Shown piece after piece: positions 1-64,000 of a DNA stretch of 64,000 nt. Source of the DNA: Candidatus Anderseniibacteriota bacterium (GTDB lineage Bacteria > Patescibacteriota > Andersenbacteria > UBA10190). Where the stretch lies: NCBI GenBank assembly GCA_040900375.1, contig JBBDZC010000003.1, positions 64,586 to 128,585 on the forward strand. The letters run 5' to 3'. Made by a program: the position numbers and the translations under genes. Numbering within the stretch: position 1 is the stretch's first letter; each line of letters begins with the position of its first letter. Under the pieces are notes generated by a model. The model was not told the DNA's origin and did not search any database. It worked only from the letters and a program-made list of their open reading frames with translations.

Positions 1-1038
1 AGCCAATAACTGCTCTATATCATGCGCAAAACCAGCTGTGTCACTCGGGCTACGGAGTAGAGCAGCCCGACCCACCACCTCTGGGAGAGCCGTCGTGTTA
101 GCAGTCAGTACCGGTGTTCCCGCGGCGAGCGCCTCAAGTGGTGGCAGACCGAATCCTTCAAAACGCGAGGGATACAGTAACATGGCTGCCAAATTATATA
201 ATTCATTCAGTTTGGCACTCGTCACCTGACCCACAAAACGAACTTTTTCCTGAATCCCTAAACGATCTATCTCCTGAAGTAATGCGGCCCGGCCGCTCGC
301 TACCCCCGGCTCACCAACTTTTAAGAAAACCAGCTCTGGTCGGTGAGCTGCGACCTGCGCAAAAGCTCGCACTGCCGTAACGACATTCTTACGGGGGTGA
401 TCAGAACCAACATACAAGACAACAAGGTTACTGGCTCTAATCTTTAATTCCTGCTGGAGCGTCAAGTAACCGACGGTTTGCTTAAAATCAGGTATTACAT
501 GGAATTCCTCACCCACGCCATTGGGAATAACCGAGATTTTCGCCGCGGATATCCCATAGTACTGCTGCAGTGTCGAAGAAGTATACTTCGAGACGGTGAT
601 AATATGTCGCGCGCGGCGAATACCACTGTACAAGTAACGCGCGGCTAGACCACTTAGTGGCGTCTGGGGCTCTAAGAGTTCAATAATGTCATGCACTGTC
701 ACCACCGCCGGCACGGCCCGCTCGAGTACGAAACTCAATGTTTGATTAGTGGCGTGCCAGAGTTGATGATGCGAGACTGTTGTAAGAAAATACCGTACTT
801 TACGCCCGAGGCGAATCCAGGTAATAGTTTTTGCGCCTAATGGACCAGGCAAGTGATACAAGGGAAACATAGTAGTGTCACCGCGCCGCACTACGCCCTG
901 GTTGCCATCAATATTAAATTCAATCAGCGGCACCTCCAATTCCTGCAGGGCTTCTTTGACTTTCAGGGCCCGCTGACCCACGCCGGAATTGATACCGGCA
1001 TTGGTGATATAGGCGACACTGGGTAGTGTATGAGGCAT
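1..1038 (-). CDS. GT4 family glycosyltransferase, C-terminus truncated by window edge
   Basis: Minus-strand ORF starting at ATG 1038..1036 and running off the window. My translation starts MPHTLPSVAYITNAG and contains the GT4 C-terminal signature 'PSRFEGFGLPPLEALAAGTPVL'. Its start lies 3 nt downstream of the stop of the next GT4 gene on the same strand. Confidence 0.75.
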   Translation of the reverse strand, partial: MPHTLPSVAYITNAGINSGVGQRALKVKEALQELEVPLIEFNIDGNQGVVRRGDTTMFPLYHLPGPLGAKTITWIRLGRKVRYFLTTVSHHQLWHATNQTLSFVLERAVPAVVTVHDIIELLEPQTPLSGLAARYLYSGIRRARHIITVSKYTSSTLQQYYGISAAKISVIPNGVGEEFHVIPDFKQTVGYLTLQQELKIRASNLVVLYVGSDHPRKNVVTAVRAFAQVAAHRPELVFLKVGEPGVASGRAALLQEIDRLGIQEKVRFVGQVTSAKLNELYNLAAMLLYPSRFEGFGLPPLEALAAGTPVLTANTTALPEVVGRAALLRSPSDTAGFAHDIEQLLA

Positions 1039-1041
1039 AAC

Positions 1042-2223
1042 TCAAACTAAAGACGCATACACTGCTCGAGTAGTCTCTGCCACCTGTGCCCAGGAAAATC
1101 CTTGTACGTGCATCTGCCCCGCTTGCCGCAGCGCTATTTTTTTCTGCTCGTCCTGGGCAAGGGCTTTTATGGCCTGTGACAGCCGGGACTGAAAATCTCT
1201 GTCACCAGTCCGCTTGGCTATTACCCCTACCCCAAAAGGTACAACAATTCCCGCTCTCCCGACCACTTCAGGCAAAGCGCCGCCATCACTCACAATTATA
1301 GGAGTACCGCAGGCCATCGCCTCTAACGGCGGGAGTCCCCACCCCTCGTAAACTGACGGCCAAACAAAGAGATCAGCCCCAGAATAGAGCGTCGGCAAAT
1401 TCAGGGGCGATACCATCTCAAGAATCTTGATTCGGGCGGCTACCACCGACCTACTTTTTGCGCGCAGTACTGCCTCATATCCTCGGCCGCGCTTGCCCGC
1501 GATTACTAAATCATGAGGCACAGTGGCGGCAATTGCGGAAAAGGCCGCAATCAGCGCCGGAATATTTTTACGAGGTTCAAGCGTACCCACAAAGAGAATG
1601 TAGGGATTAAGTAACTGCGTCGCCTGCCGGAACTGCTGGATAGCTGCTTCTCCGGCGCGGGTAAATTGCTGCTGATTTACGGCCAGGGGCGTCACGGTGA
1701 TTTTCTCCAGTGGCACCTGTAAATGATTACTAATATCGCGCTTACTGCTGTCTGATATCGTAATAATGTGATCACTCGTGCGGGCGGCGTGAACAAGCGT
1801 AAGCGGCCAGTACCATCGTCGAGTTAGCCTCTGTGACTGCGGAAACAACAGGGGAATAACATCATAGATAGTTACCACCGTCGGCGCAATCTTCTTGAGC
1901 GGCACCGCTGCTTTAGTAAAGTGAACGACATCAGGACGTAGACGCCGCAGGGCCCAAGGCACCTGCCACCACAACCACAGCAGAAGCAACGCTTCATGGG
2001 ACAACGGTACCGTTAACTCACGCATATGGGTAAACGTGCCTTCGTGGCGGGCGTTATCATAGATCACGCTATAGGTAGCGGCCGAATCCCGTGAGAGTTC
2101 CCGCAATAATTCCCTGGTATACGTCTTAATCCCCATCGAGGCAGACAGCGAGCGCGCTTCAATTGCGATATGCATATCAGTGTTTCTGGCTAGTAAGTAA
2201 CACCTGTTCGAATTTCTGAGCAA
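1042..2223 (-). CDS. GT4 family glycosyltransferase
   Basis: 393 aa ORF with the 'EGWGLPPLEAMACGTPIIVSDGGALPEVV' GT4 E-x7-E motif region. Overlaps the upstream GT4 ORF by 47 nt, which fits translational coupling. Confidence 0.85.
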   Translation of the reverse strand: MLRNSNRCYLLARNTDMHIAIEARSLSASMGIKTYTRELLRELSRDSAATYSVIYDNARHEGTFTHMRELTVPLSHEALLLLWLWWQVPWALRRLRPDVVHFTKAAVPLKKIAPTVVTIYDVIPLLFPQSQRLTRRWYWPLTLVHAARTSDHIITISDSSKRDISNHLQVPLEKITVTPLAVNQQQFTRAGEAAIQQFRQATQLLNPYILFVGTLEPRKNIPALIAAFSAIAATVPHDLVIAGKRGRGYEAVLRAKSRSVVAARIKILEMVSPLNLPTLYSGADLFVWPSVYEGWGLPPLEAMACGTPIIVSDGGALPEVVGRAGIVVPFGVGVIAKRTGDRDFQSRLSQAIKALAQDEQKKIALRQAGQMHVQGFSWAQVAETTRAVYASLV

Positions 2224-3319
2224 TGGTATCCCAATAAAATTCTTTCACCTTTTGCCGGTTATTGTCAGCCAGCTGCCGGCAAAGAGTTTTATTCTCTAAA
2301 AGCGTGGTTACCGCGCCCTGCAACTGTCGTGGATCATTCGGCGGCACCAGTAGGGCGTTTTCATTATGGCGCAAAAAATCAGTTTGCCCGCCGCTATTTG
2401 TGGCCACAATAGGCAACCCAGCTGCCATTGCCTCGAGAAAGACAATCCCAAAGCCTTCATGAGTAGCGCCCGATACATACCCGTCAGCTACCCCCAGTAC
2501 CTGCATTTTTCGTTCTTCACTTAAAAAACCGGTAAGGTGCACGCGATTCTCAAGCTGTAATTCTTTAAGCAATGCTGACAATTGAGGCGCTAGCGGCCCG
2601 CTACCAATAATTACCAAGTGAGCGCGGGGAATATGTTGCCAAGCACGAATAAGGGCAACGTAGCCTTTACGAGGAATCAGCCGCCCGATAGAAACAAAAA
2701 GAGGTACGCCTTCCGGCAAAGCTAACTCTGCTCGTGAATACCTGGGTATAACTTGCGGCATAAGCCCTAGGGGAGTGACGGTAATCGGTAGAGTAACACC
2801 GTGCAGTTGCTGGGCCCGCCGCTTGGTGTCGTGAGAGATAGCCGTCCCCTGAACCGCTTGCCGAGAAATAAGGCGAATGATCTGCCGCAACAACCAAGAG
2901 CGATGAGGAGACAGATGCTTGGAAGGATCATACACATCACCACCGATAAAACTGACCACCAGGGGGATATGGTAGAGCCGCGATAAGAACGCTGCCGGTA
3001 TCCCCGAAGGAATGACAAATTGGGCGTTAATCACATCAAACTGCTGCTGGCGTAACAGTCGCCAGCCGCCGAAAATTGCCGCCGGCACAAAAGAGAGCAG
3101 GGAAAGTAGTGAAGCAGTTGGTAGCCTCCGACGACCGATGACACGCACCCGGGTAATACTCACTCCCCGACTGACCTCCTGGCGTGGCAATCCCGGATAC
3201 CAGGTGGTCAAAATAGATACTTGGTGGGATTGGGCTAAAATCTCGGCTAAGTGCCGCGTCGCTACCCCACCCCCGCCGCCCAATGGTGGGTACTCAAAAT
3301 TAATAATCAGAATCCTCAT
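2177..3319 (-). CDS. GT4 family glycosyltransferase (PimA-like)
   Basis: 380 aa. The N-terminus 'MRILIINFEYPPLGGGGGVATRHLAEIL' is typical of GT4 enzymes, and 'HEGFGIVFLEAMAAGLPIVATNSGG' is the C-terminal nucleotide-sugar binding motif. Confidence 0.85.
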   Translation of the reverse strand: MRILIINFEYPPLGGGGGVATRHLAEILAQSHQVSILTTWYPGLPRQEVSRGVSITRVRVIGRRRLPTASLLSLLSFVPAAIFGGWRLLRQQQFDVINAQFVIPSGIPAAFLSRLYHIPLVVSFIGGDVYDPSKHLSPHRSWLLRQIIRLISRQAVQGTAISHDTKRRAQQLHGVTLPITVTPLGLMPQVIPRYSRAELALPEGVPLFVSIGRLIPRKGYVALIRAWQHIPRAHLVIIGSGPLAPQLSALLKELQLENRVHLTGFLSEERKMQVLGVADGYVSGATHEGFGIVFLEAMAAGLPIVATNSGGQTDFLRHNENALLVPPNDPRQLQGAVTTLLENKTLCRQLADNNRQKVKEFYWDTIAQKFEQVLLTSQKH

Positions 3320-3325
3320 AGCCGT

Positions 3326-5425
3326 CTAGGGTGTACTCAAGGCCGGATTTTGTAAAATTAATTTCTCTGGTTTGAGATTAGCAAAGCCAAGCGTAGTCTT
3401 ACCGGGAGGAACAGTAAAATGGACCTCGACTGCCACGGGTGTACCACTTCCTTGAGCCTGCCACATCACTTCTCCTGCTTGGGTAATCTGTAATTGACGA
3501 TGAGATTGGGATCCAAAACTAAAGGCCAGCGTTATTGAACGAGCTTGCGAGTGAGTATTAGTAACAATCACTTCTGCTGGCTGGGTAATTTCCGCAAAGG
3601 TGGCCTGACGGGCAGCATCATAAGCATAGCCCCATCCCTCTCCGCGCTGCATAAAAATCCCGTCACTTGGTGGTAAAGATGATTCAGGGGTCGTATACAA
3701 GACCGCATCATCGAAGGACTGCGGAACAAGTCTTAACTGTTGCTCTAAAAATTCACGGAGAATAGTTGCCTGATGAGGAGTAACAGAATCAAGATGGAGA
3801 ATAATCGCGGCCACCTTCTGGGCACGCAGCCCATCGGCTGCGGTCTCTACCATATCCTGGCCAAAGAACTCGCTCCGGCCTAAGGCCAGGTGATTAGTGC
3901 GGAGGTAGAGTAATTGGCGCAGTGCCGGCAGGGAACGAGCCTCATCCAAAACAGCTGGTGTCTCTCCCCGCTCTAGGGCGATGTTGCCCATAACTGTCTT
4001 GCCGTGGAAAAGGCTGGCATACAGCGCCCGCGAGGCGGTGACATAATTGGTGGCAGCGGGAATTTCAATGATTACTTCTCCTGGTAGCGATCGTACTGAT
4101 GCATACACAGGACTGACGGTCACGGCCTGCAATGGAATGGGCACGGCTAAAAACTCAAGAAGAATAGCGGCGGCTACGACTGCGACTAAGCTTTGTCGTT
4201 TAAATTGGGTCGCCACGACCAAGGCTACGAGCACGCTTAAAGATAAGCCCACCATTACACTAGCCCGGGCGACTGTTCTCACCGCGCTCACTACCGGCAA
4301 GCGATCAATCAAGGCAAATGGCAGTGGTAAAGGGGTAATAATGCCCATAAGGTGCAACCGGGGACCAAGACTTATAATGCCAAATACAAGGGCAGTAGTT
4401 ACCCAAAAATATTTTTGATTCCTTGGTAACTGCTGATGAAAAAACAAGAACAAGAGCAGCGGAACAATCCCCAGGAAATGGGTCGCTTCGGCAACGTTCC
4501 CCGTAAAATATTGCGCAAAGTAGGTGGCTACGAGTCCTCCCCAGAGAGGGTGAAATACCGCGGGAATAATATAGGCAAAAGGATCGGCAGAAAAACGTAT
4601 TGTCTGCTCTTGGCCTAATACCAGCGCTTCATCAGTAGAGGCCGCCAGTCGAATGGTTGGCCAGTTTGATACAAGCACCACAGTTACCGCCACTAACAAA
4701 ATAACCACTCCTCCCCAAAAACGAGCAGGAGATTGAGTGAGGTGGCGTGTAAAAGTTCTGCGGTACCACATTACAAAGATAACGGTAAATAGTCCTACCC
4801 ACAGCGCGTAGTGATGTTCAGTCCACACTTGAATCACCAGTAACAACGCTAACCAAAAACAATCGCGCCAGCGCCACCGATCGCGCAGACGATGGAGTAC
4901 CAGGAGGAAAAGCGGCAGCCACTGCAGTTGCAGCGCGCCAAAATGTCCAAGCGCATGAGCAAAATGGTAAGGCAAGAACATGTACACCATCCCCCCTAGG
5001 AGTGCGGCACTCTCTCCAAGCAAGGCTGGCGGCCGCGAGGGAAGTTGGTGAATTAAATATCGGCAGAGCGCGTACATGCCCCAGCCTGAAATGATAAACG
5101 ATAGCAGCCAGACAAGATTATAAGTTAGCGGCTGGCCAAATAATGGTTGTAGCCACAGCCATGGCCAAACGGAAAGATTAACCAGTCGCGGCGACCCCCC
5201 TCCCAAGAATTCCTGAATCACATATTCTCCCCACTCTCCAGCCGCCGCTCTATCTAGATGCTCGGCGGTCGCCATAAACCGCCACATCGTTTGCCAAGGG
5301 TCCCCACCGATACCTGCAACATGGGTAGTAAAACTAGCCGCAACAGGCCAAGTCATTATAAGACTTATGGCTGTATACAGCGCTAATGTTAGCGCATGGG
5401 TAAGAGCGTTTTTCATTGACACCAA
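3326..5425 (-). CDS. large polytopic membrane protein, putative GT-C fold glycosyltransferase ('GGDPW' loop subfamily) with C-terminal soluble domain
   Basis: 699 aa with more than 10 predicted hydrophobic helices in the N-terminal two-thirds. The first-loop motif 'GIGGDPWQTMWRF' is shared with ORF 46319..48715 ('SGGDPYNYLF'). The C-terminal region is hydrophilic. Family-level call only. Confidence 0.55.
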   Translation of the reverse strand: MVSMKNALTHALTLALYTAISLIMTWPVAASFTTHVAGIGGDPWQTMWRFMATAEHLDRAAAGEWGEYVIQEFLGGGSPRLVNLSVWPWLWLQPLFGQPLTYNLVWLLSFIISGWGMYALCRYLIHQLPSRPPALLGESAALLGGMVYMFLPYHFAHALGHFGALQLQWLPLFLLVLHRLRDRWRWRDCFWLALLLVIQVWTEHHYALWVGLFTVIFVMWYRRTFTRHLTQSPARFWGGVVILLVAVTVVLVSNWPTIRLAASTDEALVLGQEQTIRFSADPFAYIIPAVFHPLWGGLVATYFAQYFTGNVAEATHFLGIVPLLLFLFFHQQLPRNQKYFWVTTALVFGIISLGPRLHLMGIITPLPLPFALIDRLPVVSAVRTVARASVMVGLSLSVLVALVVATQFKRQSLVAVVAAAILLEFLAVPIPLQAVTVSPVYASVRSLPGEVIIEIPAATNYVTASRALYASLFHGKTVMGNIALERGETPAVLDEARSLPALRQLLYLRTNHLALGRSEFFGQDMVETAADGLRAQKVAAIILHLDSVTPHQATILREFLEQQLRLVPQSFDDAVLYTTPESSLPPSDGIFMQRGEGWGYAYDAARQATFAEITQPAEVIVTNTHSQARSITLAFSFGSQSHRQLQITQAGEVMWQAQGSGTPVAVEVHFTVPPGKTTLGFANLKPEKLILQNPALSTP

Positions 5426-5434
5426 TTCTACTCT

Positions 5435-6421
5435 TTAAGCTCGTGCACGAACAACTTTTAGAGATTGCCGTTCAGCTGCCACCATGATGTAAATAATTTC
5501 CTCTAGCGTATGCTTTGATTGAAAACCAATTGCCCGATAGACCTTATCGATATTAGGTTGGCGGCGTGCGGCATCATCAAATCCAGACTTATATGCTTCA
5601 GTGTAGGGAATATACTCTTTAACACTAGTACTTTCTGTGGCAGCAATTACGCGATCGGCCAGCTCGTTTATCGTCACCTGCTCTGGGTTGCCAACGTTAT
5701 ACACTTGTCCGACTGTCTTACTGCTCTCCATTAGGCGTTCAAGCGCCCACACGACATCTCGTACATATCCAAAACACCGTGACTGCTCACCATTACCATG
5801 GATAGTTAGCGGCTCATTGCGGAGTGCCTGACGAATAAACGTCGGTAGCACCATGCCGTATTTACTTGTTTGCCGCTCTCCAACCGTATTAAAAAGCCTC
5901 ACAATAGTTACAGGCAGTTGGTACTCGTGGTAATACGCGAATGCTAGATATTCATCAAGAGCCTTTGAGCAGGCATACGACCAACGGCTTTTAATAGTCT
6001 CGCCCATGCGTAAGTCATCATCCTCGCGTGAAGGCGTGTCGCTGCTTTTGCCGTACACCTCTGAGGTAGATGTAAGTAAAACTTTTTTTCCCGCTCGGCT
6101 CGCCACTTTGAGTACCGCTTCCGTCCCAGCAATGTTGTTATGGATAGAGGCCACTAAGTTGTCCATAATATGTTTGACACCAACAGAAGCTGCCAGATGA
6201 TAAACTTGCTCAACATTGTTCATCACCGGTTCGAGCATAGCCTCATCGCGCACATCACCTTCAATTATATGAAGGTGCTCCACGTGTAGATGGGCAAGAT
6301 TCTCTCTTGAGCCAGTCGAGAAGTTATCAACTACCCACACCTCGTGTCCTTTTTGAAGCAGCTGTTCCGTTACATGTGAGCCAATAAACCCAGCTCCGCC
6401 AGTGATAAGTATGCGTTTCAT
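5435..6421 (-). CDS. NAD-dependent sugar epimerase/dehydratase (extended SDR)
   Basis: 328 aa. It has the Rossmann motif 'ILITGGAGFIGSHV' and the catalytic YxxxK 'YACSKALDEY'. The start overlaps the stop of the downstream DUF2304-like gene as TAATG. Confidence 0.85.
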   Translation of the reverse strand: MKRILITGGAGFIGSHVTEQLLQKGHEVWVVDNFSTGSRENLAHLHVEHLHIIEGDVRDEAMLEPVMNNVEQVYHLAASVGVKHIMDNLVASIHNNIAGTEAVLKVASRAGKKVLLTSTSEVYGKSSDTPSREDDDLRMGETIKSRWSYACSKALDEYLAFAYYHEYQLPVTIVRLFNTVGERQTSKYGMVLPTFIRQALRNEPLTIHGNGEQSRCFGYVRDVVWALERLMESSKTVGQVYNVGNPEQVTINELADRVIAATESTSVKEYIPYTEAYKSGFDDAARRQPNIDKVYRAIGFQSKHTLEEIIYIMVAAERQSLKVVRARA

Positions 6422-6795
6422 TACTTCTTTTGCCGCTTTAATTCTTCCTTGAGTATAGCATGCTCTTGGGCAAGGTCGCGGATACGCTTATCATACCCGG
6501 TAAGCAGTATCGAAAAATGGATAGCTAGAAGGAAAAGGCCACCAATCAGTATCAGAAAGAGGGCGGTCGGCGAATAATCAATACCCGCCAAGTCGGCTAG
6601 TATCTCAAGCAGGCGAGCAAATATTGATAGAACAACAAGCGACAGCCCAAGCAAGATCCAAATAATAGAGTATCCCTCTTTTAAGTAACCACGGCGGATG
6701 AGATGCACGATAATGAGCAGTAATAATCCACTAAAGAGTATCGACAGTACTTGTACTCGTAATGGAATAACATCAAAAATGAGATAATTAATCAT
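6421..6795 (-). CDS. small membrane protein, DUF2304-like (GT2-associated)
   Basis: 124 aa with three hydrophobic helices and a charged C-terminal tail. It sits 2 nt downstream of a DPM1-like GT2. This pairing is recurrent in established annotations. Confidence 0.6.
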   Translation of the reverse strand: MINYLIFDVIPLRVQVLSILFSGLLLLIIVHLIRRGYLKEGYSIIWILLGLSLVVLSIFARLLEILADLAGIDYSPTALFLILIGGLFLLAIHFSILLTGYDKRIRDLAQEHAILKEELKRQKK

Positions 6796-6797
6796 AA

Positions 6798-7520
6798 TTA
6801 CCGTGAAGGTGCTTTAAAGCCGCTCATCACAATCGCAATGGCGTTTGAAATGAGAAAATATGCAGCTCGGAATCCGAGATCTTTCCCTAAAGAGGATTGA
6901 CCAGATAAACGATTAACCATTACGACCATTACTTCTTTTAATCGAAAACCATTGCGCAACATAGTTACAATTGATTCCGGTTCAGGGAAATCAGAAGGAT
7001 AGTGCCGAGCCACAAATTCTAAGGCTAATCGGTTATACGCCCGATAGCCAGAGGTGGAATCATACACTCGCTTATTTGTTACAATTCCAATTAGCCAAGC
7101 AAAAAGGCGTATGCCAAACAGGCGCAAAAAAGAAGCTTTATATCCAATGGGTTTCAAAAATCGGCTACCGATTACCATGTCCACCTCCCCATCCTCCAGC
7201 ACCCTCAGAAGGTCTGGAATGAATTGGGGGTCATGCTGGCCATCGGCATCCACCTGCATAGCAATTTCGTATCCATAGCGATACGCATATTTAAACCCAG
7301 TTTGCATAGCGCCTCCAATCCCTAAATTAATAGGCAAATCAAGTACCGGCACCCCTTTGAGCTCCGCCACCTTTCGCGTACCATCAGAAGAGGCATCGTT
7401 TACGACGACTAGTTGGGCAGCTGGAACAAAATAACGGATGTTATCAATAACTGTGCCTATTGAGCCCTCTTCGTTATAGGCAGGGATAATAACACAGACT
7501 TTTTTGTATTGTGTATTCAT
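6798..7520 (-). CDS. GT2 family polyprenyl-phosphate sugar synthase (DPM1/Ppm1-like, soluble catalytic domain)
   Basis: 240 aa. Motifs 'VIIPAYNEEGSIGTVI', 'VVNDASSDGT' and 'VDADGQHDP' match the dolichyl/polyprenyl-phosphate mannose synthase family. There is no C-terminal TM segment. Confidence 0.75.
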   Translation of the reverse strand: MNTQYKKVCVIIPAYNEEGSIGTVIDNIRYFVPAAQLVVVNDASSDGTRKVAELKGVPVLDLPINLGIGGAMQTGFKYAYRYGYEIAMQVDADGQHDPQFIPDLLRVLEDGEVDMVIGSRFLKPIGYKASFLRLFGIRLFAWLIGIVTNKRVYDSTSGYRAYNRLALEFVARHYPSDFPEPESIVTMLRNGFRLKEVMVVMVNRLSGQSSLGKDLGFRAAYFLISNAIAIVMSGFKAPSR

Positions 7521-7550
7521 GGCATCATACTAGGTTAAACAGCTAATTAT

Positions 7551-8714
7551 ATGCAGAAAAGCCCGCAAAAGGAAATCGCAAGCAGGCAGCAGATACTTGT
7601 TTTTTGCCCTCTCTACCCGCCGCACATTGGCGGTCTCGAAAGCCATGCCGAGCAGTGGAACGAAGAAATGGCTCGGACCGGCTACTCAATTACTGTCTGG
7701 ACGCCGCATATCGCAGGCGGAGCAACGCAGGAAGAAAAGAATGGGGTAAACATATTCCGTTTTCCTGCGTGGGAACTCATCGCCAATTATCCCGTCCCTA
7801 AATTCTGGCACCCGCTGTTTTGGCGCCAGTGGCGCGAAATAGCCACTACCCTAAAAGCTAGGCCAATAATCGTTTCCCGCACGCGTTTTTTCCTAACCTC
7901 GCTGATGGCGCTTACATTTGCAAAAGTGTCAAAAAAGCATTGGCTGCACATTGAACACGGTTCGGATTTTGTGCAGCTTACCAATCGGCTGCCGCGCACA
8001 TTAGCACGGCTGTACGACTACACCTTTGGCCGGCTTGTCCTGCGACAGGCAGATGCTGTCGTAGCAAACTCTAAGGCATCCGCCGCATTTGTTCAGCAGC
8101 TCTCCGGCCGCAGCGTCGATGCTGTTGTATATCGTGGCATTAATGGCAAAGAGATAGCAAAAATACCAGCAGCAGCAAAACTACCCGTGCCCACAATCAC
8201 GTACGTTGGTCGGCTTATTAGCAGTAAGGGAGTGCAAGACCTTATAACTGCTCTGCCCATGATCAAAGAAAGCAAGTGGCATTGCTGGATAATTGGCGAT
8301 GGCCCGCAGCGCCCAGTGCTCGAACGGCAAGCTTGGGAGCTTGGCATTGCAGACCGGGTATCATTCCTCGGTGAAAAGCCTTGGGAGGAAACGATTGCTC
8401 ACATGAAAGCTTCACATATTATCGTTAACCCAAGCTACACCGAGGGGCTCCCCACGAGTGTGATTGAGGCCGTTATAGCTGGCATCCCCGTTATCGCCAC
8501 CGATGTTGGCGGAACTACCGAGGTTATTTCAAGCAAGCAAGATGGTATATTAGTACCTCCCCATAATATTTCTGCACTTTTAGAGGCGCTAAACCGGTTA
8601 CTTTCACACTCAATACGACAGGCGATCAAAGCGCCAGGTGCTAGAAATCTCGCTTCTGAGAGATTTTCCTGGCAATTTAATGCAGAGGCATACCAAAAAA
8701 TCATAAAAAACTAA
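7551..8714 (+). CDS. GT4 family glycosyltransferase
   Basis: 387 aa with the N-terminus 'ILVFCPLYPPHIGGLESH' and the GT4 C-terminal motif 'SYTEGLPTSVIEAVIAGIPVIATDVGG'. Confidence 0.85.
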   Translation: MQKSPQKEIASRQQILVFCPLYPPHIGGLESHAEQWNEEMARTGYSITVWTPHIAGGATQEEKNGVNIFRFPAWELIANYPVPKFWHPLFWRQWREIATTLKARPIIVSRTRFFLTSLMALTFAKVSKKHWLHIEHGSDFVQLTNRLPRTLARLYDYTFGRLVLRQADAVVANSKASAAFVQQLSGRSVDAVVYRGINGKEIAKIPAAAKLPVPTITYVGRLISSKGVQDLITALPMIKESKWHCWIIGDGPQRPVLERQAWELGIADRVSFLGEKPWEETIAHMKASHIIVNPSYTEGLPTSVIEAVIAGIPVIATDVGGTTEVISSKQDGILVPPHNISALLEALNRLLSHSIRQAIKAPGARNLASERFSWQFNAEAYQKIIKN

Positions 8715-8743
8715 TTACTAAACAAAGACCTTCCTAGATAGAT

Positions 8744-10831
8744 ATGTCACGGCTTCGTACGTTTCACCTCATGCGCACTGTATCCCACCGAAATTTTTTT
8801 CATAATGCAGCTTTCTTATTGCTCCTAAGCTTTGTATTTGGCTTTATTGACCAGTATGCCATTGCTCGCATCCTGCGCTCCTTTGCGGAACTTACTCTTA
8901 TATTTGTGCTGCCGTCTGCCGCTTTGGCACGCATCATTAACAAACACGGCAAGCTTAAATTAGATGCATGGGAAGAGTTAACTATCGCTTCAGCGATTGC
9001 ATTCCTTGTAATTCCCGCTGTCCTTTCGATTGCTATTGCAGTAGCGGGTGTCACGTACACTTTTTTACCGCATGCCATTGCCCTAACAGGGCTAGCGCTG
9101 TATTCATTTTTTGGCACAAAAGGAGGCTCGACACAGGACAAGTTACTGCCACCCCAAACATCTGTTTTTTGGCCCGTAGCTGGCATTCATGTGCTCACCG
9201 CGCTTGTTATGATAAGCGCTTACCCCACGCTTCCTGATCTTGACCCGTACTATTGGCTAGCTCGTACCCAAGAATTTAACTCCGATAATCGTATTGCCAT
9301 ATTGCCTGAACGACCTTTCTTTTTCTCATTTACCTATCTGTTTACTAAAGCCAGCCACGTTGACCCTTTCGCGTTCTTAAAGATAATCGTACCGTTTATC
9401 TCGCTAATGAATCTATTACCTGCTTGGTTGCTGGCTCGCACATATCATTCAAAAATTGCCCAGGCCGTAATCCTTACTCTTCCGCTCTTCGTTCCATCGA
9501 CAATTCAATACCAGCAACTGCCTATGCCGCAGGCTTTGCTTATATTAGCTTTTTATTTCTTCCTTTTTTGGCTTTTATACACAATACGGCGCAATCTATC
9601 CTGGCCATACTTTGCTGCCGGAGTAGCGATTGGATTAGCTTTTTTTTACCACGAAATTGCCGCACTGCCTTTCTTAATTTGGATCCTTATTACGCTCATC
9701 CACACGCGTCAGCAGTGGATATTATTCCTCAAAAAAAATAAGATTGTTGCCATTTTAGTATTACTGCTTGTAGGCACTAACCTAGCAGCTGTAGTGCCGC
9801 TTATAAATTTTGGTAAACGCTGGCTGCACACCCTTAATCCTTATCTCTCAACGCTCAACTTTAACTGGTATTTTCCTGCTCATTTCGTTAACTTCGATGG
9901 CAACAGTGTAGGCTGGTCCGGAGCTGACGGAGTCATTAAATACTATCTTTTTTATGTGGGACCTGTTGTGCTAGTTTTGCTGTTCACAGCGCTATATTGG
10001 ACTCTAAGTTACCCTACAACTGTAAAACATCAGTTCAAGAAAAAAGAAATACAAGTTATTGTAGTTTCTTTTTTAACTTTTTTTGCCATAAGTGAAATAT
10101 TGCCCCGCACTTTCAGTCTTGCATTACTCCCCGAAAGATCCTGGATATTTGCCGGTATTTTGGCGTCTGCTTCTGTTATACTCTTCTTTCATAGGTCTAA
10201 AGCGTTCGTGCCCCAATGCGTCTTACTCCTCTGCACAGTTAGTATTGGAGGCGCCCTCTACATTAATTCCCAGAAAAGATATATTGTCCCCCACTATCAA
10301 GTTGAGTCTGCTCTTTTGATTAACGAACATTTGCCGCCAGGACGCATACTTGTTTCTCGGGGCAATAGTAACCTCCTAACGTTTCACGCTCGTGCTACCA
10401 CTATTCTTACTCCTGCAAATTTCTACTGCGTACCATCAGCGCAGCGAGATCAAATATTGAACGATCGATTAACATTCCAATTAACCCGCGAAACCCAGCT
10501 GTATCCAACAGCCACTACAAATTTTATGAGTGATGTTACTGCGTATTTACAAAATTCAGCACAAATATCGATCGAAGAAATTAGCTCAATTGCCGAAAAA
10601 CATATACGGCCCTTGCTCAGCTACCAGCAAACTCTCGAGTTAGACCAGCTTAAGAAAAATATTTATATTTACTACTACCAAGATGATCCGCTTAACCCTC
10701 TTCGGAATCGTCCATATTATGTTAAAGCCGGTCAGTCACCATGTACCTACCATAATTTTGATTCAGACCCAGGCCTCGAAAAAATATATGATAACAACGG
10801 ACAGGTTCAGATTTGGCGATATAAGTCCTGA
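8744..10831 (+). CDS. large polytopic membrane protein with C-terminal soluble domain, possible GT-C glycosyltransferase or polymerase
   Basis: 695 aa. The N-terminal ~470 aa are highly hydrophobic with many helices. The C-terminal ~200 aa are hydrophilic. No family assigned. Confidence 0.5.
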   Translation: MSRLRTFHLMRTVSHRNFFHNAAFLLLLSFVFGFIDQYAIARILRSFAELTLIFVLPSAALARIINKHGKLKLDAWEELTIASAIAFLVIPAVLSIAIAVAGVTYTFLPHAIALTGLALYSFFGTKGGSTQDKLLPPQTSVFWPVAGIHVLTALVMISAYPTLPDLDPYYWLARTQEFNSDNRIAILPERPFFFSFTYLFTKASHVDPFAFLKIIVPFISLMNLLPAWLLARTYHSKIAQAVILTLPLFVPSTIQYQQLPMPQALLILAFYFFLFWLLYTIRRNLSWPYFAAGVAIGLAFFYHEIAALPFLIWILITLIHTRQQWILFLKKNKIVAILVLLLVGTNLAAVVPLINFGKRWLHTLNPYLSTLNFNWYFPAHFVNFDGNSVGWSGADGVIKYYLFYVGPVVLVLLFTALYWTLSYPTTVKHQFKKKEIQVIVVSFLTFFAISEILPRTFSLALLPERSWIFAGILASASVILFFHRSKAFVPQCVLLLCTVSIGGALYINSQKRYIVPHYQVESALLINEHLPPGRILVSRGNSNLLTFHARATTILTPANFYCVPSAQRDQILNDRLTFQLTRETQLYPTATTNFMSDVTAYLQNSAQISIEEISSIAEKHIRPLLSYQQTLELDQLKKNIYIYYYQDDPLNPLRNRPYYVKAGQSPCTYHNFDSDPGLEKIYDNNGQVQIWRYKS

Positions 10832-10833
10832 GT

Positions 10834-12732
10834 ATGTGCGGCATTACAGGTAAAGTTTCATTTGGTAGTTCAGACATAACTACTGCCGATATAGATCGTA
10901 TGAATAAGGCCGTAGCTCACCGTGGTCCGGACGATGCTGGCATGTATATCTCGCCGGACCACCGGGTTGGCCTGGGCCATCGGCGCCTTGCCATCCTAGA
11001 CCTTACCTCAGCAGGGCGCCAACCTATGCGGTATCGCGACCGGTATGTAATTGTATTTAATGGGGAAATATACAATTTCCAGCAAAAACGTGAGGAACTT
11101 GAAAAAGAAGGGTACCGTTTCAAGTCGCATACCGATACCGAAGTTATTCTCGCATTATATGACAAGTACAAGGAGGGATGCCTTCGGCACTTGCGCGGCA
11201 TGTTCGCCTTTGCTATTTACGACGAACAGAAGCAAACTTTATTCTGCGCCCGTGACCGCGTTGGTAAAAAACCTTTTAAGTACTATTGGGGTAACGACGT
11301 TTTTGTGTTTGCCTCTGAACTCAAAGCTATCCTCACGCAGAGCGAGTATCAGCGAGAGCCCGATTATCTGGCCATCCACCACTACTTAAGCCTGCAGTAT
11401 GTCCCCGCGCCTTTGACGGGGTTTAAAGACATTAGGAAACTCAAACCCGGCCATTTTTTACAGCTCGATATCAAAAAACAAAAGCTGACTGTGAACCGAT
11501 ACTGGCAGCTTGATTTCCGCCACAAACAAACAAAAGCAGCGGCTGATTGGAAAAAAGAAATTATCGACAAGCTGGATGAAGCTACACAGCTGCGCCTTAT
11601 TGCGGATGTGCCGTTGGGAGCCTTCCTCTCGGGCGGCATTGATTCGTCAGCGGTTGTGGCGCTGATGAGTCGGCACAGTGCGAAGCCAGTCAAAACGTTT
11701 TCCATTGGGTTTGAGGAGGCAGGATATAACGAGCTACCGTTTGCCCGGATGGTCGCGAAAAAATTCAAAACCGATCATACGGAGTTTATTGTACGACCCG
11801 AAACAATCGATATTTTGCCAGAGCTGGTGGGGCTGTATGAAGAGCCGTACGCCGACAGCAGCGCTTTACCAACCTACTACTTGAGCAAGCTTACTCGTCA
11901 ACACGTGACAGTTGCCCTTAATGGAGATGGTGGCGATGAGAACTTCGCTGGCTATCCATGGTACGGCGTCCAGAAGTTCACTGACTGGTACCAGAAGCTG
12001 CTGCCGCTCCATAAGCTCACCGCTGCGCCAGCTACCCGTGTGATCAGTCGTCTCTATCCCAACACCTTTACTGATCGAATGCTGCGGTTTGCCCACACAC
12101 TCGACCAACCTACGGCCGCACGCTACTTGAATTACATCTGTTACTTCACCGATGTGCAGAAATCTGACCTGTATGGTCCCCAGCTGCGTCACTTTTTGAA
12201 GGAAGTCAGCTCTGCTGAAATATTAGCCGAGCACTTCGCAGCGGTACCCGATGCTCATCCGGTTGATGAAGCCCAATATGTTGATATCAACACTTATTTG
12301 CCTGACGATCTGCTAGTAAAAGTAGATATCGCGACTATGGCGGTAGCATTGGAAGGCCGGTCACCGTTCCTCGACCATGAATTTCTTGAACTTAGCGCGA
12401 GCATTCCCGCCAACCTTAAACTGCGAGGACTGAACACAAAAAAGTACATTCTCAAGCAAGCTCTCCACGATATATTACCCGACGAGGTATTATATCGACC
12501 CAAAAAAGGGTTTGGCGTGCCCATCGGTACATGGTTTCGCAGTGACTTAAAGAATTACTTGCGGAGCGTTGTTCTCTCTCCACGATCCCTCAGCCGTGGT
12601 CTTTTTGAGGAGGAAGCTATTCAACGCCTCATCGCCACACACAATACTACTACGATTAACCACGCTCCACGCTTATGGGCCTTGTTAACACTCGAATTGT
12701 GGTGGCGGCGGTATTTTGATAGTCAGAAGTAG
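10834..12732 (+). CDS. asparagine synthase (glutamine-hydrolysing) family amidotransferase
   Basis: 632 aa. The N-terminus 'MCGITG' carries the Ntn Cys2 nucleophile. 'RGPDDAG', 'LAILDL' and the PP-loop 'SGGIDSS' are present. The start is 3 nt after the upstream gene's stop. Confidence 0.9.
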   Translation: MCGITGKVSFGSSDITTADIDRMNKAVAHRGPDDAGMYISPDHRVGLGHRRLAILDLTSAGRQPMRYRDRYVIVFNGEIYNFQQKREELEKEGYRFKSHTDTEVILALYDKYKEGCLRHLRGMFAFAIYDEQKQTLFCARDRVGKKPFKYYWGNDVFVFASELKAILTQSEYQREPDYLAIHHYLSLQYVPAPLTGFKDIRKLKPGHFLQLDIKKQKLTVNRYWQLDFRHKQTKAAADWKKEIIDKLDEATQLRLIADVPLGAFLSGGIDSSAVVALMSRHSAKPVKTFSIGFEEAGYNELPFARMVAKKFKTDHTEFIVRPETIDILPELVGLYEEPYADSSALPTYYLSKLTRQHVTVALNGDGGDENFAGYPWYGVQKFTDWYQKLLPLHKLTAAPATRVISRLYPNTFTDRMLRFAHTLDQPTAARYLNYICYFTDVQKSDLYGPQLRHFLKEVSSAEILAEHFAAVPDAHPVDEAQYVDINTYLPDDLLVKVDIATMAVALEGRSPFLDHEFLELSASIPANLKLRGLNTKKYILKQALHDILPDEVLYRPKKGFGVPIGTWFRSDLKNYLRSVVLSPRSLSRGLFEEEAIQRLIATHNTTTINHAPRLWALLTLELWWRRYFDSQK

Positions 12733-12737
12733 AAAGT

Positions 12738-13469
12738 ATGCAGGAGTTGATAAAAAAAATTCTGCCGGCCAATCTCATAAACGGAATATTGGCCATCACC
12801 ACACGGCTTGCCGTCCGATACTATTATTGGAGATATCCGCCGCTTATTATTCGCCCTGGGACGACTGACCTTGGTGTTTTCCAGAGCATTTTTGTTTTGC
12901 GGGAACTGAAGCTGCCCACACCTACGTCCCCTAAGCTCATCATTGATGCCGGCGCGTATACAGGCTTTTCTACCTTGTACTATGCAACTATCTTTCCCCA
13001 AGCCACTGTTATTGCTGTCGAGCCTGAGGCTTCCAACTATGCCGTGCTCGTGCAAAATACGCGGCTACTCCCGAACGTCAGGACAACCCAAGCGGGCTTG
13101 TGGCCAGTTGATGCTTATTTACAAATCATTGATAGAGAGACCGGAAAATGGGGCTTTTCGGTACGGGAGGTGGAGGAGGCGGATGAATACGATGTTAAGG
13201 CTGTTACTATGGATACTATTTTAAAATATTCAGAGTCTACGATCATAGACATCTTGAAGCTGGATATTGAAGGGGCAGAAAAGGAACTATTCAGCCGGAA
13301 CTACCAATTATGGATAAACAAGGTGAATACGATTGTTATCGAACTGCATGATCGGATTAATCCTGGGTGTACGCAAGCTCTTATGGCAGCAGTCGATCCC
13401 AAGCTGTGGAATCACTCCACGGCAGGTGAAAAAGTCATTCTTGTACGCAAGCATCCAATAACGCAGTAA
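12738..13469 (+). CDS. FkbM family SAM-dependent methyltransferase
   Basis: 243 aa. 'DAGAYTGFSTLYYATIFPQATVIAVEPEASNY' and 'DILKLDIEGAE' match the FkbM-domain methyltransferase signature. Confidence 0.75.
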   Translation: MQELIKKILPANLINGILAITTRLAVRYYYWRYPPLIIRPGTTDLGVFQSIFVLRELKLPTPTSPKLIIDAGAYTGFSTLYYATIFPQATVIAVEPEASNYAVLVQNTRLLPNVRTTQAGLWPVDAYLQIIDRETGKWGFSVREVEEADEYDVKAVTMDTILKYSESTIIDILKLDIEGAEKELFSRNYQLWINKVNTIVIELHDRINPGCTQALMAAVDPKLWNHSTAGEKVILVRKHPITQ

Positions 13470-13475
13470 TAGCAG

Positions 13476-14618
13476 ATGGCTTCAAGAAATCAACCAGCAC
13501 ACATACTCCATCTCATAACCGATCTCGATGTAGGCGGCACTGAAAAATCATTGCTCGCTACCCTCCCGCACATCCAGCGGCCGGATATGAGCCATAGCGT
13601 CTGTTGCATTATGGGTAAGGGAGTGATTGGCCAGCAACTCACAGAGCGCGGCATTCCGGTTGTATACCTCGACTACCAGCGATGGTACGACGTAATAAAA
13701 GTTACCTGGCGATTCTACAACCTCTTGCGCCGCATGAAGCCGCATATCCTTGTTACCTACCTCATCCATGCCGACCTATTCGGCCGAATTATTGGTACTA
13801 TTTCTGGTGTACGAACTATCATCTCCTATAAGCGCGGCAGTCTGTTGCAATGGGAGTTCCTGCAAGCTGCTGAATGGCTTACCAAGCATCTCGTCTCTCA
13901 CTACATTACCGTGTCGCGTGAGCTCAAAGATGTGCTAATTACCAAGCTGTATATCTCGCCTGAGAAGATTACCGTCGTACGGAACGGAATAGACACCACT
14001 ACGTATGAACAAACACTGGAAACGCGCAAGCAGGTGCGCACGGCACTGCGTACCCTGCCAGATGAACTCGTCATCGGTATGGTGGCAAAGCTTCGCCGCG
14101 GTAAAGGCCACCGCGAACTCATGCTGGCGCTTAGAAGAGTCAGCGACGCTTTTACAGCGCCGCCTCTCAAGCTGTTTATTGTCGGCGACGGCGATGAAGA
14201 GGAAGCCCTGCGGGCATACGCCGATGAACTCGGTATTGCTGACCAGACTGTATTTACGGGATACCGAAGTGATACCCCCGCCATGCTGGCAGCCGTAGAT
14301 ATTTTTGTCCTGCCGTCCCATTATGAAGGCATGTCGGTTGCACTGTTAGAAGCTATGGCCGCCCAAAAAACTATCATTACGAGCGATATTACTGCCAATA
14401 GGGAAGTTGTTGATGCATCCTGCGCCCTGCTTGTGCCGCCTGGCGACGCCGCCGCCCTCGCAGAGGCCATTACACGCCTCATTGCAGATGAGCCGCTGCG
14501 CGCAGAGCTCGCCCGCAACGCCCGCGAAAAGTGTCGCAAGAATTTTTCCATTGGAATAACGAGTGCCGAACTTCTGAAAATTTTTCAAACCTATGCTGAC
14601 CCAGAAGCCGCTGGTTAG
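13476..14618 (+). CDS. GT4 family glycosyltransferase
   Basis: 380 aa. 'HILHLITDLDVGGTEK' and 'SHYEGMSVALLEAMAAQKTIITSDITANREVV' are GT4 motifs. Confidence 0.85.
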   Translation: MASRNQPAHILHLITDLDVGGTEKSLLATLPHIQRPDMSHSVCCIMGKGVIGQQLTERGIPVVYLDYQRWYDVIKVTWRFYNLLRRMKPHILVTYLIHADLFGRIIGTISGVRTIISYKRGSLLQWEFLQAAEWLTKHLVSHYITVSRELKDVLITKLYISPEKITVVRNGIDTTTYEQTLETRKQVRTALRTLPDELVIGMVAKLRRGKGHRELMLALRRVSDAFTAPPLKLFIVGDGDEEEALRAYADELGIADQTVFTGYRSDTPAMLAAVDIFVLPSHYEGMSVALLEAMAAQKTIITSDITANREVVDASCALLVPPGDAAALAEAITRLIADEPLRAELARNAREKCRKNFSIGITSAELLKIFQTYADPEAAG

Positions 14619-15399
14619 TGTCCTGTTGTCTGTCCACCAGGATGCGCACAGCGAACTAGTAAAAACGCTAGACAGCGTAGTCCGCCAAACGTATCCGCGC
14701 TGGGAGCTTATTACCGTGGACGACGGTTCCATTGACGCTACGCATGACATTTTGACAGATTTTCAAGAACGCTACTCTATACAGGTATTACTTCTAAAGA
14801 ATTCCACTACACTTGGACTTACAAAATCACTGGTGTGCGCAGCCAACATGGCGAAGGGTATATACCTAGCGCGTCTTGACTCGGGCGATGAGTTTGAAGC
14901 TGACAAGCTTTCACAGCAAGTAGCATTCCTTGAGGCACACCCCAATTATGGAATTGTCGGTTGTAATTACATAAACACCCTTTTTCCTGAAGGCGCGTCA
15001 AGAAAGTACCGCCTTCCAGAAACCGATTCCGCCATCCGCAAGACAATCGTGAAAAAAAATCCATTCGCGCACAGCTGCGTACTCCTACGCACCAGCGCAT
15101 ATGAAAAAGTGGGCGGCTACGACCCTGCCATCCGTTATGGACAGGACTATGACCTGTGGTTCCGGATGCTTACCCTTGCAAAAGCAGCTAATTTGCCTGA
15201 TTTCCTATGCCGCCGGACGATACACAAAGGATCCATTTCGTACCAAAAGCAGAGAGCGCAAATGTTTCAGTGTGTGAAGACCCAATGGAAATACATGGAT
15301 AAGACGAACCCGCTCCACTATGCGTACCTACTCGAGCCGTTGCTCTTAGCGGCCATGCCACAGCAAGCGACGCGCGGGCTGCGATCACTTTTGCGCTAG
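14593..15399 (+). CDS. GT2 family glycosyltransferase
   Basis: 268 aa. 'VSVLLSVHQDAHSELVKTLDSVVRQTYPRWELITVDDGSIDAT' and 'ARLDSGDEF' match the GT2 DXD-type fold. Overlaps the upstream gene by 26 nt. Confidence 0.8.
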   Translation: MLTQKPLVSVLLSVHQDAHSELVKTLDSVVRQTYPRWELITVDDGSIDATHDILTDFQERYSIQVLLLKNSTTLGLTKSLVCAANMAKGIYLARLDSGDEFEADKLSQQVAFLEAHPNYGIVGCNYINTLFPEGASRKYRLPETDSAIRKTIVKKNPFAHSCVLLRTSAYEKVGGYDPAIRYGQDYDLWFRMLTLAKAANLPDFLCRRTIHKGSISYQKQRAQMFQCVKTQWKYMDKTNPLHYAYLLEPLLLAAMPQQATRGLRSLLR

Positions 15400-16515
15400 C
15401 ACAGTTTTGAATATTTCAATACTGCGCCGAATTGCCGTCTGCGCCTCGCAGTGGGCCATGACAAATTCGCGGGCGCGTACTCCAAAGCGTTCCTGCAGCT
15501 CTTTTGCTTCTAGCACGTCCGTTATTGCTTGGCGCAGGTCCGCCGGCCTCGGTGTACTTAAGTACCCGCTCACCTTATGATCGATTATTTCGTTGATGCC
15601 GCGGACGTTGTATCCAACCACCGCCAAGCCGCAGCTCATGGCTTCGAGCAGCGCCTTAGGGCTATTTTCATACTGTGATGGCGCGGCAAACACAGCGTAC
15701 TGAGATAGCTCCTGAGCCAGTTGGCGGGCAGGAACATTCCCGCGGAAATGCGCTAGTATCTTATGCTCTTCTGCAAACCGCTGTAGCTGTCCTTGCATGC
15801 TGCCAGAACCATAGATGGTCACTGCTACAGGCAGCCCAATCACAGCCTCAAGCAAGTCCCGCGGATTTTTTTCTGGTTCCAGCCTCCCGACGTACACGAT
15901 GCTGTTTGGTATTTTTTTTACCGGCATCGGGCGGAACAGCGACGTATCCACAGGATTGCGTATCAGCTCAATGCGGCCAGGATCAATAGCATAGCGTTCC
16001 GTAACATAGTCCTTCGCAAATTGGGATGTAACAACGATATAATCAGCCGCGCGGTACGTAATCCATTCCAAAAAAAGAGCCAATCGCTTGGTGAGAGCCC
16101 CCTTAAGTCCTGGCGCGAAGTCCGACAATGCCCACTGATATCCGCAGTGAAGGACAAACTTTTTCCGGTACAAAACCTTCGCTAGGGCGGCAGCCCATGC
16201 GCCCTCCATTTGCGCAGAGTAGTACAGGTCAGTTCCTTTTAACTCACGGCGGTAGGCAAACGGAATCAACAGGCTGTAGACCCAGGCGGGAAGCGGCCAT
16301 TTTTTTGGCAGCACAACAATATTTTTTTTAAGAAAGTCAGTATAGGCGAGATCCTCCCGCCCGCCGTAGGATAACAAGTAGAAGGTGTTGAAATGGTCGG
16401 CCCAGGCATTGTAGGTCACGGTACCAGTTCCACCGTCAAGCCAGCCGCGTTCTTTCCACAGCCGGACGGATGTGCCGCTCGTTAAGAACAATGCCGCATT
16501 CATGGACATATACAT
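15385..16515 (-). CDS. GT4 family glycosyltransferase
   Basis: 376 aa. 'YVGRLEPEKNPRDLLEAV' and 'SQYENSPKALLEAMSCGLAVVGYNVRGINEII' are GT4 motifs. It converges with the plus-strand GT2 with a 15 nt overlap. Confidence 0.85.
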   Translation of the reverse strand: MYMSMNAALFLTSGTSVRLWKERGWLDGGTGTVTYNAWADHFNTFYLLSYGGREDLAYTDFLKKNIVVLPKKWPLPAWVYSLLIPFAYRRELKGTDLYYSAQMEGAWAAALAKVLYRKKFVLHCGYQWALSDFAPGLKGALTKRLALFLEWITYRAADYIVVTSQFAKDYVTERYAIDPGRIELIRNPVDTSLFRPMPVKKIPNSIVYVGRLEPEKNPRDLLEAVIGLPVAVTIYGSGSMQGQLQRFAEEHKILAHFRGNVPARQLAQELSQYAVFAAPSQYENSPKALLEAMSCGLAVVGYNVRGINEIIDHKVSGYLSTPRPADLRQAITDVLEAKELQERFGVRAREFVMAHCEAQTAIRRSIEIFKTVLAQK

Positions 16516-17790
16516 CTAGTGCTGAATGAACGAGCAATTCAATTTAACGCGGCCCCGACGAAATGATTCAAGCAACCCTTCTAAGTCTTGCCAAAACACT
16601 TCTGCCACGCGGGCCGGTGTAAAGCGGGACATTACTAGTTCATAACCGCTGGTTGCTATCCGTTCCAGTTCCTGCGGCCGATTCTGATAGTATGTAATTT
16701 TGGCGACGAGGTCTTTCAAATTTGCGTCTTTGTATGCGATGTAGTTTACGCCGTCCTGAAAGCCAATCAGCGTGTACATAGGGTCATCAATCCCTACAAG
16801 TATGGACCCGCATAAAATTCCCTCGAACAACTTCATGGAGGGTATTCCCGTGCGCTCTTCGGGGGTACAAAACATCATGTGCTGGTTGTACTTTTCGACA
16901 ATATTAAAACTGTAGTAAGGCAGCTTATACCCCAATACACTGGTCAGTACCCACGCAGGGAACGCGCGTTTGACCACGCGGGTAAATGCACTGTCTCCTG
17001 GTTGAATTTTCCTCATCTTCTCGACCGCAACCGCGTGGGGGTAAATGTAGGTCGCCAGGGTGTCCTGGGTTTTATCCTGGTTATCGAACAGCGCCTGTCG
17101 CATGGGGTTAAGGGCTGTTCCTCTCCCGTAGTATTGCACGTATGCTGCAGAAGAAGGCACGCTCATGGGTCCGCACGCGAAGCAGGTGTTCTTGCGCTGC
17201 TGAAATGGCTGCTTGCGCTTAAACCGCTTCCCTTCAAAAGTAAAAGGAAGTAAGTACGTTTTGCTGGACGCTCCAGGAAAGTAGTGGGTAAAGTAGTCGT
17301 TACGGGCTACGTCTCCTTCCGCCACAACAAACCCATATGATAAGCGCGAAAAGAAATTAGCGATCTTCTCCGTGCGCAAATGGTAGTGGCTCAAATGCAC
17401 CAGCACAATCCCCTTGTAGTCACACACTGTACTGTTAAAATCTGTAAACCCAAACACTAGAACAATGTCTTCATCTGGGTTCAACTGCATGTGGCTTATG
17501 TATGACGCGTGTTGCTGGCTATTTACCGCATTGAGGCGTTTCCAGAGCCAAAACTCAAGTGAGGTGCATAGCTTCAAGAGTATAGGCACACGTGCAATTG
17601 TTTTTTCAAACAGTGTGGTCTGATAGAAAGACGATTGCGTGCCGTCTGCCAGAAACGCAACCTCCCGCCCCTGTGCCGGCGCCTCTCGCCATAAATAAGT
17701 GTACTTCTGGTGCTGGGGAAACCGGAACAGCCAATTAAACACCATGTTGCCGCATTGATTGGCGTGTGGATTTAGGATAACAAGCCGCAT
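16516..17790 (-). CDS. CgeB-like glycosyltransferase (Glyco_trans_1_2-type C-terminal domain), paralog of 21889..23202
   Basis: 424 aa. The C-terminal 'EGILCGSILVGIDDPMYTLIGFQDGVNYIAYK' resembles the GT4-like nucleotide-sugar site. The protein is similar end to end to ORF 21889..23202, for example in the shared ending '...FWQDLEGLLESFRRGRV' versus '...FWKDLEYFSNVFSRGKRV'. Confidence 0.6.
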   Translation of the reverse strand: MRLVILNPHANQCGNMVFNWLFRFPQHQKYTYLWREAPAQGREVAFLADGTQSSFYQTTLFEKTIARVPILLKLCTSLEFWLWKRLNAVNSQQHASYISHMQLNPDEDIVLVFGFTDFNSTVCDYKGIVLVHLSHYHLRTEKIANFFSRLSYGFVVAEGDVARNDYFTHYFPGASSKTYLLPFTFEGKRFKRKQPFQQRKNTCFACGPMSVPSSAAYVQYYGRGTALNPMRQALFDNQDKTQDTLATYIYPHAVAVEKMRKIQPGDSAFTRVVKRAFPAWVLTSVLGYKLPYYSFNIVEKYNQHMMFCTPEERTGIPSMKLFEGILCGSILVGIDDPMYTLIGFQDGVNYIAYKDANLKDLVAKITYYQNRPQELERIATSGYELVMSRFTPARVAEVFWQDLEGLLESFRRGRVKLNCSFIQH

Positions 17791-17849
17791 AGCTACTTAA
17801 GCAAGGCGGATAAATGGACTGCTCTGAAAATTGATATTCTTTTGATACG

Positions 17850-18986
17850 TCATGGTTTGGCGGCTATCAGGCTCTGCAATAGCGCCTGGTACTTTTTGAT
17901 TACGGCTGGCAGGTTGTGGTGCTCCCGTGCATACTGGTATGCACGTTCCGACATTGTACTGCGCAGTTCCCCACGGCTCAATATTTCGCCAATGTCTGCG
18001 GTCAGCCGCAAAAAATCACCTCCGGCCGCCTTTCCAAATGCATACGTGTGCAAGATGTTATCGGGATTCACCTGCAGCGCTGCGATCGGCACTCCCCATT
18101 TAGCTGCCTGCACGTACGTGTTCGGGAAGCCTTCCTGGAGGGATGTGTTCACGAACAGCAGTGCCTTCTGAAAGTACCCATCGATTTCCGCAAATGGGAC
18201 CTGTGAGCGGACGGTAATATTACTGTGTTCTGCCAAAGAATCCTGCAGTGCAAGAGGGTCGGAGTTAGTAACGAGCATAAATTTTTGATGCGGGAAATGT
18301 TCCGCGAGGCGGATAAGAATCTCCGGTTGTTTCGAGGGCACGAGCCGTCCCACCCACAGGAGGTATTCCCTGCCCGGCGCAGTGCCGGCATGCGGCGGCT
18401 CAACGGGATACATAGTGTTTATAGGCATGGCCTTGATACCCATATTCTTCTGAAACGCCAATCGCTGTCCTTTGTGTTGGCATACAACGGCATCAGCTGT
18501 GCGTAGGGCATAGGAAAATAACCAATTGATGTACCACGGGTGGCTGGCAAAGAAGCTACCGTCACTGTCCCGGTCATGGGCTGATGAGTATATAAATGCT
18601 CGGCCCAGAAGCCCCTTAGCCACCAGCGCGACTTTACCGGCAAACGAACCGCCGCCACGGACAATATACACGTCCGCGGATGTTTTTTTCATCGCCCGCC
18701 ACAGCTTCCAAAAATCTGCTAACCCATCGATGAAAATATTGCGCCGGCCGCATTTCACCGTCTTATAAATAAGGACCCTGCATTCCCCGATTAGGATTTC
18801 CTCCTGCGAAGGCTGCTCGTTGTAAAAATCACCTACCAAGAAACTCACCGCCATGCTGGTATGCTGCGCTAGACCAGTTCCTAAATAGTACTGTTGGATT
18901 TCCGAGCCGCTAAACGACTGCGCATGTATATCATCAGGGTGAAACAGCCGGTACGCGTATAAAGAAACAATGCACACGTTGGTCAT
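17850..18986 (-). CDS. GT4 family glycosyltransferase (start re-assigned to internal Met)
   Basis: 'LLWVGRLVPSKQPEILIRLAE' and 'NTSLQEGFPNTYVQAAKWGVPIAALQV' are GT4 motifs. The longest ORF begins at 19136, but that would overlap the upstream methyltransferase by 153 nt. The Met at 18986 ('MTNVCIVSLYAY') instead forms a canonical ATGA stop/start overlap with that gene. Confidence 0.8.
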   Translation of the reverse strand: MTNVCIVSLYAYRLFHPDDIHAQSFSGSEIQQYYLGTGLAQHTSMAVSFLVGDFYNEQPSQEEILIGECRVLIYKTVKCGRRNIFIDGLADFWKLWRAMKKTSADVYIVRGGGSFAGKVALVAKGLLGRAFIYSSAHDRDSDGSFFASHPWYINWLFSYALRTADAVVCQHKGQRLAFQKNMGIKAMPINTMYPVEPPHAGTAPGREYLLWVGRLVPSKQPEILIRLAEHFPHQKFMLVTNSDPLALQDSLAEHSNITVRSQVPFAEIDGYFQKALLFVNTSLQEGFPNTYVQAAKWGVPIAALQVNPDNILHTYAFGKAAGGDFLRLTADIGEILSRGELRSTMSERAYQYAREHHNLPAVIKKYQALLQSLIAAKP

Positions 18987-19759
18987 TTTTTTATCCTTAC
19001 AATAACGTCGAGCCCGCCCGGCATAGTACCAAAGTATATGTCCATGATGTTCGTAGCCCAGGCTCGTTTTCTTCGGAAGATGAACGCTGTGGCGACCCGC
19101 ATCAGCTTGACTGCCGCCTCTCCGGCGAGAGCGCATACGTTATTAAGCACATAAATCAGCTCAGGAATTAAAGGGAGCGTTTTGAGGGCAGCAATGTTTT
19201 CCACAACTATATTCGCGATAAAGAAAGGGGCCGCAAAGCTGGTGTTGGTCCCTTGCAGCAGCAAGATTTCGTCATGCTTAAACATTTCTAAGTACCAGTA
19301 GCGCGTCAGCCGTTGGAAATCATACGGCACACCATGCTCCCCCAGCAGAAAGGGCGTGGAGATATAAACCAATGCCCCGTTGCGCGCTACTCGACGGATT
19401 TCGCGTATGGCATCCTCAATGTGCATCGTATGCTCAAGCACTTCGGTCGCAATAACCCCATCAAATGAATTATCGGGAAATGGAAGCCTATCAGCGGATG
19501 CAACCACATCAGCGGCTGAACGCTTGGTATCAAAATCAACACCGATATATTTGTCGATCGCAAGGTCCCGTAGCAGTTTCAGAAAAGGCTTGTAGCCGCA
19601 ACCGACATCAATAATCCGCATGGGTTTTGACTCTTTTGCTAACAAAACCAGAAACTGCCGGAATGCCTGGAGATGCGCCCTGGTTGTGACGTACGAAAAA
19701 TCGAACAGGTTCGGCGCTGTCCGTTGACGTATAATCTTCCTTGCATCGCGCGGATTCAT
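18983..19759 (-). CDS. class I SAM-dependent methyltransferase
   Basis: 258 aa. Motif I 'RIIDVGCGYKPF', 'DGVIATEVLEH' and 'NGALVYISTP' fit the Methyltransf_11/25 fold. Confidence 0.8.
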   Translation of the reverse strand: MNPRDARKIIRQRTAPNLFDFSYVTTRAHLQAFRQFLVLLAKESKPMRIIDVGCGYKPFLKLLRDLAIDKYIGVDFDTKRSAADVVASADRLPFPDNSFDGVIATEVLEHTMHIEDAIREIRRVARNGALVYISTPFLLGEHGVPYDFQRLTRYWYLEMFKHDEILLLQGTNTSFAAPFFIANIVVENIAALKTLPLIPELIYVLNNVCALAGEAAVKLMRVATAFIFRRKRAWATNIMDIYFGTMPGGLDVIVRIKK

Positions 19760-20628
19760 TCCTCCACCTTTGCGGCGGCTCCCTTAATGCCGATAAAAAG
19801 TAAGTATGGCGAGGTCAAGCTGTTCTCAAAAACATGGCAGCGCCGCCAGAGGGGGTTGGTAAGCGCCTGCGCCAGTTGCAGCCCTTTGACTATCATCATG
19901 CGGGCCGGGCCGCGGCCTTGCAGAATACCCATATTCAACACGCCATAGTAACCGCAGTACTCCTGCGCAACGTTGTGCTTTTGAAACAAGCGGCAGAACG
20001 TATTCTTTTGCATAATCGTCAGGTTGTGCTTTGCAATAAGGTCAGGCGCCAACGACTTTACCAGCGGGTAGTAAACACCGCGCAGCCGTGGGATCATTAT
20101 GAGCAGCTTGCCCTGGGGCTTGAGCACGTTGAGATGCGCCGCGATGGCCTCGTCTACATTGCTAAAGTGTTCGACCACGCCAAACGAAATCACCCGATCA
20201 AATGCATCTTTGTAAGCTTGCTGGAACGCAGGGTCAAACACATCGGAAAAAATACAGTTGTTTTCGGCGATGCCATCGCGTTTGAACTTGCCGCGCACTA
20301 CCTCAACGCCCACTCTCGTGTACTCCACGCCGAAGGGAACATACTGGTAGCGGCGCGCAAAATCGAGCAATCGCTCTCCAGGAGCGCACCCTACCTCCAG
20401 AACAGTTTTTGTCTTGTCGGGCTCAAAAAACCGGTCAGAAATCCTATAAAATATTTCCCGGGCCGACGGCTTAGTGAGCCAGGTCCGGAACTTGCCTGTT
20501 GACTGCCGGGTGTGGGCGTCGGCCCTTTGCGCATTGATAGACTCCCAATACGAACGCGACGCAATGTCCGTACGCCGCTCGTTATTCCGGCTGTAAGAGG
20601 CGTTTAGCATAGCCAGATAAACCCACAA
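19756..20628 (-). CDS. class I SAM-dependent methyltransferase
   Basis: 290 aa. Motif I 'VLEVGCAPGERLLDFA', 'DRVISFGVVEHF' and 'QGKLLIMIP'. Its stop overlaps the upstream methyltransferase start as ATGA. The N-terminus may be shorter than the ORF. Confidence 0.75.
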   Translation of the reverse strand: MWVYLAMLNASYSRNNERRTDIASRSYWESINAQRADAHTRQSTGKFRTWLTKPSAREIFYRISDRFFEPDKTKTVLEVGCAPGERLLDFARRYQYVPFGVEYTRVGVEVVRGKFKRDGIAENNCIFSDVFDPAFQQAYKDAFDRVISFGVVEHFSNVDEAIAAHLNVLKPQGKLLIMIPRLRGVYYPLVKSLAPDLIAKHNLTIMQKNTFCRLFQKHNVAQEYCGYYGVLNMGILQGRGPARMMIVKGLQLAQALTNPLWRRCHVFENSLTSPYLLFIGIKGAAAKVEE

Positions 20629-21892
20629 AAAATACGAATGAAACCAGCATGACTGCCATAATTGCCCCCGTTACCTCAAGTAGGGGAATCATAATCAGAT
20701 ACAGCAGAAAAGCCAAGGCGGCCATACAGACAGCCCAGTACGAGTAAAACGTATGCCCACGCACCCCCTGGGCTACCACCAAAGCTCCCCGTACGTTAAC
20801 AAATGTATAGAGGATTGCGTTCACCGAGAACAACAGGATCCACAGAAATTTCATCGGATACTCGTCGCCGTACAAAAGAACTGTGATGTACATGGCCAAG
20901 CCATTAAGAAGCAGCAATGGAATGAAGCCAGTAAACATGAGTCTGTTTAATCGGCGGTTTATCTCGAGCTTATCTGACCGACTGCTGGCAGTGGGCAGAA
21001 ACACCTTAATAAACACAGAGCTCACGCGTCCTAATACAATGAGCGAAGCACCATAGTAAACGGAGTAAATCCCGACGCTTTCAACGTCAAGGTATCTGTT
21101 TAGGAAAAATCGGTCGCTGCCCCACAGGATAAAAAGCGCCACAGATCCAAGTACACTAAATGCACCATACGAGAGCATCTGCTTAAGCGCTACCGTATCC
21201 CAAGAAGAGGGCTTAAAGTAGTGCCAATGAGTTAGCAGAACAGCCGCTGCATACGCAAGTAAACCGCCAGCGAGCGCCCCAATGTAGTCGGTGTACGTTG
21301 TGCCTGCGCCGGCGGCATACAGCGCTAAAAAAATCATGGCTCCAACAGTGGCATATACGATATCCAGCGCCGCCTGGAGTTTGAACTTAAGCAGCCCTCG
21401 CAATACGCACTCCATGCCGGTTTTAAACACAGTAACAATGCAGTAGAACAGGGCAATAGTATACACGGCGGAGCTTAAGCTGAGTATTTCTGTTACCTGG
21501 TTTCGAACAAAGTATGCAACGACCAATGTTAGTGCCGAAAAAAACAACGTTCCGCCAGCGAAGGTGGTAATCGTCCTGCGTCGCTCCGTTGTACTCCGTT
21601 TTTCCGGTAAATATTTTATCACGCTAGCTTGTAATCCAAAAAACATCGGGTACGGAAGAACATTCGCCACCGCAAACACAAGTGCTGCTCTCCCGTACTC
21701 GGCCGGCCCCAGCGCCCGCACGGCGAGGATTTGCACCACAGCAAACAACAACCCTGATACAATACTGCTCAGCCCCACGTACCCAAGATTACTCACAAAG
21801 CCCCTCATGTCGGCGGTAAGGTCATGCTTGTAGAGCCGGCGGTTTACCTTATCACCTACACGCCACACCCAGTCAGTGAATACTTGCTTCAT
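20582..21892 (-). CDS. wzx: oligosaccharide/polysaccharide flippase, MOP superfamily (Wzx-like)
   Basis: 436 aa with about 12 hydrophobic helices. The N-terminal region 'LGYVGLSSIVSGLLFAVVQILAVRALGPAEYGRAALVFA' is typical of Wzx / polysaccharide-biosynthesis-protein family members. Confidence 0.7.
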   Translation of the reverse strand: MKQVFTDWVWRVGDKVNRRLYKHDLTADMRGFVSNLGYVGLSSIVSGLLFAVVQILAVRALGPAEYGRAALVFAVANVLPYPMFFGLQASVIKYLPEKRSTTERRRTITTFAGGTLFFSALTLVVAYFVRNQVTEILSLSSAVYTIALFYCIVTVFKTGMECVLRGLLKFKLQAALDIVYATVGAMIFLALYAAGAGTTYTDYIGALAGGLLAYAAAVLLTHWHYFKPSSWDTVALKQMLSYGAFSVLGSVALFILWGSDRFFLNRYLDVESVGIYSVYYGASLIVLGRVSSVFIKVFLPTASSRSDKLEINRRLNRLMFTGFIPLLLLNGLAMYITVLLYGDEYPMKFLWILLFSVNAILYTFVNVRGALVVAQGVRGHTFYSYWAVCMAALAFLLYLIMIPLLEVTGAIMAVMLVSFVFFVGLSGYAKRLLQPE

Positions 21893-23202
21893 CGTACAAA
21901 TGAACAGCGAAAAACCCGCTTGCCTCGGGAAAATACATTAGAAAAATACTCCAAATCCTTCCAAAAAATTTGCGCGACTGCCTCCGGATTAAAATGCTCG
22001 CGCACGAAGGTGCAGCCCGCATCCGCAATACGTTGGAGCTCCTGAGGATGCGCTTGGTAGTATTCAACTATTTTCAGCAGGTCGTCCAAGTCATTCTGCT
22101 TATAAGTGATGTAGTGCACGCCTGGAACAAGCCCCAGCGCCGTATACATGAGATCATCAATAGCCACCAGCGCCGTCCCACAGGCCATGCCTTCAATGGC
22201 ATTCACAGACGGCAACCCGCATGCTTCCTCTGGACTGACAAACATGCGGTAGTCATTATACTTTTCAACGATGTCAAACTGGAAGTAGCGCGTTAGGTGG
22301 TTCGGAAACAGCTTAGTGAGAAGTATGTGCGGCAGATGCTTTTTTGCCCAACGCGCCAGAGCAGAGTCTTGCGACTGAATCTGGCTGATGCGGCGTACGT
22401 CGTCAAAATCAGATATATACGAATCAATCCACGGCGTAACTTCGTTCCTTTTTTGGTAAATCAGGTTCCGCATAGGGTGGATGGAAGGATCTTTTCCAAA
22501 AAATCTTTCATATTCCGGCCCCACTCGGCTTGTCGTTCCGACCGCGAAGCATTTGTTAACCCTTTTGGCAAACGGTTTTCGCTTCTTAAACCGCGAGGGA
22601 AAACTGAATGGCAAATGGTACACCTGCTTCTCCTCTGGAAAGAAATACCGGAAGTAACCATTGGAAACGAGATTATTCTCAGCCACGAGTATGTTGTGCT
22701 TGATGCGCCGCACATTCTCCGCAATTTTTTCCGTGCTCCTAAAGTAGTGAGTCAGGTGCGTAAATACTAAACCGCTGTATTGGTGGAAAGTGTTGACCTC
22801 TGTATTGCGCGGGAATTCATCCAGACTTGTATGGGCGAAATTCAATATAATATCGTGTTTTGGATCGAGCGCTCCGACACCGAAGTACACCTTGCATTGG
22901 AGCGGGTTTAGACCATTCAGGAGACACCACAACACATATTCCACGTACGTAAAAATTCGTCCGAGATAGGTGAAACGCACACCGAGTTCATTCAGTGATG
23001 AACGGGTCCCGTCAAGCAGGATGCCAACATCCTTGGTCTTATTTTTTAAGTAGTAATCCCGGACGAATGCATACTTTGTAATGTGGGGGTTGTGGATCAA
23101 CGCATTCCGCACGGTTTTTGCATAAAAGTGGACATGCGGGTTGGCCAGAATGAGGCGCATGTTGTATGTTCCGTTGCGATCAGCGCAAAGACAGCCCGCC
23201 AC
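21889..23202 (-). CDS. CgeB-like glycosyltransferase, paralog of 16516..17790
   Basis: 437 aa. 'VNAIEGMACGTALVAIDDLMYTALGLVPGVHYITYK' is present, and the protein is colinear with ORF 16516..17790. Confidence 0.6.
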   Translation of the reverse strand: MAGCLCADRNGTYNMRLILANPHVHFYAKTVRNALIHNPHITKYAFVRDYYLKNKTKDVGILLDGTRSSLNELGVRFTYLGRIFTYVEYVLWCLLNGLNPLQCKVYFGVGALDPKHDIILNFAHTSLDEFPRNTEVNTFHQYSGLVFTHLTHYFRSTEKIAENVRRIKHNILVAENNLVSNGYFRYFFPEEKQVYHLPFSFPSRFKKRKPFAKRVNKCFAVGTTSRVGPEYERFFGKDPSIHPMRNLIYQKRNEVTPWIDSYISDFDDVRRISQIQSQDSALARWAKKHLPHILLTKLFPNHLTRYFQFDIVEKYNDYRMFVSPEEACGLPSVNAIEGMACGTALVAIDDLMYTALGLVPGVHYITYKQNDLDDLLKIVEYYQAHPQELQRIADAGCTFVREHFNPEAVAQIFWKDLEYFSNVFSRGKRVFRCSFVR

Positions 23203-23204
23203 TA

Positions 23205-24266
23205 CTACGATGCGCCAGCCTGATTGCCCTCGCGGCCATAGGTGAAACTGATCGCCGAGACAAGCCGCGGCGCAAACAGGTTATTTATGTAGAGCGATAA
23301 GATTTGCTGGACAGCCTGACGGACAGCAAGGGAAAAATCCTCGTGCTGCATAATTCCCTCATATAATCTTTTGTATGCATCACTTCGGAAATTATAGTGC
23401 CCCGCGATGACGCTGCAGAGATATTTGTTGGATGCCTTATTATGCAGCAGCCATTTTTCCCATTTCCGGCTGCGGTACGCCACTTCCAAAAACTCACTTA
23501 TATCCAGTCCGTACTGGTTCGCACGCAGCAACGTAAGTTGTGTTTGGAGCACCCCAAACTGTGGCGCAACATTTACAGCATCAACAACCCCGCGCCTGCG
23601 CTGTATCTCGGCCGCAGACAGGTAGTCGGCATTGTGCTCCTTGATTGCAATATCGTACTTGTCGGCCAACAGGCGCAGCTTTTTTACATAGTCTTCGTGA
23701 AAGAGCCCTTCCTGGCGTACTTCCTTAATGATGGTGCCCGTCTGCAGCACAACAAAATGCGGCTTCATGAAGCTGGTGAAAAATTTCATCTGCTCTTCCG
23801 CTCGAAGTGCATCTTCAACATTCGTGCCGGTATTCTCGTCCGTACCGATTTCAATGAGCGTATGCGGCGATTTGCGTTGAATGTATTCAATTGCTTTCTT
23901 TGATTCTTCTAAAATGCGTTCGTACCCCCCGGGACAAAAACAGAAATCTACGTGAATGAGGTCGAAGCCATGTTCTAAGTCAGTATCAATTGTTACATAG
24001 GTGTCCGTGAGGTCAAAAATACTATTGTGCCCCGGTCCGCAGTGGTCGCGGCAAATGTATACATTGGCAGCGGGGTACTTTGCCTTCATTCTATCGAGGT
24101 ATTCACGATACTCACGTGTATGCAAAACGTAGCCTCTATCATAATCAACCTGATTCTTGGAAGCTATTAACATGAGTGGACAATTCTCCTGCGCAGAATA
24201 CTCATAGACTGCTGCAATTACATCCTCACTCATTGGCCCTATTCCCAGTGGACTGATTGCTGGCAT
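23205..24266 (-). CDS. GatZ/KbaZ-family TIM-barrel protein (tagatose-bisphosphate aldolase-related; putative sugar-phosphate aldolase or 4-epimerase)
   Basis: 353 aa. 'NCPLMLIASKNQVDYDRGY', 'YICRDHCGPGHN', 'IHVDFCFCPG' and 'IEIGTDENTGT' are colinear with E. coli GatZ segments 'SPILIEATCNQVNQDGGY', 'LGGDHLGPNAW', 'IHLDCSMSC' and 'YVIGTEVPVPGG'. It is about 70 aa shorter than GatZ. Confidence 0.55.
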   Translation of the reverse strand: MPAISPLGIGPMSEDVIAAVYEYSAQENCPLMLIASKNQVDYDRGYVLHTREYREYLDRMKAKYPAANVYICRDHCGPGHNSIFDLTDTYVTIDTDLEHGFDLIHVDFCFCPGGYERILEESKKAIEYIQRKSPHTLIEIGTDENTGTNVEDALRAEEQMKFFTSFMKPHFVVLQTGTIIKEVRQEGLFHEDYVKKLRLLADKYDIAIKEHNADYLSAAEIQRRRGVVDAVNVAPQFGVLQTQLTLLRANQYGLDISEFLEVAYRSRKWEKWLLHNKASNKYLCSVIAGHYNFRSDAYKRLYEGIMQHEDFSLAVRQAVQQILSLYINNLFAPRLVSAISFTYGREGNQAGAS

Positions 24267-24269
24267 AGA

Positions 24270-24785
24270 TTAACTGTTGACTTGTACAGTTGGCTCTTCT
24301 CGAAGCTCTCTAGCAAAGAAGAGGTCTTTAATATAAAAACACGCCTCCGCCACGGCTCCCTCGGCGCTTTGTGCTTGGGTAACGTAGTCGGCAGCCTGCA
24401 GCGCCAGTGGATGCGCATTGGCGGGCGCAATGCTGTAGGCTACTATCTCGAATACGCGTGCGTCGTATATACCATCACCCATGTACACCATTGAATCCAA
24501 GTCACCTAATTGTGAGAAATATGCGTGTCGCTCAAGCTCCGACACCAGCGTCACGGGCAGCTCCATATCATCCATACGCTTCTTAGTAATGTTCCAGCCT
24601 CGCTTATCGGCGGAAATCGCTTCTAGGGTAACGTAGCGACGAAGCATCTTTACGCCATCAGCATCGTGCGGACCAAAAATCTTGGCGAATTTCCCCTCAC
24701 TTGTATAGAGAAACTGGCCAGTTGTGAATACTCCATCGACATCAAACATAACTCGTGTGATTGGCGATGTGGGCAAGCGCTTCAT
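24270..24785 (-). CDS. KdsC-family HAD-IIIA sugar-acid phosphate phosphatase
   Basis: 171 aa. HAD motif I is 'MFDVDGVFT', with 'YMGDGIYD' and 'AHPLALQAADYVTQAQSAEGAVAE'. These match E. coli KdsC ('LDVDGVL', 'YVGDDLID', 'AHPLLIPRADYVTRIAGGRGAVRE'). The true start is probably the Met at 24749. Confidence 0.75.
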   Translation of the reverse strand: MKRLPTSPITRVMFDVDGVFTTGQFLYTSEGKFAKIFGPHDADGVKMLRRYVTLEAISADKRGWNITKKRMDDMELPVTLVSELERHAYFSQLGDLDSMVYMGDGIYDARVFEIVAYSIAPANAHPLALQAADYVTQAQSAEGAVAEACFYIKDLFFARELREEPTVQVNS

Positions 24786-24798
24786 CTCGTTATCCTAC

Positions 24799-25665
24799 TC
24801 AATTTTTGATTAACTTCACAAGTGCTCTTCGCATTACTGCTTCTGGGGGTGCCTCACCCGTATACAACTTAAACTGATGCAACGCCTGTATTAAGGCCAT
24901 ATCTGAACCGCGCAAGACCCGCTTGCCCAGCTTGGCACCGGTCGCTATGAGTCGGGTTTCATAAGGTGTGGCAACTACATCCATAATAAATTCAAAATTG
25001 CGGAGGGCTTTCTCGGTTATCGGCATCTCATGTACTTCTGGAACCATCCCCACGGGCGTAGCGTTAATGAGGATGTCAGCGGACGCGCGCTGTCGCTGAC
25101 TCCAGGGCAGTGTACCTTGAAGCTGCCATTGCTTCACCAGAGCCCGACTCTGTGTGTCGGAACGGCTCGTGACTATAGTGTGGCGAACATTTAGTCTCGC
25201 CAGAGCGCAACAGATTGCTTGAGCAACACCTCCTGCTCCAAGTATAAGAATGCTTTTATTCTTAATGCCTCTAATACCTTGAAGCATCTGACGAGCCGCC
25301 GTGGTGTCGGTATTGTAGCCATGTAGCCTTCCTTTTTTGTTAACAACCGTATTCACAGCCCCCACCTCTCGGGCTAGTGGATCGAGCCTGTCCAAATACT
25401 TTACGATTTCTTGCTTAAACGGCATAGACACGCCGCACCCACGGATATCCAGCGCCCGTATTCCTGCTATCGCATCAACTAAGGCGTGCCTATCAACCCG
25501 GCAGGCCTTGTAGATAGCATCAATACCTAATTGTTCAAAGGCAGCATTGAATACTGTAGTGCCGGTATTGCTGGGACGTTCAGCAATAGAAATGTAGACG
25601 GCGGTTCCCTTATTAAGCTTGGACTTTCTCATGCTGTAAGGCCTGTGCCAGCTGCAGGCGGCCAT
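24799..25665 (-). CDS. shikimate/quinate 5-dehydrogenase family (AroE-like) NAD(P)-dependent oxidoreductase
   Basis: 288 aa. The substrate-domain motifs are 'VYISIAERPSNTGTTVFNAAFEQLGIDAIY', 'GCGVSMPFKQEI' and 'GAVNTVV...GYNTD'. The Rossmann motif is 'ILILGAGGVAQAI'. Confidence 0.75.
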   Translation of the reverse strand: MAACSWHRPYSMRKSKLNKGTAVYISIAERPSNTGTTVFNAAFEQLGIDAIYKACRVDRHALVDAIAGIRALDIRGCGVSMPFKQEIVKYLDRLDPLAREVGAVNTVVNKKGRLHGYNTDTTAARQMLQGIRGIKNKSILILGAGGVAQAICCALARLNVRHTIVTSRSDTQSRALVKQWQLQGTLPWSQRQRASADILINATPVGMVPEVHEMPITEKALRNFEFIMDVVATPYETRLIATGAKLGKRVLRGSDMALIQALHQFKLYTGEAPPEAVMRRALVKLIKN

Positions 25666-27211
25666 AGTAGTACAACAGCCGATTGAATGGTTCGGTGTGC
25701 AGCGGCGACATATTAAGAAAAATTAAGGCGGTAAGAGTATCAATTTTTTTCTGGTCATAGCCGTATTCCAGCATAGCTTGTAAAAAAACCGTCCGTCTTT
25801 CTGTCAACGCACCGGAAATCGACAGCGACAAATCCACGTCCGTACCTTTCTGCCTGAAGCTAAACATGTTCTTCTTAATAGTGTGGTAAGGCACGAGCAT
25901 TCCTCCGTTCAGCTTCGCTAAGTCATAATATAGATCTCCGTATTCTAAGAGACCGGCAAAATCCTGCCGCCAATCAAGCAGAACGAATTGTTGGTCTGTG
26001 CTGTCGCTGACAAGTATATTGTCAAATTGCAGATCGCCGTGGAATGGCGAGGGGATGCCGTTGTACAACGTCTGCCAGTCAATTTGGGAAAGCAGCTCTT
26101 CAAGCGCCGGAAGGTGTTCGCCATTCACGGTGCATTCACTGTCACTGCTGCCTGTTTGCACGTCATACTGCAGCAGCCGCTGATGCGTTTTATCATAGTA
26201 AAACTGCTGGCAGCGGCGACGGAAATCTGCATACTGCTCATCGGATAGCGTAAGGGGACGCCAGAGGTTGCTACGCAGCCAAACGAGCAAATCCATCACG
26301 AGGTGAGGGTCTTCCGTTTGGTACATCGTCAGACCAGGCATCTTCTTATAGGCATAAAAGTGTGGTGCTTCATCAGTGATTTTAGGTACAACTGCTGACA
26401 TGTGCCTCGCCTTCGCCACGCGGTGGGCAGCCACCTGTGCGTCGCCAAAGTACTTTATTACTTTTTCTCCGACAAAATACAAAAACTCGCCTTTTTTTGA
26501 AAAATCAAAGCTTTCCTGTTGGTCCGCAAGTTCACGAATTGCCAGCCGGTAGCCCTCAACATTGCCCGTGTCGAACCACGTAAATTCACGTGCCTGCAAA
26601 CCTGGTTCAATAAGCGATCGAAATCCATTTGATACCTGTAGCTCTCCCGCAGCAAGCGTAGGTGTACCCGCCAGAGCCTCCCAGAATGTGTTGTAGTCCC
26701 TCACGCCAGCCAAGCCAATAAATCCATACGTATTGCTGGTGGTTACCTTATCAACCATATCTCGCACATATCCGTCCTCAATGGTAACGGTATTGTATTG
26801 CGTTGGATCAACTACTGGCGCTACACCAAACCAATTCGAATCCGGTGGTGGTATGTTCTCTTCTACTAACGTGTCGACCGTGGTAAATATGAACGGCACC
26901 TGCAAATATTCATGGCACTGTAATAATGAATAGCCGGGCCCAGAGCCTTTACCGGTAATTTTATCAACTTCAACGTAGTGAATAGTCCGCTCTGGATGGG
27001 CGATGGACAAGTAAGCCTGTAGTTTCTCTTTCTCATATCCTACTGCCATAACAATCACGATTTCCGCCGGAAACTTGTGCAAAATATGGGAAATTACAGC
27101 CTGCGAACCAAGCGGTAGCATAGCCTTATTCACACCACTCTTCAGTTCACCCAATCGCGTTCCCTGGCCAGCAGCAAGTATGGCGATTTTATATGTCCCT
27201 ATGCTAGACAT
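25613..27211 (-). CDS. bifunctional sugar-phosphate (or phospho-alcohol) nucleotidyltransferase (N-terminal) / APH-type small-molecule kinase (C-terminal)
   Basis: The N-terminal 'KIAILAAGQGTRLGE...KAMLPL' is the RmlA/LicC-type G-x-G-T-R-L signature. The C-terminal 'FHGDLQFDNILV' and 'LLDWRQDFAG' are the Brenner HxDxxxxN and D-W-x motifs of the aminoglycoside/choline/anomeric-sugar kinase fold. The start is set at Met 27211, which is ATG-adjacent to the cupin gene's stop. The longer ORF to 27274 would overlap that gene by 71 nt. Confidence 0.7.
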   Translation of the reverse strand: MSSIGTYKIAILAAGQGTRLGELKSGVNKAMLPLGSQAVISHILHKFPAEIVIVMAVGYEKEKLQAYLSIAHPERTIHYVEVDKITGKGSGPGYSLLQCHEYLQVPFIFTTVDTLVEENIPPPDSNWFGVAPVVDPTQYNTVTIEDGYVRDMVDKVTTSNTYGFIGLAGVRDYNTFWEALAGTPTLAAGELQVSNGFRSLIEPGLQAREFTWFDTGNVEGYRLAIRELADQQESFDFSKKGEFLYFVGEKVIKYFGDAQVAAHRVAKARHMSAVVPKITDEAPHFYAYKKMPGLTMYQTEDPHLVMDLLVWLRSNLWRPLTLSDEQYADFRRRCQQFYYDKTHQRLLQYDVQTGSSDSECTVNGEHLPALEELLSQIDWQTLYNGIPSPFHGDLQFDNILVSDSTDQQFVLLDWRQDFAGLLEYGDLYYDLAKLNGGMLVPYHTIKKNMFSFRQKGTDVDLSLSISGALTERRTVFLQAMLEYGYDQKKIDTLTALIFLNMSPLHTEPFNRLLYYYGRLQLAQALQHEKVQA

Positions 27212-27686
27212 GTTCTGAGGCAATTTTGCCATTGGGGCGGCTGTAGTCATCCGCGAGCCGCACAACATCATCAAGGTGGTCAGTTGATGCTTCCACCAGC
27301 AGCACGTCTGTCAGGGCTTCAACCCGATGCACTGCCGGCGGCATGACCTTAATAACCTTGCCGGCAGTCATGTCAATGCTCCGGATGTTTTTGCCTTTGG
27401 ATGACTGGTAGTAAAACCGCACTTTGCCGAACAAAATGCAATTATGCTCTGCCTTTTGATTATGGTACTGCAGGCTCGTCTTTGCCCCCTTTTTTAGATA
27501 AATGATTTTGAGCGCATAAGGCACTTCCTTACCTTTTGCCAGCCATAGCTCAAAACCCCAGGGCTTTTTCACTTGCTTTGCCTCGCTGAAATCAGTAATG
27601 CGGATTTTCTTCGGCAGACCTTGAGGAGCCTTTCCCATGCTTTTCTTACTTACTTTGCTTTTAATGTAACTGATAATATCAGGCAT
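27204..27686 (-). CDS. cupin-domain sugar(-phosphate) isomerase (mannose-6-phosphate isomerase type II-like cupin)
   Basis: 160 aa. 'KPWGFELWL...KTSLQYHNQKAEH' matches the cupin_2 / ManC C-terminal isomerase pattern. Confidence 0.55.
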   Translation of the reverse strand: MPDIISYIKSKVSKKSMGKAPQGLPKKIRITDFSEAKQVKKPWGFELWLAKGKEVPYALKIIYLKKGAKTSLQYHNQKAEHNCILFGKVRFYYQSSKGKNIRSIDMTAGKVIKVMPPAVHRVEALTDVLLVEASTDHLDDVVRLADDYSRPNGKIASEHV

Positions 27687-27794
27687 ACAAATACAATTAG
27701 CACAATTATGTGAAGATCATCATACAATCGACTTTTATGGTAAAGCAATCAAGAGAAAGAGCAACACAGCACGGCGTGCCCTTCATGGTATGCT

Positions 27795-29237
27795 ATGACC
27801 ATGCAAGCGAGGTTGCCGATCCAGTTTTACTTTGTAGTTGGTGGGACGCTTGCGCTGCTTTTTACCATGGCCTTGCAGTATCCGCTGGTTACGACGTTCC
27901 CGATCGGTGGAGATGCGACACGATACATTTTAAAACTATTGGAAGTTCCGGCAGCGGCACAGGAAGACAGAATCATAGAAGCCGGCACCAAACTTTTTAC
28001 AAATACGAGCTATCCGGGCGCGCAGATCATCCTAGCAACTAGTGCGCTGCTGCCCGTTCCCTGGCCGGAGCGATTTACATGGTGGATGAGCCTTGGACAT
28101 ATTGCGACTGGCCTCATGATAGGGTATCTCGCGTGGCGCGTAAGTGATTGGCGAGCAGCGGTCGCCAGTATAGCTATATGGTCGCTGACGTTTGTCTCCG
28201 TGTTGCCTGACATTGAGGACGGGACGCTCGCACAACTATGGAGCTTTCCATTTGTTATTTGGTTTTTAGAACGATGTATGCAGCGCTCATGGATGTGGGC
28301 AGCAATTGCCGCCGTTCTTTCCATGGCGACGCACCCAATTAGCGGCGCAATTATTCTCCTCGTTGGTGCAATAAGTTTGCCTATTATATTCAGGCCTTCA
28401 TTACCACATAAGGGGCGCTTAAAACTTCAATATCTTGCCTTTACGATCTTTATTACACTTGCTTTTGCTTCGACCAGCCGCTTTATTTTTCAAAGCGTCC
28501 GGAGTGTTCTTACTGCTCAACTTCCCTTTGAGAGCAGCGAACCTTTTACCAATATTCTCTACTCGCCCTTTGGACCATTTCTTATTATGGCACCTATTGG
28601 CGTTTTTTTGTTAATGCGGCAAAAACCTGTTTATCAACTCATTCCCCTTTTAACCTTTACGGTGCTTGGCCTGCTCCTTGCATTCAACGACCGCATCGGT
28701 GCGGGATTCTATCCGAGTAGATTTTTATCTTACCCAATCATTTCAGCCACAGTTTTCGCGGCTATAGCTCTGCCTACACTACTAAAATCCGCAGTTCCTT
28801 ACAAAGCACTCCGGTGGTCGTTTGCTGTGTTGCTTATCATGAGCTCTGCTTTATATACATGGAATGATAACAGCCGCATATTTGCGTTTTATGAATCCCC
28901 CTCCAAATACGCCCGACTGCATCCCCATGAACACGAAGCTATCGAGTGGTTAAAAGAGAACACTCCCGCAGATGTATTTGTTGTCTCAAGCAATGCCAAC
29001 CGGCACAGCGAATGGATTCCGATTTTAAGTACGCGGCAGTGGCGCCCTTTGGTAGCAGAAGATACTCTCTGGAATTTGAAAGGTGATGCCCTACATGTTT
29101 ACCTCAAAGACACTCCCTACACCCACCTGGCGCTGTTTAAACACCGCGAGAAACCATCTGATCTGTTTCCTCTGGACGACTCGGCGTACCCGATCGTATT
29201 CGAAAATAAAGGCGCGATGATTATTCAACTGAAGTAA
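27795..29237 (+). CDS. polytopic membrane protein, possible Wzy-like polymerase/ligase or small GT-C
   Basis: 480 aa with at least 10 hydrophobic helices and one larger loop near the C-terminus. It is transcribed divergently from the activated-donor module. No diagnostic motif was recognised. Confidence 0.45.
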   Translation: MTMQARLPIQFYFVVGGTLALLFTMALQYPLVTTFPIGGDATRYILKLLEVPAAAQEDRIIEAGTKLFTNTSYPGAQIILATSALLPVPWPERFTWWMSLGHIATGLMIGYLAWRVSDWRAAVASIAIWSLTFVSVLPDIEDGTLAQLWSFPFVIWFLERCMQRSWMWAAIAAVLSMATHPISGAIILLVGAISLPIIFRPSLPHKGRLKLQYLAFTIFITLAFASTSRFIFQSVRSVLTAQLPFESSEPFTNILYSPFGPFLIMAPIGVFLLMRQKPVYQLIPLLTFTVLGLLLAFNDRIGAGFYPSRFLSYPIISATVFAAIALPTLLKSAVPYKALRWSFAVLLIMSSALYTWNDNSRIFAFYESPSKYARLHPHEHEAIEWLKENTPADVFVVSSNANRHSEWIPILSTRQWRPLVAEDTLWNLKGDALHVYLKDTPYTHLALFKHREKPSDLFPLDDSAYPIVFENKGAMIIQLK

Positions 29238-29239
29238 CT

Positions 29240-29566
29240 ATGAAGCCCTCTCTCCGACTCCTTTCGCTCCTGATCCTTGGCACCGCTCTCTTGATACACT
29301 TCTCGGTGCCAGCAACGATCTTACTTCCCCTATGGGCATCCGTAACTACTGGCTATGCCGTAGTCTTTGGCTTGAAGAGACGCTTTATACTTCTCCTGCC
29401 ATTTATAATCGTGTTATTTGTTGCCTTCTTGGTTCCACTACCCCTTCCTGATACCTGGACACCGGTCCAAAAATTGGTCACATTAATTTCAGGATGGACC
29501 ATTATCCTGATTATTTTGTCTCTTACATGTCTCATATACTTATCACCGGAGGAGCGGGATTCATAG
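29240..29566 (+). CDS. small hypothetical membrane protein
   Basis: 108 aa with three hydrophobic segments. It starts 3 nt after the upstream membrane protein's stop and overlaps the downstream epimerase start. Confidence 0.4.
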   Translation: MKPSLRLLSLLILGTALLIHFSVPATILLPLWASVTTGYAVVFGLKRRFILLLPFIIVLFVAFLVPLPLPDTWTPVQKLVTLISGWTIILIILSLTCLIYLSPEERDS

Positions 29567-30522
29567 GATCACACACCGCGCGAGCACTGCTGCGGCGTGG
29601 CGACCAGGTTACGCTGCTCGATGATTTTAATGATCGGTATGATCCTCGTTTGAAAGAAGCACGCATCAAGCACATGTTTACTGGCGTGCCCGCTCCCGAT
29701 CTTGTACGGGGGGACATTCGCGACCGGAAATTACTGGAAAAGTATTTTTCACAGCAAAAATTTGATCAAGTCATTCACCTGGCCGCCTGGGCATCGGTGC
29801 AGCCGAGTATTGAAAATCCTTATATTTACACCGAGGTAAATGTTGACGGAACGGTAAATATTCTCGAAATGTGCCGACAGTATGGTGTTAAAAACCTTAT
29901 TTTTGCCTCTTCATCCTCTGTGTACGGCGGTCAGAAGGAAGTACCCTTTCGAGAAGATGCCAACGTTTCAAACCCGCTCTCTCCATACGCTGCTACAAAA
30001 GCAGCTGGCGAGATCCTCTGTGCAACCTGGCATAATCTTTACGGTTTGCCAGTCTCGTGTCTGCGTTTCTTTACGGTCTATGGCCCCTGGGGCCGACCAG
30101 AGATGGCCATCTTCAAATTCACCGAGGCGATTCTCACCGGCCGACCAATTGAGATGCGAGGGAAGACGACAATGCGCGATTTTACCTATATTGATGATAT
30201 CGTACAAGGTGTTATTGGCGCGCTCGACCACCCGCATGGCTTCTCTATCTATAATCTCGGAGAAAATGATAGCGTATCACTACCACGGCTTATTTCCGGT
30301 CTCGAGTCGGCTCTGGGCAAAAAAGCAAACGTACAAGAAGTATCACTACCTGTCGGGGATATCCCGCGTACACTCGCGGATATTACTAAAGCCAGAAATG
30401 AACTGGGGTACAATCCTACCACCTCTATTGAAGAGGGGGTTAAAAAGTTTGTTGACTGGTATCAGCAGCAGTATGAGCCGCTCTTCTTGTCAATGAATGC
30501 GGGAGTGCCGCAATCAACGTAA
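29527..30522 (+). CDS. NAD-dependent nucleotide-sugar epimerase (UDP-glucuronate/UDP-GlcNAcA 4-epimerase-like extended SDR)
   Basis: 'MSHILITGGAGFIGSHTARALLRRGDQVTLLD' and the catalytic 'YAATKAAGE'. The start is set to Met 29527. The longer ORF from 29494 adds 11 non-conserved residues. Confidence 0.8.
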   Translation: MSHILITGGAGFIGSHTARALLRRGDQVTLLDDFNDRYDPRLKEARIKHMFTGVPAPDLVRGDIRDRKLLEKYFSQQKFDQVIHLAAWASVQPSIENPYIYTEVNVDGTVNILEMCRQYGVKNLIFASSSSVYGGQKEVPFREDANVSNPLSPYAATKAAGEILCATWHNLYGLPVSCLRFFTVYGPWGRPEMAIFKFTEAILTGRPIEMRGKTTMRDFTYIDDIVQGVIGALDHPHGFSIYNLGENDSVSLPRLISGLESALGKKANVQEVSLPVGDIPRTLADITKARNELGYNPTTSIEEGVKKFVDWYQQQYEPLFLSMNAGVPQST

Positions 30523-31159
30523 GGACTGATAACCAGACACAGACTCGTGCCAGTTGCGGCAGAGGACTTTCTTGAAAATCGTCCACAAACAGCGCGGCTC
30601 GAGTTTTTTCTTCATATAAAATTAAACCTACGTCACCTTGCTTCTCGTTCTGTGCAATCCGATAGTTACCTTGGGCGTAGGCGGCATCAAATGATTCAGT
30701 AAAGAGACGTGGTGCGGTATCTTTTTGATTATGAGAGATCTCCCTACCGTCGAATTGTACTTCAATATTCCCATCCAAGAGTGCGGGGGGTGTAAGTAAG
30801 AATTCAGCTTCTACAATACCCATAGTATCAACAGGGCTCTGCCATTCCTGAACGAGATTTTCATTGCGCATGAGTCGCACGGTAATCGGCAAACTACCGC
30901 TCGAGATGTATATTGGAATACGTATTTTGTTCACTAAGGTAGGTTCTTCCATTTTTATCGTCTGCGTTACAATGAATTGCGCATAGACTGGCAAACCCAA
31001 TTCTGGTTCACGTGAAGCGTCAATCGCTACAGCGGGTTGTTCAACGAATTCTCGAAGTTGCCATATGCCGATACCGGCACTTACCACTACCAAGCAAGCG
31101 GAAATCATGGATAGGAAATACTGTTTCATTTCTTTGCCTGACGATACGTGTAAAACCAA
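30440..31159 (-). CDS. membrane-anchored hypothetical protein carrying a standalone copy of the recurring GT-C-associated soluble module
   Basis: 239 aa. A single N-terminal TM helix ('YFLSMISACLVVVSAGIGIW') is followed by a soluble domain whose pattern resembles the module found on seven GT-C proteins ('AQFIVTQTIKMEEPTLVNKIRIPIYISSGSLPITVRLM...EAEFLLTPP...DGNIEVQF'). The C-terminal 27 codons overlap the convergent epimerase gene, so the 3' end is uncertain. The true start is probably Met 31129. Confidence 0.45.
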   Translation of the reverse strand: MVLHVSSGKEMKQYFLSMISACLVVVSAGIGIWQLREFVEQPAVAIDASREPELGLPVYAQFIVTQTIKMEEPTLVNKIRIPIYISSGSLPITVRLMRNENLVQEWQSPVDTMGIVEAEFLLTPPALLDGNIEVQFDGREISHNQKDTAPRLFTESFDAAYAQGNYRIAQNEKQGDVGLILYEEKTRAALFVDDFQESPLPQLARVCVWLSVLTLIAALPHSLTRRAAHTAADTSQQTF

Positions 31160-31303
31160 AAGACACTAAGAAGAATACCTAAACACGTTACCATAAGGCT
31201 CCATGTAATAACTATTGGTCGATACCATATGAGCAGCGTGGCAGGTTTATCAACGGCCAAAGAGACGCGTAGAAATTATGCTCTCTAGGCGAGTAGGTAA
31301 GAT

Positions 31304-34213
31304 ATGCTAGTATGTTTGGTATCTAAATCTATGTCGTTTCTTACGGCCAAAATTTTTCCATATTTTCTGCAAAACCGGGCGGGCTTAGCACTACTTTTCC
31401 TGACCTGGCTGATTTTTTTTAGCCCGCTTATTATTGGCGGCAAAGTTTACTTCTTGGATGACTTAAAGATCATCTATTATCCCCTCGAACAGGCATATGC
31501 CGAGGCACAAGCGGCTGGCACGTTGCCTCTCTGGAATAATGAATTTGGTTTTGGTCACCCCTTACTGGCGTGGGGACAATTAGGCTTCTTCACCCCGCTT
31601 CATCTCCTCCTGCGTGCGCTCCAGGTTCCGCCCCTATGGCTCTTGCAGATCTCGGTTGTCACCTACTATGCCGCAGGCTTGCTAGGAATGTTTGTCTGGC
31701 TCCGCCGCCGGGTTTCCAGTATGGCCGCCGCTCTTGGCAGTATTGTCTATGTTTTTTCCGGTTTTCACATTGGCCACTTAAACCACGTTAACTTTTACAC
31801 CGCCACGATGGTCTTGCCGTGGCTGATCTTGAGCCTCGATACCTTTATTGTCAGACCGACAATACGCAAGGCTTTGCTCGTCAGTAGCCTCGGCGCCATT
31901 ATGGCCTTGAGTGGCCAACCCCAGATTGTTCTGTATGCTGCGATTCTCACCGCTGTGATCGCCTTATTTCTGCTCGGTGAACAATGCTTACTTCGCCCCG
32001 CCCGCTCAACCTGGGCCATGAAGATTATCGGCTGGGGTTTGTTGTCAGTCGTGATTGCTCTAGCCTTGAGCAGTTTCGCTCTTCTGCCTCTTTATGAACT
32101 ACTGCCGCAAACCGAGCGCAACGATGCATTGCCTGAATCAGTCCTCTATGAATTTAGTTATCCTCCCTATCACGCTGTCACGCTCCTCTTGCCATACTTC
32201 TTTGGGGACCACGCACACTATTGGGGGCCGAAAGGCTTCCAAGAGTTAGCCGCCTATGTGGGCATCATCCCGCTCTTGCTCACCGGCTTGAGCGTCGCCA
32301 CGTGGTCAGATAAAAAAGCCCTGCGCTTAGGCGCCCTTACCCTCCTGATTATCAGTATCAGCTTTGCGCTGGGCCGCTACTCACCGCTCTACGTTTGGCT
32401 CGTGCAACAAAAGTTCCTGACGTCACTAGCTGTGCCTGGCCGATTCGTATTCTTCTTTGATTTTGCCATCGTCCTCTTAAGCGCCATAGGCCTCGATGAC
32501 CTGCTGCGGTTGCCGCAGCGTTCCCGAAAACAACGACTCATCAGCATAGGCTTAAGCTTAATCGTTATTAGTATCTTGATGGCGCCTTTGTTGATCCAGA
32601 TCCAGACCGACACCCGGCTCTATGAGCGCTTGCTAGAGTTAGTCGCCAGTGGTGATAGCCACGGCATCCTCGCCCTCCTCGGCCTTGTTCTCTTCTTCGC
32701 TGCCCTAGCTATCATTACACTTAAGCCACGCTACCAACAACACGCGCAGTTTGCTCTGTTGTCCATCGCGGCTCTAACCTTAATCGTCTTAGGTTGGCAC
32801 TACAATCCCCGTGTTGACCGCACCGTCGCCACTACGCCGTCGCCTTTTACTCGCCACCTGGAACAATATCGTGCGGAGACTGGCCTTCCCGCCCGTCTTT
32901 ACAGTGCCGAAAGTATTCTGGCCAAGCTGCCAACTAATGTTAGCATCCGGGCGACCGAGCGCATCTCTCCCAGCTTTACCGTTCACCAGTTAATCAAAGT
33001 ACGTAAAGAAAACCTTTCCTGTCTGCAAATCCCGGTACAGGTGAACCATCGCTTTGCCGGCACGGTTCACATTACGCTACGTGAAGATTTTACTACCCCC
33101 ATCCTCCAAGCCTATGATTTCCCGCCGGATAAGCTCTCCGGGGAACAACCTCTTGAACTCTGCTTCCCCATTTTAGCCGCGAGTGTAGGCAAAACATTTG
33201 TGCTTTCCTTCGCCAGCGAACTGCCAAGCCCGCTGGAACTCTCCTACACTTCATATAACCAAGAAGAGGAACCCGCTTACTTTGTACGTGTGGCTAACCC
33301 TACCCCAGAACAACTGCGCAACTCAAAAAAGCAAGCGCAAATTATATTTACTTCCTTTTATCCGCACACAGGTGACCTCGAAGCAACACTCCTTGCCCGC
33401 CACCTCAATGTCACGGCCGGTGCCTCAAGCGCGCGGTGGATTGGCGCCCTGTCGCTGGGCAACTACCGCGCTTTTATTGAGCACTTCTTTGCCAATGACC
33501 GTGAGCCATTCGATGGTGACGGTATTCATGCTCTCGTTAGCTTCCGCCACATTTTAAACATGGCCGGCGTCACCCACCTGATTCAGTCGCTGCCGCTCGG
33601 CGCCGACGACAGCCTCCTAGAAACTGGTTACACGCTCCTCGCCAAGTATGATTACGGACCAAAAGAGGTGCGGCTCTACCGCAATCCCAGTGCCTTTCCT
33701 AAAGCTTTTCTAGTCAACCGAGCAATCTTTAAACCAGCCGCGGACGAGACGCGCTACGCCATGCAATATGAACCGTATGATCCCCAAGAGCTCGTGTATA
33801 TTGACGGGCCAACCCCGCCAACCGAACTTAGCCCTAGTACCTCTCTGCCCGCCGCCGGCACGGTTAAACTCCTCTCGTACACTCCCCGGCAAGTTGAGGT
33901 CGAGGTCAATACTAGCCAGCCCGCTTTCTTAGTCGTCAGCGACAGCACGACTCCCCAATGGCAAACATTTATTGATAACCAGCCGGCTCCTTATTTCCGC
34001 GCTAACTCAATTTTTAAAGCCGCCCAAGTCTCGAGCGGCAATCACATAGTGTCTTTTCGTTACTTTTCTCCTGCCGTGGCCGCCGCCCAGATCATCACGC
34101 TGGTAGCAATTGGGATCACCCTTTTGCTGGCGCTGCTTCCCAGTTTAGGTAGGTGGTACTGGCGCAGACAGGCAGCAGCAATCAAAGCAAAGCCTCGTGA
34201 TACTTCACTGTAG
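31304..34213 (+). CDS. YfhO-like GT-C membrane glycosyltransferase with internal soluble module
   Basis: 969 aa. The N-terminal region 'GGKVYFLDDLKIIYYPLEQAY...GTLPLWNNEFGFGHPLLAWGQLG' resembles the YfhO family 'lP.W....G.G' loop. It has many TM helices. There is a soluble module copy at about nt 32960..33260 ('ISPSFTVHQLIKVRKENLSCLQIPVQVNHRFAGTVHITL...'). Confidence 0.6.
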   Translation: MLVCLVSKSMSFLTAKIFPYFLQNRAGLALLFLTWLIFFSPLIIGGKVYFLDDLKIIYYPLEQAYAEAQAAGTLPLWNNEFGFGHPLLAWGQLGFFTPLHLLLRALQVPPLWLLQISVVTYYAAGLLGMFVWLRRRVSSMAAALGSIVYVFSGFHIGHLNHVNFYTATMVLPWLILSLDTFIVRPTIRKALLVSSLGAIMALSGQPQIVLYAAILTAVIALFLLGEQCLLRPARSTWAMKIIGWGLLSVVIALALSSFALLPLYELLPQTERNDALPESVLYEFSYPPYHAVTLLLPYFFGDHAHYWGPKGFQELAAYVGIIPLLLTGLSVATWSDKKALRLGALTLLIISISFALGRYSPLYVWLVQQKFLTSLAVPGRFVFFFDFAIVLLSAIGLDDLLRLPQRSRKQRLISIGLSLIVISILMAPLLIQIQTDTRLYERLLELVASGDSHGILALLGLVLFFAALAIITLKPRYQQHAQFALLSIAALTLIVLGWHYNPRVDRTVATTPSPFTRHLEQYRAETGLPARLYSAESILAKLPTNVSIRATERISPSFTVHQLIKVRKENLSCLQIPVQVNHRFAGTVHITLREDFTTPILQAYDFPPDKLSGEQPLELCFPILAASVGKTFVLSFASELPSPLELSYTSYNQEEEPAYFVRVANPTPEQLRNSKKQAQIIFTSFYPHTGDLEATLLARHLNVTAGASSARWIGALSLGNYRAFIEHFFANDREPFDGDGIHALVSFRHILNMAGVTHLIQSLPLGADDSLLETGYTLLAKYDYGPKEVRLYRNPSAFPKAFLVNRAIFKPAADETRYAMQYEPYDPQELVYIDGPTPPTELSPSTSLPAAGTVKLLSYTPRQVEVEVNTSQPAFLVVSDSTTPQWQTFIDNQPAPYFRANSIFKAAQVSSGNHIVSFRYFSPAVAAAQIITLVAIGITLLLALLPSLGRWYWRRQAAAIKAKPRDTSL

Positions 34214-36319
34214 TAGGCGGTCGTCCTCTTCGGTGGCCTCCTGACTGCCTCGTAAATACCGCAAACGGATCGCTAGGTCGCCTGGCTTCTGCGCGGCAGC
34301 GGGAAAAGATGCGTCCGCGCTAATAAGCATGTTTGTTGGCCGATAATTAAAATCTCTCGCGTAGCGCAAGGTAGGCGCTTGCCCTAGTGTAGTTCCTTCT
34401 GCCTGGATCTCCACAAATACTTCCTGTCCTTTGAGTGATAATGTTTGCGGCAAACGAAGAGTGAGCCAGCGATTATCTTCTAGATCTGACACGGGTAGCT
34501 GCCACTCATAAATAATAGGCGCGAGTGGTCCGGCTTTCAATTTGACGATCAGCATGCCGCTCGTGGCTTTACCGCTATATGTCGCGAGCAAAAGATCGAG
34601 GCCAAGTAGCTCATCATACTCGATCATTACTACCTGGCCCACATGAAGACCTGGCACTAATTCTCCCACAACTTGCTCATAGACACGCTTCTCATACACC
34701 CAGGCAAACTCCTTGCCGGCAACATGGGCGACAAACACTGGTACTTTCTTTTTGAAGTATTCATCAATAAAGTTATTCGCATAGTGATCAGGTTCCCGCC
34801 CAAACATATTGCGGTAGACAACGATAAAACGAACCCTCCCCTGTTCATGCGCATTGATGTGAGCCACGTGCGCCGTCGTATATGTTCCCAGCTCCTCGGG
34901 ATACCACGAGGCAACGACTGCCTCTGGAGCATGAGCATCCAGCCACGCTCCCACTTGTTCCAAACCTTCACCCCAGCCTAGTTCTTGGCTCAAGTTGTCA
35001 GCAAACAGTGGATTACTATAGGCAATGGCATAAGGATGATACACATAAACCTGGCTGGCTAAGTAACCCACAACAACAATCGGCAAGATGAGATAAGCAG
35101 TAAGCAGCCACGATCTGGTTGCCGCTGTCCACTTTTCGGCAACTATGCTGCCCACGATCTTGGCTGCCATCACAATACCGGCAGCGGCGATCAGGTTGAG
35201 TGCCGGCCAGATCGGCAGAATGTAGCGGTCGCCCTTTTTTGCTCCCAAGGTCATCATGATGACGAAAAAAACAATGTAGGCTAATAATAACCAGAGAGTA
35301 GCGGTGGAGATAGCTAACGCTGTTGGTTGCCCCCGGCGGGCCCTGTTTGTCTGCCAAAGTATCACCCCTATAAAGAAAATCACAAAAATGTGAAGGACGG
35401 GGTTGACACGTGTTACCAAAGTAAAGAGATAGTGAGTCGGATTTAAAGTGTAGTCTTCAACCATGTGGTGAGGGGTCAGTGCCGCTCGTCCCAGATCGCG
35501 TTTTAGAACCAAAACATTTCCTTGCGGATCAGGAACCCACAAAATCGCGGGCCAAATGGTGACAAACATAACCACGACAATCAGCAACCACAAACCAAAA
35601 TCACGTAGCCTTTTCTTAAATTTTAGCCATGAGCGCATAGTGACTCCATCCGTTATGACAGCCAGCCAAAAAAACGGCACCATAAAAACCGCGGGTGCTT
35701 TCGTGAGCACTGCCAGACCAGTCAATACTGCCGAGATCACCAGGAAGCGGCGCGCAAAGTGTGACTGTCGGTAAATAATAGTCGCCAGTACAGCCGCAAA
35801 TAAAAAGTGAGCCAGGAGCGCGTCAACATGGGCCACCCGAGAATAACCAATTAAGAACGGATCAAGGGCTATCATCAGCGTTCCCAATAAGGCTACGGAG
35901 CGGTTCCCCAACAGACGCCGCAGCAGGATATAGGTTACGGCAATAAGGAAAGTGATTACTAGAGCTACTGAAAATTGCGCCGCCGTTACAAAGTAAATAA
36001 GGCTAGCAAACGAAAAAGGCACGCCTACGAAAAACATTTTGATCATGACTGCCCCCCCAATGAGCCACAGTGCCGTGACACCCGGATGAGTGGTCTGGAG
36101 CATGTCATTGAACCGAAAATCTTTAAAAGCTTGAATAAACTCATACGAACGGCCAATCCAATTCTTTTCGTCAGCAGTTAAAAATAGGCCCAGATCAAGC
36201 AGCCGTGGCAGCCCGGCTACAACCAGAAGCACGCCGATAATAAATATGTCGACGCGGTACTGATGGAACCAAGCCCCTACAGTATTTTTATTTATTCGCA
36301 TAGGCGCCAAGGTACGCAT
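34205..36319 (-). CDS. GT-C glycosyltransferase, PMT/ArnT-like ('LTADEKNW' loop-1 motif) with C-terminal soluble module
   Basis: 704 aa. The first periplasmic loop is 'LDLGLFLTADEKNWIGRSYEF'. 'GDRYILP' is present and there are at least 11 helices. The C-terminus '...KEFAWVYEKRVYEQ...GQVVMIEYDELLGLDLLLATYSGK...' is the recurring module. Confidence 0.65.
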   Translation of the reverse strand: MRTLAPMRINKNTVGAWFHQYRVDIFIIGVLLVVAGLPRLLDLGLFLTADEKNWIGRSYEFIQAFKDFRFNDMLQTTHPGVTALWLIGGAVMIKMFFVGVPFSFASLIYFVTAAQFSVALVITFLIAVTYILLRRLLGNRSVALLGTLMIALDPFLIGYSRVAHVDALLAHFLFAAVLATIIYRQSHFARRFLVISAVLTGLAVLTKAPAVFMVPFFWLAVITDGVTMRSWLKFKKRLRDFGLWLLIVVVMFVTIWPAILWVPDPQGNVLVLKRDLGRAALTPHHMVEDYTLNPTHYLFTLVTRVNPVLHIFVIFFIGVILWQTNRARRGQPTALAISTATLWLLLAYIVFFVIMMTLGAKKGDRYILPIWPALNLIAAAGIVMAAKIVGSIVAEKWTAATRSWLLTAYLILPIVVVGYLASQVYVYHPYAIAYSNPLFADNLSQELGWGEGLEQVGAWLDAHAPEAVVASWYPEELGTYTTAHVAHINAHEQGRVRFIVVYRNMFGREPDHYANNFIDEYFKKKVPVFVAHVAGKEFAWVYEKRVYEQVVGELVPGLHVGQVVMIEYDELLGLDLLLATYSGKATSGMLIVKLKAGPLAPIIYEWQLPVSDLEDNRWLTLRLPQTLSLKGQEVFVEIQAEGTTLGQAPTLRYARDFNYRPTNMLISADASFPAAAQKPGDLAIRLRYLRGSQEATEEDDRLLQ

Positions 36320-36352
36320 GCAGACACGTTATTCTCTCTAAACTAGAAATGC

Positions 36353-36535
36353 AATGGAGCCGCCCCCGCTAGGTTACGCGGGGTATCCCAACTTTGCCCA
36401 AGCTTCGCTCTCGCGAGACAGGGTGGCTACATTGCCCAAGGAGTTGGCCCTGCCTGCCGGCAGACATGGTCCGCCAATTCTTCTTTCAGAACCCCTTCTA
36501 TCTCCGCTACAAGCGGCGGGATTTACGGGGTGCAA
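36353..36535. repeat. intergenic repeat element copy A (conserved ~80 nt 5' arm and ~30 nt 3' arm with variable core)
   Basis: Near-identical to 40044..40205 over 'aatgRagccgcccccgctaggttacgcggggtatccYaacttYgcccaagcttcgctctYgcgagacagggYggctRcRttgc' and '...ccgcYacaagYggcgggatttacggggKgcaWtaa'. It contains the hairpins ccccgc-N8-gcgggg and ccgcYac-aa-gYggcgg. Spurious ORFs 36354..36587(+), 36394..36702(+) and 36374..36583(-) overlap it. Confidence 0.7.
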
Positions 36536-36540
36536 TAAAT

Positions 36541-36972
36541 CTACTGCATTTCCCCTGGCTCTCGCTCGAGCTGCCCCGTGCAACTAAAAGTGCCGCCGCA
36601 GACATCGTAAAATGTCTGTTCCCTCTCCCGCACAACCCGGTAATAAAAATTGTGGCCTTCTTCATAATCAAAGTCTGCCCTCGGCTCTGCCTTATTTTCT
36701 AATGGGGCCCGCACATACCAACCAAGGGCGCCGCTAGTATCGGCCGTCATAATGACATACTGGTAGGGTGCGGGTGGAGTAAACGTCAGGGGATAGGTCT
36801 CGTGCTGGTTAAAATACATTTCTAATTCCCGTTTCAAGCCCGCTACGTCTTCTCGCCGCTGTCCATCACGTCGCTCTCGCCGCGCATGCTGCAGCGACGG
36901 TACCACCATACCTATCACTAGCATAACGAGCAGAGCGACTACCCCTATTTCTTTAAGCGCGCGAGTATTCAT
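36541..36972 (-). CDS. type IV pilin / pseudopilin-like small secreted protein (non-canonical N-terminus)
   Basis: 143 aa. An N-terminal hydrophobic helix 'IGVVALLVMLVIGMVV' is followed by 'RRERRDGQRREDVAGLKRELEMYFNQHETYP'. That matches the conserved pilin segment after the TM helix ('A.d.qR..D...i..ale.Y....g.YP'). The canonical G-F-T-L-I-E prepilin peptidase site is not evident. Confidence 0.45.
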   Translation of the reverse strand: MNTRALKEIGVVALLVMLVIGMVVPSLQHARRERRDGQRREDVAGLKRELEMYFNQHETYPLTFTPPAPYQYVIMTADTSGALGWYVRAPLENKAEPRADFDYEEGHNFYYRVVREREQTFYDVCGGTFSCTGQLEREPGEMQ

Positions 36973-37014
36973 AATCTCTTCAATAGTATACCCAGGTCAG
37001 AGTATAGTGCAGGC

Positions 37015-38598
37015 ATGCACCGGAACACAGAAAAGATAGCGATTATTATCGGACTGCTAGCCATGATTATCGCGCCGCGGATCTTTGACCTCGATGCCTT
37101 CCTCACCGCTGACGAAAAACGGTGGGTCGCCAACACTAATGGTTTTGTGATGAAGCTGGCTGCTCGGCAGTGGGACAATCTATTGCAACAACCCCATCCT
37201 GGTATCACGACCCAGTGGTTTGGTGCGCCCACTATTTTTTCGGACTCATGGACAATACGCAAGTTACCTCTAGTTTTGGCCCAAAGCATATTAGTCCTTC
37301 TCATCGGCTATATTTTTTGGCGACTATGGGGAACCCTCCCGGCCATCCTGCTGACTCTACTCCTTGGTCTTAATCCTCCCCTGGTTGCTCACACTCGCGT
37401 TTATGCCATGGATTCTCTCTTGGCTTTATTTTTGCTCTTGTCCCTTGGGTGCTTACTCACCTGGAAAAAATATCAGCAATGGCAGTACCTGGTTTTTGCG
37501 GCGGGGGCGGCAGCGGCAGCTATCCTCTCAAAACTGCCCGGAATTTTGATCCTGCCGTTTACTCTATTATTTCTTCTGTGGCACGCTCTCTCCACTAGAC
37601 GTTATCGCCACACATTGCGAGCGCTCGCTCTATGGAGCCTCATATTGCTCACCAGCCTCGTCTTAATTCTTCCTTCGTTGGCGACAAATACACAAAATGT
37701 CATCAACGAATTCCGCAGCTTCTTTGACTCGGATGACTATCAGGAACTACACCAAGAAGAACCCACCTACTACCTGCGCTCGTTGATCTTTTTCTCTACT
37801 CCCCTTCAATTGTTCTCCCTCGTTTTACTGCCGCTGACTGCTATCTGGCTTTACTACCGCCAGGTGGTACCAAAAACACAGATTTCACGGGCGGAAGCAA
37901 TCTGGCTCATACTGTTCGGTATCAGCTTCGTCGCTATGATGAGCCAGGGTCTAAAAAAAGGCGACCGCTACGTTTTGCCCGCTTTTCTTATATGGGATAC
38001 CGTCGTAGTTATAACAGTTTGGTGGTTATTGACCATTATTCGGCATGATGTTTTCCAGCTTACCAGTTTGCTTAGAATCAACAAACAAGCGGGTGACGCG
38101 CCGGGGGACCCGACCCCAAAGCATCATTCATCACATCTTGCAGCAAACTACCTACCCACTCTCTGGATCGGCGGGGTGGTGCTTATGCTCATCCTGCAGG
38201 CTGCTACCCTCTGGCAGCTCCATCCCTATGCTTTAGCCTATGTCAATCCTCTGACTAAACCCTTCTTCGGCGAACGCCGTTTAGGCTGGGGTGAGGGTTT
38301 AGATCTAGCCGCCTTATATCTTGGCGCTCAACCTGATAGCAAGCACTTAAAAGTGGCGGCTTACTATCCCATTGAATTCTCACTGCATTTTCCTGGCGAA
38401 GTCGTACCGGCCCATCAACATGAGCATGAGAGTGTTGACTACATAGTCCTCTACCGGGCGATGTATGAACGAGGCCCCCAAGCTTGGGAAACCGATGTTT
38501 TGCAGTATTATAAAGACAAGACCCCAGAAAAAGTGATCAGTTTAAACGGCATTGAGTACGTGTGGATTTATTCGCAGTCACCAAGTAGTCATGATTAG
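37015..38598 (+). CDS. GT-C glycosyltransferase, PMT/ArnT-like ('LTADEKRW' motif)
   Basis: 527 aa. 'DLDAFLTADEKRWVANTNGF', 'KKGDRYVLP' and a C-terminal 'NGIEYVWIYSQ' parallel 34205..36319 and 52898..54979. Confidence 0.65.
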   Translation: MHRNTEKIAIIIGLLAMIIAPRIFDLDAFLTADEKRWVANTNGFVMKLAARQWDNLLQQPHPGITTQWFGAPTIFSDSWTIRKLPLVLAQSILVLLIGYIFWRLWGTLPAILLTLLLGLNPPLVAHTRVYAMDSLLALFLLLSLGCLLTWKKYQQWQYLVFAAGAAAAAILSKLPGILILPFTLLFLLWHALSTRRYRHTLRALALWSLILLTSLVLILPSLATNTQNVINEFRSFFDSDDYQELHQEEPTYYLRSLIFFSTPLQLFSLVLLPLTAIWLYYRQVVPKTQISRAEAIWLILFGISFVAMMSQGLKKGDRYVLPAFLIWDTVVVITVWWLLTIIRHDVFQLTSLLRINKQAGDAPGDPTPKHHSSHLAANYLPTLWIGGVVLMLILQAATLWQLHPYALAYVNPLTKPFFGERRLGWGEGLDLAALYLGAQPDSKHLKVAAYYPIEFSLHFPGEVVPAHQHEHESVDYIVLYRAMYERGPQAWETDVLQYYKDKTPEKVISLNGIEYVWIYSQSPSSHD

Positions 38599-40048
38599 AT
38601 TCCTTAAAAAGCCGCGTCTCTCGCCTGATACAGTTGCGCTCTTGCTCCTCCTAGGCCTGTGCCTAGTCGCCAACAGTATGTATCTCCACCGCGTGCCTGG
38701 GCTTTTGGGTGATGAGGGTTCAGAAGGGGAAAATGTATTCAATATTTTGGACACCAAGAAGCTAACGGTTGTTGGTGAACGCTCGTACATTGGCCCGTTG
38801 ATTGACTATGTCCGCATCCCAGCTGTGCTCCTTGTCGGTTTTAACGCTCTGTCCCTGCGGCTCATCATGTTGCTGGCCACGCTTGTGATGTTCATCGTGG
38901 CCGCCTCTGTACTACGAAAGTTGTTTGGTACGAGTGCCTCTTTGTATATTCTTACCTTTCTCTTTTTCTCCCCCATCTATCTTCTCTACCAACGGCTGGG
39001 TTGGGCTATTACGCTCATTCCTCTGGGAATAATCCTCATGCTCTGGACCTGGCAACAGGCCTGGCACAAGCGCTCCCTTGTAGTGGGCTTACTAGGGGGC
39101 TTGTCTTTAAGTAACCATTTTATCTTCTTGCCCTCACTCGTGGCTGTCGCGGCTCCTTTTGCCCTAGGCACACTTCTCAAGCCGCACCAGGCTAAGCAGT
39201 GGCTCTTGGCCGGTGTTGGATTCTGGGCAATGTTTGGCACCCAGTTTGCGGTTTTAAGTCTAGCTCCTGAAGACCAAGGTGACCCTAGTGAGGTCGTCAG
39301 TAGTGTTGGTGAGCGGCTCGCGCAACTACCAACGGTGCTACCTGGTTTACTCTCTGGTTCAGCATACTCTGCGCTCTACACGGGCGAACCCTTTCCTGCC
39401 CTTTCCATCACCCTGATTACTGTCAGCCTTGCCCTTCTTGCAAGTCTTGCCCTTCTCTTGAGCGAGCGGCGGCGATATGTCCTTGTGTGGGTACTCTGTA
39501 CTATCCTCCAGCTGGTAGTTTTAAACCTAATAATTGATCGGTTCGCCGTGCGATATTTTGTAATTGCTGTTTTAAGCACCTGGGCGCTGGCTGGCTACGG
39601 ATTCTACGCCATTATTAAACGAGTGGCGCCCTCGTCAGTCCGTCTCCATGGCGTGCTGCCAGTGCTTATTGCCCTTGGTTTCATCACCGCCGCTGGTGTC
39701 ACTACCCTGCAGCCATATCTAAAAACTGGTGGCAGTACTGCTCCTGTTGTCCTGACCCCCCAGCGCTCGGAACAAGCCGCCGCTTTTGTCGCCCTCGATC
39801 CACTCCTGGCGTGCGTGCGAGGAGCGGGTCCAGTCTTCGCCGAAGACATTCATATCTACAACCGCCTCTATTATCTCCAACATAGTTTAAATGATTTAGT
39901 CGTGCCGCTTGAGAGCTCTACGGCCCGCTGGCTGGTAGCGTACCGAGAGCCCCAGGAGATGAGCCCCCGCGCCGATGAACGCTGTCCTGACCTAGCGCAT
40001 TTCCGAGTGACGCCGTATGTCACCACCCCAGACTCGATTGAGGAATGA
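38591..40048 (+). CDS. polytopic membrane protein, putative GT-C glycosyltransferase
   Basis: Start set at Met 38591 ('MIRFLKKPRL'), which overlaps the upstream stop as ATGATTAG. It has the loop motif 'GLLGDEGSEGENVF' and about 11 helices. Its stop codon lies inside repeat element copy B. Confidence 0.5.
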   Translation: MIRFLKKPRLSPDTVALLLLLGLCLVANSMYLHRVPGLLGDEGSEGENVFNILDTKKLTVVGERSYIGPLIDYVRIPAVLLVGFNALSLRLIMLLATLVMFIVAASVLRKLFGTSASLYILTFLFFSPIYLLYQRLGWAITLIPLGIILMLWTWQQAWHKRSLVVGLLGGLSLSNHFIFLPSLVAVAAPFALGTLLKPHQAKQWLLAGVGFWAMFGTQFAVLSLAPEDQGDPSEVVSSVGERLAQLPTVLPGLLSGSAYSALYTGEPFPALSITLITVSLALLASLALLLSERRRYVLVWVLCTILQLVVLNLIIDRFAVRYFVIAVLSTWALAGYGFYAIIKRVAPSSVRLHGVLPVLIALGFITAAGVTTLQPYLKTGGSTAPVVLTPQRSEQAAAFVALDPLLACVRGAGPVFAEDIHIYNRLYYLQHSLNDLVVPLESSTARWLVAYREPQEMSPRADERCPDLAHFRVTPYVTTPDSIEE

Positions 40049-40205
40049 AGCCGCCCCCGCTAGGTTACGCGGGGTATCCTAACTCCGCCCAAGCTTCGCT
40101 CTTGCGAGACAGGGCGGCTGCGTTGCTTAAGGAATCGGCGGAGCCGACTCCTTAAGGGAACCCCCCATCCCCGCCACAAGTGGCGGGATTTACGGGGGCA
40201 TTAAG
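40044..40205. repeat. intergenic repeat element copy B
   Basis: It shares both arms with 36353..36535. The core is replaced by a near-perfect 13 bp stem hairpin 'cttaaggaatcgg-cggag-ccgactccttaag' (40126..40156). It lies between convergent genes. Confidence 0.7.
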
Positions 40206-40217
40206 CAAAAAGATCGT

Positions 40218-42095
40218 TTACTGGTATGACCGCTGGGCAATCCATCGGTCATACCAGAGCTGCCATGTTAGTAATGTCCATAACTTTTTACGGTGATCGT
40301 GCCGACCGCGCTTATGCTCATAAAGCAAGCGTTGCACGGCTGCAGGCTGCAATACCCCGTCAGCAGCCAGCTTAGATGAATTGAGAACAGTTGTTGCCCA
40401 GTCATAGAGCGGCCCTTTGAGCCAGTAGCCTAAAGGAATGCCAAATCCTTTTTTGGGCCGATCAATAATTTCAGCCGGAATGCGACCGCGCATAATCTTT
40501 TTTAAAAGATATTTATTACGCTTCAAATGCGCGGGTAGGCGCATAACAAATTCCGCCAGATCAATATCTAAGAAAGGCGTACGCGCCTCTAATGACACCA
40601 TCATCGCCGCCCGATCAAGCTTAACCAAAATGTCGTTGTGTAAATAATGAACGACCGTTAGCAGCGACACTGCATCCAGGGTCTCCAGCTGACTCATCCG
40701 CGGCGCTAAAGCCTCGATGTCGGAAAATAAACTGCCCGGTGTGTGCCACTGCGGCTGGAGTAAATCTTGCATTTCTCGCTCTGTAAATGAACCAAGCCAT
40801 ATTTGATTACGGCTGCCCAGGGGATAGCCTAAACCTTTAAGAAATGATTTGAGTTTAAAATCAAAGGAAAAATTGCTGTATTTTGGCGGATACAAATTGA
40901 CTACTTGCTGCAGTAAGATAGTCGCCCACGCTGGCAACCACCGCAAGCGCTCGGCCCAGATAGCCGCTGAAAAAGTGCCGTAGCCAGCAAAGAGTTCATC
41001 GCTGCCATCGCCATCGAGTCCCACTGTAATGTATCGCCGAGCAATCTTACTGACCTGATACATAGGTAGGAGTGAAGCATCGGCCAGCGGTATATCAATA
41101 CTGGGTCCTACCGCAGCGAGCGTCTCGTGAAAAGACTTAAGATTAAATTTCACCGTGTGGTGAATAGTCTGGAGAGCGCGAGCTGCCCCATAGGCATACT
41201 GCGATTCGTCAAAAGAGCGCTCATTAAAAGACACGGAAAATGAATGAGTCTGCTTCCCGGCGTCAGCCAGATAGGCCGTAATCGCCGTGGAATCTAACCC
41301 CCCGCTCAAGAAAACACCTACGGGCACATCAGCCACCTGGCGCCGGGAAATAGCCACCCTAAGCTTTTGTTCTAGTTGCTCACCAGCCTCGTCTTCCGAG
41401 GTAAACTGTCGCTTTGGCAGATATGTTGGCCGCCACCACTCGCGAACACTAAATTCCTTGTCCGTAACGAACGCGTAATGACCAAGCGGGATTTGGTGAA
41501 TATCGCGGTAGATGGTAGTCGGAGCGGGCACATATTCATATAAGAAATATTTACTGACGGCTGACGGCTGGAGCTGGCGTGATACCCGAGGATGAAGGAG
41601 TAGTGATTTTGGTTCCGAAGCAAACAAAAAAACGTGCGGATCATTAAAATAATAGAGGGGTTTCTTGCCAAATGGATCACGCGCGAGAATTAGCGTCTGC
41701 TGCTGGCGATTCCACCATGCAAAAGAAAACATCCCCCGCAATAGAGACAAAGCAGCGACACCTTGTCTCGCCAACAAATGGAGGAGGACTTCAGTATCAG
41801 AGGTTGAAACTAAAGGAACATCCCTAAGATATCGCTGCTGTAGTTCTCTAAAATTATAAATTTCACCATTAAAAACTATCGTATGCTGCCTATCAGGCGT
41901 GGACATCGGTTGTCGGGCGAGCGATGAAAGATCAAGAATGGCCAGCCGGCGGTGGGCCAATCCGAGATTACCATCAACATACAACCCCTGGTCATCCGGA
42001 CCACGGTGAGCGATCGCTGTTGCCATTGTTGACAATAGTGAAGTGTCAACGCCGTTTGCGCTTTGACGGTCCCACATGCCCACAATGCCGCACAT
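40218..42095 (-). CDS. asparagine synthase (glutamine-hydrolysing) family amidotransferase, second copy
   Basis: 'MCGIVGMWDR' with Cys2 (start set at 42095; the ORF extends 9 codons upstream). 'RGPDDQG', 'LAILDL' and the PP-loop 'SGGLDST'. About 35% identity by eye to 10834..12732. Confidence 0.85.
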   Translation of the reverse strand: MCGIVGMWDRQSANGVDTSLLSTMATAIAHRGPDDQGLYVDGNLGLAHRRLAILDLSSLARQPMSTPDRQHTIVFNGEIYNFRELQQRYLRDVPLVSTSDTEVLLHLLARQGVAALSLLRGMFSFAWWNRQQQTLILARDPFGKKPLYYFNDPHVFLFASEPKSLLLHPRVSRQLQPSAVSKYFLYEYVPAPTTIYRDIHQIPLGHYAFVTDKEFSVREWWRPTYLPKRQFTSEDEAGEQLEQKLRVAISRRQVADVPVGVFLSGGLDSTAITAYLADAGKQTHSFSVSFNERSFDESQYAYGAARALQTIHHTVKFNLKSFHETLAAVGPSIDIPLADASLLPMYQVSKIARRYITVGLDGDGSDELFAGYGTFSAAIWAERLRWLPAWATILLQQVVNLYPPKYSNFSFDFKLKSFLKGLGYPLGSRNQIWLGSFTEREMQDLLQPQWHTPGSLFSDIEALAPRMSQLETLDAVSLLTVVHYLHNDILVKLDRAAMMVSLEARTPFLDIDLAEFVMRLPAHLKRNKYLLKKIMRGRIPAEIIDRPKKGFGIPLGYWLKGPLYDWATTVLNSSKLAADGVLQPAAVQRLLYEHKRGRHDHRKKLWTLLTWQLWYDRWIAQRSYQ

Positions 42096-42160
42096 GCTGC
42101 AAGGGTAAAGTTTACCCTGCATCTTTGCAAAATAGATCCCTTCGGTGCGAAGATCAGAGA

Positions 42161-44452
42161 ATGGTCAATGATACAAATCTCCCCGCCATCACTACTTACC
42201 ATTATATCTTGCCCCTACTTATTGTAGGTTTATTTAGTCTCCTAACTTATGCAGTCTTTACGAAAGCTCCTCTTGAACACGAGGAACGCCCTGTCACTGA
42301 ATTTGATGCCAGCAGCCCACCCCTTGTTCTATCCGTCACCGAAACTACCTCTCACCGCTTCATTGCCCCAGGCGAAAAAATCACCGGCGTTGCTATCTAC
42401 GCGCAAGCCGCTCCCCCAGGCACGCTAAAACTTACCTTAACCAACGAAGCGAATAGGGATTCAGTAAGTAGTACAATCGCCGCGACCACCGTGCAAGGCA
42501 ACACTACTAAAATAACTATGCCGGTGTCTGGTCTGCAGACCAAAATTAAAGATCCGATTCTTTTGGAAATCACTCGCTTGCAAGGTCGCCCGCTCCCGCT
42601 GGCCACTAACCAGGCTGGTATCCTCACCTTCTCTTTGCGTATCCCTCTGCCCACTAGTTTCGGCGCCCAGCAAGGCGCTCTAGCCGGGATTGTTGTTCTT
42701 CTAGCACTACTGGCTACCCAACTTTTCCCACAACTACGCCTAACTATAGTTGTTCTTTTACTATGCCTACTCCCCCTTGTGGCGGTAGGCGGATTTTGGT
42801 TCTCCGATGAAGCGTGGGGGGTAGCTGACTGGGACTACCGTTTTTCTCTGCATGAAATCTACCGCCGCACTATACTTGTCTTCCACGAATTTCCTTTTTG
42901 GAACCCTTATACCTGCGGCGGTGCTGCCGGTCTTGCCGATCCTGAATTTTCAGTTTTCAGTGGTACGTTTTTTCTGGAATTACTCTTTGGGATACCGCGT
43001 GGTACAAAAGCGGCCATCTATGCCGGAATTGTCGTGATGAGCGTTGGCACTTTCACCTTAGCCCGGCACCTGCGGCTTTCCTGGCAAGCAGCTACCCTGG
43101 CAGCTATTATCACGACGTACAGTAGCGCGTTTATTCTCAAGATAGTTGAAGGCCATGTCACAATCGTCTACGCGTACATGTGGGTGCCATTGATATTCTG
43201 GTCTTGGTTAAATGCTTACGCCACCGCTTCCGCTAAGCCCGCGCGCTATAATCCCTGGAACTTGCTCTGTGGCGTCTTACTTACTCTCACCTTTTTCCAA
43301 GGAGGTGTTTACATTCTGTCATACACCCTTGGCGCCCTCCTAATCCTGGTCCTGCTGGTTAAGCACCCACGTCGGGCCGCGCGCGTCACGATCACGTCCG
43401 GCCTCTGGTTTGCCGGTCTAAGCAGTATTAAATTACTGCCTGTCATTGCTTGGCTGTACCACTTTCCCGATGATTTTTTTGTTCCCTCCACTCACACCCT
43501 TACCTATTTATCAGATATTTTTCTGCGGCGGCACCAACACGGCAGCTTTATTCTGCCGGCGCAACAGAGCGGCTGGCACGAATACGGTGCCTACGTGGGA
43601 TACGGCGTCCTCGCTCTTGGCTTGATAAGCCTCTCGCAACTCCGTCGCAGCCACCTTGTGCGGCCCTTGTTCATTGCTGTCCTGGCAAGCATCGTCGTCG
43701 CTTCCACCGGACCGTGGCTGATAACAGTTTTTGATATCATACCGTTTATCCCTCGCTCAAACATTTCCCGCGTAGCTCTTTTTACCGTTCTGTCGGGCGC
43801 GTTGCTGGCCGGCATTGGGCTTGATGTTCTCCGTCGCCGCTTTCCCTCTCGCTCTATGATCCCGCTGATGATCATCAGCTTCATTGCGATTGATCTCTTG
43901 AGTCTAAGTTACTCTATTTCCGAACAGGCCTTTATTATCCCGCCCCGCGTGCCTGCAGTTTCCCCGGCTCCAAAGCCGCTTGCTTATACAGAAGCAACTG
44001 ATACTGTTCGCCGCGCGGGCCATGATCACAATCGTGCTTATGCTTCGACGCTGGCCGGCTATGGTACATTTACCTTTTGTTCGGTACTTGGCCCGCAAGC
44101 TAGTGTTGCTACAATACAAAACAATGACATTCCCCCCACGGTCTACCGTAAACATGACAACCAGGCTATGAATATTACCCAGTGGTCACCCAATCAGTTG
44201 ACTGTCGCGGGGCCCGTCTCCGCCGACAGTACCGTCATTGTTAACATGAACTACGCGCCTGGTTGGCTTGCCAATAAACAGCCTGCCCACAGTGAATCAG
44301 GGCGGCTCGCTACCACCGTCAAGCAGAACGAAGATTCGATAGTCTTTACGTACCATCCCCCCCTGCTAAAGACCGGCCTCATCATTTCTCTAGGTACTAG
44401 TCTTACCGCCCTGGCTATGCTGCACCACAGGCGCCGCCACAAAGCACTATGA
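42161..44452 (+). CDS. YfhO-like GT-C membrane protein with N-terminal soluble module
   Basis: Start reassigned to ATG 42161 ('MVNDTNLPAI'). The ORF-track start 41924 lies inside the convergent asnB gene. It has an N-terminal TM, then the module ('PLVLSVTETTSHRFIAPGEKITGVAIYAQAAPPGTLKLTLTN'), then the polytopic region with 'FPFWNPYTCGGAAGLADPEF'. Confidence 0.65.
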   Translation: MVNDTNLPAITTYHYILPLLIVGLFSLLTYAVFTKAPLEHEERPVTEFDASSPPLVLSVTETTSHRFIAPGEKITGVAIYAQAAPPGTLKLTLTNEANRDSVSSTIAATTVQGNTTKITMPVSGLQTKIKDPILLEITRLQGRPLPLATNQAGILTFSLRIPLPTSFGAQQGALAGIVVLLALLATQLFPQLRLTIVVLLLCLLPLVAVGGFWFSDEAWGVADWDYRFSLHEIYRRTILVFHEFPFWNPYTCGGAAGLADPEFSVFSGTFFLELLFGIPRGTKAAIYAGIVVMSVGTFTLARHLRLSWQAATLAAIITTYSSAFILKIVEGHVTIVYAYMWVPLIFWSWLNAYATASAKPARYNPWNLLCGVLLTLTFFQGGVYILSYTLGALLILVLLVKHPRRAARVTITSGLWFAGLSSIKLLPVIAWLYHFPDDFFVPSTHTLTYLSDIFLRRHQHGSFILPAQQSGWHEYGAYVGYGVLALGLISLSQLRRSHLVRPLFIAVLASIVVASTGPWLITVFDIIPFIPRSNISRVALFTVLSGALLAGIGLDVLRRRFPSRSMIPLMIISFIAIDLLSLSYSISEQAFIIPPRVPAVSPAPKPLAYTEATDTVRRAGHDHNRAYASTLAGYGTFTFCSVLGPQASVATIQNNDIPPTVYRKHDNQAMNITQWSPNQLTVAGPVSADSTVIVNMNYAPGWLANKQPAHSESGRLATTVKQNEDSIVFTYHPPLLKTGLIISLGTSLTALAMLHHRRRHKAL

Positions 44453-46344
44453 CCAAACCTTTCGTACTCTTGAGTGCCAGTGGGATAGCGCTCGCTCTAG
44501 GGATAATCAATATCCTGGTAGTAACCGGCCTCAAAGACTTCGCTCTCCAGCAAGGAATTCGTGCCGCCAGCGTGACCCTGCTAGGACTGTTAGTAGTCGG
44601 CCTGCTGCCGCGCTGGCGCTATCCGGCAGCCGCCGCGCTCCTAGCGCTTATTATTCCTCTAGCGACCGCCGGCTTCTGGTTTTCCTACGGCCAATGGGGA
44701 ATTTCGGACTGGGACTACTATTTTTCTCTGCATGAGAATATTCGGCGAAGCATCGTTCAGTATCACGTGTTTCCGCTCTGGAATCCCTATACCTGCGGCG
44801 GGACTGCTGGTCTAGCCGACCCAGAGTTTTCTCTTTTTACTCCCACCTTTCTTCTCGAGCTCATTTTTGGCATACCAACCGGCTTCCGCCTGGCAATTTA
44901 CCTCGCTACCATCACCGGCGGCCTGGGCACGCTGATCTTGGCTCGCGCCATGCGCCTGCCGGCAACAGCTGGGTTTCTCGCCGCCTGTATCTTCTCCTTA
45001 AGTAGTGTTAATCTGCTCGAAATTGTCGAGGGGCATCCGAACATTTTTGCCGCCGGTTGGCTCCCCTGGATCTTTTGGAGTTGGCTCAAAGCCTACCAGG
45101 CGCCGGCTAAAACTTTCCTCCGCCAAAGTATACTCTGCGGCCTCTTTCTCGCTCTAACCTTCTTCCAGGGCGGGATTTATCTTCTTATGTACACTAGCTT
45201 GTCCTTTATAATCTTGCCGTTCCTGGTTAAAAGACCAAGACGCGCTATCCTCACTACCTTATACGCCGGACTATGGGCGGTAGGTTTAGCGGCGATTAAA
45301 CTGATCCCGGTCATGCTGTGGCTGCGGGAGTTTCAGGATAGTGTCTATGCCAGTTCAACCTACACCCTGCCCAACCTCCACCACATTCTCCTCGGGCGGT
45401 ATTTACACGGTGCTGAAGTATTACTGAACCAGGGCAGCGGTTGGCACGAATATGGGGCTTACATCGGCTACGGTACGGTAGTTTTGGCCCTCCTGGCGGC
45501 TCTGACTGGCTGGAAGTCACGTCTCGTACGCGGGTTAATTGTGGCGACCGTCCTCGCTCTCGTTATTTCCTCAATCGGGCCGTTCCTCAAACCCGTCTTC
45601 GACCACGCCAGTTTTCTACCGCGTTCTAATATTTCCCGGATCATTATTCTCGGTGTGCTGGCGCTGGCCCTCCTAGCTGGACACGGATTACATTTTCTGA
45701 TTTTCCGCCGTCCCCAAAGAAACTTGCTGCTAGCCCCCGTGATCATTGGCCTGATAGCGGTGGAACTAATGACACTGTCATATCAACTCTCTACCCAGGC
45801 GTTTGTCCTCCCGCCCGCTGCTATTTCCCCTGACCCCGCTCCCTCCCCGATTGCTTTTACTGCTCACCGATACGAAGTTCGCCACAACGGTTCTGATTAC
45901 ACACGCGCCTACGCGGCTACGTTAGCCGGCTACGGGACGCTCTCATATTGTTCGGTCTTATCACCACCCATCGCTGTCCGGACTATCCACGATGAAGAAG
46001 ACAAGGAAATAGTCTCGTTGCAGAAAGCTGCCACCTACACACTGGATCATTGGTCGCCTAATGAAGTCCACGTGAGGGTGACTACCCCCGTGGCGAGTGA
46101 TGTCATCATTAACACTAACTATGCCCGTGGTTGGCAGGTGAATAATCAACCTGCTCAAGAAATCGTCGGTCGGCCGGCAACCAGGGTCGCGCCCGGTACC
46201 CACCGCCTCATTTTTCATTACTCGCCGCCGGGATTGCTCCTCGGTATATTGCTGTCGAGCCTGACGATCATAGCCGCTGCTTACTTCCTAGGGCGATCTC
46301 GGCTACCCTACCGTTTCTTTGCTTCTGCCCATGACAAAGTATAG
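44449..46344 (+). CDS. YfhO-like GT-C membrane protein, tandem paralog of 42161..44452
   Basis: 631 aa. 'FPLWNPYTCGGTAGLADPEF', 'SDWDYYFSLHENIRRSI' and 'GSGWHEYGAYIGYG' are colinear with the upstream paralog. There is a 4 nt ATGA overlap. Confidence 0.65.
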   Translation: MTKPFVLLSASGIALALGIINILVVTGLKDFALQQGIRAASVTLLGLLVVGLLPRWRYPAAAALLALIIPLATAGFWFSYGQWGISDWDYYFSLHENIRRSIVQYHVFPLWNPYTCGGTAGLADPEFSLFTPTFLLELIFGIPTGFRLAIYLATITGGLGTLILARAMRLPATAGFLAACIFSLSSVNLLEIVEGHPNIFAAGWLPWIFWSWLKAYQAPAKTFLRQSILCGLFLALTFFQGGIYLLMYTSLSFIILPFLVKRPRRAILTTLYAGLWAVGLAAIKLIPVMLWLREFQDSVYASSTYTLPNLHHILLGRYLHGAEVLLNQGSGWHEYGAYIGYGTVVLALLAALTGWKSRLVRGLIVATVLALVISSIGPFLKPVFDHASFLPRSNISRIIILGVLALALLAGHGLHFLIFRRPQRNLLLAPVIIGLIAVELMTLSYQLSTQAFVLPPAAISPDPAPSPIAFTAHRYEVRHNGSDYTRAYAATLAGYGTLSYCSVLSPPIAVRTIHDEEDKEIVSLQKAATYTLDHWSPNEVHVRVTTPVASDVIINTNYARGWQVNNQPAQEIVGRPATRVAPGTHRLIFHYSPPGLLLGILLSSLTIIAAAYFLGRSRLPYRFFASAHDKV

Positions 46345-48715
46345 CTTATTGGCAGGAAGCGTTGGCCTGGGATTGTTCGCGTTGCTCTGGCTGCTGTCCG
46401 TCAATCAACAAAACATCGTGACGCGCGGCATTGACGCTTACGAATACCACCGCCCTATCTTTGGCGGCCTCACCCAAGCGCAGGAAATAGTAATTACCCG
46501 TGAGCTGCGAGGGGTTGGTGCTATTCTCGTTAATCTGCGGCGCGCTGACAATATCCCTGATGTCCACGTGTCTATTACTGACATTCATACCCATCAGGAG
46601 TTAGCGACCGCTATAATCCCCAGCGCCAGTATTCAAGATGACCAGTTTACTACAGTCTCTCTGCCATCTCCCCTGGTTCTTGCCCAGCAAAATGTCCGTT
46701 TAACCTTTGCCGCCCGGGCCGCCACGAGCGCTAATCCCGTGGGCATTCGCTTCCATCCCGATGATCCCTATCCTGCGGGTTCTCGAATAGAGAAGGAGAT
46801 GTCCCAGCGTGGCGATCTGGCGCTTCTCCTTCTCGAACGTGTGCCGCTCTGGCGGTATATCGGCACAACAATTTCTAACCACCGCGAGCTTGCGACTATG
46901 CTGGCTGGCGCCACGTTGGTCGCTAGCCTTATTACAGCTCTAGCAAGCCGCTGGGGTTGGCGACGTCAACCCCAGCGGCAGCGCTTGATTGAGCTTGCCT
47001 GCCTCGGACTCTTAGCTCTCACTGGTACTATAGTTCGCTTCTTCCTCATTCCCCAATTCCATGGTGTCAGCGGTGGCGATCCTTATAATTACTTATTCAT
47101 CGCCCAAAAATTAGCTGATCTTGCCAATCCTTTTGAAGGCGTCAAACGACTGCCTGGTTACCCGCTGCTCTTGCTCCCTACGTTAGTCAGCAGCATTGAT
47201 ACCCAGTGGTGGATGCGTGCCTTAAGCGCGCTAGCTGCTGGCGGAAGTATTTTCTTGACCGGGCTACTTGCCCGCCGACTTCATTTCCCCTGGAGTGTCC
47301 AGGTTATAGCCGCTGTGCTACTAATATTCCAAAAAGATTTCCTGTGGACATCGTTGCGTCCTGAACCCTACACCCTGTACACATTTTTATTGTTACTAGC
47401 TCTTGTTTTATTTTTTAATTTACACCACCGCGCGGCCCAGCTAGCGTTTGGCATAACCTTGGGCTACGCGGCCATGACTCGCCAAGAGGGTTTTGTGGCC
47501 GCCGCAATTTTAGGTATCTTCGCCTTAATCTTCTGGCGGCAAATATTTCGTCAAGAGGCTCCGACGGGTACCACCCCCTGGTCGCGCCTGCTACCTCGTC
47601 GCCATGAATTTACATTGCTCCTGCGACAACTGTCCTGGTCATTCCTGCCCGCTCTCGTGGTTGTCTCACCGTTTTTCATTCATAACACTTTAGCCTTCGG
47701 TAATCCTTTCTACACCCCCTATTTCGAAGGTGAGCGGCTACAAATTGTTGACTCATGGCCAGCCTTCCAAGACAGCCTGGGCGCTACCTGGGGAATATTA
47801 AGCTCGCTGTGGCGTCCCTCTTGGGACCAGCTACACCGTATCCCCCTTAACGATCCCTTATTCATCACCGGTTTTATTCTTACCCTCCTATGGTGGGGCG
47901 TACAGCAGGTACCAATCCGCACCAAGCACAATTTTCTTACTCCGCTTGTCAGCGGCCTCTGGTTAGTACTATTGTTTGCCACTCTCTGGGTGGCCATCGT
48001 GCATCGGAGCATTTTTAATCACTTCATTACAACCATAACTGGCGGTATGTTACTTGCCAGTGTTATTCCCTTTATCTATGCTGGCCGATGGCGAGCAGTA
48101 ATAGTGCTAACTGTCGGCTTTGCACAACTACTCGTTGCGCTCTGGTTTCATCCTTTTGCTAAACATTACCAACAAATCTATCCCTTAACTGTTCTCCTCT
48201 TGGCTACTGCCATAGTAGCGCCGCGGCCAAAGCAAGTGTCACTAGCATCAAGTGCAGTTAGTTTAACCAGTAGAGACATAAGAGAAACACTGCTCGCCGC
48301 TACAAGCCGTATCAGCGCCTTAACGCCGCTCGTGCTCGTGATAGTCTTGCTCTTGGCTAGTCTCAAGCCAGAAATTGATGAATACAACCAGGCGACGGCG
48401 CTTGATTGGGTCGTATACCGGGCAGTGCGCCTCGCCGAGCAGCACCCTACTCCCACCGGTTTTGATCAAGCTTATTTACCAGCGCAGTTCACCTTTGGCA
48501 ATCACGCTTTCTACTTCTCCAGTGAAGATGAGCATACGATAGCGCAGGAGCAACAGTGGTTAGAGCAACACAGTATTCGCACGCTCGTAGTAACCAACCA
48601 CACTAAAGCCTTTAGAGAACTTGGCGCAAGTTGGCAACTTATCAAAAGCTTTCGGTCAGAAGGCAAAGATGAGTTTATGTTTGAGAGCCGAGTATACGTG
48701 CGCCCGGCGCCATGA
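46319..48715 (+). CDS. GT-C-like polytopic membrane protein ('GGDPY' subfamily) with N-terminal soluble module
   Basis: 798 aa. An N-terminal TM is followed by the module ('IFGGLTQAQEIVITRELRGVGAILVNLRRADNIPDVHVSITD...') and then the polytopic region with 'QFHGVSGGDPYNYLFIAQKLAD', which is similar to 3326..5425. Confidence 0.55.
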   Translation: MLLPMTKYSLLAGSVGLGLFALLWLLSVNQQNIVTRGIDAYEYHRPIFGGLTQAQEIVITRELRGVGAILVNLRRADNIPDVHVSITDIHTHQELATAIIPSASIQDDQFTTVSLPSPLVLAQQNVRLTFAARAATSANPVGIRFHPDDPYPAGSRIEKEMSQRGDLALLLLERVPLWRYIGTTISNHRELATMLAGATLVASLITALASRWGWRRQPQRQRLIELACLGLLALTGTIVRFFLIPQFHGVSGGDPYNYLFIAQKLADLANPFEGVKRLPGYPLLLLPTLVSSIDTQWWMRALSALAAGGSIFLTGLLARRLHFPWSVQVIAAVLLIFQKDFLWTSLRPEPYTLYTFLLLLALVLFFNLHHRAAQLAFGITLGYAAMTRQEGFVAAAILGIFALIFWRQIFRQEAPTGTTPWSRLLPRRHEFTLLLRQLSWSFLPALVVVSPFFIHNTLAFGNPFYTPYFEGERLQIVDSWPAFQDSLGATWGILSSLWRPSWDQLHRIPLNDPLFITGFILTLLWWGVQQVPIRTKHNFLTPLVSGLWLVLLFATLWVAIVHRSIFNHFITTITGGMLLASVIPFIYAGRWRAVIVLTVGFAQLLVALWFHPFAKHYQQIYPLTVLLLATAIVAPRPKQVSLASSAVSLTSRDIRETLLAATSRISALTPLVLVIVLLLASLKPEIDEYNQATALDWVVYRAVRLAEQHPTPTGFDQAYLPAQFTFGNHAFYFSSEDEHTIAQEQQWLEQHSIRTLVVTNHTKAFRELGASWQLIKSFRSEGKDEFMFESRVYVRPAP

Positions 48716-48753
48716 TAGGATAGGAGCAACATTTTTAACAGTCACTAAAACTT

Positions 48754-49293
48754 ATGGATTACTGGCACGATATTACTGCGGGCAGCAATGTCCCTGACAC
48801 TATCAATGTGGTGGTGGAAATCCCCAAGGGATCGCAAAATAAGTACGAATATGATAAAGACAACAAGATTTTTAAGCTTGACCGCGTCCTCTTCTCACCC
48901 ATTCACTACCCCGGCGATTATGGCCTAATCCCCCAAACGTTAGGGCTCGATAATGATCCGCTGGATGCTTTAGTCCTGGTAAATTACCCCACCTATCCGG
49001 GAACATTGATTGAGGCCCGCCCCATCGGTGTGCTCAAAATGCAAGATAACGGTGAAGAAGACGATAAAATTCTCTGCGTGCCTCTCCATGACATCCGCCT
49101 AACTGACCTGGATGATATGGATAGCATCCACAAAGCTGTTCGGGAAGAGATTGCTCATTTCTTTGAAGTTTATAAACAGCTGGAAGGGAAACGTATTATC
49201 CTGGGTGGCTGGCAACCGGCGGCTGAAGCCAAAAAGATTATCACCGCGGCGGCCGCGCGTTACCAGGAGAAATTCTTACAATCCTCAAACTAG
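48754..49293 (+). CDS. ppa: inorganic pyrophosphatase (family I)
   Basis: 179 aa. 'EIPKGSQNKYEYD', 'DPLDALVL' and 'DDKIL' are signature residues of soluble PPase. Confidence 0.9.
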   Translation: MDYWHDITAGSNVPDTINVVVEIPKGSQNKYEYDKDNKIFKLDRVLFSPIHYPGDYGLIPQTLGLDNDPLDALVLVNYPTYPGTLIEARPIGVLKMQDNGEEDDKILCVPLHDIRLTDLDDMDSIHKAVREEIAHFFEVYKQLEGKRIILGGWQPAAEAKKIITAAAARYQEKFLQSSN

Positions 49294-49326
49294 GGAGTAT
49301 CAGTCGCCGGGCTCTCTATCTTCTAT

Positions 49327-50064
49327 CTACAGCTTCATTTTTTTAAAAATCCGTTCGGGAATCGCCGTAATGACGAGCATGATCCCCCACCAAAACCATG
49401 GCACATAGACCACCTCTCGCCGACTCCCAATTGCCCGATGAATTGCTTTCCCGACCACGTGAGGCTTAACCCATAACAATCCCTTCTTAAATTCCGCCGT
49501 CATGGGGCTGTCGACAAAGCCTGGTTTAATAGTAAGCACATGGACATTGGCTTTCGCTAAACGATTGCGCAAGCCCTGAAGAAATATAGTGAGCGCTCCT
49601 TTAGCCGTGCCATACACATAGTTACTTTGTCGCCCACGATCACCGGCCACCGAAGAAATCACCGCGATTGTCCCTGTTCGGGCTGGCTCAAAATGATTAG
49701 CAACCAGCGTGAGCAAGGAGACAACACTTAAAAAATTAGTGGCCAGTTCCCTTTCTGTTACCTCCCAGCTAGCTTCTGCCATCTTTTGCTTGGGCAACGT
49801 CCCATGAGCAATAAGGACAGTATCTATTCCCCCTAGTTGCTGCTCTGCCTGGCGAATGAGTTCTTTGTGTTCCTCAAAATTATTAAGATCAGCGGTAGCC
49901 GTAGCAACATACTGGGCGCCCCGCACACGTAAATCATTAGCCACTGCCTGCAATCGGTCTGCCGTCCGGTCGACTAGAAAAAAGGCGGCCCCTTCCGCGG
50001 CAAAGAGGCGAGCGGCCGCTGAAGCGATTGCAGAGGCGGCTCCAGTAATCAATATTCTGCGCAT
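49327..50064 (-). CDS. dprE2: decaprenylphospho-2'-keto-ribose reductase-like SDR (DprE2 ortholog)
   Basis: 245 aa. 'IAVISSVAGDRGRQSNYVYGTAKGALTIFLQGL' parallels Mtb DprE2 '[32 protein letters not shown]'. The C-terminus 'VVYVPWFWWGIMLVITAIPERIFKKMKL' parallels '[28 protein letters not shown]'. Confidence 0.75.
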   Translation of the reverse strand: MRRILITGAASAIASAAARLFAAEGAAFFLVDRTADRLQAVANDLRVRGAQYVATATADLNNFEEHKELIRQAEQQLGGIDTVLIAHGTLPKQKMAEASWEVTERELATNFLSVVSLLTLVANHFEPARTGTIAVISSVAGDRGRQSNYVYGTAKGALTIFLQGLRNRLAKANVHVLTIKPGFVDSPMTAEFKKGLLWVKPHVVGKAIHRAIGSRREVVYVPWFWWGIMLVITAIPERIFKKMKL

Positions 50065-50093
50065 GTCTTTAAAACTACCGTAATCGTGACCGT

Positions 50094-51404
50094 CTACTCA
50101 AGCGGCCTTACCCGCCGCCACCAAGAGGAAGAAAAATTGGGGTCGACATGCCGACTAAATTCCTGCCACCGCGGATAGTACGTGCAAAAGCTTTTGGTTG
50201 ACATGCGCGCATCTTTAGCCGGGTAGACCGCCCCACTGGCATTCCCTACTAACTGATCAAATTTTTCCAGAAGCTTAAGAGTTCGTATCCCCCGGAAGGG
50301 AAAATCAAGCGCCAGCACAATCCCCGGTCGCGGAAAAGATAGTAACCCCGGAGAATTACTCTCGCCAAACGTCTTGAGCGAGGCTAAATATGAACTTAAG
50401 CCCTTGGCAGCCATTACTTGCAGCATAGTTTGCATAACCGCGGTGGCCGCCTCATGGGGCACCACACACTGGTACTGCAAAAAGCCGCGTTTGCCATATA
50501 ACCGATTCCAATGCTGCAAGCTATCGAGAGGGAAAAAATAGGGCTGGTAGTGCGCTAAGTATTTCTTTTTGCGTCCTTGACGCTGTTGATAGAGCCAGTT
50601 AAACACCTTGAGGCTGTAGTCGTTGAGGAGCCAGTTTGGCATGATGAGGGGAATACTTATTGCCCTCCCCCGCGCCGCGTGCTTAGCCACTTTGTGCTGG
50701 CTGTGGTTTCCTAGCATTAGGACTCCCCGGCTCCGTACATGTCTGCGCCAAACCACTCCATCAAACTGCCCGATTAGATATTCATGACTATCCTGATACT
50801 CACCTATTAAAGAGAAAAATTCCTCTAGGTTACTAAAAGGAATAGTAGTGACTTCGAGGTAGGGAGTTGGCAAGGGCTTAAGTTGTATCGCCGCCCACGT
50901 GATCAAGCCGGTCAGGCCTAGACCCCCAATTGTCGCCGCAAAGAGAGGCGCATTACTGGTAGGGGCGCAGAGATAGCGTTGGCCATCAGAGCGTAGCAAT
51001 TCAAAGCGGAGAACATGGCCCCCAAAACTACCAGCCCGCCGATGGTTTTTACCATGGATATCATTAGCAATCGCGCCCCCGAGCGTCACAAATTGCGTGC
51101 CCGGTACGACGGGCAAAAACCAGCCGCGGGGCACGAAAGTATCAAGGATATCTTTCAATGTCACTCCCGCTTCCCCACACAACACGCCAGTGGCCTCGTC
51201 AAAAGATATAAAGCGGTCAAGCGATGAAGTATCAAGAAGGTAACCGTTTTCATTTAAGCAACTGTCTCCCTGACTCCTTCCGAGACCATAAGGCAGGAGG
51301 CTTCCCTGCAGCAGGGGGCGCAAATCATTCGGTCGCCAATGTAAGACCCGAGCTTTCTGGTGAGTAGCCACCGGGTATCGGCCCCAGGATTCATGCCGCG
51401 CCAT
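50094..51404 (-). CDS. dprE1: FAD-dependent decaprenylphosphoryl-beta-D-ribose 2'-oxidase-like (DprE1 ortholog)
   Basis: 436 aa. 'GLGRSQGD' is the FAD-binding PCMH motif. 'LPVVPGTQFVTLGGAIANDIHGKNHRRAGSFGGHV' parallels Mtb DprE1 '[35 protein letters not shown]'. 'GFLQYQCVVP' parallels 'GFLQYQFVIP'. Confidence 0.8.
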   Translation of the reverse strand: MARHESWGRYPVATHQKARVLHWRPNDLRPLLQGSLLPYGLGRSQGDSCLNENGYLLDTSSLDRFISFDEATGVLCGEAGVTLKDILDTFVPRGWFLPVVPGTQFVTLGGAIANDIHGKNHRRAGSFGGHVLRFELLRSDGQRYLCAPTSNAPLFAATIGGLGLTGLITWAAIQLKPLPTPYLEVTTIPFSNLEEFFSLIGEYQDSHEYLIGQFDGVVWRRHVRSRGVLMLGNHSQHKVAKHAARGRAISIPLIMPNWLLNDYSLKVFNWLYQQRQGRKKKYLAHYQPYFFPLDSLQHWNRLYGKRGFLQYQCVVPHEAATAVMQTMLQVMAAKGLSSYLASLKTFGESNSPGLLSFPRPGIVLALDFPFRGIRTLKLLEKFDQLVGNASGAVYPAKDARMSTKSFCTYYPRWQEFSRHVDPNFSSSWWRRVRPLE

Positions 51405-52845
51405 AGTAATAACTTGCTCCTAAAACAACCAGCATGGCACAAGCCGCCACGAGGTAACTGACAGTATCGCGCATAGCAAAGATCAAGGGATCATCTTCCA
51501 GTACTCCGCGGTGGGCTAAAAACCATATACGACTAATCCAATAAAGCTGTAGCGGCACTAAAAGCCATAACAAAATCGGCGTTTGGTAGAGAGAATAGAT
51601 TTCCTCGCTGCTGATATAGAGGGCTAAAATAACAGCCGCCAAGTAGCCGCTGGCGATGCCGATTTGTGCCAGAGGGATACTGTCGCTTACAGTATATCCC
51701 CGGCCATGAGCATTGCTGGCTGTCGCCTCGAGGTGCTTGAGTTCGCTAAATCGCTTCACAACTGCCAGGCTCAAAAACAAGAACATACCAAAAGCTGTCA
51801 GCCATGATGAAACCAGCACGAGGGTGGCCGCCGCACCCGCGTACAAGCGGATCGTGTAGAGCACAGCGAGCAGAAAGACATCGACTAAAATAATCTGTTT
51901 CAGTAAAAAAGAATACAATAACGTCAACCCGAGATAGAGTGTCAGCAACCAGACAAACGATGCGGGCAACAAGGTGCTCACACCAAAACTGGCAAGTAGC
52001 AAGAGAGGCACAGCGAAAAATCCTATACTTAAAGACAAGGTCCCCGCGGCAAAGGGGCGGTATCGCTTGCGGTGGTGCCGGCGATCCGCCTCTAAATCCA
52101 GGAGATCATTGAGAATGTAGACACTCGACGAAGCCAGACAAAAAGCGAGAAAGGCCAAGAGTGCATTATAGACTAGCGTAAGCTCTGTTACTTTGTGCGC
52201 CGCCATCAGCGGTACAAAAATAAGGATATTCTTTGGCCACTGGTGCCATCGCAGTGCCTGCAGCCATCTAGTCACACGCTTGCTTCTGTTCCCAAAGATT
52301 GAGGTCACATAGGTGGCCTGCCGGGCTCTGGTAATAAGCCAGGGATTACTGCTCACCACAATTCCCTCACCTGCCTTCGCCCAAACTGCTAAATCAGATG
52401 GGGCATTACCTGCGTAGGCAAATTTCCGCTCGCCAAATTTTTTGACCAAGGCTTGAGCTTTATGGCTTCCTTTAAAATTCAGGGTGGCTGATGAGGCAAC
52501 CACCCCCGTAAAGATCCCGAGGTGTCGCGCCACTTGCTGGGCAACCACGACCGAAGACGCCGTGGTCAGAAAAAGTGGCCGCCGGGTGGCGTGTTGTTGC
52601 CGCAAGTATGTCAATAAATCTGTGTTATAGGGCAAATGCTTAACCGACAACGCTACCCGTGTCGCCACCTGGTGTTTACAGTAGGCCCGACCCTTACAAA
52701 GCCACCATCCAAGGGCACCGAGGTAAAGCGGATTGCGTTTAAGCAAGGCAACAACTAGCTCAATAAAAGTATCAGTCCGGACTAGTGTACCATCCATATC
52801 AACACACAATGGCAGGCCAGCAGCAAAAGAATACTTGGGCTTCAT
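51391..52845 (-). CDS. HAD-phosphatase domain fused to UbiA-family polyprenyl-phosphate phosphoribosyltransferase (Rv3806c-like)
   Basis: Start set at Met 52845 ('MKPKYSFAAGLPLCVDMDGTLV'). The N-terminal ~200 aa carry HAD motifs I 'DMDGT' and IV 'GNAPSD'. The C-terminal ~290 aa are polytopic with the UbiA 'NDLLDLEADRRH' Asp-rich motif. Confidence 0.7.
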   Translation of the reverse strand: MKPKYSFAAGLPLCVDMDGTLVRTDTFIELVVALLKRNPLYLGALGWWLCKGRAYCKHQVATRVALSVKHLPYNTDLLTYLRQQHATRRPLFLTTASSVVVAQQVARHLGIFTGVVASSATLNFKGSHKAQALVKKFGERKFAYAGNAPSDLAVWAKAGEGIVVSSNPWLITRARQATYVTSIFGNRSKRVTRWLQALRWHQWPKNILIFVPLMAAHKVTELTLVYNALLAFLAFCLASSSVYILNDLLDLEADRRHHRKRYRPFAAGTLSLSIGFFAVPLLLLASFGVSTLLPASFVWLLTLYLGLTLLYSFLLKQIILVDVFLLAVLYTIRLYAGAAATLVLVSSWLTAFGMFLFLSLAVVKRFSELKHLEATASNAHGRGYTVSDSIPLAQIGIASGYLAAVILALYISSEEIYSLYQTPILLWLLVPLQLYWISRIWFLAHRGVLEDDPLIFAMRDTVSYLVAACAMLVVLGASYYYGAA

Positions 52846-52897
52846 GTAGGATATAGTTACTCGACCGATCACTATACTCTTAGGGGCTATAGGACCG

Positions 52898-54979
52898 TCA
52901 ATCCTCGCTCGGTGGCAGACGATAAGCAATATCTCCGGACTGGCTAAATTGCTCCATTCGCTCGCCGGTTCTAAGCTCTCGCCGTCGCCAGAACATGTCG
53001 CCGGGTAATGTGTCAGTCGTCATAAATTTTACCGTTATTGCATCTCCCGCAATTGAGTCAGGGCTACTCAACGCCACATAGTAGGTTTTATTGTCGTTAT
53101 CAGTAAGCGGCGCAAAGGCAAAGCGGTGCCAGTTACTATCGGCAATCTCGCGCGCATTGACACGCACTGTCCGCAGATCCTCCGTCGCGTTAACGTCCTC
53201 ACGAATATGTAAAATAACATCATGGGTATTGCGTCGGCTACTAAAAGTAGCCAGCCCGATCTCAATGCTATTCCAGTTCTTCGGCACTTGCGGCAGGCTC
53301 TGACCTACCTCATGACCCTTCACTAGTTCTCCCGTGTGACGCGTAAAATAAGCCAAACCCACTTGATTGTAAATCCAGACGTATGGCTTGCCACCGATAT
53401 AGACGACATGTTCCGGTTCCCGGTCGCGCAGTTCTTCCAGGACCGAGGTGGCAATATCATCTTGTTCTCGCCCGCCCATGTTGCGGTACACCACCACAAA
53501 ACCGACGCGTTCATCATGACGAGAGCTTAAGCTTAACGTCGTGCCCTTAAAGAAGGTTCTCATTACTCCTGGATACCAGCTGGCAATATAAAGATTAGCA
53601 TCAATTAAAGGATGATTATTTAACCAGTGGGCCGCTTGATCTAAACCTTCTCCCCATCCCTCTTGGCTACGATGACGAACATTAAAGATCTGATTTTCGT
53701 ACGCAATCGCGTATGGTCGCCAGAGGAGGGGTTGTAACACTACGGCCATCACGACCACGCTGGCCACGACTGGTACCAGAAGTTTAGGCCCGTGCCGCTC
53801 CCCGCGGGGCGCGAGTCGAGACCACGCTATCGCCAGGACCGCCCCGGCTATCACCGGCAGTACCACTAAAGTTGGCAGGGCGTAGCGATCACCCTTTTTA
53901 GCCACAAAGGTGATCAGCGCTAAGAAACCAAGAGCGTAGAGCAGTAAAATAACAATGGGGCTTTTAGTAATCATTTGGAGATTAACAAGCCTCTGCCGTG
54001 GCGATACCACCGCTAGTAGCAGCGCGATTGGTAAGCCTAGGCTTACCAAGAGACTAAGGGGCATTGCTCGGGCAGCCACTGTTCTTAAGTAAAATGTCTG
54101 GGGGTTAATAGGATCAGTTGAGGCAGCCAGCGCAATGTGTTCATCAGTTGCAATCGCGATCGCATCGTCTTTATAAGATGTCGTCAACCCTTCGGTATAA
54201 TTTTCATTCTGGAGCTTTGTCGGCGACCAGAAGGCCGGGCAGAGCACTAAAAATGTAACCACTGCCACCAGCAGCCAAACTACAAGCGCCGTGGCGATCT
54301 GGGGCAATCTTTTTCGGGAATTAAAACCTTGCCAGAGCACTAGTAAGCTGCCAAATGCTACCAACCAGAGCGCGGGCAAAAGCTTGGTAGCTAGAGCAAA
54401 ACCTAGCATTATTCCTGATAACAGTAATCCCCAGTGTCGGCCGCCCGCATCTTTAAGGTAGGCCAGCAACGCCACCGTCGCCCCAAGCAGCGAGAGAGCC
54501 AGCAGCGCATCAAGATGGATAATTTGGCTTAAGCCTACAGTATAGGGATCAGCAGCCAAAAAAAGGCCTCCGAGCCAACCGGGCTTCAGTCCCAAGAGCC
54601 ACGTCAACCAATATGTGATGAAGCCAACCAGCAAGGCCGTCATCAAGGTCACTGGCAGCTTTGCTACTTCATAAAAATCTTTTACCCGGCTGTCGTCGAG
54701 ATGAACATCTACTCCCTGCCACTTTGCCTGGGCCGTAATCCCGCCACCAGCCAACCACATGAGTGTGGTCCCAGGATGAGTCGTCATAAAGGTATTACTG
54801 AAATCGCCCTGCAGCACCTCGTGCCAATACCATGAGCTGCGTAAGACCCACCGGTCTTCATCAGCTGTCATTATATCCCCAAGCCCCCACAAACGCACCA
54901 CCGCAGCGACTAGTAAAACACTTATAACTATGAACACACGAGGGAAACGAGCGCCAATACGCCACGATAAATTAGACAT
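52898..54979 (-). CDS. GT-C glycosyltransferase, PMT/ArnT-like ('MTADEDRW' motif) with C-terminal soluble module
   Basis: 693 aa. 'LGDIMTADEDRWVLRSSWYW', 'KKGDRYALP' and 'GGKPYVWIYNQ', then the module 'WNSIEIGLATFSSRRNTHDVILHIREDV...HRFAFAPLTDNDNKTYYVAL'. Confidence 0.65.
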   Translation of the reverse strand: MSNLSWRIGARFPRVFIVISVLLVAAVVRLWGLGDIMTADEDRWVLRSSWYWHEVLQGDFSNTFMTTHPGTTLMWLAGGGITAQAKWQGVDVHLDDSRVKDFYEVAKLPVTLMTALLVGFITYWLTWLLGLKPGWLGGLFLAADPYTVGLSQIIHLDALLALSLLGATVALLAYLKDAGGRHWGLLLSGIMLGFALATKLLPALWLVAFGSLLVLWQGFNSRKRLPQIATALVVWLLVAVVTFLVLCPAFWSPTKLQNENYTEGLTTSYKDDAIAIATDEHIALAASTDPINPQTFYLRTVAARAMPLSLLVSLGLPIALLLAVVSPRQRLVNLQMITKSPIVILLLYALGFLALITFVAKKGDRYALPTLVVLPVIAGAVLAIAWSRLAPRGERHGPKLLVPVVASVVVMAVVLQPLLWRPYAIAYENQIFNVRHRSQEGWGEGLDQAAHWLNNHPLIDANLYIASWYPGVMRTFFKGTTLSLSSRHDERVGFVVVYRNMGGREQDDIATSVLEELRDREPEHVVYIGGKPYVWIYNQVGLAYFTRHTGELVKGHEVGQSLPQVPKNWNSIEIGLATFSSRRNTHDVILHIREDVNATEDLRTVRVNAREIADSNWHRFAFAPLTDNDNKTYYVALSSPDSIAGDAITVKFMTTDTLPGDMFWRRRELRTGERMEQFSQSGDIAYRLPPSED

Positions 54980-54984
54980 GAGGA

Positions 54985-57678
54985 CTAGGGACTATTCTTC
55001 CGTCGGTAAAAGGTCAAGGTATTTGAACCATTTTCAATTCCCTTGACTGACTCAAAATCACGCTCCAAACCGGCCTCAATTTCCGAGTACTCCATCAGGA
55101 ATGAGAAGCTGGTCTGACTATCAAGCAAGAACCACTGCGTGTGGCGATACGCCTCAAGCATGGTTTCCACTGGTGGTAGAAAAGTATTAAGGCGCTCCGG
55201 ATCTTTTCGGGTAAATTCGTAGGCGTACCAACGCGGGTGAGAAATATCAAGCGCCGTGTGGTGACCAGAAAGATAGGCAACCAGTGACGAGCCCGTGAAA
55301 ATTGGTTGATCAAGAGGAATATTATCACGTGCCCACACGCCCGCTTCATAGGCTGCTCGTTGTGTAAAAGTACCCGTGTGCTCATAGAGAAAAGTAATGT
55401 AATTCGATAAAAACATGCTCCACAGCAAGACCAGGGCCGTGACACTCGATATGATCTTAGTAACAAATACTGTCCAGGGATAGCCGTTTTCCAACTGCGA
55501 GAGAGTACTCATGATCCGCTGCCACATCAGAAGAGCTCCGGCACCCGCAACGATTGCCAGTGGGGGCAAAAACTCATTCAAATAGTTAGCGTGAAATTTA
55601 ATCCAGTTACTGTAGAAAAATATCAAACCGCCGAGCCATACCGGCAGCAACAGGATAACGCTCACCGACACCGGGCTGTTCGCAGACACACTCAAAAACG
55701 GCGGTGTGGTCACCTTCTTCAAGCTACCAATAATATTAGGCAAGGCGTGGTGCAAAGGTTGCGTGCTGCGTTTAATAGTACTTTTCTCCTCGAAAACAAA
55801 CTGTTCTGACTGCGGCCGGGGCCAGCAAGCAACCAGCACCAACATTCCCCCCATCAAGTACCACAGAAGTGTCATACCATAGAACATAAAGGCACTGCCT
55901 TCATATTCAAAAAAGAATTGCCAACACCACCAAAAGGCAGCCAAGGGGAAAATCCAGACTATTTTCGGGACAACATGCTCAAGCAATGCCCGGGTAAAAG
56001 GCGAGGGCCGTTCTCGCAGTGCCCGGCGCACCAAGTTTCGGGAAAACGTTTCGAGCAACAAACCCCAGCCCAATAAGGAGAGAAAAATAAGCGGTAAGGA
56101 TTCACGGAAGAAAGGTGTCATTCCCCGGAGCGAGTAACTACGAGTTTTCTCGGCTTCACTCGGATCGAGGCTAATAGTTCCGTCAGTCGCTGAATTTACT
56201 CCCAACGCCTCCCACAAACCTTCTAGACCATAGACTTGGTAAGCCGACCACAAGAAGGCTCCCACGACTAACATGAAGCCAATGCCAACCAAGAAACAGT
56301 AGTGCAGCCGCTGGCGCCAAGAAACACCATGGACCGCAATAAAAAGCAAGGGCAAAACGCCCAGCGCCAGAATACTCTTACGGGATATCACGCCTAAACC
56401 AAGCAGCATGCCGGCACCAATAAGCTTGAGGTTAGAGGGCCCATGAGCAGACAAGGAGGGAGAAGCAGAGAATGCCGGCTGACGGACTGCCTGCCACAAT
56501 ACCGCTAACCCCATAATGCCAAAAAAGAGAGCCAGTGGTTGAGTGTGGGCATAGACATTGGCGAGCACGGCAGCGCCAAATAACGACCACACCGCCGCCG
56601 CCATAATGCCTGTCAAGCGATTTTTAAGTTGGCACCCCAGACTATAGATAGGAAAAATTGTTAAAGCCCCGATGACAATCGAAGACAGTCGGCCAGCGAT
56701 AATGGTGTCTCCCAGTAAAAATTGCCAGAGCGCCATCCAGGCAATTACCAAAGGCGCTTTAACATAGCCATCCCCTCCGGCCAGTATTCCTTGGCGTAAA
56801 CTGCGCGCGTCATAGAGGTAGTTGCCCTCATCTTCAGTCACTGGTAGTTCACGCGCATAGAGTATCCGCAAACCGACTGCGACAACAAACAAAAATATGA
56901 GCAGGAATATGACCGCTCGCCGTGAAAGGGCCGCCGGCGTGCCTTCAGATTCACTCCGCCGGCTCATGGCAATCAACAGGAGTAAAAACAATAACCCAGG
57001 CACCATAGTTTTGCCTACAATCTCGTAATGGCTGCGCTGATCATCCCAGTTCACAATAAAGGAGTAGACTGCCTGGCGGGCGGCGTTGATAACTGCTACC
57101 CGCAAGGGCACTGTGTGGTAGCTCGCAAAGCCCAGATCCTGGGTAGGTTTGCCAGAAGGAGCAAGATTTTGTGGCGCCGTAACATCCCTGCCCCGCCCGC
57201 GGACAATAAAGGCGGTCCCCAAATGATAGGGATTGCGACTATCTACATCAACTGTTACAGCATTCCCCGGTACACTACTAGGTGAAACAACAAAGAAGAA
57301 GAAATTCTTACCTTCACTATCCGCAATCGGTTCAAATTCAAAGCGATAAAATTGATTGTCACCTAAAAGATGAGGCGCAATCGCCACGCGTCGTAAATCT
57401 TCACGCGCTTCGAGAGACTCACGGAGATGAAAATGGATCGGTTGCGTATTGGCGCGATTGGAATAGGTCGCAAACATTACCGCCACACCTGACAGATAAT
57501 TGTGTTCGGATTTGAATGTCTGCCCGATTAAAACATCTCCGGTAAGTTCGCCTGCATTCGTAGTATAGCTCGCTTGCTGAACCGTCCGCTCGCGAACGAC
57601 TATGAACTGTGCTGCCAAGGTAAAGATCGCTAGAAGGCAGACGGCAGCCAGCGCCATGATTTTTGTTGCCGGTGTCAT
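54985..57678 (-). CDS. large GT-C glycosyltransferase with N-terminal soluble module
   Basis: 897 aa. An N-terminal TM is followed by the module 'IGQTFKSEHNYLSGVAVMFATYSNRANTQPIHFHLRE...YRFEFEPIADSEGKNFFFFVV'. Then comes the loop motif 'ELPVTEDEGNYLYDA' and more than 12 helices. Confidence 0.6.
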   Translation of the reverse strand: MTPATKIMALAAVCLLAIFTLAAQFIVVRERTVQQASYTTNAGELTGDVLIGQTFKSEHNYLSGVAVMFATYSNRANTQPIHFHLRESLEAREDLRRVAIAPHLLGDNQFYRFEFEPIADSEGKNFFFFVVSPSSVPGNAVTVDVDSRNPYHLGTAFIVRGRGRDVTAPQNLAPSGKPTQDLGFASYHTVPLRVAVINAARQAVYSFIVNWDDQRSHYEIVGKTMVPGLLFLLLLIAMSRRSESEGTPAALSRRAVIFLLIFLFVVAVGLRILYARELPVTEDEGNYLYDARSLRQGILAGGDGYVKAPLVIAWMALWQFLLGDTIIAGRLSSIVIGALTIFPIYSLGCQLKNRLTGIMAAAVWSLFGAAVLANVYAHTQPLALFFGIMGLAVLWQAVRQPAFSASPSLSAHGPSNLKLIGAGMLLGLGVISRKSILALGVLPLLFIAVHGVSWRQRLHYCFLVGIGFMLVVGAFLWSAYQVYGLEGLWEALGVNSATDGTISLDPSEAEKTRSYSLRGMTPFFRESLPLIFLSLLGWGLLLETFSRNLVRRALRERPSPFTRALLEHVVPKIVWIFPLAAFWWCWQFFFEYEGSAFMFYGMTLLWYLMGGMLVLVACWPRPQSEQFVFEEKSTIKRSTQPLHHALPNIIGSLKKVTTPPFLSVSANSPVSVSVILLLPVWLGGLIFFYSNWIKFHANYLNEFLPPLAIVAGAGALLMWQRIMSTLSQLENGYPWTVFVTKIISSVTALVLLWSMFLSNYITFLYEHTGTFTQRAAYEAGVWARDNIPLDQPIFTGSSLVAYLSGHHTALDISHPRWYAYEFTRKDPERLNTFLPPVETMLEAYRHTQWFLLDSQTSFSFLMEYSEIEAGLERDFESVKGIENGSNTLTFYRRKNSP

Positions 57679-57773
57679 ACAGTCAAATTAAGAGAGTCGT
57701 ACTTTAATCATACACGAAAGAAAAGTTACCGGCGTAGATATACCCTTATATCGAGCACAGCAGCCGTCGGTAC

Positions 57774-58790
57774 CTACCAATAATGCTGGTGGTGCTGCCG
57801 GTAGTACGCCACCATTTCCTTAATTCCTGCCTGGAGCGAAACTCTTGGTTGCCAGCCCGTCAACTCAAAAATCTTTGTGGTGTCAGCAATATAGTTACCG
57901 GTCTCATTTTTTTCATAATGCTCGGGCCAAGGCACATGTTTCGCCTGCCCACTCCCCACGGCCCGTAAGACTGCCTCCACCATATCCACAAACCGTACGC
58001 GCTCGTGTGTGCCGATGTTATACACCTCCCCCGCCCCGCCCCGCACCGTCAAGCGCAAAAAAGCTTCCACAATATCATCAATATACAAATAGTCCCGTTC
58101 CTGCTCGCCCTCACCAAAGATGGTAATACTATTACCGGTCATTGCCTCTCGCACAAACCAGCCAACGATGGAGTACTTACTATGCTTCATTTGTTGTCGT
58201 GGTCCATACGGATTAGGAATACGCACCGCAGTGGTATGAATGCCAAAAGTATCAGCAAAATAGCGGCCATACTTCTCACCGAGCAGTTTGTGAATACCGT
58301 ACAACGACAGCGGCTCCGTTGGATGGTCTTCCCGGACAGGAATATGCAAAATCTTGCCATAGACCATGCGTGAGGAAGAAAATAAAACTCGGGCCTGGGG
58401 CGCTTCGGTGCGGACTGCCTCTAAAACATTGAGGTGCCCCCTTCCGTTAATATCTAGATCGAGAAAAGGCTGGTCTTTAGAATCAATATAACTAACTTGC
58501 GCCGCTAAATGGTAGATAACGTCTTGTCCCTTGGCAGTCTTCTTGACAAGCGCCTCGTCGCGAATATCTCCCTCGATAATCGTGACTCGATGAGCGATCT
58601 CCTCCACATTAAACTGATTACCACCATAGAGTGGCAAGAGCGCATCAAGTAACGTAACTTGGGCGCCCAAGTCTACAAGCGCGTGAGCTAAATTACTGCC
58701 GATAAAACCAAGACCACCGGTAATAAGAACCTTTTTACCAACAAACACTGCCCGGATATCCTCCGGTAATTGAGTCACCTTAAAACTCAT
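57774..58790 (-). CDS. NAD-dependent nucleotide-sugar epimerase/dehydratase (extended SDR)
   Basis: 338 aa. 'VLITGGLGFIGSNLAHALVDLGAQVTLLD' and the catalytic 'YGIHKLLGEKY'. Confidence 0.85.
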   Translation of the reverse strand: MSFKVTQLPEDIRAVFVGKKVLITGGLGFIGSNLAHALVDLGAQVTLLDALLPLYGGNQFNVEEIAHRVTIIEGDIRDEALVKKTAKGQDVIYHLAAQVSYIDSKDQPFLDLDINGRGHLNVLEAVRTEAPQARVLFSSSRMVYGKILHIPVREDHPTEPLSLYGIHKLLGEKYGRYFADTFGIHTTAVRIPNPYGPRQQMKHSKYSIVGWFVREAMTGNSITIFGEGEQERDYLYIDDIVEAFLRLTVRGGAGEVYNIGTHERVRFVDMVEAVLRAVGSGQAKHVPWPEHYEKNETGNYIADTTKIFELTGWQPRVSLQAGIKEMVAYYRQHHQHYW

Positions 58791-59929
58791 ACTGGTACCT
58801 GCGTTGCATATAATGATAAATATTTATCCATAATGTGCCGCCAATCATAGGCCAAAGCTAAGGCACGGCTCCGCTGCCCCATTCGCTCGCGCAACTGCCG
58901 ATCATTAATCAATATCGCCAGTCGTTGCGCAATTAATTCGATATCATCGCCCGTTATGAGATAGCCATTATCTCCCTCACGCACAATTTCATTATTACCT
59001 CCCACATCCGAAGCAATGATCGGCAAGCCACAACCCATCGCTTCTAAGATTACTGAAGGCATCCCTTCAGAGAGTGAGGTCAAAACAAAAATATCGGCAT
59101 ACTGGTACGACTTTTCCAGTTTATCGTACGGTACAGTGCCAACATAATGAATCAAATCGCTTACATGGAGCTCTTCCGCTAATGCGTCTAAATCAGGCCG
59201 CGCGGCCCCACTGCCAACTACTTCTACTTCAAACGGCTCTTGCGTCAACGCGCGGACACGGGGGAGAGCCCTGATGATCCGCTGGAATCCCTTGCGGGGA
59301 ATCAGACGGCCAATAAACAAAATTTTAACTTTAGAGTTAGTCGGTCGCACTGTAGGCTTGAAGCGCTCGGTCTCTACGCCGTTGGGAATAACAATAAATT
59401 CAGACGAGAGATCAGCGGCTTTTCCTAGTTTGGCGAGTTCGTGGGAACAGACTGTTCGAAAACTTGCGCCCCGCCAAATCGCCCGCAAGAGCGGTGTTAG
59501 GAGGGGGTAAATGTTTTTATAGCGCGACGGGTTAGCCCCCGGAATGTCAGAACCACCAAAGTATACGCTGTAGGGAATACGCCACAGACGGTGAATAATC
59601 CACGCCACCCAGCCGGCCGGGACTGCAAAGTAGGCTTGGATAAAATCAACCTGCTCCCGCCGTGTATACCAGGCGGTATACCATAGAGCAGAAATACCAA
59701 AGATCACTAACTCCCATTGCGAACAAAAATCCTTGTAGCGACGAATCGCGGGGATGCGCAGGACAAGGGCACCATCAATGACTTCCCGATGCGGTAAATC
59801 GCGCCAGCGGGAAGTAATGAGAGTTACCTTATGTCCGGCCGCAGTGAGGTGGCCAATGGCATACTTTGTCACCGTTGAGCCCCCTCCTCCGATGGGGGGA
59901 AACTCATTATTAATCAGGAGAAGGTTCAT
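58787..59929 (-). CDS. GT4 family glycosyltransferase
   Basis: 380 aa. 'LLLINNEFPPIGGGGSTVTKYAI' and 'SLSEGMPSVILEAMGCGLPIIASDVGGNNEIV'. There is an ATGA overlap with the downstream epimerase. Confidence 0.85.
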   Translation of the reverse strand: MNLLLINNEFPPIGGGGSTVTKYAIGHLTAAGHKVTLITSRWRDLPHREVIDGALVLRIPAIRRYKDFCSQWELVIFGISALWYTAWYTRREQVDFIQAYFAVPAGWVAWIIHRLWRIPYSVYFGGSDIPGANPSRYKNIYPLLTPLLRAIWRGASFRTVCSHELAKLGKAADLSSEFIVIPNGVETERFKPTVRPTNSKVKILFIGRLIPRKGFQRIIRALPRVRALTQEPFEVEVVGSGAARPDLDALAEELHVSDLIHYVGTVPYDKLEKSYQYADIFVLTSLSEGMPSVILEAMGCGLPIIASDVGGNNEIVREGDNGYLITGDDIELIAQRLAILINDRQLRERMGQRSRALALAYDWRHIMDKYLSLYATQVPV

Positions 59930-59947
59930 CCCTTTGTTTTTATTTAA

Positions 59948-60922
59948 CTACACCCTCCTAGGTTCACCCGGGATGGCAAAGCCATGAGTTGACTTAATGG
60001 AGTAGGCTTTTTTCTGGGTGTAGTACGTTTTGGCAACGACATCAGCCAATACGCCTGTTAGAAGAAATTGAAAACCCAAAAGCACGAGTAGCACCGCCAG
60101 CAAGGGAGTCGAGCGACCGGCTAAACCAATAATTCTGAATAACCAGAGGGTCCCTAATGTCCCCCCTAGAATAAAGCCGGTAGCAATAAAGGTAGCGCCA
60201 ATCGCCCCAAAGAAATGCATGGGACGAGCCGAATACTGGATCCAGAATTTTACCACGAATAAATCCAGAAAGCCTTTAATCTTTTTTCGAATATTGTAAT
60301 TGGTATGGCCGAACTTACGGGAATGGTGCTGCACGACGATTTCCCCCACCCGAAAACCCTTCCAGGAAAGCAGGGCCGTTATGTAACGGTGCATTTCACC
60401 GTAGAGCTCTAAATCCTGCAGGGCTTCTTTCTTATAAATTTTGAGGCTGCAGCCATGGTCATGAATTTTTTCTCCAGTAACCCAACGATGGATCAAGTTA
60501 CCAACAATACTCAAGGTGGTCAGTAAACCACTGTCTTCGCGGTTTTTTCGCCAGCCTGATATGACATCTAAATCCTGGTCTCGCAAACTCTGTAGCATTT
60601 TGGGAATATCGCGCGGGTCATTCTGTAAATCTGCATCGAGCACAATCACGTAATCGCCTTGCGCGTAATCAAAACCAGCTGACCAACCTGCGGTCTGACC
60701 AAAACTGCGTCTGAATTCAATAAGTTTCACCCGCTCATCACGGCTATGTAATTCCTTAATTACCCGATTGGTAGCATCGGTACTGCCGTCATCAATAAAG
60801 ATAAGTTCCCACGGCTCGCCGAGTATCTCAAGCACTGGTTTAAGCGCGTTGTAAAGGGGCTTAATTGATTTCTCTTCATTATGGGCTGGCACCACCACAG
60901 AATATTTCATATTAAGACTCAT
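59948..60922 (-). CDS. GT2 polyprenyl-phosphate glycosyltransferase with C-terminal TM anchor (GtrB/ArnC/DPM synthase-like)
   Basis: 324 aa. 'YSVVVPAHNEEKSI', 'FIDDGSTDAT' and 'VLDADLQNDP', plus two C-terminal hydrophobic helices ('FFGAIGATFIATGFILGGTLGTLWLF' and 'LLAVLLVLLGFQFLLTGVL'). Confidence 0.8.
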   Translation of the reverse strand: MSLNMKYSVVVPAHNEEKSIKPLYNALKPVLEILGEPWELIFIDDGSTDATNRVIKELHSRDERVKLIEFRRSFGQTAGWSAGFDYAQGDYVIVLDADLQNDPRDIPKMLQSLRDQDLDVISGWRKNREDSGLLTTLSIVGNLIHRWVTGEKIHDHGCSLKIYKKEALQDLELYGEMHRYITALLSWKGFRVGEIVVQHHSRKFGHTNYNIRKKIKGFLDLFVVKFWIQYSARPMHFFGAIGATFIATGFILGGTLGTLWLFRIIGLAGRSTPLLAVLLVLLGFQFLLTGVLADVVAKTYYTQKKAYSIKSTHGFAIPGEPRRV

Positions 60923-60970
60923 TATGGATGAGGCGACGCTATTTAGGAAGGATTAGCTGTACCACACAAT

Positions 60971-61011
60971 TATAAATAATGCAAAGGTAGCAGTATCACT
61001 AAACTGCTACC
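60971..61011 (-). terminator. putative rho-independent terminator for the minus-strand operon ending at 61080
   Basis: An 8 bp stem 'ggtagcag'/'ctgctacc' (60986..61011) with a 10 nt loop. On the minus strand it is followed by the T-rich 'tttgcattatttata'. It lies between the end of ORF 61080..61484 and the promoter region of the GT2 gene. Confidence 0.45.
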
Positions 61012-61079
61012 GCCCGCGGTCATAAAAAAGCCTATGCAAGCTAGGCTCACACAGGCAGTCCTTCAGGAAACTCAAGCAG

Positions 61080-61484
61080 TCACTCCCTTTCCCCTTGTGG
61101 TGGCATACGCCTGCTCCGTGCTTGGAGAATCTCCTGGATTGATAAAGTGGTCGGAGTATAATCGAGTAGTGTTGATGTTTTTTCTCTCGACCGAATGGTA
61201 TCCGACTCCTCGCGAAAACCAAAGATCCTACTCAGCCAACGTGTCAGCAGCCAAAAAATCCAGAAGGAGGCTAACCATGCAACCACCGGCTGTCGGGGTG
61301 TTCCGTTAAGATGTAGCCCAATGTTCAGAAACCCAATTGCGCCCAACAGGAAATGCCACCACCGTAGCGGCGACGGTAACTCTGGCTCTTGCACTCCTCG
61401 CCACTGACTTCTGCCTGATAAGCCCGGTACATGCTTGATCTCGCCATGGTAGTGGAAATGACCATTATTAAAGCTGACCATCAC
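61080..61484 (-). CDS. small hypothetical membrane protein
   Basis: 134 aa with two hydrophobic segments ('WWHFLLGAIGFLNIGLHL' and 'VVAWLASFWIFWLL'). It lies between the nucleotidyltransferase gene and the terminator. No family recognised. Confidence 0.35.
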   Translation of the reverse strand: MMVSFNNGHFHYHGEIKHVPGLSGRSQWRGVQEPELPSPLRWWHFLLGAIGFLNIGLHLNGTPRQPVVAWLASFWIFWLLTRWLSRIFGFREESDTIRSREKTSTLLDYTPTTLSIQEILQARSRRMPPQGERE

Positions 61485-61561
61485 GTAGCCTCCTTAAGAA
61501 AGGGATAGAGCAAAATTGCCAAAGAACATCAATCTTCGACTCACCCTGGCCTGAGGGCTCG

Positions 61562-62299
61562 TTAGTTTTTCCCAGGTTGAGCTTTACTCGCCGCCAAATT
61601 TTGCGCCTTAAGGTACATAGTAAAGCTTTCTCCGGCATCTGCCCACCAGCCCTCTAAAATTGCGTGTTGTAGCTTGCCGGCCTGCAAATAGGCATTATTG
61701 ACATCAGTTACTTCAAGCTCACCGCGAGCCGAGGGTTGTAAATTTTTGATAATGTCAAAAACGTCGTGGTCATAAAGGTACAAGCCAATCACCGCTAAGC
61801 GAGAGGGTTCTTGCCCAGGCTGTGGCTTCTCGATAATGCGCCCGACTTTGTCACCCTGCATTTCGGCAATACCATACCATTCAGGGTGATCTACTTCCGT
61901 TAAAAATATTTTGGCGCCTACCGGATTATCAGCAAAAGCTTGGACCGGCTCCTTTACCGTCCGCTCTAAAATATTATCCCCAAGGAGGACTGCTACCGGC
62001 CCTTCATCAACAAAGTCTTCGGCTAATCCCATGGCCTGGGCAATACCACCCGCTTCTTCTTGAACTTCATACGTGAGCTTAACCTCATGTTTTTTGCCCG
62101 AGCCAAGCAGATTGAGAAAATGACCAGCATGATTCGGTCCCGAAATGATCAAAATATCAGTTATGCCCGCTTCACGCATAGTCTCAATCGACCAGAAAAT
62201 CATCGGCCGATCATAAACTGGCAATAAATGCTTATTGGTGACGTCTGTCAGTGGACGAAGCCGGGAGCCTGTTCCTCCGGCTAAAATAACTCCCTTCAT
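61562..62299 (-). CDS. sugar-1-phosphate nucleotidyltransferase (RmlA / glucose-1-phosphate thymidylyltransferase-like, short form)
   Basis: 245 aa. 'MKGVILAGGTGSRLRPLTDVTNKHLLPVYDRPMI' is the canonical G-G-x-G-T-R-L NTP_transferase N-terminus. Confidence 0.8.
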   Translation of the reverse strand: MKGVILAGGTGSRLRPLTDVTNKHLLPVYDRPMIFWSIETMREAGITDILIISGPNHAGHFLNLLGSGKKHEVKLTYEVQEEAGGIAQAMGLAEDFVDEGPVAVLLGDNILERTVKEPVQAFADNPVGAKIFLTEVDHPEWYGIAEMQGDKVGRIIEKPQPGQEPSRLAVIGLYLYDHDVFDIIKNLQPSARGELEVTDVNNAYLQAGKLQHAILEGWWADAGESFTMYLKAQNLAASKAQPGKN

Positions 62300-62370
62300 A
62301 AGATAATATTGCGGTTAAATCCCTCCTCATGCATATCGCTTTTTTAATGTAAATGCAACTTAGAGTACTA

Positions 62371-63348
62371 CTATTCCCCCAAGTGTTTATCCCTCTCAAG
62401 ATAGTTACCGACATAGTCCGCAACTGCCTCCTCGAGTGGCATAAAAGGAGTCGTAAAACCCGCCGCCTTAAGGGCCGTAATATCCGCCTGGGTAAAATAC
62501 TGGTAACCCGCCTTAAGATCCTCCGGCATCTCAACGTAAGTAATCGCCGGCGGTTTATGGAGAGTGGCAAAGAGTGCGCCGGCTACCTCATTCCAGGAAC
62601 GCGCGTTGCCCGTACCGACATTATACATCCCAGTGACGGCCACGTTGTCAAGAAAAAAGAGGGTCGCGGCGACAGCGTCTTTAATGTATAAAAAGTCGCG
62701 CTGCTGGCCGCCATCTGGGTAATCTGACCGATACGACCTAAACAATTCCATTACTCCTTTTTCCTTCACCAGATCATATTGCTTAGCAATCACGCTGCGC
62801 ATATGTTTTTTATGCTGTTCATTGGGCCCAAAGACATTAAAATACCGCAAACCCACTATCTGTTCGAGGTAGCCGGCATCACGGGCCCAGATATCAACAA
62901 GCAATTTTGACTGGCCATAGAGCGTCGTGGTCTTAAGCTTATCAAAAAGACTAGTCGCGTCGCTAAAACCCTGCTCGCCGCGACCATACGTTTGGCCGCT
63001 TGAGGCATAAATACATCGCACCGCGTGCTCGACACACCAGCGGATCACATCTTGCGTATATTCTACATTGAAAGTTTGCAATTTCTGCCAATCTGTTTCC
63101 GTCGTCGAGCTAATGGCTCCCATATGCAGAATCGCCTGAATCTGGCGCGCAGTAAATGCTCCTTTGCGTAAACGCTGATGAAAATCCTCAATGCTCAAGA
63201 GTTCCTTATACGTGCCCGAGCTGATATTACGCTCTTTGCGATTATCATCAATATTGTCGACCAGGAGAATGTTTTTTTCTCCTCGTTGGTTAAGCGCCCA
63301 TAGTAATGCACTACCAATAAATCCAGCCGCGCCGGTAATGATGATCAT
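62371..63348 (-). CDS. hldD: ADP-L-glycero-D-manno-heptose 6-epimerase
   Basis: 325 aa. 'MIIITGAAGFIGSALLWALNQRGEKNILLVDNIDDN...' and 'CIYASSGQTYG' parallel E. coli HldD/RfaD '[36 protein letters not shown]...' and 'FLYASSAATYG'. Confidence 0.8.
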   Translation of the reverse strand: MIIITGAAGFIGSALLWALNQRGEKNILLVDNIDDNRKERNISSGTYKELLSIEDFHQRLRKGAFTARQIQAILHMGAISSTTETDWQKLQTFNVEYTQDVIRWCVEHAVRCIYASSGQTYGRGEQGFSDATSLFDKLKTTTLYGQSKLLVDIWARDAGYLEQIVGLRYFNVFGPNEQHKKHMRSVIAKQYDLVKEKGVMELFRSYRSDYPDGGQQRDFLYIKDAVAATLFFLDNVAVTGMYNVGTGNARSWNEVAGALFATLHKPPAITYVEMPEDLKAGYQYFTQADITALKAAGFTTPFMPLEEAVADYVGNYLERDKHLGE

Positions 63349-63863
63349 GACGCCTTAATTTTATTAACTAAAGCCGAGGTTGAAAGAGCTGGCCGCCGGG
63401 ATACAACGTAACCTGCCGTGCCCACTGCCTGCATCGTGGGCCACTCCACCCACTGCTGGGGTTGCCCATATTCTTCCCCATTCACGTGGAGTGTTGGCTT
63501 AATTGTCTGTAGTAACGTACGGGGCACCTCGTCATAGGCAGCATCAATAATCACCACGTAGTCAACACACGCCAGCGCTGCCACGAGAGCAGCTCGTTCT
63601 TGCTCCGCAATGAAGGGCCGGCTTTGGCCTTTTTTTTCCCGGACAGAGCGATCAGAGTTCAAACCCACAAAGAGAATATCGCCTTGACTCTTGGCTTCAC
63701 CTAAAAAACTTAAGTGGCCGGCGTGGAGGATATCAAAAGAGCCATTGACTGTCACTAAACGCTGCCGCGCGCGCTTTAATTGCTCCGCTGTATCCCGAGC
63801 CTGTTCGCGGGTCAATATTTTATTAACGGGCCAGAAACTTGTGTCGGGAGGAAGGTCACTCAT
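63345..63863 (-). CDS. D-beta-D-heptose 1-phosphate adenylyltransferase (HldE domain II / RfaE-II-like cytidylyltransferase fold)
   Basis: 172 aa. '[47 protein letters not shown]' parallels HldE '[47 protein letters not shown]'. There is an ATGA overlap with hldD downstream and with the next upstream ORF. Confidence 0.75.
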   Translation of the reverse strand: [172 protein letters not shown]

Positions 63864-64000
63864 AACGTAACTATGTTATGAGCCGCTTCATATAAAGAGT
63901 CAACTACCAGTTCTGGCGCACTAGTCAGTCGCTCCTCCTGCCAATACGAGCTCCGAATGAGCGCCGTATGTGTTCCCAGGGCTTGACCAAAACCAAGATC
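63859..64000 (-). CDS. partial CDS (C-terminus only) translationally coupled to the adenylyltransferase; possibly the cognate heptose kinase or another heptose-pathway enzyme
   Basis: An open minus-strand frame with no stops from the window edge to TGA at 63861..63859 ('...DLGFGQALGTHTALIRSSYWQEERLTSAPELVVDSLYEAAHNIVTL*'). Its stop overlaps the downstream ATG. No family call is possible from 47 residues. Confidence 0.4.

Follow-up and report, generated by a model that had tools for sequence, protein, structure and literature searches.

A two-copy intergenic repeat with a conserved predicted fold in the surface-glycan gene cluster of an uncultured Andersenbacteria bacterium

Introduction

An uncultured bacterium of the Andersenbacteria (CPR) carries, in a gene cluster for cell-surface glycans, two copies of an intergenic element, A and B, in direct orientation and 3.7 kb apart. 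What is this two-copy element, and why would it have been kept? To our knowledge, the non-coding elements of CPR/Patescibacteria are almost undescribed, and a search of the literature on them returned nothing relevant. Because the genomes of these bacteria are compact, a structured spacer of 200 nt that has been retained is unlikely to be idle, and if the element shapes transcript ends or lets a glycosylation segment go, it would bear on how an episymbiont regulates or varies its surface glycans. All coordinates below refer to the window, the whole stretch of 64,000 nt that was analyzed.

Results

Two direct repeats adjoining stop codons

The element and its neighbors are arranged as follows.

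34205..36319, minus strand: 704-aa GT-C glycosyltransferase, start codon 34 nt from the copy A core
36331..36540, plus strand: copy A (core 36353-36535; weak left extension 36331-36352)
36541..36972, minus strand: 143-aa gene (WEA04_00490) with an N-terminal hydrophobic segment, the gene called "pilin-like" in the sequence-only reading
37015..38598, plus strand: 527-aa GT-C glycosyltransferase (PMT_2)
38591..40048, plus strand: 485-aa GT-C glycosyltransferase (WEA04_00500; weak PMT_2 match)
40022..40217, plus strand: copy B (core 40044-40205; left extension from 40022)
40218..42122, minus strand: asnB-2, asparagine synthase-like amidotransferase, with a hairpin of 16-nt arms (40221-40257) in its final codons

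The sequence-only reading had proposed that 36353..36535 and 40044..40205 are direct repeats, and this was borne out both by a repeat search of the window and by blastn. The repeat search aligned a 5' arm of 96 nt at 88% identity (36353-36448 with 40044-40139) and a 3' arm of 31 nt at 90% identity (36500-36530 with 40167-40197); blastn within the window gave E = 2.6e-27 for the former and 2.7e-7 for the latter, and cmsearch with a covariance model of the element scored copy A at 226 bits and copy B at 210 bits. Twelve substitutions separate the 5' arms over 96 nt, eight of them in the first 80 nt, where seven had been counted before, and 31 nt of copy B (40049-40079) are identical to copy A (36358-36388). 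A weak similarity had also been seen to continue leftward from the cores; it is present between 36331-36352 and 40022-40043, but its best block matches at only about 7 of 10 positions, just marginally above chance. The full unit is probably about 200 nt long, spanning 36331-36540 in copy A and 40022-40217 in copy B. The repeat is not low-complexity sequence. Nor is it an artefact of assembly: when run SRR27977660 was assembled independently at k=31, both copies came out at 100% identity, and the assembly broke exactly at the 31-mer that the copies have in common.

The genes lie as first described, with minus-strand genes that stop at 36541 and 40218 and a plus-strand gene (38591-40048) whose stop codon is inside copy B, and both copies adjoin stop codons. 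Copy A fills the gap from the start of the 704-aa GT-C gene (36319) to the stop of the 143-aa gene (36541), both on the minus strand, the latter stop codon being 6 nt from the end of the core. Copy B occupies the whole gap between two converging genes. The 485-aa GT-C gene takes its final 7-8 codons and its TGA stop (40046-40048) from the left extension of this copy, and its product has the longest C-terminal tail among the homologues compared. The 143-aa gene (36541..36972) has no Pfam or NCBIfam match, and ARAGORN found no tRNA or tmRNA, as a possible integration site, at the repeat or anywhere else in the window. No gaps in the window other than those that hold the two copies are GC-rich (0.55 and 0.61 versus 0.32-0.49 elsewhere), and these two also have the lowest combined folding z-scores over the two strands.

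The element is non-coding. An ATG-initiated open reading frame shared by the copies differs mostly at non-synonymous positions, and the substitutions have no 3-nt periodicity.

A predicted fold kept in both copies

Each copy is predicted to fold into a 5' domain of three helices, a central hairpin whose length differs between the copies, and a further hairpin on the 3' side. The parts are as follows.

36358..36428, plus strand: 5' domain of copy A, closing helix AGCCGCCC (36358-36365) with GGGTGGCT (36421-36428)
36364-36369 / 36378-36383, plus strand: inner hairpin of that domain, CCCCGC/GCGGGG
36404-36417, plus strand: small hairpin of that domain, TTCGC-TCTC-GCGAG
40049..40119, plus strand: 5' domain of copy B, helices as in A at 40049-40056/40112-40119, 40055-40060/40069-40074 and 40095-40099/40104-40108
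36440..36481, plus strand: central hairpin of copy A, 9-bp base GGAGTTGGC / GCCAATTCT and 24-nt tip
40126..40156, plus strand: central hairpin of copy B, 14-nt arms (40126-40139 / 40143-40156) that are 93% complementary, 3-nt loop
36491..36530, plus strand: 3' domain of copy A, CCGCTAC-AA-GCGGCGG (36504-36519) inside CCCC / GGGG, then GATTTAC
40161..40198, plus strand: 3' domain of copy B, perfect hairpin CCCGCCAC-AA-GTGGCGGG (40170-40187), then ATTTACGGGGG

The hairpins picked out earlier are present in the sequence, among them CCCCGC-TAGGTTAC-GCGGGG at 36364-36383 in copy A and 40055-40074 in copy B, and the palindrome CTGCCGGCAG of copy A lies at 36454-36463, within the tip of the central hairpin. 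The middle of the element had been taken to be unrelated between the copies. This is correct for the hairpin tip, which is 21 nt longer in A than in B, but at its base the central stem is homologous (36440-36448/36473-36481 in A, 40131-40139/40143-40151 in B). The 3' hairpin of A contains one A.C mismatch as well as wobble pairs. As a separate observation, the GCGGGGT of the 5' domain of A has an alternative pairing partner in ACTTTGC.

All 18 differences in the two aligned arms are transitions, with no transversions; if two thirds of neutral changes are assumed to be transitions, the expectation for such an outcome is (2/3)^18, or about 7e-4. One stem pair is compensated, T36445-A36476 in copy A corresponding to C40136-G40146 in copy B (U-A versus C-G, both sides changed), and the sole large indel falls within a hairpin tip. 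Because of these three features the fold appears to be under selection, and together with the kept helices they support the earlier view of a structured element. A plus-strand consensus, drawn from two sequences only, retains 50 of 50 pairs in each copy, with G-C/G-U exchanges at nine of them; the minus strand, from the same two sequences, likewise gives a fully retained consensus (42 pairs), and to argue from the seeming difference in wobble pairs between the strands would be circular.

The same junction in relatives

The element is absent from the same junction in the closest relatives available, whose proteins are about 50% identical. Where the GT-C gene meets asnB, the two genes overlap in L016, L006 has an additional gene together with a simple hairpin and a T-run after it, and L005 has an unrelated palindrome of about 140 nt; the palindromic element at this junction of one relative has 20-nt terminal inverted repeats. 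The covariance model found no match in the L005, L006 and L016 loci. Since the relatives manage the same junction without it, the element is not essential.

The two copies might also be the footprint of an inserted cassette (36.5-40.0 kb), as had been suggested, but synteny weakens this idea. The right-hand junction, at which the 485-aa GT-C gene converges on asnB, is also found in L005, L006 and L016, and the divergent pair of the pilin-like gene and the 527-aa GT-C gene is also present in L004. The 3.7-kb segment is not variably present as a whole, L006 lacking its first two genes only. Synteny thus argues against the segment as a mobile cassette. A duplication that took along a gene 3' end, another of the earlier suggestions, is compatible with what we see: the similarity between the copies starts at about the point where the homology of the protein with its relatives ends.

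Further copies and known families

Blastn found no third copy within the 64-kb window, and none was detected in about 16 kb of additional flank. The k=31 contigs run unbroken for 69.9 kb and 32.1 kb on either side, from which it can be inferred that about 105 kb of this genome contain the 31-mer core nowhere else. No relatives of the element were found in Rfam, GTDB representative genomes, JGI metagenomes, IMG/VR, phages or plasmids; the whole window had 0 matches in Rfam 15 at gathering thresholds, and permissive Rfam scans of both copies gave matches far below gathering scores (E-values 0.6 to 4.6). Nor did six-frame peptides of the element match anything among 5.8 billion proteins. Having no relative in any searched collection, the element would be a minor repeat specific to its lineage, as opposed to a new system.

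The suggestion of a multi-copy REP/MITE family fares poorly, there being two copies in about 80 kb that lack terminal inverted repeats and target-site duplications; a low-copy lineage-specific repeat is possible. No terminal inverted repeats common to both copies were found, the sole end-to-end inverted repeat being one of 13 nt at 85% in copy A (36346-36358 / 36540-36552) that is absent from copy B. The flanks, when read, revealed no matching direct duplication at the ends of either copy, and no Y1_Tnp, RAYT or other transposase was found among window ORFs of at least 150 aa or the Pfam marks of Logan-contig genes.

Three known kinds of site were considered and rejected. The core motifs of an integron attC site, R''(RYYYAAC) and R'(GTTRRRY), are absent from the ends, the window has no integrase, and the bracketed segment comprises three genes in two orientations, whereas attC cassettes carry a single ORF. 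A template/variable repeat pair of a diversity-generating retroelement is excluded by the spectrum of differences (14 of 18 C/T and 4 of 18 A/G, not confined to template adenines), by the non-coding nature of both copies save for 7-8 codons, and by a window with no reverse transcriptase. Finally, a consensus scan found no Rho-independent terminator at either copy on either strand, the 3' hairpin being followed by AUUUAC; canonical terminators occur elsewhere in the genome, for example at 61056..61030.

Discussion

We tentatively favor the view that the element is a lineage-specific, REP/BOX-like structured module at transcript ends that was copied once locally. The copying would have taken place between two gene-end junctions 3.7 kb apart, and because the similarity extends into the last codons of the gene at 38591-40048, copy B is the likelier source. 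Transcribed within neighboring mRNAs, the module would fold at their 3' ends or between cistrons and there define or protect the ends of transcripts, and it may insulate adjacent or converging transcription units; REP, BOX and ERIC repeats in other bacteria are reported to do both. The evidence on strand is split, the substitution spectrum leaning to plus and the gene context to minus, and a consensus scan detected no promoter for plus-sense transcription of copy A. For a two-copy element of one lineage, the main practical consequence is that short-k assemblies break at the locus.

A neutral origin is somewhat unlikely, the pair then being what is left of a local duplication or rearrangement in a GT-C-rich cluster, in which a 3' flank including the last GT-C codons was copied and neither copy is functional. 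Such an origin would fit a neighborhood full of GT-C paralogues, an element that relatives do not need, just two copies near each other in direct orientation, and a similarity that takes in about 22 nt of coding sequence at the end of gene 38591-40048, copy A being without a gene there. However, 18 transitions against 0 transversions, kept helices and a compensated pair are unlike a neutral divergence of about 12%. Moreover, two useless GC-rich blocks of 200 nt would be unexpected in a compact genome whose spacers are mostly tiny and AT-rich, and a simple tandem duplication does not yield 200-nt repeats around 3.5 kb of unique sequence.

An insertional origin, as a small non-autonomous mobile repeat of MITE, REP or BOX type that targets gene 3' ends and may have more copies elsewhere in the genome, we regard as unlikely. 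The orthologous junction of relatives is free of the element, and one relative has a different palindromic element at exactly this point; the GC content is unlike that of other spacers, copy B appears to lengthen the GT-C open reading frame by several codons, and the build is modular, with conserved ends and a variable middle. Set against this are the ends of the copies, which share no terminal inverted repeats and bear no target-site duplication, the want of more copies in the window and flank or of a recurring 31-mer core in the unbroken contigs, a window with no transposase or RAYT gene, and 0 matches in the public collections searched.

We consider it distinctly doubtful that the copies represent an undescribed CPR-specific class, be it of paralogous regulatory RNAs for the surface-glycan cluster or of reversible-excision sites for the 3.7-kb pilin-like/GT-C segment. 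If the excision-site reading were true, it would mean phase-variable glycosylation in an ultra-small episymbiont. For a two-copy element of one lineage, the main practical consequence is that short-k assemblies break at the locus.

Improbable, too, are plus-strand small RNA genes, independent or 3'-UTR-derived, acting in trans or antisense, with B processed from the transcript of the 527/485 GT-C operon and A made from its own promoter. The excess of C/T over A/G changes (14 versus 4, with balanced base composition; two-sided binomial about 0.03) favors the plus strand, as does a consensus of 50 pairs there versus 42 on the minus strand; in addition, L006 has a terminator-like hairpin beside asnB that the 3' hairpin with ATTT resembles, and a TAAACT box precedes copy A by 8 nt. 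There is, however, no -35 element or consensus promoter, the U tract is three residues only, neither relatives nor Rfam hold a homologue, and the C-rich loop motifs of A are not kept in B.

Very improbable, finally, is a role as recombination substrates, site-specific or RecA-dependent, that excise and reinsert the three-gene segment and so vary surface glycosylation: although direct repeats do flank glycosylation genes, an identical 31-nt block with 6-bp inverted arms around an 8-bp spacer (TAGGTTAC) sits inside an arm otherwise 88% identical, and the k=31 assembly graph fits the integrated form or an excised circle plus deletion equally, the window has no recombinase gene, relatives share the synteny at the right-hand edge of the segment, which does not come and go among them as one block, the inverted arms are just 6-7 bp versus the 11-13 bp of tyrosine-recombinase core sites (lox/FRT/dif-like), and the MAG assembler resolved the linear arrangement.

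How does the structured module that we favor compare with known systems? It resembles an intrinsic bidirectional terminator in that copy B lies between converging genes and its 3' hairpin (CCCGCCAC-AA-GTGGCGGG-ATTT) is like the hairpin and T-run beside asnB in L006, but it has no U-rich tail on either strand, is far larger, and in copy A lies between two same-strand genes. The Correia/NEMIS MITEs of Neisseria are likewise structured and intergenic (100-160 nt in Neisseria), with long and short variants created by an internal indel; they are co-transcribed with neighboring genes and can alter gene ends. Unlike the element described here, they are bounded by terminal inverted repeats of 26 bp and duplicate a TA at the target.

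Parallels are also found in the REP/BIME and ERIC/IRU repeats of Enterobacteria, which are also GC-rich imperfect palindromes located after stop codons or between converging genes, keep their structure via wobble and compensatory changes, and affect the stability or termination of mRNA 3' ends. REP units, however, measure 20-40 nt, number in the hundreds and go together with RAYT transposases, whereas the present element has about 200 nt, three domains and two copies in a window with no RAYT gene. The BOX elements of Streptococcus pneumoniae are modular intergenic repeats of the form boxA-boxB(n)-boxC with more than 100 copies per genome. They differ from our element in sequence, to which they have no similarity, in copy number (two in about 105 kb here) and in what varies, which is the number of boxB units in BOX and one hairpin tip here. 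Nevertheless, both are non-coding and intergenic, both have conserved terminal modules around a middle of variable length and a strong predicted structure, and both adjoin gene ends, where BOX can be co-transcribed.

A Pair of Direct Repeats Reproduced in an Independent Assembly

A repeat search recovered two direct-repeat arms within the window, a 5′ arm of 96 nt (36353-36448 and 40044-40139, 88% identity) and a 3′ arm of 31 nt (36500-36530 and 40167-40197, 90% identity), for which blastn inside the window gave E = 2.6e-27 and 2.7e-7, respectively. The pair described in the sequence-only reading, which we call copy A (36353-36535) and copy B (40044-40205), is thereby borne out. Its count of 7 substitutions in about 80 nt of the 5′ arm needs correction, as there are 8 in the first 80 nt and 12 in the 96 nt. 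The weak similarity that it reported further upstream (36331-36352 and 40022-40043) is present but marginal when taken alone; it begins about where the alignment of the 485-aa GT-C protein with its homologues ends.

As an independent check we turned to the separate Logan assembly (k=31) made from run SRR27977660, in which three contigs cover the region.

Logan contigs, in window positions
ends at 36387: contig of 69,875 nt
36359-40074: contig of 3,716 nt
begins at 40050: contig of 32,124 nt

All three are 100% identical to the window and terminate exactly in a 31-mer shared by the two copies (36358-36388 and 40049-40079), where the assembly splits. Because independent contigs reproduce both copies at 100% identity, we conclude that both are real. 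Taken alone, the k=31 graph fits an integrated arrangement and a deletion plus a 3.7-kb circle equally. A MAG labeled Candidatus Andersenbacteria bacterium carries, on a contig of 191,595 nt, proteins identical to the flanking ones (WEA04_00490 and WEA04_00500).

The Two Copies Are Predicted to Fold Alike

The hairpins and the palindrome named at the outset were all located in the sequence.

Structural features of the two copies
36364-36383 (copy A) and 40055-40074 (copy B): 5′ hairpin CCCCGC-TAGGTTAC-GCGGGG
40170-40187 (copy B): 3′ hairpin, perfect; one A.C mismatch in copy A
40126-40139 / 40143-40156 (copy B): central stem, 14 nt
36454-36463 (copy A): palindrome CTGCCGGCAG
36440-36448/36473-36481 (copy A) and 40131-40139/40143-40151 (copy B): homologous 9-bp base of the central stem

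The core had been called unrelated between the copies. This holds for the tip of the central hairpin, where copy A has 21 extra nucleotides (the sole large indel between the copies), but not for the 9-bp base, in which one pair is altered on both sides (U-A in copy A, C-G in copy B) and so is compensated. The predicted folds match throughout: a closing helix (AGCCGCCC/GGGYGGCT) encloses two hairpins and is followed by the central hairpin and then by the 3′ hairpin within CCCC/GGGG. RNAalifold gave a plus-strand consensus of 50 pairs, 50/50 of which are kept in both copies, nine via G-C/G-U changes, two sequences being too few for covariation statistics; the minus-strand consensus of 42 pairs is likewise fully kept in both.

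The two aligned arms differ at 18 positions, and all 18 differences are transitions, with no transversions. By our own arithmetic the probability of this outcome is ~7e-4 if two-thirds of neutral changes were transitions. The lack of transversions, the helices that survive in both copies, and the compact genome speak against a neutral remnant of a duplication, a reading that we rate as somewhat unlikely.

The Copies Lie at Gene Ends in an Envelope-Glycan Cluster

The entire window is a cell-envelope glycan cluster, with GT4 and GT2 glycosyltransferases, many large GT-C proteins (PMT_2, YfhO-like), two AsnB-like amidotransferases (10834-12732 and 40218-42122), sugar epimerases, methyltransferases, and a flippase. 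The cluster is very large, spanning all of 1-64000 and at least 16 kb of flank, and includes large membrane proteins of the GT-C/YfhO-like type, some nine in all, of which several match no Pfam family. No recombinase, transposase, reverse transcriptase, or phage gene was found in the window.

Copy A occupies the gap between the stop codon of the 143-aa pilin-like gene (36541, minus) and the start of the 704-aa GT-C gene (36319, minus). Copy B occupies the gap between two converging genes, that for the 485-aa GT-C protein (plus, stop within the repeat) and asnB-2 (minus, stop at 40218). No other spacer in the window is GC-rich (0.55 and 0.61 for these two, versus 0.32-0.49), and their folding z-scores, combined over both strands, are the lowest among its spacers. 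The genes flanking copy A, for the 704-aa (minus) and 527-aa (plus) GT-C proteins, share inverted DNA similarity of 77-85% (35214-35266 with 37927-37979, and 34954-34980 with 38282-38308), which may come from GT-C coding sequence common to the two, as both match PMT_2.

Searches for Further Copies

No third copy was detected by blastn within the window, and, as the two long k=31 contigs are unbroken, the 31-mer core has no further occurrence in ~105 kb of the source genome. Three conserved blocks served as exact patterns for scanning GTDB representative genomes, JGI metagenomes, and IMG/VR; these scans returned two matches in the GTDB representatives (L002 and L003), one in the JGI metagenomes (L010; none in one scan, one in a later scan), and one in IMG/VR (L009; one match, then none). 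None of the four has similarity beyond the pattern, and we take all as chance matches. Phage and plasmid collections gave no blastn match. A covariance model built from copies A and B (R1) found nothing beyond these two in the window, in four syntenic relatives (L004, L005, L006, and L008), or in ~16 kb of additional flanking sequence. Six-frame translations of both copies, concatenated as peptides and aimed at spurious open reading frames called over further copies, matched none of 5.8 billion predicted proteins, and a search of the literature on CPR repeats and structured RNAs yielded nothing relevant.

Gene Order in Relatives

The closest homologues of the flanking proteins are only ~50% identical, so there is no close relative for comparison. 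In L005, the closest available relative, genes similar to those for the 527-aa and 485-aa proteins are followed by a 158-nt gap and asnB. Within this gap, where the GT-C gene and asnB converge as in the window, lies a near-perfect hairpin of ~140 nt (z = -7.4) that is unrelated to our element and is bounded by 20-nt terminal inverted repeats.

Palindrome in L005
L005:2757-2898 (GCA_964470115.1, contig CAYYAO010000021.1): ~142 nt, perfect 20-nt terminal inverted repeats GGAGCTTGCTGAAAAATGAA / TTCATTTTTCAGCAAGCTCC, GC-rich core

In L016, which has the same genes, the two 3′ ends overlap by 38 nt with zero spacer. L006/L007 lacks the pilin-like/527 pair and has a 704-like gene, a 509-nt gap, a 485-like gene, an extra 142-aa gene, and then the asnB junction, where a simple hairpin (CCCGACAC..GTGCCGGG) and then a T-run lie next to the asnB stop. 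The non-coding 509-nt gap (L006:9493-10000), upstream of the 704-like gene, is moderately structured (z = -2.4 plus, -3.3 minus) and stands where copy A, the pilin-like gene, and the 527-aa gene are found in the window; Rfam gave no match to it. The divergent pilin-like/527-like pair is present in L004 too, but beside other genes.

As these junctions are compact or otherwise filled, we conclude that the repeat element is a lineage-specific addition there. The bracketed 3.7-kb segment does not come and go as a unit in L004, L005, L006/L007, and L016, which weakens the earlier suggestion of a cassette insertion. The C-terminal tail of the 485-aa protein is longer than any other among the six homologues compared, and the final 7-8 residues of this tail come from codons in the left extension of copy B (40022-40043). 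This is consistent with a module of ~195 nt having arrived at the gene end, and with a B-like sequence as the source of copy A.

The L005 palindrome has the look of a MITE or of a very large bidirectional terminator, and such a foreign palindrome at the same junction supports a low-copy mobile repeat of the MITE/REP type. We nonetheless consider this reading unlikely for our element, which has neither terminal inverted repeats nor target duplications and for which we found no further copies, and no transposase in the window.

Coding Potential, Signals, and Strand

Both copies have a plus-strand ATG open reading frame with the same start (36354-36590, MEPPPLGYAGYPN...; 40045-40155, MKPPPLGYAGYPN...). 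Between them 8 codons differ non-synonymously versus 2 synonymously, stop positions and lengths differ, and substitutions show no 3-nt periodicity; on these grounds we judge the element non-coding. Rfam gave no match to the element at gathering thresholds and only sub-threshold matches in a permissive scan, ARAGORN found no tRNA or tmRNA, and no promoter or intrinsic-terminator consensus was matched at the element on either strand. We rejected a diversity-generating retroelement (DGR), as 14 of the 18 differences are C/T and 4 are A/G and the window has no reverse transcriptase; an attC site, as the ends show neither core motif and no integrase was found in the window; and a tRNA-att site, as the window has no tRNA or tmRNA.

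Elsewhere, a canonical intrinsic terminator (61056..61030, minus; 12-bp stem, then TTTTTT) sits within the 639-nt spacer 60923-61561, together with a 133-aa gene called on a Logan contig; the organism thus uses hairpin-plus-U-run terminators. The last codons of asnB-2 (WYDRWIAQRSYQ*, 40221-40257) make up a hairpin whose 16-nt arms show 94% complementarity, the C-terminal RSYQ codons being the reverse complement of the WYDR codons, with a CTTTTTG run 7 nt downstream on the minus strand. This hairpin may be asnB's own terminator, in which case minus-strand transcripts would stop before reaching copy B.

We dropped strand assignment from wobble pairs as circular, each strand's predicted structure favoring its own strand. 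The sole unbiased clue is a hint from the plus-strand spectrum, 14 C/T versus 4 A/G changes at balanced base composition (two-sided binomial ~0.03), as a GC-rich plus-sense RNA would tolerate. Gene context points to the opposite, minus strand because both copies come after minus-strand stop codons. That the copies are small RNA genes on the plus strand seems to us improbable. Least probable of all is that they are recombination sites for excision of the 3.7-kb segment: the identical 31-nt block does hold an inverted repeat around an 8-bp spacer, but the window has no recombinase and synteny gives no support.

A Structured Module at Gene Ends

Our preferred reading, put forward tentatively, is of a small, lineage-specific, structured intergenic module. 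It would have been copied once, locally, and retained for its fold, and it probably acts on RNA as a 3′-end or intercistronic structure. Should transcription or recombination data give it a function, its importance would lie chiefly in being one of the first non-coding elements described in a CPR genome. Structured intergenic repeats at gene ends are a known kind of element, and this is one of them, although none of the membership tests placed it in a described family; in its proposed mode of action it resembles the REP, BOX, and ERIC repeats.
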